The notes below the pieces were generated by a model. That model was not told where the DNA came from and did no database searches. It saw nothing but the letters and a program-made list of their open reading frames with translations. A program made the position numbers and the translations under genes. A stretch of DNA of 60,775 nucleotides, counting the filler, from Trichosphaerium sp. ATCC 40318 (taxonomy: Eukaryota > Protista > Tubulinea), in the NCBI GenBank assembly GCA_038496445.1. It is 4 parts of 4 records of this genome, joined end to end, with 100 filler letters (N's around TTAATTAATTAA, not from the genome) between each part and the next. Parts side by side here need not be neighbours in the genome. Positions count along the whole stretch, not along the records: positions 43,365 to 54,842 come from JALMLS010000163.1; 3 more parts are not named here. The stretch is one strand, 5' to 3'. Of this stretch, positions 1 to 60,775 are shown one piece after another. The number at the start of each line of letters is the position of its first letter. The first letter of the stretch is position 1.

Positions 1-541
1 GATGACCCGTGAAATAGCGTATGGGAGTACTGCTTGGGCGCATTACGCCATATTTAGTTGTACCATAACGCAATATCGCACCAATTGCCTCCTTCGCTTG
101 CACATGTTGTTTTTTGCTTGTACAGCGTTGCTACGAACAAACGCATGGCTACTGACCAGTAACGCTTTTAAGTGTACCTTGGACGATCGTTTACGTTATT
201 TAGCCCCTAATACTAAGAATACGCACCGTTGCGCTTATCTTAGGAGTACCTCATTGGAGTTAATCGGACATTCACTTATTTTCACCAATTCGTCTGTTTG
301 ACGCCTAAAAACTCTACTGTAGTGGTAGAATTTCCTCGTACAACGATTTTCACCTTTTAAAAAGATCGCCGTTTAAAAAATGGCGCCCAACCAACAAAAC
401 ATATTAAACACTAGCGACGCAAGAAATGTACCTTAACGATACAAAAATGGTCTTCATTCTTCAATATTAAAGGCAGTTGACTTTCTCAGAATTTGAATAA
501 ATATCAAAACACCAAACATCCCAAACCATCTGTGACGCAAT

Positions 542-3500
542 ATGGGGCAAACCAATAGTCAATACGACAATCTTTGGAATAACATAGGGCAAGAACAAAC
601 ACAGTCCCTAAACAAGTGGAGAAAACAGCTTGAGCAGTTTCATAAGAAAGAGAGAGAGGAGTCAGAAGGTAAGAGATAGACATAGAAACTTGTAAAACCT
701 TTTTCGTATTTTCGCCTCAGTACATCACCTTTGGATTTTTAAAACATATCTAATATCGTATAGCACTACATGAGAAGGAGAAAACATTATGGGAGGCAAA
801 AGTAGATGCTGCAAAGACTTTGAAGGAGGAACTCGAGGAACGATTGGAACAAGCATATAATGGGTCTAGTAGCCTAGAAAAGCAGTTAGAAAGCGAAATC
901 GCAAAAGCGAGGTAATTTGGTAACTTTTAAAAACGGTCGCCAACGTTGTTGGAGAAAAAAAGTGTTTGAGTGTTTCTTTCGCTAGAACTAAGCGTTTGGA
1001 ATACTTTAAAATTGAAATTGAAGCAATTTGCCCAATTTGGAAAAAACTACTCTCGTTTCTCTTTGCGGAGCTCTCTCGGTTTTTTTCGCTTATATAGCGT
1101 TCTTACATGTTTTCTAGTGACTTGACGGCGGAGTTGCAAGGTCTACTATCAGCAAAACAGTTGCTGGAAGATACGAATAAAGCTCTTGAAGAAAAAATCG
1201 AAACTCTTGAAGAACTTAAAAAAGCAGAGACAAAAGTTCTTGAAGATGAGAAAAAGACCTTAGGAGAAAATATCGATGGCCTAAACGCAGAGTTAAAAGA
1301 TCTCAAAGATGAAAAAGAAAAACTTGATAATGATTTTACTCAACTACAAAGCGCACTTGTGGCACGTGACGGTTAAATATTTTTGAAACAAAACAAAACA
1401 GTTTTGGCGGCGACTTTTTTTATGTTTACTCGTATTGTAGGAGAAGGAGAAAGAGTTGGCTATAGCAAGTACATCCAAGGCTTTCCTTGAGGAAAAGTAC
1501 GTTTAATAAGACGATAACTGGCACTAGAGAATTCAGTTGTGATCTTTTTTTAATTGGGTTTTGAGTTTTATTTTTGTTGTATTTGTCTTATTGGGCTCTG
1601 TGCTTATTATTTCGCGTCATAGACTCGATGAGCTCGAGGCTGAATTATTGGCGGTAAAACAAAAATTAAACGAGACTGAGACGACTATGAAAGAGGCAGA
1701 GAGTGGGTTTGTATCAGAGATAGAAGGCTTGAAGGCTACAAATGCTAAACACGTCATTAACAGTGCTGCAGATAAACAATCCTTTGAGGTATTCTGACAT
1801 CATTGTTTTCTTCGCTAAACATTGTGTAGACAAAGTCTACGGCTTTACAGAAGTGTATAGATGATTTAACTGAAGAAAAAGAGGAGCTCATTAGAAAACT
1901 ACAAGAAGCAAATGACAAAAGAGAGTCAATAGAAGGAGATTTAAAGACTACTAACGAACAGCTACACGTCAAAGTCGCTACAACCCAAGAACAAAGCAAA
2001 GAGATAAATGACTTACTTGATAAGGTGCGGATAGTGATGATTGAGGTTGTACGCTTACCTGTGTTTCTAGCTCAATGCTTCAATCGCACAAGAAGCTCTT
2101 TTGAGCAAAAGGATTGAAGAAATTAATGCATCCTTTGAAGAGAAGCTTGATGCTCTTTCTGCTACGCTTGAGAGTACACAACAAGAGCTTAGCGACAGCC
2201 AAAAGCAATATTTACTTGCTGTGGAGGGACAAAAAGGTTAGATTGCTTGTAAAGATACTTACTGTTGTTCTAATCGTATATAATAGAGCTTCGACAAAGA
2301 GTGGATGCGTTAACAGAAGAAATAGAAAAAGAGCGTGCAAGTAACCAGGAATCAAGTACGTAAACACGTTTATTCAAAGAAGACCTTTTGATTGAATAAT
2401 TCAGTTTGAGCAAAAACCTATCTGATGAAATTCTTTTTTTTCTCACCTAGTTCTCTTAGAAGAGCAACGAATTGCACTTGAACAGCAACTTGAGACAACC
2501 AAGGCCAAGATTATTGAATTACAAGCTGAATTAGCTTCATTTGAGTCCTCTACAAAGAAGCAAACTGTATTCCATGCAACTGAAAAATTGAATTTGATGA
2601 ATCAACACAGAGAAGAACTCGAGGAGCTCCAAGCTGCCTTAGATGCACTTAAAAAGAATAAAGAAAACGTTGAAGATGCTTTCGCAAAGCTCAAGTCGAC
2701 ACATGCGGATCTAAACAAGCTCCTTGATGAAAAAATTGATATCATCCTACAAAGAGATGAAACGATTGACGCCATGAAGATTGACATGGAGGGTGTTAGA
2801 ACACGATATGCAGAAGCCCAAGAGGAATTACAACACCGTGATACAGACTTAGCTGATAAAACTGCCGAGCTGAGAGTGAGTGACATTGAGTTCAAAGTTA
2901 AGTAACTTTAAGCTAATCTCTTTTTACTTTAGGATTTACAAACTCGAATTGAACACCTTGAACCTTTCCAACAAAAATACACAGAGCTAGCAAAGCAATA
3001 CGTTGAATTAGAGGAGCAATTTGAGAGTACAAAAGAACTTTTAAAGTCTGCTCAAGATGGTTCTGAATCGCAAACAACACAACTTGAACAAAAGGCAAGC
3101 TTCAAGTTTTTAGTCTCACCCTAGTTTTAACTTTTTTTTGATTACAGGACCGTGAAGCCGCCCAAGTCCGTGAAGAGCTTAAAAAAGTCAAGGAAGCACA
3201 AGAGACACAAATGGAAGATGTACGATAAAACACACTTTTTGAAATTGTCACGTACTTATTGTTTTTTCAGCTTGGATCTCAACTTGAGGCCTTGGAAAAA
3301 TTCAAGGATATGTACAATACCTTGCGTGATACACATACAGAACAAGAGAAGGAGTTAAGAAAACTACAACGTCATAGTGCTGCTGAAACGGATAAAGCCC
3401 AATTGATGGAAATTGAACTTGAAGCAAAAGAAGCGAACCTTTCCCAGATTAGACAAGAATATGATAAAGATACTCGCGAATGGCAGGAAGAGCGCTTAGT

Positions 3501-4258
3501 CATGCAAGCAGAAATTGATAGGCTCAAGCAAGCACTTCAAACTATGGGCGAGGAAGATCGTTACATGTACAGACATACAATTGATGACCGAATGGATGTA
3601 GAAATGGATGCACCAGGTAAGACTATTTAATTTGTTTTTCTTGCTTGAAACTAATTTTGTTCTAAGATTCTCCTGCAAATCTTCCTGCTCCTGACTTTTC
3701 TGGTATTGATGTTGAAGATTCTCATTATGTAATGACTCCTATCTCCACACCTCAACCAGGTACATTCCGTGTACCACGCCCAAGACGACCAAGACACAAA
3801 ACAATCAACTACCTCGAAGTTACAGGTACGCCTTATACTAATTTCCTTTATGAAAGCTCCAGGCGCTGCTAACACTTGTCTAGCGAGAGAGGGTCAAAAA
3901 TGGATAGCAGAAATGGGTGGTATTCATCATACTCATCTCAGTGAGGACTTCGAGTTTCGTCCACGTGAATTTCGGTATGCTACACGTGCTTTTAAAGTTT
4001 TTTACTCAAATTACTAATTATTGCTATAGTGCACCTACTCCTTTCTGGTCCCCTATGCGTAAACCATTAAAGTCTAGGAAGAATGGTAAAGTACGGAAAA
4101 GTATGCCAAGTGCTACTATTTCTAGAACATTATCCAAAAACGCTTGGGTTTCAAAGTACAACAGATTTGGAACAGGTGGTAAACGAAAATCTTTCACTGT
4201 CACTTCTCCATCAAAGAAAAAGGCTATATCTAAAAGAAGAAGAGTTACTATTAAGTAA
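542..4258 (+). CDS. Long coiled-coil protein with N-myristoylation motif (MGQTNS) and basic, SP/TP-rich C-terminal tail; multi-exon
   Basis: ATG at 542 reads MGQTNSQYDNLW. The E/K/L/Q-rich ORF pieces (1107, 1561, 2588, 3259) join across short GT-AG introns and one GC-AG intron (3095-3147). The protein ends PSKKKAISKRRRVTIK*. Confidence 0.75.
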
Positions 4259-4582
4259 CCTCAACTGTATGCTTGTAATTTCCCCAAAACCCTACCCCTT
4301 TTGTTAATAGTAATCAAAAACTGCCTTGTGAAAAAAAAAAAAACCCCGAATGTACATTTTACCTGTTTCTTTGCAAATAATGTTTAAATAAACGCCTTGT
4401 TCTTAATAAGTCTTATCAAGTATCAGTGACTTCTAACCTTACGTCAAAGTCTCTTGCATAGGAGCAACAAATTCAATGAAAAACTGAATCTACTGAGATT
4501 ACATAATAACGCCTTAGGAGTTTGATAGTCAAAAACAGAAACATCACTTTACAAATATTTCCCAAATAGAGACACCTGCGCA

Positions 4583-5335
4583 ATGAAAACTATTGGGATT
4601 ATCGGAGGCATGAGCTGGGAATCCTCGTTGAAATACTACAAGATTATTAACGAAACAGTGAAAGAAAAGCTCGGTGGAACACACTCTGCTAAGAGTATAA
4701 TGTACTCGGTTGATTTCGCAGAAGTAGAAGAGCTACAAAATAAAGGAAATTGGAAAGAAATGGAAAAAATAATGGTAGACGCTGGAAAAGCTCTAGAGAG
4801 CGCAGGAGCCGATGTAGTCGTTATTGCAACAAATACTATGCATAAGCTTGTCAAGGCAATGGAAAAAGAGATAACAATACCTATACTACACATAGCTGAT
4901 CCAACAGGTGAAGCTATTAAGAAAAAAAGCTTAAAGAAGATTATTTTATTGGGTACCAAGTTCACAATGGAAGAAGATTTTTACAAGGAGAGACTTGTAG
5001 ATATCTTTGGATTAGATGTCATTATACCTTGCTTGGAAGATAGAGATGTAGTTCATAGAGTACGTGCAACTCACTATTGAGAAGAAGAAAGCTTATTTTT
5101 TATCCTTAAGGTTATTTACAATGAGCTTGTTGTTGGTAAAATAACTGTGGATTCTAAGAATAACTATGTGGATATTATTGAACGTCTCGCAAAGAAAGGT
5201 GCTCAAGGCGTCATTCTCGGTTGTACAGAGATTGGATTATTAGTTGGTCAAGAAGATGTCAGCATACCTGTATTTGATACTACAATTTTACATGCAAAAG
5301 CGGCTGTAGAGTTTGCGTGTAACGAAGCAAAATAA
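4583..5335 (+). CDS. Aspartate/glutamate racemase family protein (YgeA/RacX-like), one intron at 5060-5110
   Basis: Motifs MKTIGIIGGMSWES, IATNTMH, LLGTKFTM and ILGCTEI. Removing the 51-nt GT-AG intron restores VHR/VIYNEL in frame. Confidence 0.93.
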
Positions 5336-5363
5336 ATAAAAAATCATGTGTTTTTTTCACGAT

Positions 5364-7428
5364 TTATTGACTGATATCAATACTTGTATTGCTACCGCTA
5401 ACCAACAATAAATACATTATGTGAATCAGATCCTACAAGTAATTTGTATGATTTTGGATGCCAAACCGCTTCATTGATATAGTCATTGTCCACTACATTG
5501 AAAACTTAGCAAAAGAAAACAAATGACATTTGGGGTTTTTTCCAAATCTTGGTAACAAAGTACGTACATTGTAGTGTATGTACAACACATTGATGGTATT
5601 TATGAATAAAGAATAACTTTCCTGTAGTACAACCAGTGACTATGAATTTACCATCACTTGAAACACTTGGTTTCAGCATGCAAACACTTTTTTTTGTATT
5701 CTCCATATATTTTCCTGTTGAGAAGCATAAGAAATCACTTGGGCGACAAATTATTTAAAACAAGTACCCAATGCTCCAGAGTATATTGAAAACACAATTG
5801 ATGATGTATCAATATCATACAGTGTTGTTATGACAGGTAAATCGAGATGTTGATCAGGACCTTTAGTTTTCTTACACCAACTAAGAAAACAGGTTAGATA
5901 TTGTAATCAAGTCTTATACGTTTATGCTCTTTGTGATTAGCATACTTTATTACAAGTTGCTTTGAGTCTGGTGTAAACGAACACCCAGATGGCATTCCAT
6001 CAAGATCTATTTTGCAACGCGATTGTACAACTCTACAGTCGGATAACCAGTCTTTTAAATTATATACAACAATAGAACTATTTTTCTTTCTTCTCATTGA
6101 CATCAACGCTTAAGCAAGTAAAGTAAACTTAACTGTTAAATACAGAAACAAGTTGTAAATTGTACCAAGAGTGGTGCCATCTGGAGATACATTCTTGTGG
6201 GTACGTTTTGTATTACCAATACCTTTAAATTTCTTCTCATAACTGTATGTGCGTGTTTCAACATTATACAAGTCCATATGGTTTTTGCTATTGTCCACCT
6301 CTAAATACCACACTGTGAGTAAAACAATAAATTATGTCAAAAAGTGTATAAAAAAGTGACAACAAAAAATTGTTTGCTACAGCCATAAGGCAGTCAAACA
6401 GTACCGTGAATAATACGTGTGGTGTCAAACCATGCAAACTCTAGTATAGGTGTTGGTGGGTTATTAAATGACCCATCACAAGGTGAATAGAGAGGTAACT
6501 TTACCTACAAAAAAAAACAGAGCATTAGGCATAAAAACTCTTTTTTTCTTGGTTATGTACATTGTTTGTGCTTTGATTATTATCATTGAACTTTAATACC
6601 CGAATACGATTTTTGTTATTAAATAATAACCCAAGATACTTTCCATCAGGTGACCATCTGTGACAATAATGGTCTGAAGTGCAAAAACTTTGTGAATAGA
6701 ACTTGCTAAATGTTGTATTGAAAGGATTGGAGATTTCTTCAGGAGAACACACTTGAACATGACATTGTCCAGTAAAGCAAACTTTATCATCGCTGGAAGA
6801 AGGTCTCCAAGAGCAACACCATACCTATCAAGTTTCTTAGAAAATAGTATCAATGAGCTAAAAGTGCTAGTTTGCACCTATGTAACCACGTGGTTACAAC
6901 ATGAATGCAGCAGTGTCGAATTTTTGAAAAACATTTTCTCAGGTGCATGTCTTTAATGGCGAAAACGTACTTCATCGCCAGCATCACCACTGTGTAACTT
7001 TGTAAACCGTTTTATGCACAATACTTTTGACAACTCCTTTACAGTACAATGGTAAAAACGAGAACTGCTATTCGGCTTTTTAACGCACAATACGCCAATT
7101 ATCTGATGTGGGAGTTATATCACAGTCAACAGAAACGATTTCAAGGTATTTTTTCTAAAAAGGCGTCAGATTTAAACAACGATAATTACAAACCTTCCAA
7201 AGCATCTCAAAACGTGATACGCTTGACCAGTAGCTAAATTCAAACTTAAACTAACTTTAATAGTGTCAACATACGAGCAAACCCTTGCAATTGATGGTAA
7301 ATCATATAAATTAGCGTGCTAAAGCGTAATTTTAGGCGAATAACCTCGGAGAATAAAGTTATTACCAAAAAACACTCCAACAAACACTCAACAGGTAGTA
7401 TTGATATATTCTCCGCCATCAAAGCCAT
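5364..7428 (-). CDS. F-box protein with C-terminal WD40-like beta-propeller repeats; multi-exon
   Basis: N-terminal ISILPVECLLECF...YDLPSIARVC is F-box-like. Later exons carry WSPDGKYL, VSPDGTTL, FTPDSKQL and VSSDGKFIVTG blade motifs. Confidence 0.7.
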
Positions 7429-7724
7429 GTCACTTTGTCTTTTCTCTTTGGCGTTGTCCCAGTTCCGAATTAGCATTTGCGATTTTAGTCGGCTAGTAAA
7501 AAAAGGTCAGAGTTTTCCCTTAATTTTCTGAGCTGTTTTCGTTGGTCCCAAAAACTTAACGGCTAAAAGGCAAAGCCGTTTAGCGACCACCTCTGAAACA
7601 ACTAGTAGTAAAACTTCTTATTGGTGCCTTTACAGCTATTATTGTACAAATGAAAAAGTATATAATACAGTACATGAAAACAATATTTATACAAGGCGAA
7701 GTTTTTACAAGGTTGGAAAGTACA

Positions 7725-8761
7725 TTATTCTTTTGTAGCGGATTGCTGCTTCTTCTTCTTCTTTGGGCGTTCTCCACTGTCTCCTTCTTCTTCTCGCTTA
7801 CGTTTAGAGCTTTCCGTAGAATCTGAACTTTGAGTTCGTTTACGATTAGCTTTGTAAAAGTCGACAAGCTTTTTAAATGTTGCCTTCGGCACAACAGTTA
7901 CCTGTTCTGCGTTGGCTACACTGTTGTGTTCCACAGTAAGATGGAGGAGGCATTCTACAAAGGAACTCAGTAATAACAGGAACACATTCCGTACCATGGC
8001 GTGAGTGGAGCTGAGCCTGAAATGGATAACCCATAAGGTCCATACACTCCTCAACTCTGATAATGGTTCTTTTAAGAAATAAATCAAAGTTAGGAATACT
8101 GTCTATATGAGTTACGTCATTGCGTCTCTTAATAATGTAAATTATGTTCTCCAAGAACAACTCAGCTTCTCCACGAGACAATTTTATAAGTGAGCAAAAG
8201 TTGCTCCAGTTATGGTCGTTGTCGAAGAAAGGCCTCCATTTGGGAAGCTCTAGTATTTCAACGCAGCCCTCCCATTGGATTTTATACCCCTCACCTTTTA
8301 CTACCCTGCGTATCGTGTCGCAGAGTTCTTCTAACACAGAGTGAAATCTGTACGTATTCAACCCCCCTACGGCGTCTATGTCGCCTTTTTTTAGGTTGCC
8401 TTGGTTGTTTGGAGTCGGACGCCGGTATGGTAGACGACTTAAAAAAAATTAGAGAAAAAAACCACTTTAACTTGTCAAACAATAATTGACGTAAAAAGTT
8501 TCTGGCGTACCGCGCGGTTGTAGGGCGCTTTACCTGCCGTCGCGGCTCACAGAAATCTCTTACTGGCCTGCGATTGTTCACTTGTTCGCTACTCGGCTGT
8601 TGAGTAACTACGTAAGTTAGTACAAACAACTGTACGATGGAGGGCGTACATGATATAGAAGGTCTGTGTTCATCAATCGAAGATCCTACAAAGCAGTTAA
8701 CCGTTAACGCACGTGTTAATTTATTACCTCCAGAAGTTTGCGTTTTAGGTTGTTGAGACAT
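7725..8761 (-). CDS. Hypothetical nuclear protein with an RxxxxH (HEPN-like) motif and C-terminal NLS; spliced
   Basis: Four GT-AG introns join MSQQPKTQ... to ORF 7873-8361 (contains IKRRNDVTH) and then to ORF 7725-8087 (ends KRKREEE...PKKKKK) with consistent phases. Confidence 0.55.
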
Positions 8762-9295
8762 AGCTTTCTTTTGTTTTAATTTACTGCTACAAGTTTTTGG
8801 GATTGGAGTTGTACTTGTTGAACACCAAGTCAACCATATTCTCGTAGCCGAAAGCATTGCTGATAGGCTTGTGCATGGGATAATTACTCCTATGCGCGTC
8901 ATTGTTGTGTACAATGTGTTAATACCCTGTATTAAAAAAAACTACAGAATGCTCCAATGATCTCAGTTTCAAGCGCCAGAACAATATCCTGATCGTTTAT
9001 AATACTATATCCGTGAGCAACAACGTCCTTTTATAGCGTTTAGGTGCTTTTAACAAATGCAATTGATAATAGTATCAATCACAACCTCCAGAAATTTGAT
9101 TGATTTTTGTACTTTAGTAAAAAAGTTGATCGTATTCCAAGCCGTTTTGGTTTGTAAAACCGTCTAGCTTTAACACTCTATCGCTCATTTTTAAATTATG
9201 AAGCTGACCAGATTGGATAATCGGTTTATAGCCTGGTCAGAAGAATGTTACAAATCAAACTGTTACGTTCAATGAAAGCAATACCACTATGTTCA

Positions 9296-9583
9296 ATGCA
9301 AATCTTCGTAATGCGTCGAAAGACAGTCTAGGAGTCAAGATAATCAGTCTAGAGGTTGAGCAATCCGATACCATCGACAACAGCAAACAAAAGATTCAAG
9401 ACAAAGAAGGTATTCCGCCTGATCAACGACGCCTTGTCTTCGCTTTTAAGACAACTAGGAGATAGTCGCACCATAAGAGATTACAATATCCGGCCAGAAT
9501 AAACACTCCACCTTGTCCTTTGTCTTCGTGGTGGTATGCAAATCTTTGTCAAAACCTTGACTGCCAAGATAATTACAATAGAA
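9296..9583 (+). pseudogene. Degenerate polyubiquitin fragment (one decayed unit plus the start of a second)
   Basis: Reads MQIFV...[33 protein letters not shown], then a frameshift, [16 protein letters not shown], a TAA stop, and [27 protein letters not shown]. Confidence 0.9.
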
Positions 9584-9774
9584 GGTATTAAAGCTCTTGC
9601 TGGTGTTCATAACAAAGGGCATAACTGTCTAAAACACTGTAGCTAGCCATGGAACAAGGCCTGGTGATGAATGCTGAGCTTACAATACAAGATTCATCCA
9701 ATAAATACAAGCATTGTTCATGACTATAAGCGCAACTGTAACGAACCTAACAGTTCAAAATTCAGTTTTATTGT

Positions 9775-11126
9775 TTAGTATCTGTCAACTTCATCCTTTT
9801 CGTCTTGTTCTTCTTGTGGTACACGTTTTCTTAAAAGATTCTCAAGATGTACTCGATACATTTCAAGTGTTTTGATAGGAGAATCCCAAGGTACACGAAT
9901 CTCTCTCCATACATCTGACGTTTTTTCCAAGCCCATCACATCCATACCTTCATAATGTGTTAATAGTTTATACGATAAAAAATCATGCTGATTCTCATTT
10001 TGGGCGACCTTTAAACCCAAAAATCACGTGATGGCCACTAAGAATGTTTTTAAAAAAGCATCCACAAATCGCAACTACACGCTGTTTTTGAACAATGTTC
10101 TTTGATTCGAGGGTACAGTTGAATAATAGACACTACATGTCTTACCTTTGCAGTCAAAGCCAGAAAAGTAAGCATCAATAAATTCTACGTCTGCATATTG
10201 CTTTACTAATGTTAATAACTCTTTTGCAAATGTTTCGTTCATGTCTGTAAGAAGTTTTCGGGAAACAGGAGCAATAGGATCTTGAGGAGCAGATTCATAC
10301 TCATCAGGGAAAACTTGTTTCATTTGACCATTACTAGAACAGGACGTAAGTCGACATACGCGTGATTCTTTCTACAAATACATACCTTCTTAATAATAGA
10401 ACATCTCTAGCTTCCATTTCCAAGAAAGCAACATCATCCTTTAGTTCTTTGAGTTTATTTTTGCTACCCTCTTGATTTTCTTCAAATTTATCCAACACTT
10501 TTTCAATTTCTTTATCATCCTTCAATTCTCTTACTTTACCTGTTACTGTTACACGCGTAAGTGGGAGAGTTTCAGGATCTCTTCCTTTAGGAGGTAATTG
10601 TGTAACCTACAGCCAAACGTTAGTCGCTAAATCCAAAAAAAGCTGACAATTCAGTGAAACTTGAGTGTCAGACTCGTACAACTAAATTACTCATTTTGAC
10701 ATCTGCCAAATGCTTGTAATGTGGTGAATCTTTCTTTATGGAAATAAATGGATGGCATTTGTTCATATCAACCAGTGTGTAGGGCACAAACGAGGAGTAC
10801 ATTGGCCCTTCGTTGCCTTGTTCGGCGTCTTTTATGTTTTGCAGTGTTACTGTGGTATAAACACCTGCCATACGCGCTTGAAGCATTGCTTTGGCCTTGT
10901 CAGCTACAGCTAAGTTGTATTTGGCAAATTCTGTTTCATTAATAGGTTGGGCTTCACTATCTTCGTGTTCAATGCCAACTTGAAGGGGTCTGTTAATATA
11001 ACTAAGAGAGGTCACAGAACTTACTGAAAGAATCGCTACCGCCTTCATCTACCTCACAGTATTGACGAACGATCCTACGAGCTTGATAGAAGTTAGTATA
11101 CGCCATGGACGCCTGTATTTGTACCA
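9775..11126 (-). CDS. HugZ / pyridoxamine 5'-phosphate oxidase-like split-barrel protein with DUF2470-like C-terminal domain; multi-exon
   Basis: Motifs ADKAKAML...YSSFVPY...ISIKKDSPHYKHL...RVTVTGKV and YESAPQDPIAPVS..LLTDMN..F...GFDCKGMDV...IRVPWDSP. The start codon is approximate. Confidence 0.7.
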
Positions 11127-11374
11127 TTTACGCGTTTTACGTGTGATTTAATTGAAATAGTGCCTTTTGGGCGCACGACGCTCGGTGATGTCCTTTTAAC
11201 CGTTAGAGAGTGCTATCCGAAATAATTTGTACAAAGATGTGCCACCATGTCGCAAACTCAGTGTGTATAACTTGTTTAGCATCGTCTTGCTTATACTGTT
11301 ACAAACAACTCTTGAAATGGCAGTCACGCTTAGTCCTCGTAAAACAGGCTACCAGCGTAGCAACTACAGGCAGA

Positions 11375-14267
11375 ATGCGATTTACTATCGCTTTTCTTGT
11401 ATTATTCGTTGCCAATTACGCAGCAGGCGATACTGTAGTACAAATACCCGATTTAAACATTGGAGCTACGGACAGTTTCCCAGATGTAGTACATTTCGCT
11501 CACCTAGATGGACAGCTTTATTTTGCAGCAACAACTGCAGGTCCGCTTTTTATGACAGAACTTATGCCTAAACTAACTCCTAGCGAACGGTATTGAGTTA
11601 TTCACGCTCGATGCATCATCCACTAGTAATAATATACAACTTGCGGTACGTATAATTCGTTACGACATGATTCTCAAAAAATTTTAGTCAGACATATACG
11701 CAGGTGCCTCTGATTCATACCCAATGCATTTAGTTGCGTATGACGTACGAGATAGTAAGTCCATAAAATAAATTGACATTCTTTTTTAGGACAAGCTTTA
11801 CTTTTCTGCAGAAACAGCTTCTGGGCGCAGTTTGCATGTATATGATCCTGTCACTACAATGACTACAAAACTACAATTTAATGGCAGCGATATCGTTGAC
11901 CCACAGCACCCTGTGATTCACTTTGATGTCCTCTACTTTACTTCAGAAGGCAGATTAATGTCACTAAGTGATAGTAACTTCAAAATTGAGGAGTTTAGCA
12001 ACTCTAATGGCGAAGGAGAGGAATTAAGCAAGTTGGTCGCTGTAGGTTTTGAATTATATGTATTCAGAGGAAGACATCTGTTTGCTTTCAACTCATTCAT
12101 TGCCTCTGGTATACTAGAATGACAATATTGTTTTTTTCTATATTAATGGAGTTTGTAGGTCCTGTGGCAGTCTTTAGGCTTACCCTGGACGGAAACTTAA
12201 CATCAGAGATGGTTAATTTCAATAATCAATTGTATTTCACCTACGCATCAGCCCTCTTCGGTAATGAAATATTCAGCTACAATCACACAGAGAATCAGAT
12301 AAGCAATGGTACTCCTTTTGTCTGCCTTTTTTAACCTGTTGTTTCTAACTTTATTCCAGTACTTATCCGCGGAAGTGGAGATTCCTACATTGAATTTATG
12401 ACACCTTATGATAATCTTTTATGTTATGCCGCTGATTTTGTTCCTGCTTCCTTTGGACGGGAGCTTGCGTGCTATGACCCTGCTATGGTAAGTGGAAAAA
12501 AACATCATCTATTTTATTCTCTTTTTTAATGATTCAAAAAGCCAGCTCAAGACTATCAAGCTACAGAAATCAATCAATTAAGGTCTAGTTTTCCAAGATT
12601 CGTTACAGAATTCTTCGGCCTGCTATACTTTCAAGCTCAGAATGATGGTGAAAATAAAGAATTGTATAGCAATAATGGCACAATAGCATCTAGTACTGTT
12701 GAAGAGCTAAACTCTGGAGGCTCTTCTTTCCCAGCAAACTTCTTCAGTACGTTAAGAAACTTAGGAATTGCACGGAACCTACTAATAACTGGCTTGTTGT
12801 AGAGTGGGAAGCTAACCGCCAGTTGTACTTTACAGCAACGACCGATTCAAATGGACTAGAACTATTTGTTCTTATGCCAGAACCTGGTGCTACAGTTTCT
12901 CCTACACAAAGCATGCAAACTACGTTAGTGCCAACGGCAGCGCCAACAACGGATGCACCAACTCCACAACCTACCCCGCCACCAACCCCTCCACCGACAC
13001 CGGCGCCAACAACGGTTCCTCCAACAATGGCACCTACTACTGTGGCTCCAACACCAGAGCCAACGACAGCACCGCCTACCACTCGTCCGCCAACAACACT
13101 TTCACCAACACCAGTGCACGTAGATTAAGGCAGGCAATAGATGGCTAATCTTCCCTTAGTTTTCAACTTACTGTACGATGTTCTACTCAAGACTGTACAC
13201 GCACATCTTCTACTATCATACCAGTTGTATCAAGTATGTTCCTACCGTTATCAAAAAGCTAGTACTCACGCGTTTACCTAGTTATTACTGGTGCAAGTGA
13301 AGGTGATATATCTATTAGTAGCTCCACTTGTAGTAAGCGCCAAACAGGATTTGTAGATATTAGTCTACGCTCTTCATCAAGTGTTTCATCAAGTGTTTTT
13401 GTTGGTGCCATTATGGGAGCGAACGAAGCAGGTAACTACAACTCAAAGTTATGAACTCTTTTGTTTACAACACATTTCTAGACAACCAACAACTACGCTC
13501 TGCTGGTGTATCTGATATAGCCAGTGTGACACTAGTAAATGATTTCACACCTCAGAATGGAACTGTTCTTTCAACCACATACAGCTTCCCAGGCAAGCAA
13601 ATCAAGCCAATTGCGAGTTGACATAACCATTCTTGATATCTCCTAAATTCGATTTTTTTAGGGGACTTGATTTTTGATGTTGCTGGATCATTTTTTTCTG
13701 TTGAAAGTGGTCCACTTCGAGTGTCTGGTTGCGTAGTAAGTAATTTTGTTGACTGTTAAATTGTTATTTACTTCTATTCCACGTGATTTTCTAGTGCCAC
13801 ACTTTCTCTATTCAAATCAACTTATTCTTTAATTTAAGGAAATAAACCAAAGGACTACTTTTCAGCTTGATTTAATAGATGATAATACTGCAAATGGTGC
13901 AGTTGAAATAATGTTATTTGAAAACTCATGCGATGTACTAACATCTAACATTGTTGTAACAAAGCCGAATATGTTAAGTTGTGAAGTATTAACTGTATTA
14001 CCAAGATTTGGAGAATTTAGCGTTGTATATGCTAACTCTTGTGTCGACGAGACACCAACACCTTCATCAGGATTTGGTACAAACTCTTTTTTCATGACAC
14101 TAATACTTTGGTATTTTTCATCTGACTTTTTTTTAGCTTGGTGGATTTACGCTGTTATTGCAGTTGCTGTTATTACAGTAATTGTCGTTGTTATATTTAT
14201 TCTTTACCTTGGTTGCAGAAAAAAGCAAGAACCAGGTGGAGCCATTACTGGTGTCGAAATGTCATAA
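11375..14267 (+). CDS. Type I membrane surface protein: signal peptide, ELWxxDGT-like beta-propeller repeats, Pro/Thr mucin-like stalk, TM helix, short tail
   Basis: Signal peptide MRFTIAFLVLFVANYAAG. Repeats of the form D(I/L)..G...S.P.......LYF.A.....G.EL. A PTxAPT-rich stalk lies at about 12880-13115, and the TM helix is WWIYAVIAVAVITVIVVVIFILYL followed by GCRKK. Confidence 0.8.
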
Positions 14268-14590
14268 AAAACCCAAGCGATATTTCAATCTATTATGGAC
14301 GAAATCTCCTGAATAAAAAAAAACCAAAGCCAGACAGCTATTCGTGTCCGTTAACCTTCTGCGACTCTAACCTAGACTTCCGAAAGTAATTGCAGCTGTC
14401 ACGTGCCAATACAAGATAGTTTGTATTTGTGCTACTACAGCCTGCTTGAGAAAGAAGAGGGACGAGCGTTACGGTTGACTATATTCTAAAGAGTTAAAAT
14501 TAACTTCAAACCCGAAATGGGCGTTAAGTCAACAACACATTTAATTCTATTTGTTCGTTACATTGAAATACTCTGCATACTAGTGTAACC

Positions 14591-16626
14591 ATGGCAAGGC
14601 CACGACTGCCGCGATTACTGTCGGTAAGTTTGATACATTTGGCCTTTGCAATAGCGTATACGACGTTGTAGCCGTACTTTCAACGCTTTTGTAGATAAGT
14701 CAAGAGCTTAGCACCGAAGATTGGGATATAACTGAACAAATTGACAAAGAGGATGCGCTTGAAGCAAAAACAGACTCTCCACCTTCAAGAGCTAAATTAA
14801 AATTGATTTCATTTGTTCGCAAGCTTATTTGGGCCAGGTTCGGCAAATATCAACTACGCGCTTAAAAACTCGTTAAATAGGCGCTTTATAAAACGATTAC
14901 AGTACAAGGGCTACATTAGGTGAGTGTACAAAAAGCTAACACGTTTTGTCTGACTCTGTAAGGCGTATATCGCATGCTTTTAGCTATTGCATTGGTTTAG
15001 GACTCGTTTGGCCAGTTATTCATTTGTCAGATTCGATAATGCTTTTAAGCGCCAGTGAGTTCTCTTACACCGCTACGTAACTAAGACAGTCTCTAATATT
15101 AAATAGTACGGCATCCTGTCGCATATCCGTACAAAGGAGTCGTTAAAACAATACAAAATCTATGGGGCTTCGGTACGCTCAGGTTTGGCTAACAAAGTGA
15201 CAGCGTTAAAAAAAATCTTTGCGTTTAACTGTTTTTGTGTAGGGTTTGGATTTATCTATAAAATACCATTTTGGGTATCCTATTTACAGTGCGTGAAGAG
15301 TAGTCTTATTGCTCAGTAGAAGTTGCTAATCGTTATCAAGACATGTTTGCTCGACACTGTATGATCTATTCATACCTAGATGGTGGGCTCACGTGTGGGC
15401 AAGCGGTATTTTTAGAACGAAAAGAGTTGATTACAACCAAGAACAGAAAAAGAAACCTTCAGCTTTTATGAGTTTGTTGGCTTCCAGTCCAATGGTGATT
15501 GCAGGTACATAACATTAGGACAAAATTCTTAACACGTGCCACACGCGATTTCTCAAATACCTGACACGTGATCAAGGTGTATATTTCGCTGCATGTTTCA
15601 AAGTTGCTGTAGAGCATCCTTTCTCTATTGTACAGTACCATACAATGTGTCCAGGTGAGTGATTCGTTTAAGCCTAGTCTTGTTAGTTAACTGAATGCAT
15701 AGATTTGAATTTGATTGATACAAGTGGCGGGTTCTTGGGCGCTTTGTGTAATCCACTGAGGCTTTTTTCAAGCTTGTATACAGGTAAGATTGTATCTTAA
15801 TACAGCATGTATTGTTATTTTTATTAATTAGTTCAAAAGGATTCAGTATTAGGCTTGCAGGAGAAGTTTGTTTGATTACAATTGGCTACGTGCAAAAACT
15901 ACTTTTTGAAGGTATATGCATACCCTTTTGTGTTGTATTCTTTGATGGTTGTTTTGACTGACATATCTTCTTAGATGTGCCTCTTATTCACTTTACTTCG
16001 GTACTCATTTTTATTGAGAAAAAGAGCATCTTTAGGATACTCGTATACTTACACAAAAGTTAGATGATTTGTGTTACATTTCCTTTTATTCACTCAATGT
16101 ATAATTTAATGGGTCATTATTATATATCATCACACAGGAGTTCAGGTACTATTCTTCTTGGTTTTAGGTAAATCAACTACCAATTAACCCTTAACTAGGC
16201 CTTGGGGTAATGCAAGTTCCTTTACTATTGCAAGAATCCATACGACAAGTACAATCTTCACTTTTTTTCGAGAAGACTGAAAATAACTTTTTTTGTAGGA
16301 TGGTCCTTTTGGTCTATTGAGGACATGGGGGTACCTTTCTTTTTTTCGATCTCTTACTTAATTTTTCCCTAACGTTTTCTGTATAGTATTAGTACTCTCA
16401 ATATATTTATACCCTGCTTTTGGTGCGTTAAAAAAATATGACATTGCAATTCTTATTTTATTTTTTAAATAGCGCTGAGTTTATCCACTACTTCGTTAAA
16501 GCAAAGTTGATGAAACGCTTTAATGATAAATGGGAATTACTCAATCATCAACGAAGATTAAGAAAGATATTACATTCAAATGTTACAGCTAGTACACCAA
16601 GAGGAACACCAAGTGGTGCTACATAA
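14591..16626 (+). CDS. Multi-pass membrane protein, possibly a divergent mitochondrial-carrier-like (SLC25A46/MTCH-type) protein; multi-exon
   Basis: Spliced exons give WPVIHL...YKGVVKTIQNLWGFGFGFIYK, HPFSIV...LFSSLYTG and YPFVLY, which resemble degenerate carrier repeats. The family assignment is tentative. Confidence 0.4.
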
Positions 16627-17109
16627 CTTTAAAGGAAAAAACCTAAAAAAATAGTAAAACAAAATTTCATGTAAATTACAATGTACAAAGATACTACAAA
16701 CCGTTGTTACATTTACTGGCTATTAGAAGGAGATCACTTCGTAATAAATAGTTGGCCTTTTGGCAAGAGTGGTTCACATCCAACAAAAAAGATTGAAGGT
16801 TTTTTCACACAACAAAACCAATTGTGAGGCGGTGACATAGTCGAATATTGTACGAGAGTTTATCAACAATTAGTTTCCTACTTAAAAGGTTAGCCTGTGT
16901 CCTTGTTGACAGGATCTTTTGCATAAAAATTATTTCATCTGCAATCGTATCTCAATATAATCCTATTGTAGCCGTTACACGCTCACATCTAGCCGTGCTA
17001 TGATCAAACTGTTACACAGCTTTGATCTTAAATCAGTTGCTCGTCGCTTCGTGCACGTGCAGCAGGTTAAGCAATTCTGTTTTGCAGTATAAGTCAATAA
17101 ACTAATTGA

Positions 17110-19076
17110 ATGGCCGATGATGGTGCATTTTCGCCTTTGCTTGAAGAAAACAAGTCGGAAATATCCAAATTGAAGCGAGGAGATAATGAAGTTGACGAAA
17201 CAATATGTGGCGTTTCGTATGAAGTTTATAACCTTACAGCAATGAGTTTTGGCTTCTTTTTGCTGTTTACAGCATACAATACGATGCAAAATTACGTTAC
17301 ATCGTTATTACCAAGTAAGCCTTCTTAAACTACTCTTAAACGCCTTCTATAAGCGTCTAGTACTTAGAGATATGTTTAAAAAGATGATTTACGAAAGTTA
17401 CACAAAATACAAAACACAAGGAAAAAATAATTTTCGAGAAAGTTTTTTTTTGGTGACCCTCTTTTAGAGCATCTCGGTAACGAATCATTGACACTTGTAT
17501 ATATTTTTTGTGCTTTCGTTACACTGGTTGCACCAGTAATCATAAGCTTTTTAACAGAAAGGTACGTAACTCAAACAAAAGCGACTATGAAAAAAAAATC
17601 ACGTGGTTGCAAAAAAATCAGCTTTTTTTGTTGGACAAGAAGTTAAAAGTTCCTGATTTCTTAAAGGTGGTCAATGGTCATTGGTGCTGCATGTTATGTA
17701 GTATATTTAGTAAGCCTTATTAAAATACTACCCGCAGTAGTATGTATTGCTGCATCACTTTGTGGTTCAGGTGCAGCCATTCTATGGGTTGCTCAAGGTA
17801 GGTGAAATATCAAGTCTTACTTTCAACTCATTGTTATTTGAGGTGCTTTCCTCACAGAAATTTCGACTGAGGGAAAAAGAGGACGTAACTCTGGTATATT
17901 CTGGGGCATATTTCAGATGTGTGCTATAGTAGGAAACCTAGCTGCTTATTTTTTATTTAAACGAGTATCGTCTTATATAATGTACACTGTATTTGCTGTC
18001 ATTGGTGTTTCTGGTACTGCACTCCTGGTGTTACAGAAACCACCTCCTTCTGTACAACTGGAAAAGAACAACAAGGAAAGGTACGCAACTCACTACTATC
18101 AGGAGGGTTTTTTACTGTTTCTTACACTTTCTTTTTGTCCTCAGGCCGTCTCTTTCTATGATAATGAGAAACGCTTTTAGCGTTATTGGTAACTGGGAAA
18201 TGATTTTATTATTACCTATGTTCATGTGGACAGGTACGACAGTTCAGACTACACAAAATAACATACTTACAAATGCATATACTACAGGTTTCGAAATTTC
18301 ATTTTGGACTGGTGCTTTTCCTCTACTTCTTGACCAAAGCGCTATTGGCCTTGTGCTTACGTTTGTGGGTATTGCTGAAGTTTTGGGTGGTTTAATTTTA
18401 GGTCCTTTATCAGATGCTATTGGACGCAGTTGTGTAGTAATTGCAGGGTACAAAAAATTTTAACATATTGGTAACAATGATCTAGGAGTTTGGCTTATGG
18501 CGGTGCCTTGTTTTTTACAGTTTGTGTGAGAGACTCATGGTGGACTTTTACTAAATTCGAAGATGTGCCTTGGACTGCTTTTGTTGCAGCGTTTCTTTTT
18601 GGAGCAGGTGATGCTATATTTAATACACAGGCACGAGAACATACATTTAAAAAACCAGAATAACTTGAGAAACATAAAACCTCTTTCGTACTCAACCACC
18701 TGAAATACATTTGCCTTAATTACTGATTCTATCATATAATATTACATTAGACTTATGCACTTCTTGGTGATGCTTTTGCCGTTGAGAGCGTTGGCGGTTT
18801 TACTATTTTCTTTTTCCTTCAGGTATTAAGTATTGCTTCTCTGTTTGATTGAGTCATGACTTACTGGCTTTGTAGAATTTGGCTGCTGCTATTGGATTTT
18901 ATTACGCTCCCCATGTCCCGTTACATATCGTTAAGGGAACTAGTTATACTCAAATATGGGCACAAATGGCATTGTTAAGTTTAAGTTGCATTTGTTTTGT
19001 TGTTTCCGATCAGATAATTGCTTCAAAAAAGAAGACTAGTAGAAATATGCTATCTATCAATTATATAGAAGACTAG
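17110..19076 (+). CDS. UNC-93-like (UNC93A/MFSD11-type) major facilitator protein; multi-exon
   Basis: Motifs SFGFFLLFTAYNTMQNY, GAAILWVAQG, RNSGIFWGIFQ, LLLPMFMWTGFEISFWTGAF, VGIAEVLGG and FGAGDAIFNTQ. Confidence 0.88.
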
Positions 19077-19494
19077 AAGTAACTGTAGATACAGAAAGTA
19101 ATTAAAAAGCACAAAAAGATAACCAATACAAAAAGACAAATTAAAAATCCAAAAATTATCAAATAATTCACACTTGACCAGTGTCACTAATATTATTCGA
19201 CAACTCTATCTGAACTAATTTCTAGCTTGTAAACTAGATGGCAAATTGTCTTTGAAAACAAGTGTCAAAGCTACACTCGATAGAGATGTTAATGAAGCGG
19301 TTCAGCTTGTAACGACTTTTTGGTGTGCAAACCGATTTAAAAATAACTTACAACGACCTTTTATTTGATGTCTACAATACTGATTTCGCAACCATGCTTA
19401 ATTAATTTGTTTTGTTTTTCTGATTCTCTTTTGAGGTAGACATGCTGCACTTACTTTTGTACAAAATAAAAAAAGTTTTTTTCATCTCAGGACT

Positions 19495-20584
19495 CTACTG
19501 GTAGCGTTCCATTATTTCCTTCAACGAGGCTGTGCTTGATGATTTTGCTCTATCATACGCTGTTTTTCCATGACGTCCTAAAAACAACAGTTAGTCCCAT
19601 ATGCAAAGAGAAGGTTTTTAAGGCTGTAAAACAAAAAGGTTTTCTTCCGAATCCATGTGATTTACCTTTGAGATCTTGACGTGCTCCTTTAGCGCAAAGA
19701 AGCTCTACAACTTTTTCTTGGGTACTATCTACTGCGACAAACAATGGAGTTGCTCCAAGACCATCTTGCTTGTTTATATCGGCACCCTGTAAACAAAGTC
19801 AGATCGAGAGGACCAAGATGAATATATTTGAAACAAAGGTGTACCTGACTGAGTAGAAATTCTATTATGTCTGGTTTACCATGTTGGGCAGCCAGATGTA
19901 GACAAGTTCTTTGGAATTGATTTGTAGATTTAAGTACGTCATTAACATTACCACCATCTAAAGAAAAATCAGCATCAATATTAATCGGCATTAATTTCAA
20001 CAAACAGCTTGAATAGCAAATACACGTGATTTTCGTGCGCTGAAAAATCATTGAAAATTAAAAAGAGGATAACAGCTCAAGGTAAACAAAAGTATACCTA
20101 AATCAATCCACTCCTAGTAAAGTACTGTTAGTAACTTTGAAACAAAGATAAATTTATTTTAAGGGCAAATCATGTACCTTGACACTAGAAAGATCTCCTC
20201 GTCGGATTGCCCATACTACGCTCTCTTCTTCTGTTCTAACAGTTGAAATAGGCTTCTTTACATTATGTGTAATCTTCTTTATACTGTTCCTGCGTCGTCT
20301 CTTACCAGTAGATCGTAAAAATTTTGCTTGAAATTTATTTGTTCCATTAGGAGCTTGTGACACCTTCTACAAAGAAATTGTAAGTTAGTTAATCACGTTT
20401 TGATTTTAATGCCTTTCTTCGTCTTTTAGGACGAGCTGCTTTTGGTTTAGGAGGTGGAGAACTCTTTGGACGAGAAAATGGTCGTGTTTCTGCTGTATGT
20501 GACACGATAGGATTCTCATCTGTTGGATCAGGCTTGGTAAAAAAGTAAGAAATTGAAAAGTGATGTAAGTGACATACTGGTGCC
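19495..20584 (-). CDS. Ankyrin-repeat protein, 5' part lost in the gap
   Basis: Ankyrin motifs RTCLHLAAQHGKPDIIEFLL, GATPLFVAV....VVELLCAKGA and GKTAYD. Confidence 0.8.
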
Positions 20585-20684
20585 NNNNNNNNNNNNNNNN
20601 NNNNNNNNNNNNNNNNNNNNNNNNNNNNTTAATTAATTAANNNNNNNNNNNNNNNNNNNNNNNNNNNNNNNNNNNNNNNNNNNN
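20585..20684. other. Assembly gap with TTAATTAATTAA all-frame-stop linker
   Basis: 100-nt N run with a central TTAATTAATTAA, identical in design to the other two gaps. Confidence 0.98.
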
Positions 20685-20841
20685 AAAGGGGGACGATTTG
20701 TGATCTTGTTGCAACTCCTCTGTCTTCTTCGTCGAGACCAAGAACTTCCTGTACAGCAACGAACAGCCAATAATAAAAATCAAAAACCAACAGTTATTCT
20801 TAATAAACACCAACAGTAGTACGACTCCAAAAGGAGAACAA

Positions 20842-23800
20842 CTAAAACTCGATAAGGCAAAGGTTAACCTCGCTAGCTAAACGGGTAGGAAACTGCTTGA
20901 TCAGAGCAGTCAACCATTCACGTAACGAGTCAGCACTTGGACAAGCTTTCATCTCCGTGAGTAAACGCTGTTGAAGTGTATTACTACGAATGTAGAGGGA
21001 ACCTCTACCGATGAGCCACTTGAGTTGTTTGTCAAGCGTTTTTCTGTCAAATTTAGAAGAGGAAGACAGTAAATCCCTCAATAGATCTCTAAGGATCTCG
21101 ACTCGAGGAGCACGTCTATGTTTACGTGAGTTATGTACTTTTTGAATATGTCTAGCTCCCTGCGCCTTGATGCTTTTAAGCTTGGTAGAGAACTCATCTA
21201 CTGGCGGTAAATCCGGGAGTGCTTTTTCATTTTCAACATAATTGTCGCTCTTATCCCCATCAGAAATAGGAGGAGTGACCACACTACGTTTCAAATAAGC
21301 ATCTCTAGCCATAGTACGACTAACTTGACCAAGTGGTCTTAGGTAAGAATCAATAAACGGCTTGAGTCGGTCAACATTAACCACACGTGACATTTGACTG
21401 TCAGCTGGTAAATCTAACATGAAATTGTTAGGACCTGTTTGTTGCAAAATACTATAAGGGCCGTGCCACTTCATAGTAAGTTTGCTTTTTTGATCTTTTT
21501 TGAGGGCTGGAACCCATAACCAGACAAGTTGACCTGGTTTATATTGAACTGCGCGACGATGCTTGTTATAGTATCTCGCTTGCTCACGTTTCGCCTTGAG
21601 TATATTTGCTTTAGCCAATTGGTAAGCGTATTTCAAGCGATGAGCTAACCTATCTGCCCAATCACCGATCTTGTATTTATCAGGCATTGAAACTCTGATA
21701 TCATCTGAGACCAAGTCGATGGGGAGTATAGGCTTTCTACCGAACACCAACTGATAGGGTGTATGCTGAGTCGCATGGTGGTAAGCGGTCCTATATGCAA
21801 AGAGCGCATAAGGTAACCAATAGTCCCAATCACTTTGTTGCTCATTAACAAACGCTCTGATAACCTCAATCAAAGTGTGATTGAATCGTTCAGTTTGACC
21901 ATCAGTCTGAGGATGGTAGGCGGTAGTTTGCCTTTTGTCAATGTGCAGTGTGTTGTAGACTTTGTTTGAGAACTCGGAGACAAACTCACCCCCTTGATCA
22001 GTCAATACCTGTTTAGGAATACCGTAACGAAAGCAGAATTCAGTTACAAATTTGTAAGAGACCTCAGAGGGATCTTTACTTGTAATTGCAAATGCCTCAA
22101 CCCACTTTGTAAAGTGATCTGTGAGCACCAGAAGGTATTTATTCCCTTTCGGTGTTTCAGGTAACGGCCCTACCAAATCCATTGCGATTACCTGGAGTGG
22201 CTCAAGTACGGCGAACGGTACAGCAAAACCTCCTTTTGGTAAACGTGCTTTTTTATTTCGCTGACAGGTGTAACACGAGCGGCACCATTCGCGAGTATCA
22301 GCGTACATATGAGGCCAATAAAACCTTTCAGCTAATCGCTCATAGGTTTTAATAAAGCCAAAATGCCCTGAGAAAGGCATGTCATGACACTGTTTAAGCA
22401 CAACACTTCGCATGGCATGGGGTACTACTATTTGAAAGATCAGGTTACTACCATTTGGATCTGCTGCATCAACAACTTTCTTAACATGGTATAACATGCC
22501 AGTGTTAGCGTCAATGGTGAGCTGTCTCGCATTGGTAATAAAAGTTTCTTCTTTGAAACCATGTCTACGCCTGAGATGCGTAGGGATCCGTCCTCCTTCC
22601 AGATACTCAATGAATACTGTGAGGTTAGGATCTTGCCTTTGCAGGTGAGCCCAGTTATATACTGGTTTGTGTTTAGTAACCAAATTGCAAATTTTGGCAA
22701 TTGGTTTTCTAGACAAAGCATCGGCGTCGGTGTGATTGACACCTTTCTTGTATACAACGTTAAAGTCGTACTGTTGTACTTCCATTAACCAACGTGCTAC
22801 TACATCTTTAGGATTCTTGAGAGAATTTAAATATTTGAGAGGTTTGTGATCGGAATAGACAATGAGTTTAAATTGAGAAAAAGAGATATAACCCTTGAAC
22901 TCTCTCAGCGCCATCACAATACCCAAACATTCTCTGTCAATTGTAGAATAGCGTCGTTGGGTGTCAGAGAAGGTATAGCTATGATAGGCTATGACGTGCT
23001 GCTTCCCTTTCACTCGTTGCACAAGAGCACTGCCACAAGCGCGACCAGAAGCATCAACATGGATCTCAAATGGTAAGTTGAAGTCTGGATGTTGCAGTAT
23101 AGGGGGCGTGATGAGAGCCCGTTGAAGTAATTCGAACGCTTCTTGACATTCTTTAGACCAGCACCAGACCTTGTCCTTCTTTTTCAGGTCATTCAACGGA
23201 GCTGCTATTCTAGCGTAGTTCGCGACAAATCTACGATAGTAGCCCGTGATCCCAAGGAATGTCTCCACCTCTTTGACATTCTCAGGAGGTCTGGTTTCCA
23301 CTATAGCTTTAATAATGCGTGGATTTGTAGCAACACCCTCAGCGGTGACTACGTGGCCGAGAAATTCAATGCTTTCTCTGAAGAGTACAGATTTACTGGG
23401 TTTGATTTTAATGTTGTAAGCACGCAACCTCTCTAAAACAAGTCTCAAGTGAACTAAATGTTCCTCAAAGCTTCGGCTAAAGATAATGATGTCGTCTACA
23501 TAGCACAAGCACGTCTGCCAGAGTAGACCTGAGAGCATCAAATTCATATGCCGCTGAAAGGTTGCTTGCGCATTTTTTAAACCAAATGGCATACCCATAA
23601 ATTCAAACAGTCCCCAACGAGTTGCAAAAGCAGTCTTTTCACGATGTTCTGGAGCCATAGGTATTTGCCAATAACCACTAACAGCGTCAAAAGAGCTGAA
23701 GTATTTAGCCCTACTAAGTGCGTCCAGTAAATCGCGAACACGTGGTAGAGGGTGAACATCCTTGTCAGTTACTTTGTTCAACTCACGGAAGTCAATACAG

Positions 23801-26475
23801 AACCTCCAACCACCAGACTTTTTACGAACCATAACTACAGGAGAACTCCAAGAGGATTTAGACTCTCTAATAACACCATCTTCAAGCATCTTACAAACTT
23901 CATCCTTAAGAATCTTAGCTTGAGCTGGATTCATGGGTCGGTAAGGGATGTTGATTGGTTGCTGACCAGGAGGAGTGTGTATGAAGTGTTGAGCACCTCT
24001 CACTTGACCTGGTTGTACGAGTTTCTCTGCAGTTACGTCCATGTACATAGCTAATAAACGATACGTCTTTTCCTTTTGTTCAGGAGTGATGTCAGAGTGA
24101 TCAAGATTGAAAGACTGTTTAGCTTTTCGGATCTTTTCCTCACTAACCTTCTGAGAACGTAAATCGACTAGCTCTTTTGCATAATCAATGTCCATGGATA
24201 GGACTTCATTGGTTTCTTCAATGCTCTTGAACTGAGCTAATTTATAACCTCTAGGTATAGCTACATCACGATTGGATGCATTCATAACACGAACAGGTAC
24301 CATACTTTTGATAACCTGGCTAATGGAAGCAGCTAACTGTACACCGGTGTCCTCATAGAGTTGAGTTCTACCATCCACTGCTAAAACCTCTAGAGCCGAA
24401 ACAATACCTTGCTTACCTTTGAGAGGTGTAGCTAGTTTGGCAAAGAACGTTACTTGAGATCGCTTGGGGATGATGACACGGTTACCAGTAATCACGGTAG
24501 TGCAATCACTTTTATATACCTTTCTCCGAGTGGTACTAAGAGGCACTTCCTCTTTAATACTGTTGCGAAGGCATTTCTTATTGAAATCCATCACTAAACC
24601 TTGTTCAATAAACACATTCATACCCAATAATAATTCGTATTTGAAATTATTAATCACATGACACTCAACTTCATACGTTTGAGTACCAATAGTGACAGGT
24701 ATACTGGCTAAACCAACAGCTGTCATAGCGTGGTTATCCGCAGTAAGAATGGGTGGTAGCTTAGTCTTTCTTACTTTAGAATGTAAGTGCATGTCACCTA
24801 TCAACTTAGAACTCACAATACTAATACTAGCACCGGAATCTAACAAGGCAAGAACATGCTTAGACCTGACTTTAACCTTTGCCTTAGCCACATTATAAGA
24901 ATGAGTTGGCACATCAGGTTGGTCTAGCTCCATCACGGTGTTTGAAAGGTCACTCCAGAGAAGGTTAACATGTGAAGGTCCTGCTTTACCTTCTGAGGGT
25001 TTAACATGAGGCGAGAACTCATTATCAATAAAGTCAGAATAATAACCAAATTGATCTTTATTTTCTCTGTACAGATCGTCATTGCGATTCTGGTACTGAG
25101 GTACATAATTGTCATATTGACGAGGGTATTGAGGAGAGTAACCCATGTCAACATTGTTGAGACGTGGAGGAGGTTGAGGAGGTTGCTGAGACCTTGGGTA
25201 ACCTCTTCTACGATCATCTCTTCTTGGAGAAGGATGGACATCACGATAACGAGAGTCGTGATACGGAGGTGGTTGAGCAGAACGAGAAACATCTCGCCTG
25301 TTAGGGAATGCCATAGCAAGGTCCCCATAACGCTGGTGATCATACAACAGGGAGCCATCGGAATGCTTCAAGGCTTTGCACTTTACAGAAGAATGGCCAA
25401 TGCGTCTACAACGAAAGCAGGTTTTCCTTTTACCTTTACCACGCTGAGAATTACCATTGCCATGAGCATTAGAAGCTGAACCGCCGTTACCATTACCAGA
25501 AGAGCCATCGCCTTTATGACGTTTACCACCGTGCTGATCAAGAGCATTAACAGTAGGGGCTGGCCTTTTCAAAGGATTGAGAGGAGTAGCAACAGCAAGA
25601 GACGCGATGTGTAGAGCATTGTCAAGGGTCTGTACTGCAGATTCCCTATTCATTTCAAAGCGAACTCTACTGCAGATGTCGGAGCTAAGACCATCAATAA
25701 AAAGGTCAAGAATATTACTAGGCTCAAACGACACTAACTCTCCTTGCTTCTTAACATGGTTACACCATTCTTGAACCGAACAGCCCAATGATTCCATGCT
25801 AGATCTCCTTAACTCATCTCGGAGACGAATCATCTTGCCGGTTGATTTAAAATGACCGAGCAGGATGTTCAAGAAAACGTGTGGTGGTTGATCGAGACTG
25901 ATCTCAACGATCTTACCCCCGGCCTCGCCTTTAATATGTTGGCGGAGAAGACCGTTGTACGAGCGAGCATCGTAACCACCGATTTCAACAAAATTACGAA
26001 CAGAACGGAAAAAATCAATAAAGTCGGCATCATTAACCAGTGGTTTCAACTCACACCGAGCCTTCTTACCGAGAGGAACAGTGTTAGACCAGTCAACGCC
26101 AACAATACGAACTCCGCCTTCCCCCTTTACTTGGTGCGGAAGTATTTTTAGGATCTCTTGTCTACGCCGAGCAGAGTACAAAGGCCTACCCTCTGGCGTT
26201 CTTGGGTTACAAAGATCAAAGCCATCTTTCGGACTTTCTTCAACACCACCTTGAGCTGTAGACGGCAATGGCACGTCACGCGGTGAGTCGGTACTGGAGA
26301 GAGAATCTCCCTTCGGTGATACCGGAGTTGGTACTTTACGGGCGCTCTTAAGCTTTACAGTGCCATCCTTCGGCTTTACAGTTTGGTGCTTGCCTTTAGA
26401 TTTAGTTTTCTTCGGAGTGGACGTCTTCTTCGCGGTGCGCTTCTTAAGTTTAGGTTTTTTATCAGCCTCAGACAT
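20842..26475 (-). CDS. Single-ORF Gag-Pol polyprotein (1877 aa)
   Basis: CCHC knuckle CFRCRRIGHSSVKC, protease LLDSGA, RT motifs WRFCIDFRELN and YVDD, RNase H DASG, integrase HHCC plus D-D-E (MDLVG, LTDQG, QTERFN) and a GPY motif. Confidence 0.97.
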   Translation of the reverse strand: MSEADKKPKLKKRTAKKTSTPKKTKSKGKHQTVKPKDGTVKLKSARKVPTPVSPKGDSLSSTDSPRDVPLPSTAQGGVEESPKDGFDLCNPRTPEGRPLYSARRRQEILKILPHQVKGEGGVRIVGVDWSNTVPLGKKARCELKPLVNDADFIDFFRSVRNFVEIGGYDARSYNGLLRQHIKGEAGGKIVEISLDQPPHVFLNILLGHFKSTGKMIRLRDELRRSSMESLGCSVQEWCNHVKKQGELVSFEPSNILDLFIDGLSSDICSRVRFEMNRESAVQTLDNALHIASLAVATPLNPLKRPAPTVNALDQHGGKRHKGDGSSGNGNGGSASNAHGNGNSQRGKGKRKTCFRCRRIGHSSVKCKALKHSDGSLLYDHQRYGDLAMAFPNRRDVSRSAQPPPYHDSRYRDVHPSPRRDDRRRGYPRSQQPPQPPPRLNNVDMGYSPQYPRQYDNYVPQYQNRNDDLYRENKDQFGYYSDFIDNEFSPHVKPSEGKAGPSHVNLLWSDLSNTVMELDQPDVPTHSYNVAKAKVKVRSKHVLALLDSGASISIVSSKLIGDMHLHSKVRKTKLPPILTADNHAMTAVGLASIPVTIGTQTYEVECHVINNFKYELLLGMNVFIEQGLVMDFNKKCLRNSIKEEVPLSTTRRKVYKSDCTTVITGNRVIIPKRSQVTFFAKLATPLKGKQGIVSALEVLAVDGRTQLYEDTGVQLAASISQVIKSMVPVRVMNASNRDVAIPRGYKLAQFKSIEETNEVLSMDIDYAKELVDLRSQKVSEEKIRKAKQSFNLDHSDITPEQKEKTYRLLAMYMDVTAEKLVQPGQVRGAQHFIHTPPGQQPINIPYRPMNPAQAKILKDEVCKMLEDGVIRESKSSWSSPVVMVRKKSGGWRFCIDFRELNKVTDKDVHPLPRVRDLLDALSRAKYFSSFDAVSGYWQIPMAPEHREKTAFATRWGLFEFMGMPFGLKNAQATFQRHMNLMLSGLLWQTCLCYVDDIIIFSRSFEEHLVHLRLVLERLRAYNIKIKPSKSVLFRESIEFLGHVVTAEGVATNPRIIKAIVETRPPENVKEVETFLGITGYYRRFVANYARIAAPLNDLKKKDKVWCWSKECQEAFELLQRALITPPILQHPDFNLPFEIHVDASGRACGSALVQRVKGKQHVIAYHSYTFSDTQRRYSTIDRECLGIVMALREFKGYISFSQFKLIVYSDHKPLKYLNSLKNPKDVVARWLMEVQQYDFNVVYKKGVNHTDADALSRKPIAKICNLVTKHKPVYNWAHLQRQDPNLTVFIEYLEGGRIPTHLRRRHGFKEETFITNARQLTIDANTGMLYHVKKVVDAADPNGSNLIFQIVVPHAMRSVVLKQCHDMPFSGHFGFIKTYERLAERFYWPHMYADTREWCRSCYTCQRNKKARLPKGGFAVPFAVLEPLQVIAMDLVGPLPETPKGNKYLLVLTDHFTKWVEAFAITSKDPSEVSYKFVTEFCFRYGIPKQVLTDQGGEFVSEFSNKVYNTLHIDKRQTTAYHPQTDGQTERFNHTLIEVIRAFVNEQQSDWDYWLPYALFAYRTAYHHATQHTPYQLVFGRKPILPIDLVSDDIRVSMPDKYKIGDWADRLAHRLKYAYQLAKANILKAKREQARYYNKHRRAVQYKPGQLVWLWVPALKKDQKSKLTMKWHGPYSILQQTGPNNFMLDLPADSQMSRVVNVDRLKPFIDSYLRPLGQVSRTMARDAYLKRSVVTPPISDGDKSDNYVENEKALPDLPPVDEFSTKLKSIKAQGARHIQKVHNSRKHRRAPRVEILRDLLRDLLSSSSKFDRKTLDKQLKWLIGRGSLYIRSNTLQQRLLTEMKACPSADSLREWLTALIKQFPTRLASEVNLCLIEF

Positions 26476-26557
26476 AGTTTTAGTATCCAGTCAAGTGTTT
26501 AGTGTAATATCTATCGCCAAAGAAAAAAGAAAAGAAATTTAACGCAGGTAAATAAAT

Positions 26558-26573
26558 CCAGATCGTATCGCCA
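26558..26573 (-). promoter_or_regulatory. Putative primer-binding site of the Gypsy element
   Basis: The minus strand reads ...CCCACA-TAATT-TGGCGATACGATCTGG: a TGG start a few nt after the LTR-terminal CA. The matching tRNA was not identified. Confidence 0.6.
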
Positions 26574-26578
26574 AATTA

Positions 26579-27643
26579 TGTGGGAGGTTTATATCCAAAG
26601 AGTACGAGAGAGGAGCTGTTAACTTGTTTATTCCCGTGAGATAGTGATCTCCGGGTGATATAAGATACAAGGGAACCAATCTCCGAGATTACGGAGATAG
26701 GTTAAATTACGTTCTTACACTGAAGTACCTAGGGGTAAGAAAGAACTCACCCCTACCACAGAACAGACTCGAGGTATTTGTTAAAAATCAAGGAATAAGG
26801 CAAAGCCATTGTAAAGAAATAAAGTAAATATGATTTAATTTTTTCGGTTTGGTGAGTGTAATAAGCCACTTCAGTCATTATGTGAACTCTCTAAAAATAC
26901 AATTAAATGAACCTTCCAATGGAAATATTCTTGTGGAACTTTCTTCTGGAAATATTCTCGTAGAATTTGCAGAACAAGCAGAATTTCCGGAAAAACGGGA
27001 ATTTCCGGAACCTTCCAGAAACCTATGCATCTCCTATAAACGACGGCGCAGCAAAAAGGGTACTATGATGTTTGTTAATGATACACTAAGTGGGAAAGAA
27101 AAGGAGATTGTTGGTTTTTAGTGGATTAGGCCTATAGCAAACAATCACACTACGCTATGGCCAATCCTATTCAATAAATGCTTGCGCTAAGTGATACGAG
27201 AATATTCGTGTGATAGTTGGGTTTCATGAGAACCAGTTCTCATGACTGTAGTAATATTAGCGTTGCTGATCTTTTTGTTTCCGGATTTTTAGTTTTACCG
27301 ATTATCAGAAAGAACCAGGAGACTTACGGTCCGTTGAATTATATGCACAGTAAGCTTCGTAACTTATACGCTTATGACATACACAGCCACTATATTATCA
27401 AGAATTGTAAGGTTACCTTAGGCAAGTGTTCTGATTTCTGATGTCTAGCCAAGGGACTGTATGCTGCAATATTTATAGAGTTAAATTATTTAACATTGTA
27501 GTACAAATGGTTCTAACAGACTATTTTGCGCGTTCTTTACAATGACTTGTGATTAATCGTGAAAACAAAAATTGTCTATGCAAGCTTCACTAACTACTAT
27601 AGAGAAAATACGTATGCAACACTAAATCCCCAACATGCCCACA
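26579..27643 (-). repeat. Putative 5' LTR (about 1065 bp)
   Basis: Bounded by the 6-bp inverted repeat TGTGGG/CCCACA and adjacent to the PBS, with AATAAA on the element strand near 26630. There is no second LTR to confirm the outer boundary. Confidence 0.5.
26909..27040 (+). promoter_or_regulatory. Cluster of heat-shock elements followed by TATAAA
   Basis: Perfect four-unit TTCcgGAAccTTCcaGAA at 27003-27020, further GAA/TTC units from 26909, and TATAAA at 27035-27040. Confidence 0.6.
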
Positions 27644-28454
27644 ACAGTTTGAACAGGCTAAACTCCAATCCCAACCTATTGGTCTTAGGTTGTCATTAAA
27701 ATGAAGTGATTTTTGATGGTGTCAGGTTGCTTTAGCTCATGAATGTCGTAGCTAGTTGGTGCCGGTACTGCCTTGCATGCTTCAATACATTTAGCTTAGC
27801 ACGTGATTATACATACTTCTGGGTTAAATATATTGAAGCTCACATAGTTAAATGTAATGTATTCTTCTCTACATGTTCTAGCCGATGATAGATATACCAT
27901 AGAAGATAGGATAATTGCTACGGTAACTACATGTATTTTGTTTTACTTTAAAAAAGAGTTGTTGCGCTAGCAGTGGTTTTTTAGGTAGAAAGTCTTTCTA
28001 AAAAAGGAAATTTTGTGAGTTGTTCACCTAATAGAGTAATTATAGCTAGTAAACGTGAATTGAATTTAATTCCTAAGAAAGTGTAAAGGAAAGCTTCACG
28101 TTCGCATAATTTGGCTAATATTAAGCTAGATAGGCTATAGTCACTGGTATGTTTCGCTTGGTATTAAGGGCACCTTGAAAGGGAGCTCTATGTTCGACAA
28201 AAGGACTTCTGGCCCACGCTGACGATTTCGTAGCTAGCAAACCAGGGTATTGAGAACAAGGTGGTGAAAGAGCAAAAGACTTCTCAGTCAGAACAAAAAA
28301 AGAAATTGGTACAAAACGTATCTAATCTGACTCAAATTCCAGCTGCAGCTGTTACCCCTTTACTATCATTGCTACCCTATTATTGTCTTAATGGAAACAC
28401 ATGCTATTGGGATAATTGATCAAATACTGACGAAATAGGTTATCGTATTCTTTG

Positions 28455-29917
28455 TTATTGTACAGGCCACTTTTGACTCCAGTTTTTCCATACATTTGGC
28501 ATCAATCTTTTTACGTGAATACCAGTTGCTTTAATATACTCACACAATTGAATGTTTTGTTCGATATTATAACCAGCAAGTGAACCATAAATTTGCTCCA
28601 AGTTCTTTGAAATCAACGATAAAACAAGTTCATCTTTTTCTGATAGTTCCTCAACTTGAACTACAAATAACATCCATAGTAGCATGTATACATCAATGGG
28701 GTAACCCATAGACATGTGATAACATACTGATTGTATAAAACCATCCTCTTCATACAGGTAAGTACCGAGAACGTGAAATTAACTTACCAGTTTTAAAGTA
28801 GTTTGTTGGGATATTTATAAAGCAAGTTGTGAGTGACTTGATACAACGTGGATTGTCTTGTCTCCTGAATGCCATAAATAGCGCTTTAGATAATCCATTG
28901 TGTTCCTTAAGGCTGTTTTCCAGTGCATCAATAGCACTCAGTACCTCAACTACCTTTAGGATAGCAGCAAGGGAGTCTGGACTACTCAACTGTTATCTTG
29001 GTAAAACTGTAAAAAAAAGAACCTAAAAGTTTCACGCTCTGCTACGTCTCTATCCTCTTCCCCGCGCAAATGTACGGTAATTAAACTAACTAATGTATCC
29101 ACCAAGCCCTTTGATATCGCAAACTGTGTTATTGTAGGACTATAGTGAAGCAAGTTACTAAACAAGTATCCAAGTCGCTCTATTAAAGGACCATCTAAAT
29201 GAATCATGTGAGAAGAACTCAAAGTCGTTTTTAAGAGCAGTTGCAAAAGAACAACGCTAGGCGTACTTAGTGAATTTTTTAGGAAAAATATCAGGTGCTG
29301 TATAACCGCTTTTTGTTCTAGAAGCTTCATCCATGAACCACGTGCAGAGTTATTTTTAACACAAACATGAAGAAGCCTAATGAATTACTAAGTTTCCTTT
29401 AAAGAACATTGCTGCTTACCTACAGATTTCTGTGAGTGTCTGTACGTCATCTGTGCTCATCAAAAAATCCATTGTTAACGAATACATATCATTTGTGATG
29501 AGTTCTAGAGCAGGTTCGATGAGTGCCATATTTGCTAAAATGCCAAAGCATATTTCCTTAATAGTGGCTTTAGAATTACTTCAAAAAGCGATTTGTAAGG
29601 TATTTACGTTTAGCCTTGGGTTTGCTAAGCCTGTGAAGGCAATTCTAGCTGAAACTACCTGTACGATATTGTTGGAATGTAAAAAAGCTGCTATTTCGCT
29701 ATTAGAGCTTAAGGGTGTTAGTACGTTGGCGGTTACAGGTATTTTACCTTGCATCCCACAAGATACAGCCCGAAGACGCGTTTTCTTCGTCTGTAGCAGT
29801 TTTTACCGCATTCTCAGGCGGTAGAAGTGCTTTTAAGTGGGGTAGGAAAGATGTCTTGTCAACCGTTGATGATACGGTTACTGTTACTCCTGGAGGTGGT
29901 TCTGGATTACTGTACAT
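28455..29917 (-). CDS. SAAL1: SAAL1-like ARM-fold protein; multi-exon
   Basis: MYSNPEPPP start, CILWD, EIAAFLH, IKEICFGILANMA, DDVQTLTEICRLL and IFFLKNS follow the SAAL1 motif order. Confidence 0.75.
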
Positions 29918-30182
29918 TCGTTTTTACAGTTACGCGTAAGAAAAACGCAATGAAAAAGAACTTGATTGAATTTTGTTGTTGCTGAGTTTTTCTTATTTTT
30001 TTCACCTTTTTCTCGTAGCTCTTGTATAGTCTGACAATTGTTGCGTATTACCGTTCAACGGGTTGTGATATCCTTGTTGTTAAAACTGCCGACAATCTGA
30101 ACGTGAAACAAAGGCCAATGAACTTGTAGCACAAATAACTATTGCCCGTATCATTCAAGTTTGCTAATCTCAACTTTTTGCT

Positions 30183-30908
30183 GTTTGTGACTTTTGGTTT
30201 TCGTGTTTAGTCAGACTGACAGATCTTGCAACTTCTGTTAGTTCTTACAAGATCTTGCTAGTTCTTGCAAGATCTGCTAAAAACTACAAGATCTGACGGA
30301 TCTTGTCAGTTCTGGAAAAAACTAATTAAATCCACATCCACAACACATATTATTGCGACACCAGTGTTGTTAACCAATATTTTATTTTGTACATTGGTAG
30401 CAGTTCTGTTAACGTCCTTTAAGGTCCAGCAGTTGTCTTGTGTAGTCTAAAACGTACTATTACGCTATACTAATACCGTAACCTCAGCGCAAGATACTTT
30501 GGAAGTGCTAGTAATTTTCATTGAGGTTTTAACGTTATCTCACGTTAAATACCCCTCTTTACGCCTGATTATGTGCCAGCATTCGCGCTTGGTGCTAGTA
30601 AGTTAACACGTAAATCAGTATTAATTCGTAGCCGTTTTTATGGCTCCTTGGGTGAGTGGTAATGAGAGTGCACCTAAGTAAAATACTGCAATCCATCTTG
30701 TGACTTTGACACAGTGCTTTTTCGTCTTGCCTTAATGTAATAAGGACGCCAAGCAAGTAAGTTGTCATGAGTTATAGAATGTGATGCATTCACATTGCTC
30801 TAGTCCTGCAAGTTTTTATCAAAGCTGTAAGTTCTTGCAAGAACTATCAAAACTGACAAAATCTGACAGAACTTGCACTTTGATACTTCTGCCAAACCTG
30901 TCACAAAC
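30183..30908. mobile_element. Possible non-autonomous foldback/MITE-like element with degenerate inverted subterminal repeats
   Basis: GTTTGTGAC at 30183 matches GTCACAAAC at 30900. Blocks of AGTTCTTGCAAGA/TCTGACAGA-type repeats at about 30215-30315 and 30805-30880 align in inverted orientation. Confidence 0.45.
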
Positions 30909-31515
30909 TTGAGTGATACGGACAATATCTATGTATATAGCCATCATAAGTGTAACATTCGCTCAGAGAAGAATCACCAAGACCAACCTTGTGATTCATC
31001 CCACAACAAATGTTTCTTACAAACATATTCGTTTTTGTAACTCTCGTTCTCTCCTCTCTGCTTCCAATATCATGGCCAAGGAGATAAATTATCAAGTAAA
31101 ACAGGCCCATGTACATTCCAGATACAATATTGGAAGCAGAGCGGAGAACAAGAGCTACAAAAACGAATTGAAGACTTGGAAAACGTAATCAAAGATTTAA
31201 AACACACAACATTTTTGGAAAATCTTGTACAAGTCTTGTCACCCCAAACATTACAGATACACGCTTCTCAAGATTAAGTTCTAGCTTTACCTTTATACCA
31301 ATTGTAACGCCATACTACGTAACTACCGTTGCTTACACGTGTCAGCACTTTAAAATTTTACAATCCAAGCGATAAGTAAGATCAAATAAAGCAGTTTAAT
31401 CCAAACTTGGGAGCGGACAAATAATAATGCCCGCTTAACAGAAATTCGTAGAAAGATCAGATTTCCGAGGAGCGTGTGCGGAACACATTTAGGTATAAAA
31501 AAACTTTTAACCATA

Positions 31516-33770
31516 ATGGCAACAACCGGCCAAACTTTTGACTTTGTAATAGTGGGTGGAGGTAGCAGTGGATGCGTAATCGCTAGTCGTATAGCTGAAG
31601 CATTGCCATCTAAAACAGTCGTTATTGTTGAAGCAGGTGCTGATAGTAATAAGCTAGATACACCAATACTAGACGATCCAACAGCATACGGTGCAGCGTT
31701 TAAAGGGTATTACTTTGTTTTTCTCTATTGTAGAGCTCAGTTTTGTTTAGCGATTATGATTGGGCGTTTAGTACAACTAAACAAGATCACGTGACTGGAA
31801 GGTACGTGGATATTGTCACTTGATCGCGAAAGTTAGTTAACTGAAATAATAGACAACTGTTCGTGCCACGTGGTAAAGTACTCGGAGGCTCATCCGCTAT
31901 TAACGCAACTGTATGATTACTTACCTTTTTCTCAATTCTTATATTTTTGGTAGGTATGGATGAGGCCCAATAAGAAGAATCTTCAAGCTTGGGCTAATGA
32001 CGGTAAGCAAACACATGCGTTGAAGGTATTTTTATGCTAATTTTTTTTTGTAAAGGATGTACTGCTTGGTCTCCTGACAAAGTATGGCCTCTCTTTGACA
32101 AGTTAGAGATCATGGCTCGTTCTGATACTGATAAATCTGTTGCTGGCGTGCGTATCAATGACGTCTATCTCGACAAAGTAGACCCTATTGGGCAGTACGA
32201 TTAAATGTGTTATTTGTTTCAGTTTTTTCTCTTTTTTAACTCAATAGTTGCTTCATTGAGGCAGCAACAAGTTTAGGCATACCTTACTACAAGCAATACA
32301 ACGAAATTCAAAAGGAGGGCGTTTCTTATTTGCAAGTGAATCACTTTGCGGACTCATCGCGTTGCTCTATTGCGGATGGGTATTTGTCTAAAGAGGCTTT
32401 GAAAAACCTGCCAAACTTGGACATTATCTGCAACACAATGGTGACAAAAATCAATACTGAAGGTCAAAAGGTGACGGGAGTTTCATGTCATAGCAGTGAT
32501 AACGATTTCGTCATCCATGCCAAAACTGAGGTTATTCTTTGTGCAGGTGAGCGTAAAAAGAAAAAAAAGGACCCATATTAAGAAGCGTTTTAACAATGTC
32601 CTAGGAACCATACAAAGTCCTCAAATTCTTATGCTAAGTGGTATTGGACCTAAAGAGACCCTTGATAAATTAGATATACCGTTGGTATTGGATTTATGTG
32701 GCGTTGGGAAGAACTTTCAGGTAGGTTTTATAGCTCATGTGTTTGTTTTGACAATTTTGAAAAGGATCACGTTCTGGCCCCTTATCTCGTGTTGTCTAAG
32801 AACCCAAGCAACATCCGATCTAGCAGTGGATGCGCAGAAACTAATGGATATCTTAACGGCCGTTCTGTAAAGAGTGATACACCAAATATTCAACTGACTG
32901 CAGCCAACTTGCTTGTGGATATGTAAGTACTTAGTAACCACTTCCCGCTGAATACAATAGGTCTGGTAAACATCCACCATCCGCAGGTTATACCTTTTGC
33001 GTTAATAACTTGACTCCAAAGAGTAGAGGTGAATACAAAGTAGCTACTCCTTACATGCTAACTTTTGTTGAAAGGCGAAATCACTCTTGGTTCTCGTAGT
33101 CCATTTGATGCTCCATTGATTAATGCTAACTTTCTTGAGCATCCTGATGATGTGACGATACTTGTCGAAGGTATTGATAGTTAAACTGTGCGTTTAATGC
33201 TGTTAACAACGTGTAAGGTTTGCAAAGAATGCGTGAGTAGGAACACATAGGAACGTTTGGAAAAACCATAAGTGCTATTGTTGATTACTACTTTAGTGCA
33301 TTCGATAGTATAATCAAAGAAGAGTATAAGCCTGGTAAGAATGTAACGACAAAGGAAGAGCTGGAGGAATATGTTAGATCACATATTGAGACATTTGATC
33401 ACCCTGTACAACAAATATTGTTATTCGTTCATGTCTTTTTCATAATGATTTTTTAAGGTTGGTACATGTAAGATGGGAGTTGCCTCTGACAAGATGAGTG
33501 TTGTTGACCAAGAAAACTTGAGGTATCGAGTTTAACATTAGATTTTCAATCACGTGATACATATTTTTTTGAAGGGTTAGAGGTGTTTCAAATTTAAGGG
33601 TTGCTGATTGCAGTGTAATCCCAACAATAGGCATGTACTTCGATAGTTACTTTAGCTAACATCTTGTCACAGTCACTGCCAACACTTTGGCAACTGCTGT
33701 TCTTATCGGTGAATTTTGTTCAGCGTCAATCATAAAGGAGTACAGCAACAACCAAGAATCTGCGGAGTAG
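31516..33770 (+). CDS. GMC oxidoreductase (choline dehydrogenase/alcohol oxidase family); multi-exon
   Basis: Motifs [67 protein letters not shown] and [10 protein letters not shown]...ANT. Confidence 0.93.
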
Positions 33771-34218
33771 CACTAAGTGTTGTTCACAATATCTTGTGTG
33801 GCAAAGTATGAACATAACAAAGTTTAAATAAAGAGTTTATGAAGCTGTGCGACACGGACTTGTACAAGCAATTAATCTAAATACATATTCTCCCTTGAAG
33901 GGTCATTCATTCTCAACAAGCCAATTTCGGTGTTTTCAAACTAACACTTTTTTGTGAGCGAATGAAAAGGTTATCATAATGTCACTTGAGACCTCAGCCT
34001 CTAAAACAAATTTCTCACAGTTTTCTTTACTGCAACGTTTTTATAAAACCTAAGGTTCAATTGTACTATTTAACACAGCTAGTCAAATAAACAATGAGAA
34101 TATACTCAAGGACCTTTACCACTTAACTTATCTCATTGCGTTCACAAAGCGGGTAATACCGAAACAAGACTTAATAGTTTCTTAAGCGCATTTAATAGTT
34201 TGTCCACAACCGCTGCGA

Positions 34219-35212
34219 ATGGAGTTTATGCAAAGTTTAATGGAAAGAAATATTAAACCAGCATCCGGAGAGGGCGGAAATGAGGTATGAAAACGTTATA
34301 CTCGAAAAATACGCACGTGATTAACTTTAAATAATAAATTAGGTAAATTGTTATTTATTAAACATCCCAGTGGAGATACACCTCATAATTATCGATTTTG
34401 ATCTAGACGTGTATTTAAAGTGGCCACTTTTATCAAAATACACAGCAATAACAACGAGGTATGACTCTGAGATGAAACAACACGGCAAATGGAACAAAAT
34501 AAGAGCTGTAAATGTTGAAACCTCAGCTTACAAAATAGTTATCTCCCAGAAGATTATGGTTCATGGTAAACGACATGGAGAGAGTAAAGTATGGGATGAA
34601 TTTGGTCTATTGAGAAAGAAAACTGATTTTGTTAATGGAAAAATAAACGGTGATTACAAGGAGTGGCTTTGGAGTGGCCAAATTATTAGGCATTGTCAGT
34701 ATGTAAATGATAAACAAGAAGGTGAGTGCAAGACATGGTACAAAAATGGGCAGTTGTATGAGCTGTGTTATTATGTAAACGGCAAACGAGAAGGTGAACT
34801 TCACAGGTGGTACAGAAATGGTCTTTGGAAAGTAATGGCACATTGTGTTGATGATAACTTAGAAGGAGAGTACAAGGCATGGCACCCAAATAATAATTTA
34901 ATGGTAATAACCACAATGGGAAAAAATAAACCTCAAGGAGAATTAAAGAGATGGTATGAAAGTGGTAAGTTGTATCAGCATATTCATCAAGTAGAAGACA
35001 AACTATATGAACGTAAGAAGTGGTATGAAAATGGACAATTATTGGAGCAATGTTATTACATTAATAATAGATACCATGGAGAGTATAAGCGGTGGCATGA
35101 AAACGGTCAATTGCATAAAAGCTGTTCGTATATCAATGGAAAAATATGTGACAAGAAAAAATGGGATGCTGATGGCAAACCTGAGTCACAATCAGAATGT
35201 ACGATTTCATGA
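34219..35212 (+). CDS. F-box-like plus MORN-variant (MORN_2) repeat protein; one intron at 34285-34342
   Basis: About 24-aa repeats of G..K.WY.NGQL.....Y.NGK. Exon 1 (MEFMQSL...GGNE) splices in phase 0 to VNCYLLNIPVEIHLIII. Confidence 0.82.
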
Positions 35213-36436
35213 ACATGAAAAATTACCTGTACTCAAACTAGCAACGAACATTAAAAGTTTTTGTTTGACACTGAATACAACTTTCTTATTCTGTTTATAA
35301 TACAAATTTCTTCTTGTCAATACTGCCTAGTGTTCTATGCTCACAACCCATTTTGATTAGCACGTTTGGGTTATTAACGAACGTCCCAGTGCTCTCTGTC
35401 CAGTTACTTAGCATTGAATGGCTGCCATTCACATTTACCTAAGCATCCTGAGTTAGCTGTGGCACTTATAAATAACATTGCCTTAAAAGTGTCTGGAATA
35501 TGCCCGACTGTCCATTTTCCCTTGACTTTGACATACCCACTGCGGTGTCTATGTAACCCATTATGCGCTGGAGAGGTATTTGAAATTCAGGCGACACGTA
35601 CAATGAAAAGTTATACCTATCAAGCCGGTTATATCTTCCTTGTTTTGAATTGAACCTCAGTTTTGTTTCAACGTCTGCTATGCTTTCAATAAGGAATTTC
35701 TTTTTAGCTTCAAGATCTTGTATGCGTTTTAGCAAGTAGACTTCTCTTTCAGTAGTTTGTGTCGCATGCATTAGTACCGGGCAAATCAGTGGAACTTACC
35801 CCGATTGACTTTTTAAGGCTTATGGTCACTGTATCATTTGTCATATTCTGCCGTCAGATAACATACTTCGTTGGTATCTCGCTTATAAACCAAGTGATTA
35901 GTGGTAACCGAATATACCGCAGTTTGTGTTTACTGGTACTACACAGTTCCAATCTAATAGCTATCATGGTAAAAAAAAAGCACTACAATAATATTATTGT
36001 ACGTGCATAACAATATTTACACTGAAACTAGAAATTTCGATAATTTCAATTGTGCAGTGAATAACCAAGAGCAATTATAGACTAGCTAGTCTATTCAACA
36101 CTCAACGGTTTACATATGATATTCGTGTACAATGACAGCAATCTTACCCACCGACATGTACTCTTTTTTTCAGATATCGTAGGAATTCATGTCACTGAAA
36201 GGAATACCACTAGTTTGTACAGCTGATAGCTTGTTTGTCTTTACCAAAGGAATACCAAGCCCTGCAAAGTAAGAAAAACAGCGACAAAGACTCGTTAATA
36301 CTAGAAAACTCGCTTTTTTTCATAATATTCAAACTCAAACGAGAGCAGCACTTCTTCTACTGTTTCTTGTATGCAAAACAGCTCATTCGAACCGAGAAAA
36401 AAGAAACGAAAACTAAGCCACACACAAGACGTAGTA

Positions 36437-39400
36437 ATGGAGAGCACATCTACTGAGGTACGCAACCACTACGAAGCGATTACAGGGCAAATCTAACGCT
36501 AACTAAAACAGAAAGTAGAAAGTCAACAATCGTGGGAAGCAAGATCAAGCAGATTACTTCATTCTCTTGGCGAGAATGGTGTTGAGACTCTTAAACAACT
36601 TGAACGCTCTCGGATATTTTTGGTAGGCCTGAAAGGTCTTGGTATCGAAATAGGTAATCCCGTTAATAGAATGATCAAAGACAGTTTCGTACTCACGTTG
36701 TTGTAATAGCAAAAAATCTTGTTCTCATGGGAGTATCTTCTCTGGTTATCCAAGATACAGAGGCGGTTGCTATTTCAGATTTGAGTACAAACGTAAGTGG
36801 ACAAGTTGGATCAAGTTAAGTCGCTAACTTTCCTAGTTTTATTTGAGTGAAGAAGATGTCGGTATGAACAGAGCGCAAGTACTACTGGGTAGATTGAGGG
36901 AACTAAATGAGCGTGTGAATATTGAAGTGTTTAATGGAACTATTGAAGAATCTTTTATACGCAAGTTCTCGGTACAACCTTTGTCGTTTTTGTCTCAACG
37001 CTTTGTAGGGTGTTTCGCTGAGGGTTTACTAAAGCATGTATTAGGTAGTTGTATTCACTAACAATATGTCATTTGACAGTTTGCTACAGTACAACAAAAT
37101 GTGTCGTGAATCCAATGTCAAGTTTATTGCTGCTGATGTTCTTGGATTATTTGGATATACTTTTATTGATATGGGCAAACAACCTTTTATAATCCTTGAT
37201 AAAGATGGTGAGATACCTAAGACAGCGTTTTTGTCGCATATTACAAAGGTACAAATCAATAAACAATTCTTGTTTTATTCTCATCTAACTTATGTTTTCG
37301 GAAGGAGAAAGAAGCTGTTGTTACGGTTGCTGAAACATCAAACCATGACCTAGAAGACGGCGATTATATTCGAATAACAGAAGTGAACGGAATGGAAGAG
37401 ATTAACGGACAGGAATACAAAGTGAAAGTAAAAGGTCCAGAACAACTCATCATTGGAGACACAACAGAGTTTTCAGACTACTTCAAAGGAGGATACTTAG
37501 TTCAAGTCAAGAAACCTGTGCACGCCTCTTTTGTACGTATTTTTTATCCTTTAAAGAAGATTACATCCAGTTTCACTCACATACAGCGTAGGACTCTTTG
37601 GAAAGTTTCGTGGGCAAGAAATTGCCGGAAGACAAAATACAAATCGTTGATTGGTCTAAAACCAACAGATCTATGCTTTATTTCCTCTTTTTACAAGCAA
37701 TCTTATCTTTTAGAAAAGAAAATGGAAGACTCCCAAAACCACATAACAACGTAAGTGCACTAAAAATAACAAGCTTTTTAAAAATAAAAGTAATTATAGC
37801 TTCTAATTTTTCCTAAGAACGACGCTGGAGATGTGTTGGAAAGGGTGCAAAAGTTTAACAACGAGTTAAAAGAAGATGAACGCTACACAATCAAGGACTT
37901 CAGTGAATCTCCAAAGGTAGCATAGACGCTTTTGCGATTTTGTGCACAGAAAACTAAAACCTTTCTAGGTTGATGGAGAAGTAAAACGATCGCTTTCAAA
38001 AGTAATCCTTGACTTAGCTAAAACGTCATCGGGTTCAATAAACCCGATGTCAGCTACATTTGGAGGCATAGTAGCTCAAGAAGTCCTCAAAGCGACAACA
38101 AATAAGTTCACACCAATCAATCAGTTTTTATTCATAGAAAACCTTGAATGTCTTCCCACTGATGACATATCAGAATCAGATGCTGAGCCGGTATGTTCTC
38201 ACTCGCATTGAATTACAAAAAATTCTTAACTACTAGCAGAGAAACACAAGATACGACGGTCAAATTGCTGTATTTGGAAATACATTCACCCAGAAACTCT
38301 TGAACCTAAATTACTTCGTGGTTGGTGCTGGCGCAATTGGCTGCGAGATGCTCAAGAATTTGGCAATGATGGGTATCGGTTGTGGTACGACAGGCGTTTA
38401 TACAATGAATTGTAAATTAAGCAACACCATAGGACCCAAAGGAAAAGTAACTGTAACTGATATGGATACGATTGAAATATCAAATTTGAACAGGCAGTTC
38501 TTGTACCGTAGTTGGGATGTAACGGTACACAAGCACCTATAATTAACATCACTGATATGTACTGTCTTAGAAGCTTAAATCAATGACTGCTTGTGAAGCT
38601 GTTCGTAAAATGAATCCAAACTTGAAGATAGAAGCTCTAGCAACTAAAGTTGGTCCTTCAACTGAAAATGTATTCCATGATGACTTTTGGGAAAAACTTG
38701 ATGGTGTAGCAAACGCTGTAGATAACGTAGAAGCTCGCTTGTACATAGACAGAAGATGCGTATTCTTCAGGTAAAGTTGAACCTTGAATACACAACTCTA
38801 AATTTGCTTAGAAAGCCTCTTATCGATTCTGGCACACTTGGATCTAAGGGCAATGTTCAAGTTGTTGTACCACATACTACAGAATCGTATGGATCTTCGA
38901 GCGATCCTCCACCAAAAGAGGCACACATATGCATCTTGCATTCTTTCCCAAGCACTATCGAACACTGCTTACAATGGGCAAGGTACTGTTAGTTGTTCTC
39001 ATATACCTGCCTAACAGATTGTACTAAAAAGGGAACATTGCTTTGAGGGCTATTTCGTTAAACACCCTGAAGTAACAAACGCTTTTCTTGAGCAATCTGA
39101 TTATCTGACTGCACGAGACATTTTTTTTTGCCGGTTTTTTGACTTACTTTACTCTGTAGAGTGTTTCCCAAAATCTCAAACTGCCTACCTTGGAAATACT
39201 GGAAAGCTGTATTTTAGAAAGACAACATGACTTTAAAGAGTGTATAGTATGGGCTAGACTTGAGTTTGAAAAGCTGTTTAACTGGAAACACAAGCAACTT
39301 CTTTACAATTTTCCTGTTGATTTTATTGACTCTCGCGGAGGTAAGACAGCTTTTTAATCGAAGTCAGTTTTCTTAAGGCCACCACAACTTATCAGCTTTA

Positions 39401-40626
39401 GCGCCTTTCTGGTCTGGTTCAAAGAGACCTCCAAAGATAGTTGAGTTTGATGCTAAAAATCAATTACACGCGAAATTTGTTGTTTCAGCAACTTTCTTGC
39501 GTGCTTTCACTCTTAATATTATTGATTCTGAGCACAAGCCATCAGAATTTAATTCACAAATACATGCCATAGCCGAAGCGGCTTCACAAGTACGAATTCC
39601 ACAATGGAAGCCAAAGGATGGAATCAAGATAGAAACTGATGAGAAATCAAATACAAAAGTTGTGTACGTCTTTTTATGGATGGTATACAAGACAAGTAAC
39701 TTAACATTTATATTTTAGCCAATACTCAAACGATGATGATGAAAAAATAGCTAGAATAGAAGCTAAACTGCCTAAGACAGAACGAATTACTTTCCGAGCA
39801 AATCCTGTAGAATTTGAAAAAGACGATGATACCAACTTTCATATTGACTTTATTCATGCTGCTTCTAATATCCGTGCAAATGCTTATGGTATCAAACCAG
39901 TACGTATTTACAATATACCAATCACGTGATTTCGTTGTCCCTACGTCTAATTCTGTTAAGGTAACTCAGTTGCAATCAAAGCTAATAGCTGGTCGTATTA
40001 TGCCTGCTATGATCACTACTACTGCTCTAGTTACTGGTTTAGTTTGTTTAGAGATCTACAAGGTACGCTTTAAGAATGAGAGAGTTCTATACGCTAACAA
40101 GTTTGGTAGTTATTTCAAACAGGGAAAACACTAAGCTCGTTCAAAAACTCTTTTGTAAATTTGACATTGCCTTTGTTCCAACAATCTGAACCATTGCCGC
40201 CACAAAAGTTAATGTTCAGAGACTCTGAGTTCACCCTGTGGGACCGCATTGATATAAAGAAAGGTGATATTACATTGAAAGAGTTTTTGGTACACCTTAA
40301 GGTACATCCTCTTTGAGTTTGTTCAAATGAGGCTAATCGTACACAGGAGAATTTCCAAATGGATGCACAGATTATAGGCGTTGGCACTGCGATGATTTAC
40401 TCTATCTTCGATAAGCGAGCGTCACAGAAACTCCCAAGAAAGTATGTCTAAACCATAACTATACATGTAATTAATAGTGATTAGGCTATCAAAGCTAGTG
40501 CCGGAGATATCAAAGATTACTATTCCAGAGAACCAACGATACTTTAATGTTGAAGTAACTGCAGAGAATACTCTCACAGGAGAAGATATCATAAATAATC
40601 CTGATATATACGTTTGGTTTAAGTAG
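36437..40626 (+). CDS. Ubiquitin-activating enzyme E1 (UBA1/UBA6 family), divergent; multi-exon
   Basis: Motifs [61 protein letters not shown], catalytic-Cys region [33 protein letters not shown] and IAGRIMPA. Confidence 0.93.
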
Positions 40627-40920
40627 TATGTACAAATTGTTTCTAAGAAATAAAATATATGACTTTATTGCTTTGCCATCACTTAGAAATAAATGCACCG
40701 AAAATCAAAAAAGTTTGGTATTAAGAATGCAATGCATTGTTTTCAACCACAATAAGACAATCGGTAGATACACCCTTTTTACTAACACGTGAAAGTATAA
40801 AAAATTTTGCTTGTCAGTAGGAAACTCAGTTGCTGAGTTACATAGCTCCAATAGCTTTGTGAAACCAAGGTCTTTGTCAAAGAAATAATTTATCTTGCAT
40901 TGAGTATGTACTGTTTCAAA

Positions 40921-42136
40921 CTACTTTAACCACTTTCCAACCCATGAACACTTTACAAGTGAGTCCATTCCTTCCCACTCAAGCAATCTTATACAATGCT
41001 CTCCTTCTTTTAGTCTAACATGTCTATCATAAAGGCTAAGCACAGTATCACCTTCTGATTTATCAAGTATCTTATAGCAAAAATCCACGCCCTCCTCGTC
41101 TATCCACCCAGGACACTCCATCATCAACAACCTTAAAACAAACAATTCGTCATCAAGTGCACATTCCTTACAAACAAATTTTCCTGGCTCTGATTCATAT
41201 ATTGGCTTTCCCCCTCCATATCTTTTAGCTTCCCAGTATCTACTCTGCTTTACATGTCGTGAACATGCAATTTCCTTTGATTCCACTTCTGAACCAAAGT
41301 ACTTTATTTTGCATTCATTACAAACCAACACTGTTCGAATCACCATTAGTAACAGTGATGGAAGCCGTTTAACTTTTGAAAACACGTGCCTGGTTCACCA
41401 TTCTCACTTACAATGAATTCTGCTTGACCTAAAACATGTGTTACCATAACGATGAGCATGTTTAATCACTTGCTTTCTTCACCATAGTCAGATTCTTCTG
41501 AAACATATTCCTCAAAGTCATTAGATTCCTCAGAGTCATAGTTTGTTGTTGAGGGATACCATACAATTTCTTTATCATTAGAATTTTTGCATTTGCATTT
41601 TTGACATTTAAGCTTGTCAGGGTAGTAATCTGCTAATGTACCATCCAAGTATGGGAAATTTTCCGTATAAAAGGAGTTTGTTATGATGTGCTGTAGTAGG
41701 TTCTTGTTAGACATTTCTCTTCCACTAGTGATAGTATCTTCATCAAACTCTTCGTAGCTATAATTTTGTATAACTCTTCCTGAACGATTCCTTGTTGATT
41801 CAATCACTGCATCTACGATTCTGTTGTTTAACATTAGCTATTTTACAATCGGAGAGACTCTTGAATTCGGCTGACAGGGTGTGGTAGTTTTGGCGCCAAA
41901 ACGAACCTTTTCGGTGCCCTGAGCAATTCCAGGGCGTATGTGTTACATAAAACGAGCATATCCACCTCTGAGATTGTTTTTTTTATATCAGACCATTCTT
42001 TGGAGCATTGACCAACGGAAATGACGGACGGCAAAGGAAGGTACGCACACAGAAAGTAACGAGCGAAATCTTTATCAAAGAGCAATTTGGAAGCGTAATT
42101 AACCATTATTGCAGTATCAAGCGTGGCATCTGTCAT
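40921..42136 (-). CDS. Hypothetical spliced protein with an F-box-like N-terminus and CxxC motifs
   Basis: Three same-strand ORFs are separated by intron-like segments. Motifs include YLPLPSVISVGQCSKEW, CQKC, CNEC and CKEC. Confidence 0.5.
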
Positions 42137-42587
42137 CTTACTATATGACGGTGCGTGTGGTGACAGTAGAAACTATTTAACGCTGAATAAAGTAGACTCT
42201 TGACTTAACCTCAGGAGCGCCTTATCTGCCCCGTTTTAGAGTTCGTCAACAGTTAGTTGTTGGTTTCTCCTTCTTGTTGATCACTTGGTACATTGTCATT
42301 ATTATCAGAGAGAAAAAGACAATATTATAGACATCAATCCGGCAAAAGTTGGCATTTCGTGGGTGAACTTCATCTAGATATTGAGATTTGCCCAGTTGTG
42401 ACACAATTTACGCTATTGTAGTTGCTTAACAGTTTATCAAACCTAAACCGTTAACGGTTGTGTAGCCGTAAATTAATGCTCTAGTCCCCTCCCTAATACA
42501 ACAAAATATCCTTACTCATACAAATTTCAACTTTTACACAACACACTCATGCACACCTCAGACATCGTTTGATCTTCTCATTTTTCT

Positions 42588-43264
42588 TTACAGATACATT
42601 AGTGATGCTAAGCGTCGTATATACAGTCTATACTTCCTCATTGCAGCATTTGGAGTGCTAGAATTAGAGGAATTTTGTGCGTCCATGAAATTTTTTATCT
42701 TCAAGCAGTAGCGTTGTGTTTATCACGTACAACCAAGATGTAACAAAAGCATACAAGTTTTCCATTGAATGGATATGTGAGCTTGTGTATTGGAATAAGA
42801 TGCTCAATCAAGCATTTCAACCTCATTGAAATGAACATTATATAATTTTTCAATGTGTAATATTTCCGTAGCTTACGCAATGAATTGCAAGATTCAATAG
42901 TATCTACCAATGGTAAATGTTCTAATTGGGCACAGTTGTAGTACCTATCGTATGCTCTTTGGCACACGTTTACGATCTCGCATTTTTTTCGGATTCTAAT
43001 CGCAAAACCGTTAGAAACGATACCAACCTTTAACACGTGATAAGTACCGTTTAAGTATTGCATGAAGATATTGTACCAGCCACTGTCAACGTCAAGTAAA
43101 GCCTTCCACGCTCAAGATTTTCTTAGGCGCCACTGTATTTATTGAAGTTAAATTGTATGAGCGAGTATTTTAAGGTGTATTTGCGAATAGTAGTCTATTG
43201 AACATTTTTAACACTAGAAAAAAACAAGAAAGGCTCTATGAAAAAAAGAGTTTTCTCACGAATT
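42588..43264 (-). CDS. 3' exons of an unidentified spliced gene truncated by the gap
   Basis: Short open exons flanked by GT/AG (AWKALLDVDSGWYNIF, CAQLEHLPLVDTIESCNSLRK, IKNFMD...LMYL*). No family was recognised. Confidence 0.35.
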
Positions 43265-43364
43265 NNNNNNNNNNNNNNNNNNNNNNNNNNNNNNNNNNNN
43301 NNNNNNNNTTAATTAATTAANNNNNNNNNNNNNNNNNNNNNNNNNNNNNNNNNNNNNNNNNNNN
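43265..43364. other. Assembly gap with TTAATTAATTAA linker
   Basis: 100-nt N run with central linker. Confidence 0.98.
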
Positions 43365-43502
43365 AACGATGAACACGAACCTGACGAGGTTCTAGCAATG
43401 CCTTTTTGCCACTTGTAAACCCAACGAAAAATAACCGTTAACACCTTTTCTTCAATTTAAAAAAATGTTTATGTACAAAATTCGTTGTAGGTTATTTGGG
43501 TT

Positions 43503-44972
43503 TTACCAACCTTTTACATACACTTTGAAAGGGCTACCCTTTATATGCTTACCATACATAGTAGTGCTTATTGTGTACTCGGAATCCTTTTCCTGCAAGA
43601 AGCACTGGATATTGTACGTACCATTGTCATTATCCGTAATTTCAGGCTCTGAAAAAAAAAACTCAGTTAATATTTGGCCATTACTTACTTTTAAAAAAAA
43701 AACCCAACTTACTCTTTTGAACACCTGGACCTCTGACATCTACCAGGAATGGATCACCGCCCAGTAGAACTTGCTCACCATAAGTATCAATTCCCGTTAC
43801 AGAGAATACGTATGTGCTCTTCCACAGTGTAGTTTCTTCAGCTGTAATGTAACTATCTACACCTGCATCTATGTACGAATATAGATGTCAGTTGGAGGCA
43901 ATACAAGAAAGTAAAAATGTGTAATTAACATACTGGCCGTTACTGTAATCTCCACTTCGTTTGGTCGTAGAGTACATTTATCACCCTCTAAGTGCACTGA
44001 TAGTTTGTACACGCCATGCTTCCGTGGCTTGTAAGTAGCAACAAAATCTCCTTTGGTGCCAGACACTTCACCTTTAATTGTTTCTGGTCCTGTCAACTAA
44101 CAATCACGTGGTTAGTAATATATCCATATTGACGCAATGAAAAAATTATTCTGTACCTGGACTCTAACATAAGAAGCATCTAAATACTCAGCCGGCTTAT
44201 TTGTGCGTGTGTCAGTACACTTTATTGCAAAAGATGAGTAATAGTTAACTTTTGCGCATGTCAAGCCTTTCCCCTCCATTGCCATTGCAGTAGGAAGACC
44301 CAAACCCTCTGTAACAATACCTATTAACAAGTTGCGCAACAGGCCACCTTTATCGTACCTTCTCTAGGCGCCAATTCGGGCCAACAACGCATTGTAAATT
44401 TGAATTTACTTTCGCCGTTATACTGCATGTCTACGTCGTAAGAACCTCTACTTTCCGGTAAAAACGAGAAAGCATACGTCCCTTGCGCCACAATTAATGA
44501 TAGATGCAACGTAAGATGTAATTTGTACCTTTTATTTCGCAAGAAACAGATGGTCTATAATTATGTCTACGCGTAACGAATACGTCAAACTTGCCCTTAG
44601 CTTCGCTAGGTGCATTTGTTTTGACATTTATAACTAAAACTTTATATTCCGCTACGCATTTCAAATCTACAACTTCTGGACCTTGCAAATTGAATTTTAA
44701 GTCGTCATCATTGTAACTCTACTAGCGGTGAGTGTTCTGGAGAATTGGGTGCGGAATTAATAACGTACCATCTTAAGATCACTGGGCGCTATATGTGGAG
44801 CTTCTGCTTCGCTAGTACTTATGCTCAACACTCCTATTTTGATGACGACTTTTGAAGAAAACGTGAATTACTGCTTTTATTTTATTTATTGGTTCTAAAG
44901 TGGTTATACCAGCTTTTACTGTTGCAGTCGACCGAAAACGCAATTTGTGACAGCCACACCAAACGGGTTCAT
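43503..44972 (-). CDS. Filamin/ABP120-type Ig-repeat protein; multi-exon, 5' end uncertain
   Basis: Motifs GTYAFSFLPESRGSYDVDMQYNG, MEGKGL, GDFVATYKPRKHGVYKLSV and DNDNGTYNI...GKHIKGSPFKV. Confidence 0.8.
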
Positions 44973-45825
44973 CACAGCGTGAAGTAATTACCTGAAAATT
45001 TTTTTCCTCTTTTCATAACGTTATTGATTGCTGCGTTCGTTTTGGCGGTTTCGTTGGCGGTTTGGTAAGGGTCGTTGCGATTCGCGACGCACAGGAAAGG
45101 AGGAACGGAGGTAAAACGAGCGAATTCGGGACATACAAAAGCAAAAATGAAGTGTACCAAGTAGTTTTGTGGATTTTTTTTTTTTAATGGATACTCCAAA
45201 TTTCAAAAAAAAGAGCGTACAGTACGGTTTGAGTCCAAATCGAGCGTTTGAACGCGAAGAAGAGAGAATCAAGGGGCTCCAGGGGCAAAGGAAAATAAAA
45301 AAGAGCGTAACTGTTTGGCGCGGGCGGGCACAACGCTGAAAAGTTTTTTTTTGGGTCGCATTTTTCTGGAGATGAACCAAAAAACCGCGATAAAAAGTGC
45401 TGTAAGCGATGTTTTTGGAATGAAAAGTGAAGCCAGGGACCGTGAAAACTGGGTATTTTCAGGAAAGAGTCCCAGTCTTACAACCGTGTAGCCTAACGGA
45501 GGCGTAAATGGAGAAAAGACTATGAGGCACCAACGAAAAAATAATTCCCCTAAACCGCCAGGCGATTTGCCTGCGAGGAAGGGCGTTAAAAAAAAATGAG
45601 CAGTTGGGCGCGTACAGAAATCGATTCTCTTCCCTTGGCGAAATTGAGAAGACAAAAAAAAGGATCGGTCAGTCGCGAGCGTACAATTTTGTATGCATCT
45701 TAAAAAAAAAAACCGCGCAGCCTTTGTTATTCCCAACGAAAGAGCCCACAGGGAGTGCACGATGACTATGGGTCCGCCCGTCGTGCAGCACATTTGCGGT
45801 GACTCTGCTATCACACTTGAATCAT

Positions 45826-47103
45826 ACTCCTATACGTTGATCGAGTGCTGAGGGTAGAGAGCAAGGACCTAGGACGCTGTTGTCTTCTACCACATAAGCA
45901 CCCTATATTGGAAGATTGTAATATTAAAAAGCTTACATCAGTACAAAGGGCAGTGGTAATCGATTTCTGCCTCAACATCTGAGAATATATGGTGGCATGT
46001 CTCTCTGTAAACTACAGAAACAGGTCGCCAAGCATAGCGGAAAGGCTAGTCTGTATTCATCTATCGCGAGAACAAGAAACTTTATTGAGTTTTTGTGAGC
46101 GTTTTTGAGCATATGACTGTAAGTCCTGTTTGCTGTGCAACCTCAGTAAAAATCCCTTTCTTCTAAAGTGAAGATTGGATATCAGCGTTTTAGTTGCGCT
46201 TACGCACATGCACATACACCACAGTGATGGCTACTCTAGCTTTTCTTATGTGATAGAAAAGGACGAGTTATCACTCGCCTCTTAGTATATCCATCGATGA
46301 CGATGCCAGTTGGTTATGTGTGTATGTAATAAGCAGCTATTTTAATACTGTATCCACTTCCAATAACAGAGGGTTCTCTTCTAACATTATAACGCACAGT
46401 TTTAAAAAAAATTTTGAAACTAGCGTAGAAATGTTAATCGAGTCCTTGGGTATGTGTATGTAACTCTCAATGAGACACATAACAACGACACCTAATAATG
46501 GTGAACGTTGTTTAGTGACACGAAAGTAGTCCGCTTATGTATATCGTTTGAGATACAACACCATCATTGTCCCGAGTGGGCAAAATGGTATTGTTTACAA
46601 ACACATAGACAATTTGTACACTCCTCCTTCATCTTATCTCTGTTATGAAAATATAACAGATTGATAAAGAGATGTCGATCGAGTCATTTGTCATCAACAT
46701 GCTGTAAATGAGTTTTGTGGCCCTCAGTGGGCAATAGCTTAGAACAGTCAATACTTTAAGCATTTAGTATGAAGCCCTCAGTGGGCAACAACTAACATGT
46801 TTACAAACAGAGATGATATCTTCTAGCATTAGAACACTTTGAAGTGTAGAAATGCTAATCGAGTCATACTGATAGACTTTCGTTCTCTTCTAGCATTAGA
46901 GCACTCACTAAGAGGTGTAGAAATGCTAATCGAGTTGCAAGTCTTAAAAGTATATGTTTCCAAGTTGATCACACCAATACGGTAGTGTACAAAAGAATGG
47001 CAGATTGAAGCCCTTAGTGGGCAACGGCCTACCATATGTATGAACTTGTGTTTCTCTTCTAGCATTATAACACCCATTTGGAGTGTAGAAATGCTAATCG
47101 AGT
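45826..47103 (+). repeat. Array of two interspersed hairpin motifs in the rDNA upstream spacer (probable 5' ETS)
   Basis: Motif A (CTC-TTC-stem...stem-ATCGAGT) occurs at about 46376, 46621, 46818, 46885 and 47054, with a short form at 45826. Motif B (GCCC-TYAGT-GGGC-AA) occurs at 46720, 46774 and 47010, with a variant at 46569. Confidence 0.75.
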
Positions 47104-47816
47104 TCAGAGTCATACAACAATACAGCTCTAAGTCATGCTTAGGTGGACGACAGGAGTCAAAGTGCTCCAATCAATCCGCAAAAGCTGTATCACATCCAAA
47201 ACAACCCAATGGAAAGACAAAGTATCAAGTACTTGGGTAATAATAGATGTGAGCCTGAAGCAGAAATGTGAAAAGGGCAAATTGACGGAAAGGCACACAA
47301 GCCAAGTACATCAACACAACAAGTGTAGCCAAGTTGCTACAACTTGAAGACTCAACAAGGAAAGGCACAGTCCAAGTACTTGCATAGTAAACAAAATCAA
47401 AAACAAAAAGAGTGTATGAAAAATGATGCAGTTGCAAGCTATTACCGACGATGCCTCAAGGGCTACTCAGTAAAAAATAGGCATGACTCATCAAGAAAAG
47501 TAGTCCTTTAAGACACAACCCTATGCTGTTGTGGCAATGTGCTCTATGAGCATCTCTTGCCATAAAAACCATAACCAAGACACGTCAGCTTCTTCTCCAA
47601 CAAGAAAGGCTGGTGTTGTCCGGCACCAGGTATTTGTGATGTTCATCAAAAAGACCTTCATCTTACATCCTCCTTGAAAGAGAATAGGAATAAGGATTGA
47701 ATGGTTTCTTATGAAGTTCATTCTTCAAAAAACCACCTAAAAACCTCAACCACCTTTGGTCTGATGAGAATTTATTTTAAATGCAGCTGTCTGCTTTAAA
47801 ACTCTGATGCAAAAGG

Positions 47817-50468
47817 TACCTGGTTGAGCCTGCCAGGAGTGATAAGCTTTCTCGAAGGATTAAGCCATGCAAGCTCAGCAAAGAGGTATCCTCGGAGCCG
47901 CAAACGGCTCCTTAAAACGGTCGTAACCCACCCGACAAGACTAATAATGGTCACGTCATTTTGCACACAGGAACTCGTTTTCCTAAACGCACTATAACCA
48001 AAACTCGTGGCCTCCCCCGCGGATAACCGGGATTAAAGGAAACCTGCGGCTAATACGTAATGCGCCTAGCGCTGCCGATGGGCCCCTCTGCTGCAAGGAC
48101 CCATCGGTCGCATCCAACGCTCAGGAGCGGACGATCACCCGATCCCATCTTGGTTCGCCAAGGGAAGCAGCCTCCCCTTAGGAAGCGGCGTCCGTACTCC
48201 GTCGGGAAGAGCGGCGTTGGGGCATGCGATGGAGTTATGAGGAGTTCTCTCTGACTAGACATGTTTCTAAAAAAAAATGTTAAAGTTTACATAAGTGAAA
48301 CTAGGTGAAAGAAAAATGAACATTGTTCAAATCTCGATCCTTCGCTGAATGTGCTTTTTCATAAAAAAGATCATATCGATATAAAGTTGAGAGTTCTCCC
48401 CCTCCACGAGTCGGAAGGGCGGCCGACCTATCAGCCAGGCGGTAGGGTAACGGCCTACCGCGGCAGTGACGGGTAACGGGGAACTAGGGTTCGGTTCCCG
48501 GAGAAGGGGCATTAGATACGGCCCCTGTACTTACGGGTAACAGCAGGCGCGTAACTTGGCCATTGATTGCAAATCGAGCCAGCGACTGAGTGTAACGAGG
48601 CCGGCATTTAAACCGGTCGTCGCAATGAGGGGCAACTGAATGTCGCCCTGAGAAACTATTGGAGGACAAGTTGGGTGCCAGCACCCGCGGTAACACCCAC
48701 TCCGAAAGCTTATACTTTTGCTGTTGCTGTTAAAGCGCTCGCAGTCCAAACAACGACACAGCTGAGAGGGACAAGGTTTAGATATAAGAATTTATTCTTT
48801 GACAAACCCCCCGACTCTTTTTCATCGCCCGACCAGGCATAAATGGCTTCGCTCAAACGCAAGGTCAGTTTAGGCTTCGGCCGCTATGCCACCCACCAGC
48901 ATCCTGGAATTGGGCTTTAAAAAAACAAAAAACAACACTTTACCAAGTGCGACGCTCAAGTCTCATTTTACTAAGTATGAACAATATCCTAAATGCAAGT
49001 CTGAGTGAAAACTCATGTTCTTCATTAAGGGAATAAAAACATTGTGAATTACAAAAAGTATTTTTGAGAAAAACTTGAGTTAGTCTTCACACTAATAAAG
49101 AACACACGATTACTAGGTGCGTACGGGGTAGAGAGTGTGGTATCAGCGAGGAGTGAAATCTTTTGACCTGATCCAAACTACCCGAAGCGAAGGCGCTCTG
49201 CAAGGGCGTGGCCGGTGATCTAGAACGATGGTGGAGGGAGCGAAGCGGATTAGAGACCCGTGTAGTCTCCACAGTAAACGATGCCGACTGAATGGGCGCC
49301 GGGCAAACCAAGGCTCGGGGCCCGTTCCCACGGGAAACCGAAGTAATCGGGCCCAGGGGGGAAGTATGGTCGCAAGGCTGAAACTTAAAGGCATTGACGG
49401 AGCAACACCACCAGGCTCTGGAGGCTGCGGCTCAATTTGACTCAACGCGCGACAACTTACCGGGATCGGACGCTCTAAGGGGACGAACAGACTGAAGGGT
49501 CTTTTCCGAGTTAGCTAACGGTGGTGCATGGTCGTTTTAGGCTCGTGGACTTATCTGTCAGGTTTATTCCGATAACGGGCGAGATCGCTACTGTCACATT
49601 GATTCCCCCGCCTCGTGCGGGACCCCTGTGCAGGACTGACGGCGAAAAGTCGTAAGAAGCGGCGGCTATAACAGATCCGGGATGCCCCCAGATATTCCGG
49701 GCCGCACGCGGCCTACACTGCTTAGTTCAACGGGTTCCTGGGCCGAACAGGCATCCGGGCAAGCCCTGAAACCGCCAGAACACTTCTTCACGACAGCGAG
49801 TTAAACCTCAGATTTTATTATCTAAATACGACTACACTTAAACGCACCTTCGGAAACTACCACCTTCAAAACAAAGTCTGTCCTGAACCTAATATAAAGA
49901 GTTAACCCCCTCGTCGAGGCTTTTTAGGAAGTTAAATTCCTTTAATGTTAAGACGAGAAGCGCTGTTAGATGAAAACTTACATCTTTGGACTTTGTTCCT
50001 TAGTGTAAACATTGAAAGAGCTGTGGATCGTTTCAAATTAACAAACAAGGTTTCTTCTTCACTTAAATGCTTTGACTTGGAAGATTATATCTTTACCAAG
50101 GCAAACTTTATTATGAAGTAAGTTTCTGCAATGTTCATAAAAAAATACATGAAAGCGCACCGTGTGGTCGATTTGGATGTTAAGTGTGCTCAATGCTGCT
50201 TCTTCGAAAAGACACATGCGTGCTTAGGGACTGGTTGCTGTAACTGTAGCCACGAACGCGGAATGCCTCGTACAGGTGTGTCATCAACGCACCTGGAATC
50301 TGTCCCTGTTGCTTGTACACACCGCCCGTCGCATCGACCGATGTGGGTGCGAGTGAGACCAGGGGGACGACCGGCTTGCCGGTTATCGAACCTGCTCGAA
50401 CTTGCGCTCATAAAGGATGATGAAGTCGTAACAAGGTTTCAGTAGGTGAACCTGCTGAAGGATCAATA
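47817..50468 (+). rRNA. 18S rRNA: 18S rRNA, highly divergent, about 2.65 kb including AT-rich inserts
   Basis: Conserved blocks TACCTGGTTGAGCCTGCCAG, GATTAAGCCATGCA, GTGCCAGCACCCGCGGTAA, AAACTTAAAGGCATTGACGG, GGTGGTGCATGG, TTGTACACACCGCCCGTC and AAGTCGTAACAAGG...GAAGGATCA. Confidence 0.96.
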
Positions 50469-50707
50469 CTATTGGTATTTAACCCTTAGAAGCAATTAAA
50501 CCAACTTTTAACCAAGTTTAAAAGAAAAAAATTGGAGTATCAGCTCTGGTTTGGTAAATCTGATCTTACTTCGGTAATTGAAGATGTAATCATCCTCTGC
50601 TGTGGTGATATCTTGTATATCTGCCAGCTCCACAACCGCCATTTTGGCAAACCAAAAACACAGTCGTGGCACGACTATAAAGAACGTCAAGATTTTCGAA
50701 AGAAACC
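50469..50707 (+). other. ITS1
   Basis: AT-rich spacer between the 18S 3' end and the 5.8S-like block; boundaries approximate. Confidence 0.75.
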
Positions 50708-50873
50708 AAACCTTGTCGGTGAACGGTTAGGCACCTCCCCCGAAGAAGGCCATGGATCACTATGAAACCAGCCACCGGAATCGCTCTCATCTGAAGGTGG
50801 CATTGCCGAATGCCTCAGGCCGCGTTCTGTATTCTCACGAATCACAGGCAAAGGAGCGTGACTCAGCGACGCC
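50708..50873 (+). rRNA. 5.8S rRNA: 5.8S rRNA, divergent
   Basis: GC-rich block of about 165 nt with CGAAGAAGGCC and CCGAATGC equivalents of the GATGAAGAACG and TGAACGC motifs. Its 3' end GTGACTCAGCGACGC pairs with the 28S 5' GCGTCCTGAGTTAC. Confidence 0.8.
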
Positions 50874-51077
50874 AGCAAAACAAACACTAAATTTATTTGG
50901 TGCTGCGTATGGTGTACACACTTAATCTTCTAAAAAAAGAAAGTGGTTGCCACAACTAATTAATAAATTGCCGGAAGTGATGTTCCTCCAGAACTCATGC
51001 CTAGCTTACTTAAGCGAAGCTTTAGAGGGAAGGTTGGTTTACATACTGAACTGAAAGCATTAAAAAAACACAACTTG
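50874..51077 (+). other. ITS2
   Basis: AT-rich spacer between 5.8S and 28S; boundaries approximate. Confidence 0.75.
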
Positions 51078-53689
51078 CGTCCTGAGTTACACTTGGCGAC
51101 CTGCCTAAGTTAAGCATATCATTGGGGCAGAGGAAAGGAAACCAAAAGGGACTCCCTGAGTAGCGGCGAGCGAAAGGGGACAAGCTCAAGCCTGAATCCG
51201 AGCCTAGCATCGGAGTTGTGGGCTAAGGCGTGGTGGCTCTTCCAGACGTTGACGGGAATTACGCACGAGTCGTAGCCGTAGAGGGTGCGAGCCCCGTACG
51301 CTGTCAACCGAGGAAATAGAGTCCCATCGTCCAGGAGTAGTATGGTTTGGCCGTGCCATACGAAGTTACCGGGAGGTTACCCGGCAAGGCTAAGTATCGG
51401 GAGGTGGCCGATAGCGCACCAGTACCGTGAGGGAAGACTGAAACAGCACTCCTCGATAGAGGGTTAAAAGACCCGAAGCCGGCAAGGGTACAAATGGCAC
51501 GGAGTACGTAGGTGCCCTGCACCTAATCTGCACATGGCAGACGCTCTTGTAGCGAGGGAAAAGCGACCGGGGCCTTGTGCCCTGGAAGATTATAATGAAA
51601 CAAAACGTCGAGGGGAAAGTAATAGAGGTGACCAACACAAAAAAGTCATACTGGCTAATTGTGCTGTCCACACCATCCTACAAGCTGAAGAGCATAAAAA
51701 CGTGGGTTTGGTTGAAAGGACATCAAAAAGCACTTTTAAACCTTTAAATGATGTTGGTTCACTGAAACTACTGAAACCTCCGAATGTACGTCTTCTTCCG
51801 AAAGGAACGAAGTTCGTCATTCATCGTCCACAACCTCAATGAGGCTCTATGCCCTTATTGGGCCATGGCCTCCGTGTATCCCGTCTTGAAACACGGATCA
51901 AGGAGTTCGCCGAGCGTGCGAGGGTGAGAGATCAAACCTCCAACCCGCACAGAAATGAAGCCAAGGATAAGCTCCTAGGCCGTCAAGTTCTTTATATAAA
52001 AACAAACGTATTGCATTTTACATGTATAAGTTTGCAAAGATCGACATAAAAAACCGACTATGCTATTATCATGTTTTTATGTTACGCAAGTAATTAAAAA
52101 CACGTCACACCAAAGTAGATACACTTTGCCATCTCCGGCGTTGTTCTCTTGGCAGGCGATAGTACGTTGGGCGATACCCGAAAGGTAGCGATCTATACCC
52201 GAAAAGGGGGAAGGCGGGAGAAATCCCGCTGGACGCCCGTAGCGTTGCTGACGTGCAAATCGCTCGCCGGACATTGGGTATAGGGGCGAGAGACCAAACG
52301 AGCTGCCAACGTAGCTGGTACCGTTCGAAGTATCCCTAAGGATAGAGGGGGTCCGTGACGCCGGTCTCGTCTCGTAGAGCCACTGGAAAGAGGTATCGGA
52401 GGCCAAAGTTGCCATCGACCTATTATCAAACACATAAGAGGCGACCGATCACAGGCCGAATGGCTGTGATCACCGAGACGGTGGACCCCTATTGGGCCGG
52501 TCTTGATAAGCAGGACTGACGAGACGGTTTTAAACGCGAGCAGCAGCAAAGGCGCCCGAATAGGCAGTAACCAAGACAACGAAGGCGGTGTTCCAGTTTA
52601 GACAGCTGGAAGGTGGACATGGAAGTCGTCATCCTCTAAGGAGTGAGTAACTTCTCACCAGCCGAATTGGGACGCGCCGAAAATGGATGGCGCTAAACTG
52701 CCTTAGCCGCCGCTGCGCGATCGCCCCGGCTCGGCCCAGGGTGCGGTAGGACGGCGTGCTGGTGGCGTAGAAGGGGGGCGGTGGCGTCCACCCGGAGCCA
52801 CCAGCAGTGATGATCTTGGTGGTAGTAGCAATTGGAGCCTGGTGAAACAGTGTTTATCACAGCCAGGTCGCCCAAGTGGGGAAGGGTTTCGCGGTGATGG
52901 CATTCAGCTGCGAGTTAGCCGGTCCTAAGCCAGCTCCTAATAGAGTATACTGTTTGATGCTGGCAGACGACACTTGTTTGATGAACTTTACAAGTCTTGA
53001 AGATGGTGGAAGTCTGCGATGCTTTCAACTCGGCGAAAGGCAACCTGGTGAGTAATCCAGGGCATGGGTAAGGAGGATGCATTTGCTTTAGAAGTGGCAA
53101 CACTGAGAGAGAGAGCGCACGCGAGCAACCACACTTCTGCGGGGCCTTCTCCCGCGCCTAAGCTATTCGAGGGAAACTCCCCGGAGCCACGTAAAGCGGC
53201 GAAGGGAAAGAGTCGAGGGTAGCTAATGGGAAAGCACTTTTGCTTTCTAGGGGTGTTGGTGAGCTCGTTCTCACGAGGCTGCTCCTCTCCGAAGCCGACA
53301 CTTTCGGGTGTTCAGTGTCCTCCAGGCTCATACCGTACCGAAAACCGCATCAGGTCCCCTAGGTTAGTCACCTCTGGCGCTGCACGGTGTAAACGGCGTA
53401 AGGGAAGTCGGCATACGCGGCCCGTAACTTCGGGAAAAGGGCTGGCTCTGCTGACCGGGACCCGGGACGACGTGTATCTGCGCTACTTCAGTGTAGCCCC
53501 TTCGGGAATGGTACACAGTCCCTGCAAAGAGGTCCACAAGCGGATCATGGCGGAACTCTCAGAAGCTTAGAGAACCCAACTGTTTACTTAAAACTTAGCC
53601 CTTTGATACCTCCTCTGAGGTCTGACAAAGGGTGACTCCTGCCCAGTGCTTTGAAAGTTGCGGTGCTTAATTTCACCCAAGCACGGGTT

Positions 53690-53739
<50 letters not shown>

Positions 53740-54455
53740 GTAACTAATGACGCGCATGAATGGATGAATGAGGTTCTCGCTGTCCCTACGCCGACCGTGG
53801 CGAAACCACAGAGTCGCGAACGGGCGACTTTTCTACCAGCGGGGAAAGAAGACCCTGTTGAGTTTGACTCTCACCACGCTTAGGGGCTTGGCACTGGAGG
53901 TATAGGGTAGGAAGTAGTTTTTTACGAAAGGTGTAACACTTCTACTCCGGAGGTCGGGCCCCAGACGCATTCAAAACGGGCGAAAGCGCCTGCCTCTTCG
54001 GAGGACGTGGCGCTGCTCGAACCATACAAGTCGGTTCTTAGGATGAGGCGGGCCCAATCGAAAGTGCGGATTACCTTCCGATTCCGAACTTTGACAAGCA
54101 TTAAGGCGGACAGCGCGTGGCCGGGAGTTTGGCTGGGGCGGCACATCCGCTATAGGGTAACACGGATGACCTAAGGGGAGCTCAGTGGGGACAGAAACCC
54201 CACGTAGAGGCCAAGGCTAAAAGCCCCCTTGAGCAAGAGTGGAGCCATCGCTCTTGCACCCTAACGGGAGGCCTAGAGATCCCTCGTGACTAGTCATGTA
54301 ACCTGACACTGGGGTGACAGAAAAATTACCATAGGGATAACTGGCTTGTGGTCGCCAAGCGCTCAGAGCGACGCGACTTTTTGATTCTTCGATGTCGGCT
54401 CTTCCTATCCAGGTGTAGCAGAATGCTCCAAGGGTTGGATTGTTCACCCACTTAC

Positions 54456-54499
<44 letters not shown>

Positions 54500-54842
54500 T
54501 TACCCTACTGGTGGGCCTATTTTATTAACATGCGCGTCGTCGGTAGCGATGCCTCAGTACGAGAGGAACGGGCATCGGTGGCCTCTAGTGTCCGCGGACG
54601 TCCGAGAGGGCGGTTCGCGAAGCCACGCCATTGGGAGTACGGCTGAAGGCCTCTAAAGTCGGAAACCCAGCCGCCAAGAGCCGCGCGGCGACACTGTCGT
54701 TGCTGCGCCTCCTCGAACGAAAGGCTTCGGCCCGCAAAGGTTCTACACTATGGCACAAGTAGCACGTCTTAGCAAACGCCCGCAGGGGCCCCGTAAACCA
54801 CGGGAACTCGAACAGGGTCTTAGGGCATTTACTGTTGTAAGC
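51078..54842 (+). rRNA. 28S rRNA: 28S rRNA, highly divergent, running to the gap
   Basis: Conserved blocks TTAAGCATATCA, GTACCGTGAGGGAA, CCCGTCTTGAAACACGGA, TAACTATGACTCTCTTAAGGTAGCCAAATGCCTCGTCAT, peptidyl-transferase region GATGTCGGCTCTTCCT and GAGCTGGGTTTAGACCGTCGTGAGACAGG, and sarcin-ricin loop AGTACGAGAGGA at 54556. Confidence 0.96.
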
Positions 54843-54942
54843 NNNNNNNNNNNNNNNNNNNNNNNNNNNNNNNNNNNNNNNNNNNNTTAATTAATTAANN
54901 NNNNNNNNNNNNNNNNNNNNNNNNNNNNNNNNNNNNNNNNNN
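54843..54942. other. Assembly gap with TTAATTAATTAA linker
   Basis: 100-nt N run with central linker. Confidence 0.98.
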
Positions 54943-56190
54943 TCATCAACTACAATAGCTTGGGTAGATGAAATGGCCTTGGCTTTGATTTGTTGTTGCT
55001 TCAATGTTTGATGCAATTTTTGTATACTTGATTGATTTTCCAATACAACCTTTTGGATTTCCTATTCTTTGTGATTAACTATTAACTTGATAAGTTTATT
55101 TTATTACCTTAATTGTTTTTGCTAATGAAGATATTTGATCAGCCAGTTTTACAATATTGTCATGATTGGTATCAATTTTTTTCTCCAAAGCAGGCCAACT
55201 CTTGTTTATGTTTCTCAACAAAGATAATGCTTCAGTATTAGTAACAGTAGTGCTAAGAAATTGTGAACATTAATAAATAAATAAAATTCTACTTACTTTT
55301 GAGCTTGTTTTGATGGACCAGAAATGCGTTTTCTTTTGTTTGAAGTATTAGAAGTAGTAGAAGCCATGCTGTGAAAAACCAACTCACCAGATGGCAAGCG
55401 TACAACAGCTCCATAAGATTTTTTTCTTGTAAAAAACAAAATGGTACCGTGTTGGTTTTTTTCTAAAACTAATATCGAATCTCCAGCATTGACTAAACCC
55501 TTTCCTTTTTGATAAAAATGCTTGAAAGTTGATGTATACTGCAAAAACTCTTGTTGCATTGCAATTGCAGTGCCAAACAACATGTTGTTGGAAGATATTG
55601 TTTGAGTATCAGGATATTTCTAGAAATAGTAAGTATAATATACTCACATTGTTTAAAACTCATACCACAGCCAACAATAAAATTGTAGACAAATCTTCTG
55701 GGGCCACATTGTCAATTATTGTCTTTGAAACTCCATTTTCTTCAGCAAGTCGTTTGTAATAAGATCTTTTTTGGTCAGGCTCAATTTTCAAGGATTTGTA
55801 ATGGACAGATTTCAATTTTGAAGTCTAAGTTAAAATTAATAATCTGTTTTAATTAATAAATTTACCTCTTTAACCTTTTGCTTTAATTCTGCAGCTGCGG
55901 TTTTGACTTCGTCATCCAATCCCTTAATAGTTAAAACATAACGAAGAAATACAAAGACTGCATTCAATTCGACCAATTTTAAATCTGAAACATATTCATC
56001 TATCTTATCAAATTCTGAGGGTGGTTCCAACATATCTTGCCATGCTTTTTCTGTCCATGAACAATCAATACATTCATATTTATCAGAGGATAGTGCATCA
56101 TGGTTTGAAAAATAGAACTTGGTTTGAATCATCGACGGTTTACTTCTTATAATTTTCTTTGCCTTTGGTGAAGAGAGGGCCTACAATTAA
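54943..56190 (-). CDS. Unknown intron-containing protein transcribed divergently from the transposase; both ends uncertain
   Basis: ORFs 55836-56132 and 55293-55583 and neighbouring exons link through short AT-rich GT-AG introns. It contains a KRKR NLS-like motif and a coiled-coil-like distal part. Confidence 0.55.
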
Positions 56191-56844
56191 GTTAGGTAAA
56201 ATACTTTATAACGAAGTATTACTACAACAAAAACAACATTTCACCAGGTATGTAAAATTTTTTTTATTTAACGTAAAACGCGTTCGCCGCGCCGTAACGA
56301 GCCTACGTATTCATTGAATACTGAATCGTTTTTTTGAGCCACGTGGCAGGTAACGCGCCTGTACTGTGGTCAAATATAAGCGCTTTAGACGCTATAAAGA
56401 CGGCGCGGCGATGCTAGGAAGAAAAAATAGATTTTTTACAGTGTAGCTTTTTAAAAAACGGCTACAGTAGCTGCTACGCGGACGCTATCCCATGCAGCGC
56501 GGTAAAATTTGAGATACCGCGAGATATAAACGCCGGCGCTACTGAGCTCAAATATTAAGCGTTTTTATGGGCGTACCATCGTTTAATGTGTTTTTAAATG
56601 CCTGAGAGAGTTTTTTTTTTGGATTACCAATTTTGACTTTTTTTTTTCTGTGTCAATTTTTTTTTTGATAATGTCTAACAATTGTAAAGGCTTAATGTCC
56701 CAATGGCAATAGCAAAATTAGTGTTAAAGGTATGCATACATTTTTTACTTTGAATTTTCAAGCTAACCCTTGATGTGAACTTCAATATCAATTTTTCCTT
56801 ACAATCATCTCTTTTTCTCTTAAATTTAAACCTTAAATGACAAT

Positions 56845-57800
56845 TTTTAACCTTCAATGTCAACCATCAATCACAACCTTCAATATCAACTTTTAATGTC
56901 AACTTTTAATGTCAACTTTTAATGCCAACCTTCAACCTTTAATCATCAATGTCAACCTTTAACCTTTAATGTTAACCATCAATGTCAACCTTCAACCTTT
57001 AACCTTCAATGTCAACCTTCAACCTTCAATCATCAATGTCAACCTTTAGCCTTCAATGTTAACCATCAATGTCAACCTTCAATCTCAACCTTCAATGTCA
57101 ACCTTCAACCTTCAATGTTAACCATCAATGTCAACCTTCAATGTTAACCTTCAACCATCAATGTCAATCTTTAATCATCAATGTCAACCTTCAACCTTCA
57201 ATGTCAACCATCAATGTTAACCTTCAATGTCAACCATCAATGTCAACCTTCAATGTTAACCATCAATGTCAACCTTCAATGTTAACCTTCAACCATCAAT
57301 GTCAACCTTCAACCTTCAATCTTCAATGTCAACCTTCAATCTCAACCTTCAATGTTAACTTTCAATGTCAACCTTCAACCATCAATATCAATCTTTAATC
57401 ATCAATGTCAACCTTCAACCTTCAATGTCAACCATCAATGTTAACCTTCAATGTTAACCATCAATGTCAACCTTCAATGTTAACCTTCAACCATCAATGT
57501 CAATCTTTAATCATCAATGTCAACCTTCAACCTTCAATGTCAACCATCAATGTTAACCTTCAATGTCAACCATCAATGTCAACCTTCAATGTTAATCATC
57601 AATGTCAACCTTCAACCTTCAATGTCAACCATCAATGTTAACCTTCAATGTCAACCATCAATGTCAACCTTCAATGTTAACCTTCAACCATCAATGTCAA
57701 CCTTCAATGTCAATCTTCAACCATCAATGTTAACCTTCAATGTTAACCTTGAATGTCAACTTTTAACCTTTAATGTCAATTTTCAATGTAAACCTTCACT
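56845..57800 (+). repeat. Tandem array of 13-bp (WTCAATGTYAACC) and 7-bp (TTCAACC) units
   Basis: Directly visible irregular alternation of the two units over about 950 bp. Confidence 0.95.
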
Positions 57801-57850
57801 TTAAGTTTTAAGACACAACTTTTACCATTAAGTTTAATCTATAATTTTAG

Positions 57851-60396
57851 GATAAAAACAAATTAGAACAACATTCAATTCAAGTAGATTATCTTGCTTT
57901 GGATTGTTCATGTCAATGTTACAACAAATTCAATGAATATGATATATTAAAATGCAGAAAAAGTTACTTGATGCAAAATGAATATAAACGTACCATGTTT
58001 TTAAAAACTTTACTTCTTGGTATGACTCCTGCACATGGATACAAACATATGCTATACAAATACAAGTACGTATTAATTTTTAATTATAAACTTATAAAAC
58101 TAGTGGAGTTACCATTTGCAAACAAGCTTTTATCATATTATATGGCACTACAAAATATAAACTTGAAAAAGCAGCTACTTTAGCAAGAAATAATGAAGTT
58201 CCTCCTCTTCATGGAAATGCTGGTATTATCACTGTTTTAATTTTTTTAATATTGTATTATAGGCCACCAAAATTCAAATAAAACCAGTATATGTTTTGCT
58301 TGGATGGCTGAATATATAGTTTTTGCAGATTATTTGCCTAATCAAGACAAAGTATGTTGTTTTAAATTGTATTACACTAATATTTCATAGATTTTATTGA
58401 AATCTCATGAAACAGTGCAATCTTTATATAACACCTTCAAAAAAGATAATTGTCATTTATCTCAAAAAGATTTACCTTGTTTATCAACATTTAGCAATAC
58501 TATAAAACAACATTTTAAAAATGTCAAATTTGGATACAGGACAAAGTATTTTATTTAAACTAATTGACAATAATTTATAATATAGATTAACGCATTGTAA
58601 TGATTGTGAATGGTTACAACAACAAGTCAAACATGCTGAAAATGATGAAATCAGAAATTATTATTTACAACAGTAAAAAACTTCTATTTTTTCTTTACTT
58701 ACATTATTTTTCATAGATATCAAAAACACTCTGCATTACATAAAGGGGAAAGACGTTTATATCAAAGAAGAAAACTTATTTCAAAAATAAATCCAAGTGA
58801 TTTTATGAGTGTTGCAATGGATGGCACTGATGGCATTAGATTACCACATTTTGCAAGACCTATTAAAAAATTTGGTAGAATGCCTAAATTTGATATTCAT
58901 GCTATGGGTAAACAAAATATAAAATGATATAAACTTATTATGAATAGGATTTTATAATCATGGATTATTTTTGAAACAATTGTTAATATCATATGAATCT
59001 CAGTATAAAAAAAATGCCAATTTTTCCATATCTACATTATTGTGGCATTTAAAATCAAGTATTGAATCTTATCATATGCAAGATCAACAACATCCTGGTT
59101 TGTTAACTATCACAGTATGTTTCAATATTTAATTTTAGCTTTTTATTTGTAAATAGGCAGATAATTGTAGTAGAGAAGCAAAAAATCAATGGATGTTTGC
59201 AACTTTAGCATGGCTTGTTGCACATGATATTTTTCATGAAATACAAGTGTATTTCTTAGTACAAGTATTTAAAATATGAAAGTAAATTACATAATAAGAG
59301 GTTTTAGGGACATACACACACTGACATTGATCAATTTTTTGGCACTATAAAAACTCAATTACGTTCAAATGATGTATTTTGTCCTCTTCATATTCAACAA
59401 GTAGTTGGACAATTAAAACACAATCCAGATGTTTGGGGTATATCAAACATATGGAACATAAAGAAATGGATTAGAAATTATGTTGGCAATATTAAAGGTA
59501 AAAATTATTTATAAAAAAGTGTGATAATTGTTGTAGGACATAAATTGCCACACGCTTTTAAAATTTCTAAAAAAATAGACAACAAAGTATATATGGCTTA
59601 CAAAAATTATGCACAAGCTGCTGAAGCTTGGGAAGTATGAAAGAATTAATATGTTTTGTTTTTAATCAAATATAGACTTCATCAAGACCAGCATTGTTAG
59701 TATTTCAAGATGAAGTACCTGATGATATGCCAGAAATTATTGTTCCTAATGCAATATCACCAGATAAATTACAAACTATTAGATGGTTTTTACCTTATAT
59801 TCATGATCTTGAAATCAAAGCATATTGGAAGTATATACAAACAAAAGGAAAAGAAATTCCCAATCCATATGAAACTTTAGCATGGGTTTACAATCACAAG
59901 TATAAACACAATCAAATTAATTTACAAGGTAAATAATCTTTTTAAATAATACTGTTAATATGTTTTTAAGGCAATATAAACTTGATTACTACTAATAGAA
60001 TGCAAATTTTACCTCCAAACAAAAAAAGGAAAAGGTCTTGGCTTTCTTTTTCAAGAAAAAAACGACGTGTTTCTTTTTTAAACATTATACCTACACATGA
60101 TGTTTTACAAATAAAAAACAAACGAATATCAGTATATTGGACAAAAGATGATGTTATTGTTGAAGGTTAGTATATGTTTAAAAACAATGTTTGAAATTAA
60201 ATTAGATGCAAATGGTTGGTATGATGGAACTGTTGTGCAATATTCACCAAGTTACAAATCTTGGGAAATTAATTATGATGATGAAGAGGAAAATATTTAT
60301 GAAAATTTATTTCAAGTACAATGGGAACCTATTGGTTGGACTTTAAGTGACAATCAAAAAAAAATGATAAAAAACAATAAACAATTGTTTGAATAA
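57851..60396 (+). CDS. Intron-rich Sola-like (DUF7869-type) DDD transposase with C-terminal Tudor-like domain; a candidate first exon lies at 56703-56729
   Basis: About 13 exons splice into an open frame with ICKQAFIILYG, CNDC...H...H, SVAMDGTD, ADNCSREAKN and FLVQGHTHTDIDQFFG, ending in RISVYW...WYDGTVVQY....WEINYDD. Confidence 0.8.
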
Positions 60397-60410
60397 AATT
60401 ATTAAACTTA

Positions 60411-60715
60411 TAGCTTGACATTCAAAATTGACCAAATTGAGATTGAAAATTGACATTAAAGGCTAAGAATGAAAGTTGGCATTAAAGGTTGATATTGAAG
60501 GTTGAGAATGATGGTTGAAAATGAAAGTTGTCTTTGAAAATTGCCATTGAAAGTTGTCATTGAAGCTTTCATTGATGGTTGCCATTAAATATTGCCATTG
60601 AAGGTTAAAATTGATGATTGACACTGATGATTGTCATGAAAAGTTGATATTAATGATTGCCATTGAAATTTGCCATTAAAGGTTGCCATTGAAGGTTGGA
60701 AGATTAATGTCAATC
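60411..60715 (-). repeat. Degenerate inverted copy of the 13-bp repeat array
   Basis: Units such as GGTTGCCATTGAA and GGTTGATATTGAA are reverse complements of the TTCAATGTCAACC-type units. Confidence 0.8.
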
Positions 60716-60775
60716 TTGTAATTCCAAAAGTTTTAATTTTTTTACCAAAAGTTTACTTTTGTTTTAATGTGCTTT

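What the first reader, a model, noticed from the sequence alone, without database searches (positions are those of the whole stretch)
47937..50217. AT-rich inserts in a GC-rich 18S: possible extra transcribed spacers and a fragmented cytosolic SSU rRNA
Four sharply bounded AT-rich segments (about 47937-48006, 48253-48389, 48920-49107 and 49776-50217) resemble ITS1/ITS2 in composition, not the core. The roughly 440-nt one interrupts the helix-41 3' strand, where GAAAC and CGTG are normally about 5 nt apart. It folds back on itself (CGACTACAC near 49829 pairs with GTGTGGTCG near 50162). No GT-AG ends or group I core were seen. Established: Euglena and trypanosomatids excise extra spacers from LSU rRNA. 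Inference: these inserts are excised without ligation, spliced by an unknown route, or retained as giant novel expansion segments.
Basis: partly seen in the sequence, partly recalled or inferred. Interest (0 to 1): 0.8.

Follow-up and report, generated by a model that had tools for sequence, protein, structure and literature searches.

The report
Spacer-like AT-rich inserts in 18S rRNA
A marine protist's 18S rRNA gene carries three to four AT-rich inserts that look like transcribed spacers and are about a thousand times rarer than the core in one deep RNA library, which hints that its small-subunit rRNA may be made in several pieces, something not yet described for a cytosolic ribosome.

Summary
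The piece is one complete eukaryotic rDNA unit: 18S 47817-50468 (2652 nt), a very divergent 5.8S, and 28S 51077-54697. The first is marginal. A two-state composition model that finds the known ETS, ITS1 and ITS2 boundaries also picks out these three inserts, plus two more in the 28S. No intron family matches and no insert ORF has a Pfam match.

Contigs of four public RNA libraries were laid on the region. In the one deep library of the same strain (X9), core contigs reach 10^4-10^5. Contigs carrying inserts 2-4 reach only 41-175, about the same as ETS (155) and ITS1 (23). No contig joins core to core across an insert, although a 60-nt junction contig elsewhere was detected. A relative carries diverged inserts at the same sites.

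Best reading (about 0.5): the inserts are extra transcribed spacers removed without ligation, which gives a multi-piece 18S. The main rival (about 0.27) is that they are giant retained expansion segments, as in every long 18S I know to have been tested (from memory, apart from Euglena). The evidence comes from assembled contigs only. Mature RNA ends were not seen, so this remains unproven.

The parts
47817..50468 (+). 18S (SSU) rRNA gene, 2652 nt
   Evidence: Rfam RF01960, full model 1-1831, 1029 bits
47937..48006 (+). Insert 1 (5' part of V2), 70 nt, GC 0.39. Marginal: not called by the composition HMM.
   Evidence: X9 contig 47903-48059 spans it at depth 459 with 100% identity.
48235..48395 (+). 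Insert 2 (V2/ES3S region), AT-state segment, GC 0.30. Closing stem 48241-48251 with 48389-48399.
   Evidence: X9 contig 48208-48390 has depth 109, against 1.7e4-1e5 in the flanking bins.
48916..49115 (+). Insert 3 (V4/ES6S, inside h21), AT-state segment, GC 0.29. Its ends pair. The RNA-level low-depth zone begins earlier, near 48752-48804.
   Evidence: (z -3.45). X9 contig 48804-49026 has depth 175. The X18 relative has 244 unlike letters in place of 48924-49107.
49776..50217 (+). Insert 4 (V8, h41/ES10S), 442 nt, GC 0.36. HMM AT core 49801-50154. Folds as one rod-like hairpin.
   Evidence: (z -4.40); (z -3.45). X9 contig 49750-50331 has depth 41.5, against 4.7e4-2.1e5 just upstream.
49819..49837 (+). 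5' arm of the 9+9 bp helix that closes the central part of insert 4
   Evidence: Pairs with 50162-50179
50162..50179 (+). 3' arm of the same helix
50469..50707 (+). ITS1, GC 0.37. Serves as the control spacer.
   Evidence: X9 depth 23-36.
50708..50871 (+). 5.8S rRNA, very divergent
   Evidence: RF00002 scores 27.8 bits, below the gathering score of 42; E 4e-5
50872..51076 (+). ITS2, GC 0.37
   Evidence: X9 depth 1.4e3-2.5e3.
51077..54697 (+). 28S (LSU) rRNA gene, 3621 nt
   Evidence: RF02543, model 1-3401, 1727 bits
51586..51776 (+). AT-state insert in 28S, D2 region, GC 0.37. Same composition class as the 18S inserts.
   Evidence: (z -2.49)
51985..52127 (+). AT-state insert in 28S, at the top of a D3 hairpin (158-nt insertion at model ~741-755), GC 0.28

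Best explanation
Inserts 2, 3 and 4, and perhaps insert 1 and the two like inserts in the 28S, are extra internal transcribed spacers. They are transcribed as part of the pre-rRNA. Each folds back into a hairpin domain closed by its own ends. Each is then cut out during maturation, as ITS1 is, and the flanking rRNA is not re-joined. The mature small-subunit rRNA would then be four or five separate GC-rich RNAs, about 1.8-1.9 kb in total, held together by the normal rRNA helices and ribosomal proteins. Shown here: the inserts have spacer composition, their ends pair, they lie in variable regions, and they are rare in the one deep RNA library, with no junction contig. Inferred: cleavage without ligation, the number of pieces, and their exact ends.
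For: (1) Composition. Inserts have GC 0.29-0.36, ITS1/ITS2 0.37, and mature parts 0.53-0.61. An HMM that recovers four of five known spacer borders within 5 nt calls the same three 18S segments.
(2) RNA library X9. Its 5.8S/ITS2 contig is 100% identical to the window at depth 1369, so it holds the same strain. Core bins reach 1.4e4-2.1e5. The contigs carrying inserts have depth 109 (48208-48390), 175 (48804-49026) and 41.5 (49750-50331). The ETS contig has 155 and the ITS1 contig 23. In a de Bruijn assembly a word belongs to one contig, so the insert words themselves are rare (inference).
(3) No joint skips any insert in any of the four RNA runs. The method did report a 30+30-nt junction contig at 48059->48141 at depth 3266.
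(4) In X9, depth rises with the size of the putative piece. It is about 0.3-1.4e3 over 47817-47936, 0.5-1.7e4 over 48007-48252, 1e5 over the 530-nt piece and 0.5-2e5 over the 668-nt piece. That fits separate molecules recovered by size (inference).
(5) X20, a seawater metatranscriptome, has core contigs only and zero depth in the bins that lie wholly inside inserts 2-4 (its bin 50141-50261, which straddles the 3' border of insert 4, reads 88).
(6) The ends of inserts 3 and 4 pair as strongly as the ends of ITS2: z -3.45, -4.40 and -4.09.
(7) The five GC-rich pieces sum to 1815 nt, an ordinary 18S size.
(8) No intron family or ORF family matches.
Against: All RNA evidence is assembled contigs. 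The tool says depth is one figure per contig and should not rank parts of a gene. It also says holes prove nothing, and the core bin 49052-49172 reads 0 in X9. The last 250 nt of the 18S, which are essential, are also low in X9 (56-473), which needs a technical excuse such as small-RNA loss or the human-likeness filter. The low-depth zone in V4 includes a GC-rich stretch (48804-48919), so the composition borders and the RNA borders do not coincide. In X17 and X18, contigs run from core into insert at core depth, though ETS has the same depth there, so these may be DNA or precursor. For Euglena gracilis, expansions within the 18S are reported as not removed from the mature rRNA (PMC9082867). 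From my own memory, the same holds for other long protist 18S rRNAs. No mature 5' or 3' ends were seen.
Confidence: 0.5

Rival explanations
1. The inserts are giant expansion segments (ES3S, ES6S, ES10S) that stay in a single 2.65-kb mature 18S rRNA. The low depth in X9 and X20 would then be an artefact of contig assembly, filtering or strain divergence.
For: All inserts lie at classical expansion sites. They fold into rod-like hairpins, as expansion segments do. A relative (X18) keeps inserts at the same sites in one 2270-nt contig from an RNA library. Euglena 18S expansions are reported as retained (PMC9082867). The tool warns against reading depth from contigs, and a core bin also reads 0.
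Against: In X9 the insert sequences are present, but at 41-175 against 1e4-2e5 for the core. This holds in the same strain, since the 5.8S/ITS2 contig is 100% identical, and it matches ETS and ITS1 levels. A retained segment should share the core's depth. In X17 and X18 the core is no deeper than the ETS, so those contigs do not speak for mature rRNA. GC-rich and AT-rich expansions sit side by side with sharp borders, which is odd for a single class of retained segments.
Confidence: 0.27
2. The organism has two kinds of rDNA unit, as Plasmodium has A and S types. The window holds a weakly expressed or silent kind with AT-rich variable regions. The abundant rRNA in X9 would come from another kind whose variable regions are too different to be laid on the window.
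For: Unitigs break where two variants diverge, so an abundant unlike variable region would not have been laid on the window (inference). X9 does hold variant forms: the 48059->48141 joint at depth 3266 and a diverged contig at 48605.
Against: The 5.8S/ITS2 contig of the abundant form is identical to the window at depth 1369, and the contig across insert 1 is identical at depth 459. None of what was laid in X9 runs on into unlike sequence (share 0). The 3' core after insert 4 is also low, which a shared core would not be.
Confidence: 0.1
3. The inserts are introns of an unrecognised kind, removed with ligation of the flanking rRNA.
For: Low insert depth in RNA would fit this too.
Against: No group I or II or any other intron family hit at E<=10. 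No GT..AG ends. The insertion sites are variable regions, not the conserved core sites that rDNA group I introns use (my own knowledge). No core-to-core junction contig appears in four RNA runs, although such a junction would be the most abundant form and a comparable junction contig was detected elsewhere.
Confidence: 0.05

Closest known systems
Additional internal transcribed spacers in the 28S rRNA of Euglena gracilis (14 LSU pieces) and metakinetoplastids (6 pieces)
   Same: Spacers sit in variable regions of a Pol I pre-rRNA and are removed without ligation, leaving pieces that assemble non-covalently (PMC9082867, PMC10573304, PMC4008552). In the window the inserts are likewise in variable regions, have spacer composition and are rare in RNA.
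   Different: Those cases affect only the large-subunit rRNA, and their 18S is one molecule. Here the small-subunit rRNA would be the split one. The 28S has at most two candidate sites, D2 and D3, which do not match the kinetoplastid pattern. Excision is not shown here.
Enlarged SSU expansion segments of euglenids, kinetoplastids and other protists with long 18S rRNA
   Same: Same sites (V2, V4, V8), a similar total length (2.1-3 kb) and hairpin-like folds. The window also has the motif CACCCGCGGTAA, found in a primer used for trypanosomatid 18S.
   Different: Those expansions stay in the mature rRNA (stated for E. gracilis in PMC9082867). Here the insert words are about 1000 times rarer than the core in the one deep RNA library, and the insert composition matches the spacers rather than the rest of the rRNA.
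Bacterial intervening sequences (IVS) in 23S and, rarely, 16S rRNA, cut out by RNase III without ligation
   Same: A hairpin insert closed by a long stem at the tip of a variable helix, and fragmented but working rRNA (my own knowledge).
   Different: Those are bacterial, are usually 100-200 nt, and the enzyme is known. Here the unit is a eukaryotic nuclear one, the inserts reach 442 nt, and the enzyme is unknown.
Group I introns in nuclear rDNA
   Same: Extra sequence inside an rRNA gene that is absent from the mature rRNA.
   Different: No covariance-model hit. Group I introns use conserved core sites, not variable regions. No ligated junction was seen.
Hidden break (gap deletion) in 28S rRNA of insects and other protostomes
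   Same: An AU-rich stretch in an expansion segment is removed, which gives two pieces held by base pairing (PMC9082867 discussion).
   Different: It is a single site in the LSU. Here there are several sites in the SSU.

Membership tests
Additional ITS / segmented cytosolic rRNA | The extra sequence lies in a variable region of the rRNA gene, inside the Pol I transcription unit | tested here: met
   V2, V4 and V8/h41 by cmscan alignment. RNA-library contigs join ETS to core and insert to core.
Additional ITS / segmented cytosolic rRNA | The extra sequence is absent from the bulk of mature rRNA | tested here: inconclusive
   In X9 the insert contigs have depth 41-175, against 1e4-2e5 for the core and 155 and 23 for ETS and ITS1. 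This points to absence but rests on contig depth only.
Additional ITS / segmented cytosolic rRNA | The flanking rRNA parts are not ligated, so the mature rRNA is several molecules | tested here: inconclusive
   No joint across any insert in four RNA runs, while a 30+30-nt junction contig elsewhere was reported. Absence in contigs is not proof.
Additional ITS / segmented cytosolic rRNA | Discrete 5' and 3' ends of the mature pieces | not testable with these tools
   Only Logan contigs were served, and table 6 is empty. Adaptor-abutted contig ends (47829, 48027, 48417, 48752 in X20) also occur inside cores (48699, 49279 in X9), so they do not mark ends.
Retained expansion segment | Located at a known expansion-segment site and folds as a helix extension | tested here: met
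Retained expansion segment | Present in mature rRNA at the same level as the core | tested here: inconclusive
   X9 speaks against it, with an insert-to-core ratio near 1e-3. X17 and X18 show contigs joining insert and core, but at ETS-like depth.
Group I intron | Conserved P3-P8 catalytic core detectable by covariance model | tested here: not met
   No Intron_gpI or any other intron family hit at E<=10 over 47817-50468
Group I intron | Ligated exons in RNA | tested here: not met
   No junction contig in four RNA runs
Spliceosomal intron | GT..AG ends | tested here: not met

The most novel reading that the evidence does not exclude
This protist builds its cytosolic small ribosomal subunit from four or five separate rRNA pieces, cut from one precursor at AT-rich spacers in V2, V4 and V8. 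Its 28S may also be split at D2 and D3. It would be the first segmented cytosolic SSU rRNA that I could find described, arising in a lineage with otherwise compact rRNA cores.
Probability: 0.5. Interest if true: 0.85.

Novelty: new variant of a known kind. Interest (0 to 1): 0.68.

Why it matters
Segmented cytosolic rRNA is known only for the large subunit. The reviews read here list the 18S of Euglena and trypanosomatids as one molecule (PMC10573304, PMC9082867), and a full-text search for a fragmented nuclear 18S found only organelle cases or unrelated uses of the phrase. A split SSU rRNA, with a break next to the base of h41 in the head and another inside h21/ES6S, would show that the 40S subunit tolerates discontinuity as the 60S does. 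It would give a natural test of Gray's idea that spacers and variable regions interconvert (PMC4008552). It would also raise the question of which nucleases make the extra cuts.

There is a practical side. RNA integrity scores, 18S-based quantification and long-read rRNA barcoding would all misbehave for this organism. If the inserts are instead retained, the finding is an ordinary, though large, set of expansion segments.

Tried and rejected
- **Intron models.** Rfam at E<=10 over the 18S gave only chance hits.
- **Coding capacity.** Five ORFs in or across the inserts had no Pfam match.
- **Relatives for covariation.** Two exact-pattern scans of JGI metagenome contigs found nothing or 7 chance hits with no rRNA. 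Scans of GTDB genomes and IMG/VR found nothing.
- **Fetching rDNA contigs through spurious ORFs.** Six exact look-ups of window ORFs failed. Two of the three word searches failed. One LSU ORF found two Logan contigs of relatives, L008 and L009, 96.4% and 95.2% identical. They cover only the 28S core, 52166-53719, and say nothing about the inserts.
- **Identifying the organism.** Euglenozoan-type motifs are present. The 18S lengths of Perkinsela (1970), Papus (2022), Bodo (2148) and Diplonema (2051) do not fit 2652. The two SRR numbers appear in no paper. The lineage stays open.
- **Shared border motifs.** TTCATAAAAAA occurs near the 3' ends of inserts 2 and 4. GCWTTAAAAAAACA occurs at the insert 3 border and just before the 28S 5' end. 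These may be chance in A-rich sequence and are not used as evidence.
- **Adaptor-abutted contig ends as RNA termini.** Rejected, because they also occur inside cores.
Full report
**What the piece is.** Rfam covariance models place a complete eukaryotic 18S at 47817-50468 (2652 nt, model 1-1831, 1029 bits). They place a complete 28S at 51077-54697 (3621 nt, 1727 bits). The 5.8S lies at 50708-50871 and scores only 27.8 bits, below Rfam's gathering score of 42. The rRNA of this organism is therefore very divergent. ITS1 is 50469-50707 and ITS2 is 50872-51076. Upstream, 43365-47816 is IGS/ETS with no convincing gene. It holds short sub-repeats at 46374-47133.

**Check of the observation.** The sliding profile and direct counts confirm three strongly AT-rich stretches inside a GC-rich 18S.
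- The five stretches between them have GC 0.53-0.61.
- The first segment (47937-48006, GC 0.39, 70 nt) is only mildly different.

A two-state GC hidden Markov model run over 47600-54842 puts the 18S 5' end at 47815, the 5.8S at 50711-50876 and the 28S 5' end at 51077. All four borders are within 5 nt of the covariance-model calls. It misses the 18S 3' end by 59 nt. The same model calls three AT segments in the 18S: 48235-48395, 48916-49115 and 49801-50154. It also calls two in the 28S: 51586-51776 and 51985-52127. In this unit, composition separates known spacers from mature rRNA well, and by that measure the inserts belong with the spacers.

**Where the inserts sit.** The cmscan alignments put insert 2 in V2, where about 330 extra nucleotides replace model positions ~127-202. 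Insert 3 lies in the h21/ES6S stretch of V4. Insert 4 lies in h41, which is V8.

For insert 4 the sequence shows UGAAAC at 49767-49772 and CGUG at 50219-50222, 446 nt apart. The posterior on that side is low. Whether the insert breaks the 3' strand or extends the tip is therefore open.

The two 28S inserts lie in D2 and at the top of a D3 hairpin.

**Structure.**
- Each insert folds as one hairpin-like domain closed by its own ends. Whole-insert folds give z -3.45, -2.53 and -1.92 against dinucleotide shuffles.
- Duplex energies between the first and last ~90 nt are better than shuffles for insert 4 (z -4.40, 0 of 300) and insert 3 (z -3.45, 1 of 300). They are similar to the ends of ITS2 (z -4.09). 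Inserts 1 and 2 show no such excess.

These folds fit both a retained expansion segment and a processing stem, so they do not decide the question.

**What the inserts are not.** No group I, group II or other intron family reaches E<=10 in the 18S. Five ORFs in or across the inserts have no Pfam match. The stated borders have no GT..AG ends. The inserts share no long repeat with each other or with the IGS.

**RNA evidence.** The look-up of sequencing runs listed 20 runs from 11 studies that hold the 18S or a part of it. Many are marine, and all are kept as Logan contigs. I laid four runs recorded as RNA, from four studies, on 47600-51200, so that the ETS, ITS1 and ITS2 served as internal controls.

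*X9, the informative run.*
- 226 of its 317 laid contigs are at least 99% identical to the window.
- Its contig over the 5.8S 3' end and ITS2 (50825-50963) is 100% identical at depth 1369. I take this to mean X9 holds the same strain.
- Core bins read 1.4e4 to 2.1e5.
- The contigs that carry the inserts read 109 (48208-48390), 175 (48804-49026) and 41.5 (49750-50331).
- The contig across the ETS/18S border reads 155 and the ITS1 contig reads 23.

A word of a de Bruijn assembly belongs to one contig, so these figures bound the abundance of the insert words themselves. That step is my inference. The inserts therefore behave in quantity like ETS and ITS1, at about 10^-3 of the core.

*No junctions.* No contig in any run joins core to core across an insert. 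The method can see such joints. It reported a junction contig with 30 letters on each side at 48059->48141, depth 3266, in X9.

*Depth follows piece size.* Depth in X9 also rises with the size of the putative piece, which fits separate molecules recovered by size:
- the 120-nt stretch, 0.3-1.4e3;
- the 246-nt stretch, 0.5-1.7e4;
- the 530-nt stretch, about 1e5;
- the 668-nt stretch, 0.5-2e5.

*X20.* This seawater metatranscriptome has core contigs only and zero depth in the bins that lie wholly inside inserts 2-4 (its bin 50141-50261, which straddles the 3' border of insert 4, reads 88). Its ITS2 differs by 9 letters and 17 gaps, so its inserts may simply be too diverged to lay on the window.

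*X17 and X18.* Both are shallow, with core depth of 8-24. The ETS has the same depth as the core there, so these contigs may come from DNA or precursor.

*The X18 relative.* One 2270-nt contig in X18 carries unlike sequence of different length at the V4 and V8 sites: 244 letters for 182, and about 292 for 260. The stretch 48818-48924 and the outer parts of insert 4 are conserved in it. A relative thus has inserts at the same places, with fast-evolving centres.

**Weak points.**
- The tool states that contig depth should not rank parts of a gene and that holes prove nothing. The core bin 49052-49172 reads 0 in X9.
- The last 250 nt of the 18S, which no ribosome can lack, read only 56-473 in X9. 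This needs loss of a small RNA or the human-likeness filter as an excuse.
- The low-depth zone in V4 begins near 48752-48804 and includes a GC-rich stretch. The RNA borders and the composition borders therefore do not coincide.
- Insert 1 is spanned by a 100%-identical contig at depth 459, between its neighbours' values. Its fate is open.
- Adaptor-abutted contig ends occur near some borders (47829, 48027, 48417, 48752 in X20) and also inside cores (48699, 49279 in X9). I do not read them as RNA ends.

**Prior knowledge.** For Euglena gracilis, expansions within the 18S are reported as not removed from the mature rRNA, and additional ITSs are described only in the 28S of euglenids and metakinetoplastids (PMC9082867). 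Reviews of segmented ribosomes list the 18S as a single molecule in Euglena and trypanosomatids (PMC10573304; PMC4008552). A phrase search for a fragmented nuclear 18S or SSU rRNA returned only organelle cases or unrelated uses of the phrase. The prior for retention is therefore high, and the prior for a split cytosolic SSU rRNA is low.

**Weighing.** The X9 result is hard to explain if the inserts are part of the bulk rRNA of that strain. It is also hard to explain by splicing. It could still arise if the abundant rRNA came from a second rDNA type with unlike variable regions, because such regions would not have been laid on the window. My odds:
- 0.50 for spacers removed without ligation, giving a multi-piece 18S;
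- 0.27 for retained giant expansion segments, with the depth contrast an artefact;
- 0.10 for a second rDNA type;
- 0.05 for introns of an unknown kind;
- the rest unassigned.

**Lineage.** The window has CACCCGCGGTAA at the 530 loop. This is the start of a primer used for trypanosomatid 18S in seven papers. It also has GCTGTTGCTGTTAAAG, which I recall as euglenozoan. The 18S lengths tabulated for Perkinsela, Papus, Apiculatamorpha, Bodo and diplonemids are 1970-2148 nt, which does not fit 2652 nt. The unbroken 3.6-kb 28S resembles prokinetoplastids and diplonemids rather than metakinetoplastids or euglenids. No relative was found in JGI metagenomes, GTDB genomes or IMG/VR. Two Logan contigs (SRR24154936, SRR26350440) hold 28S cores that are 96.4% and 95.2% identical.

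**Verdict.** A gel, a Northern blot or long RNA reads would settle it quickly.

Noticed in passing
window 51586-51776 and 51985-52127: The 28S has two AT-state inserts of the same composition class as the 18S inserts (GC 0.37 and 0.28). One lies in D2 and one at the top of a D3 hairpin. If the 18S inserts are spacers, the 28S may be split there too. No RNA data were laid on this stretch.
   Followed up: partly
window 50708-50871: The 5.8S rRNA is so divergent that Rfam scores it at 27.8 bits, below the gathering score of 42. It was found only with the E-value threshold.
   Followed up: partly
window 48059-48141: RNA run X9 holds a junction contig at depth 3266, with 30 letters on each side, that skips 81 nt (48060-48140) of the GC-rich V2 hairpin. 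The ends are AT..CC and there is no microhomology. It may be a second rDNA variant or a relative. It is unexplained.
   Followed up: no
window 50872-51076 (ITS2) versus 50469-50707 (ITS1): In X9, ITS2 stands at depth 1.4e3-2.5e3, against 23-36 for ITS1. In X20 one contig at depth 621 runs from 5.8S through ITS2 into the 28S. ITS2 may be removed late, or may be kept in part of the molecules.
   Followed up: no
window 50218-50468: The 3' end of the 18S (h42-h45) has only depth 56-473 in X9, although the core just upstream of insert 4 has 4.7e4-2.1e5. This could be loss of a separate ~250-nt RNA or the tool's human-likeness filter. I could not tell which.
   Followed up: no
window 48358-48368 and 50134-50144; 48914-48930 and 51057-51073: TTCATAAAAAA occurs exactly near the 3' ends of inserts 2 and 4. 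GCTTTAAAAAAACAAAA at the start of insert 3 resembles GCATTAAAAAAACACAA, which ends 4 nt before the 28S 5' end. These could be processing signals or chance in A-rich sequence.
   Followed up: partly
window 46374-47133: The IGS upstream of the 18S holds three to four copies of short sub-repeats, such as AGYGTAGAAATGYTAATCGAGT and TTCTCTTCTAGCATTA, spaced about 70, 170 and 420-440 nt apart. This is typical of rDNA spacer promoter or enhancer repeats.
   Followed up: no
L008 (SRR24154936) and L009 (SRR26350440), matching window 52166-53719 and 52304-53717: Two Logan contigs of relatives were found through a spurious 114-aa ORF in the 28S (53226-53570). They are 96.4% and 95.2% identical in the 28S core. 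L008 begins with an Illumina adaptor 38 nt after the end of the second 28S insert.
   Followed up: partly
window 48682-48693 and 48720-48735: The 530-loop region reads CAGCACCCGCGGTAACACC, where most eukaryotes have CAGCAGCCGCGGTAATTCC (my own knowledge). The CACCCGCGGTAA part matches a trypanosomatid 18S primer. This hints at Euglenozoa, but the tabulated 18S lengths of known kinetoplastids and diplonemids do not fit.
   Followed up: partly
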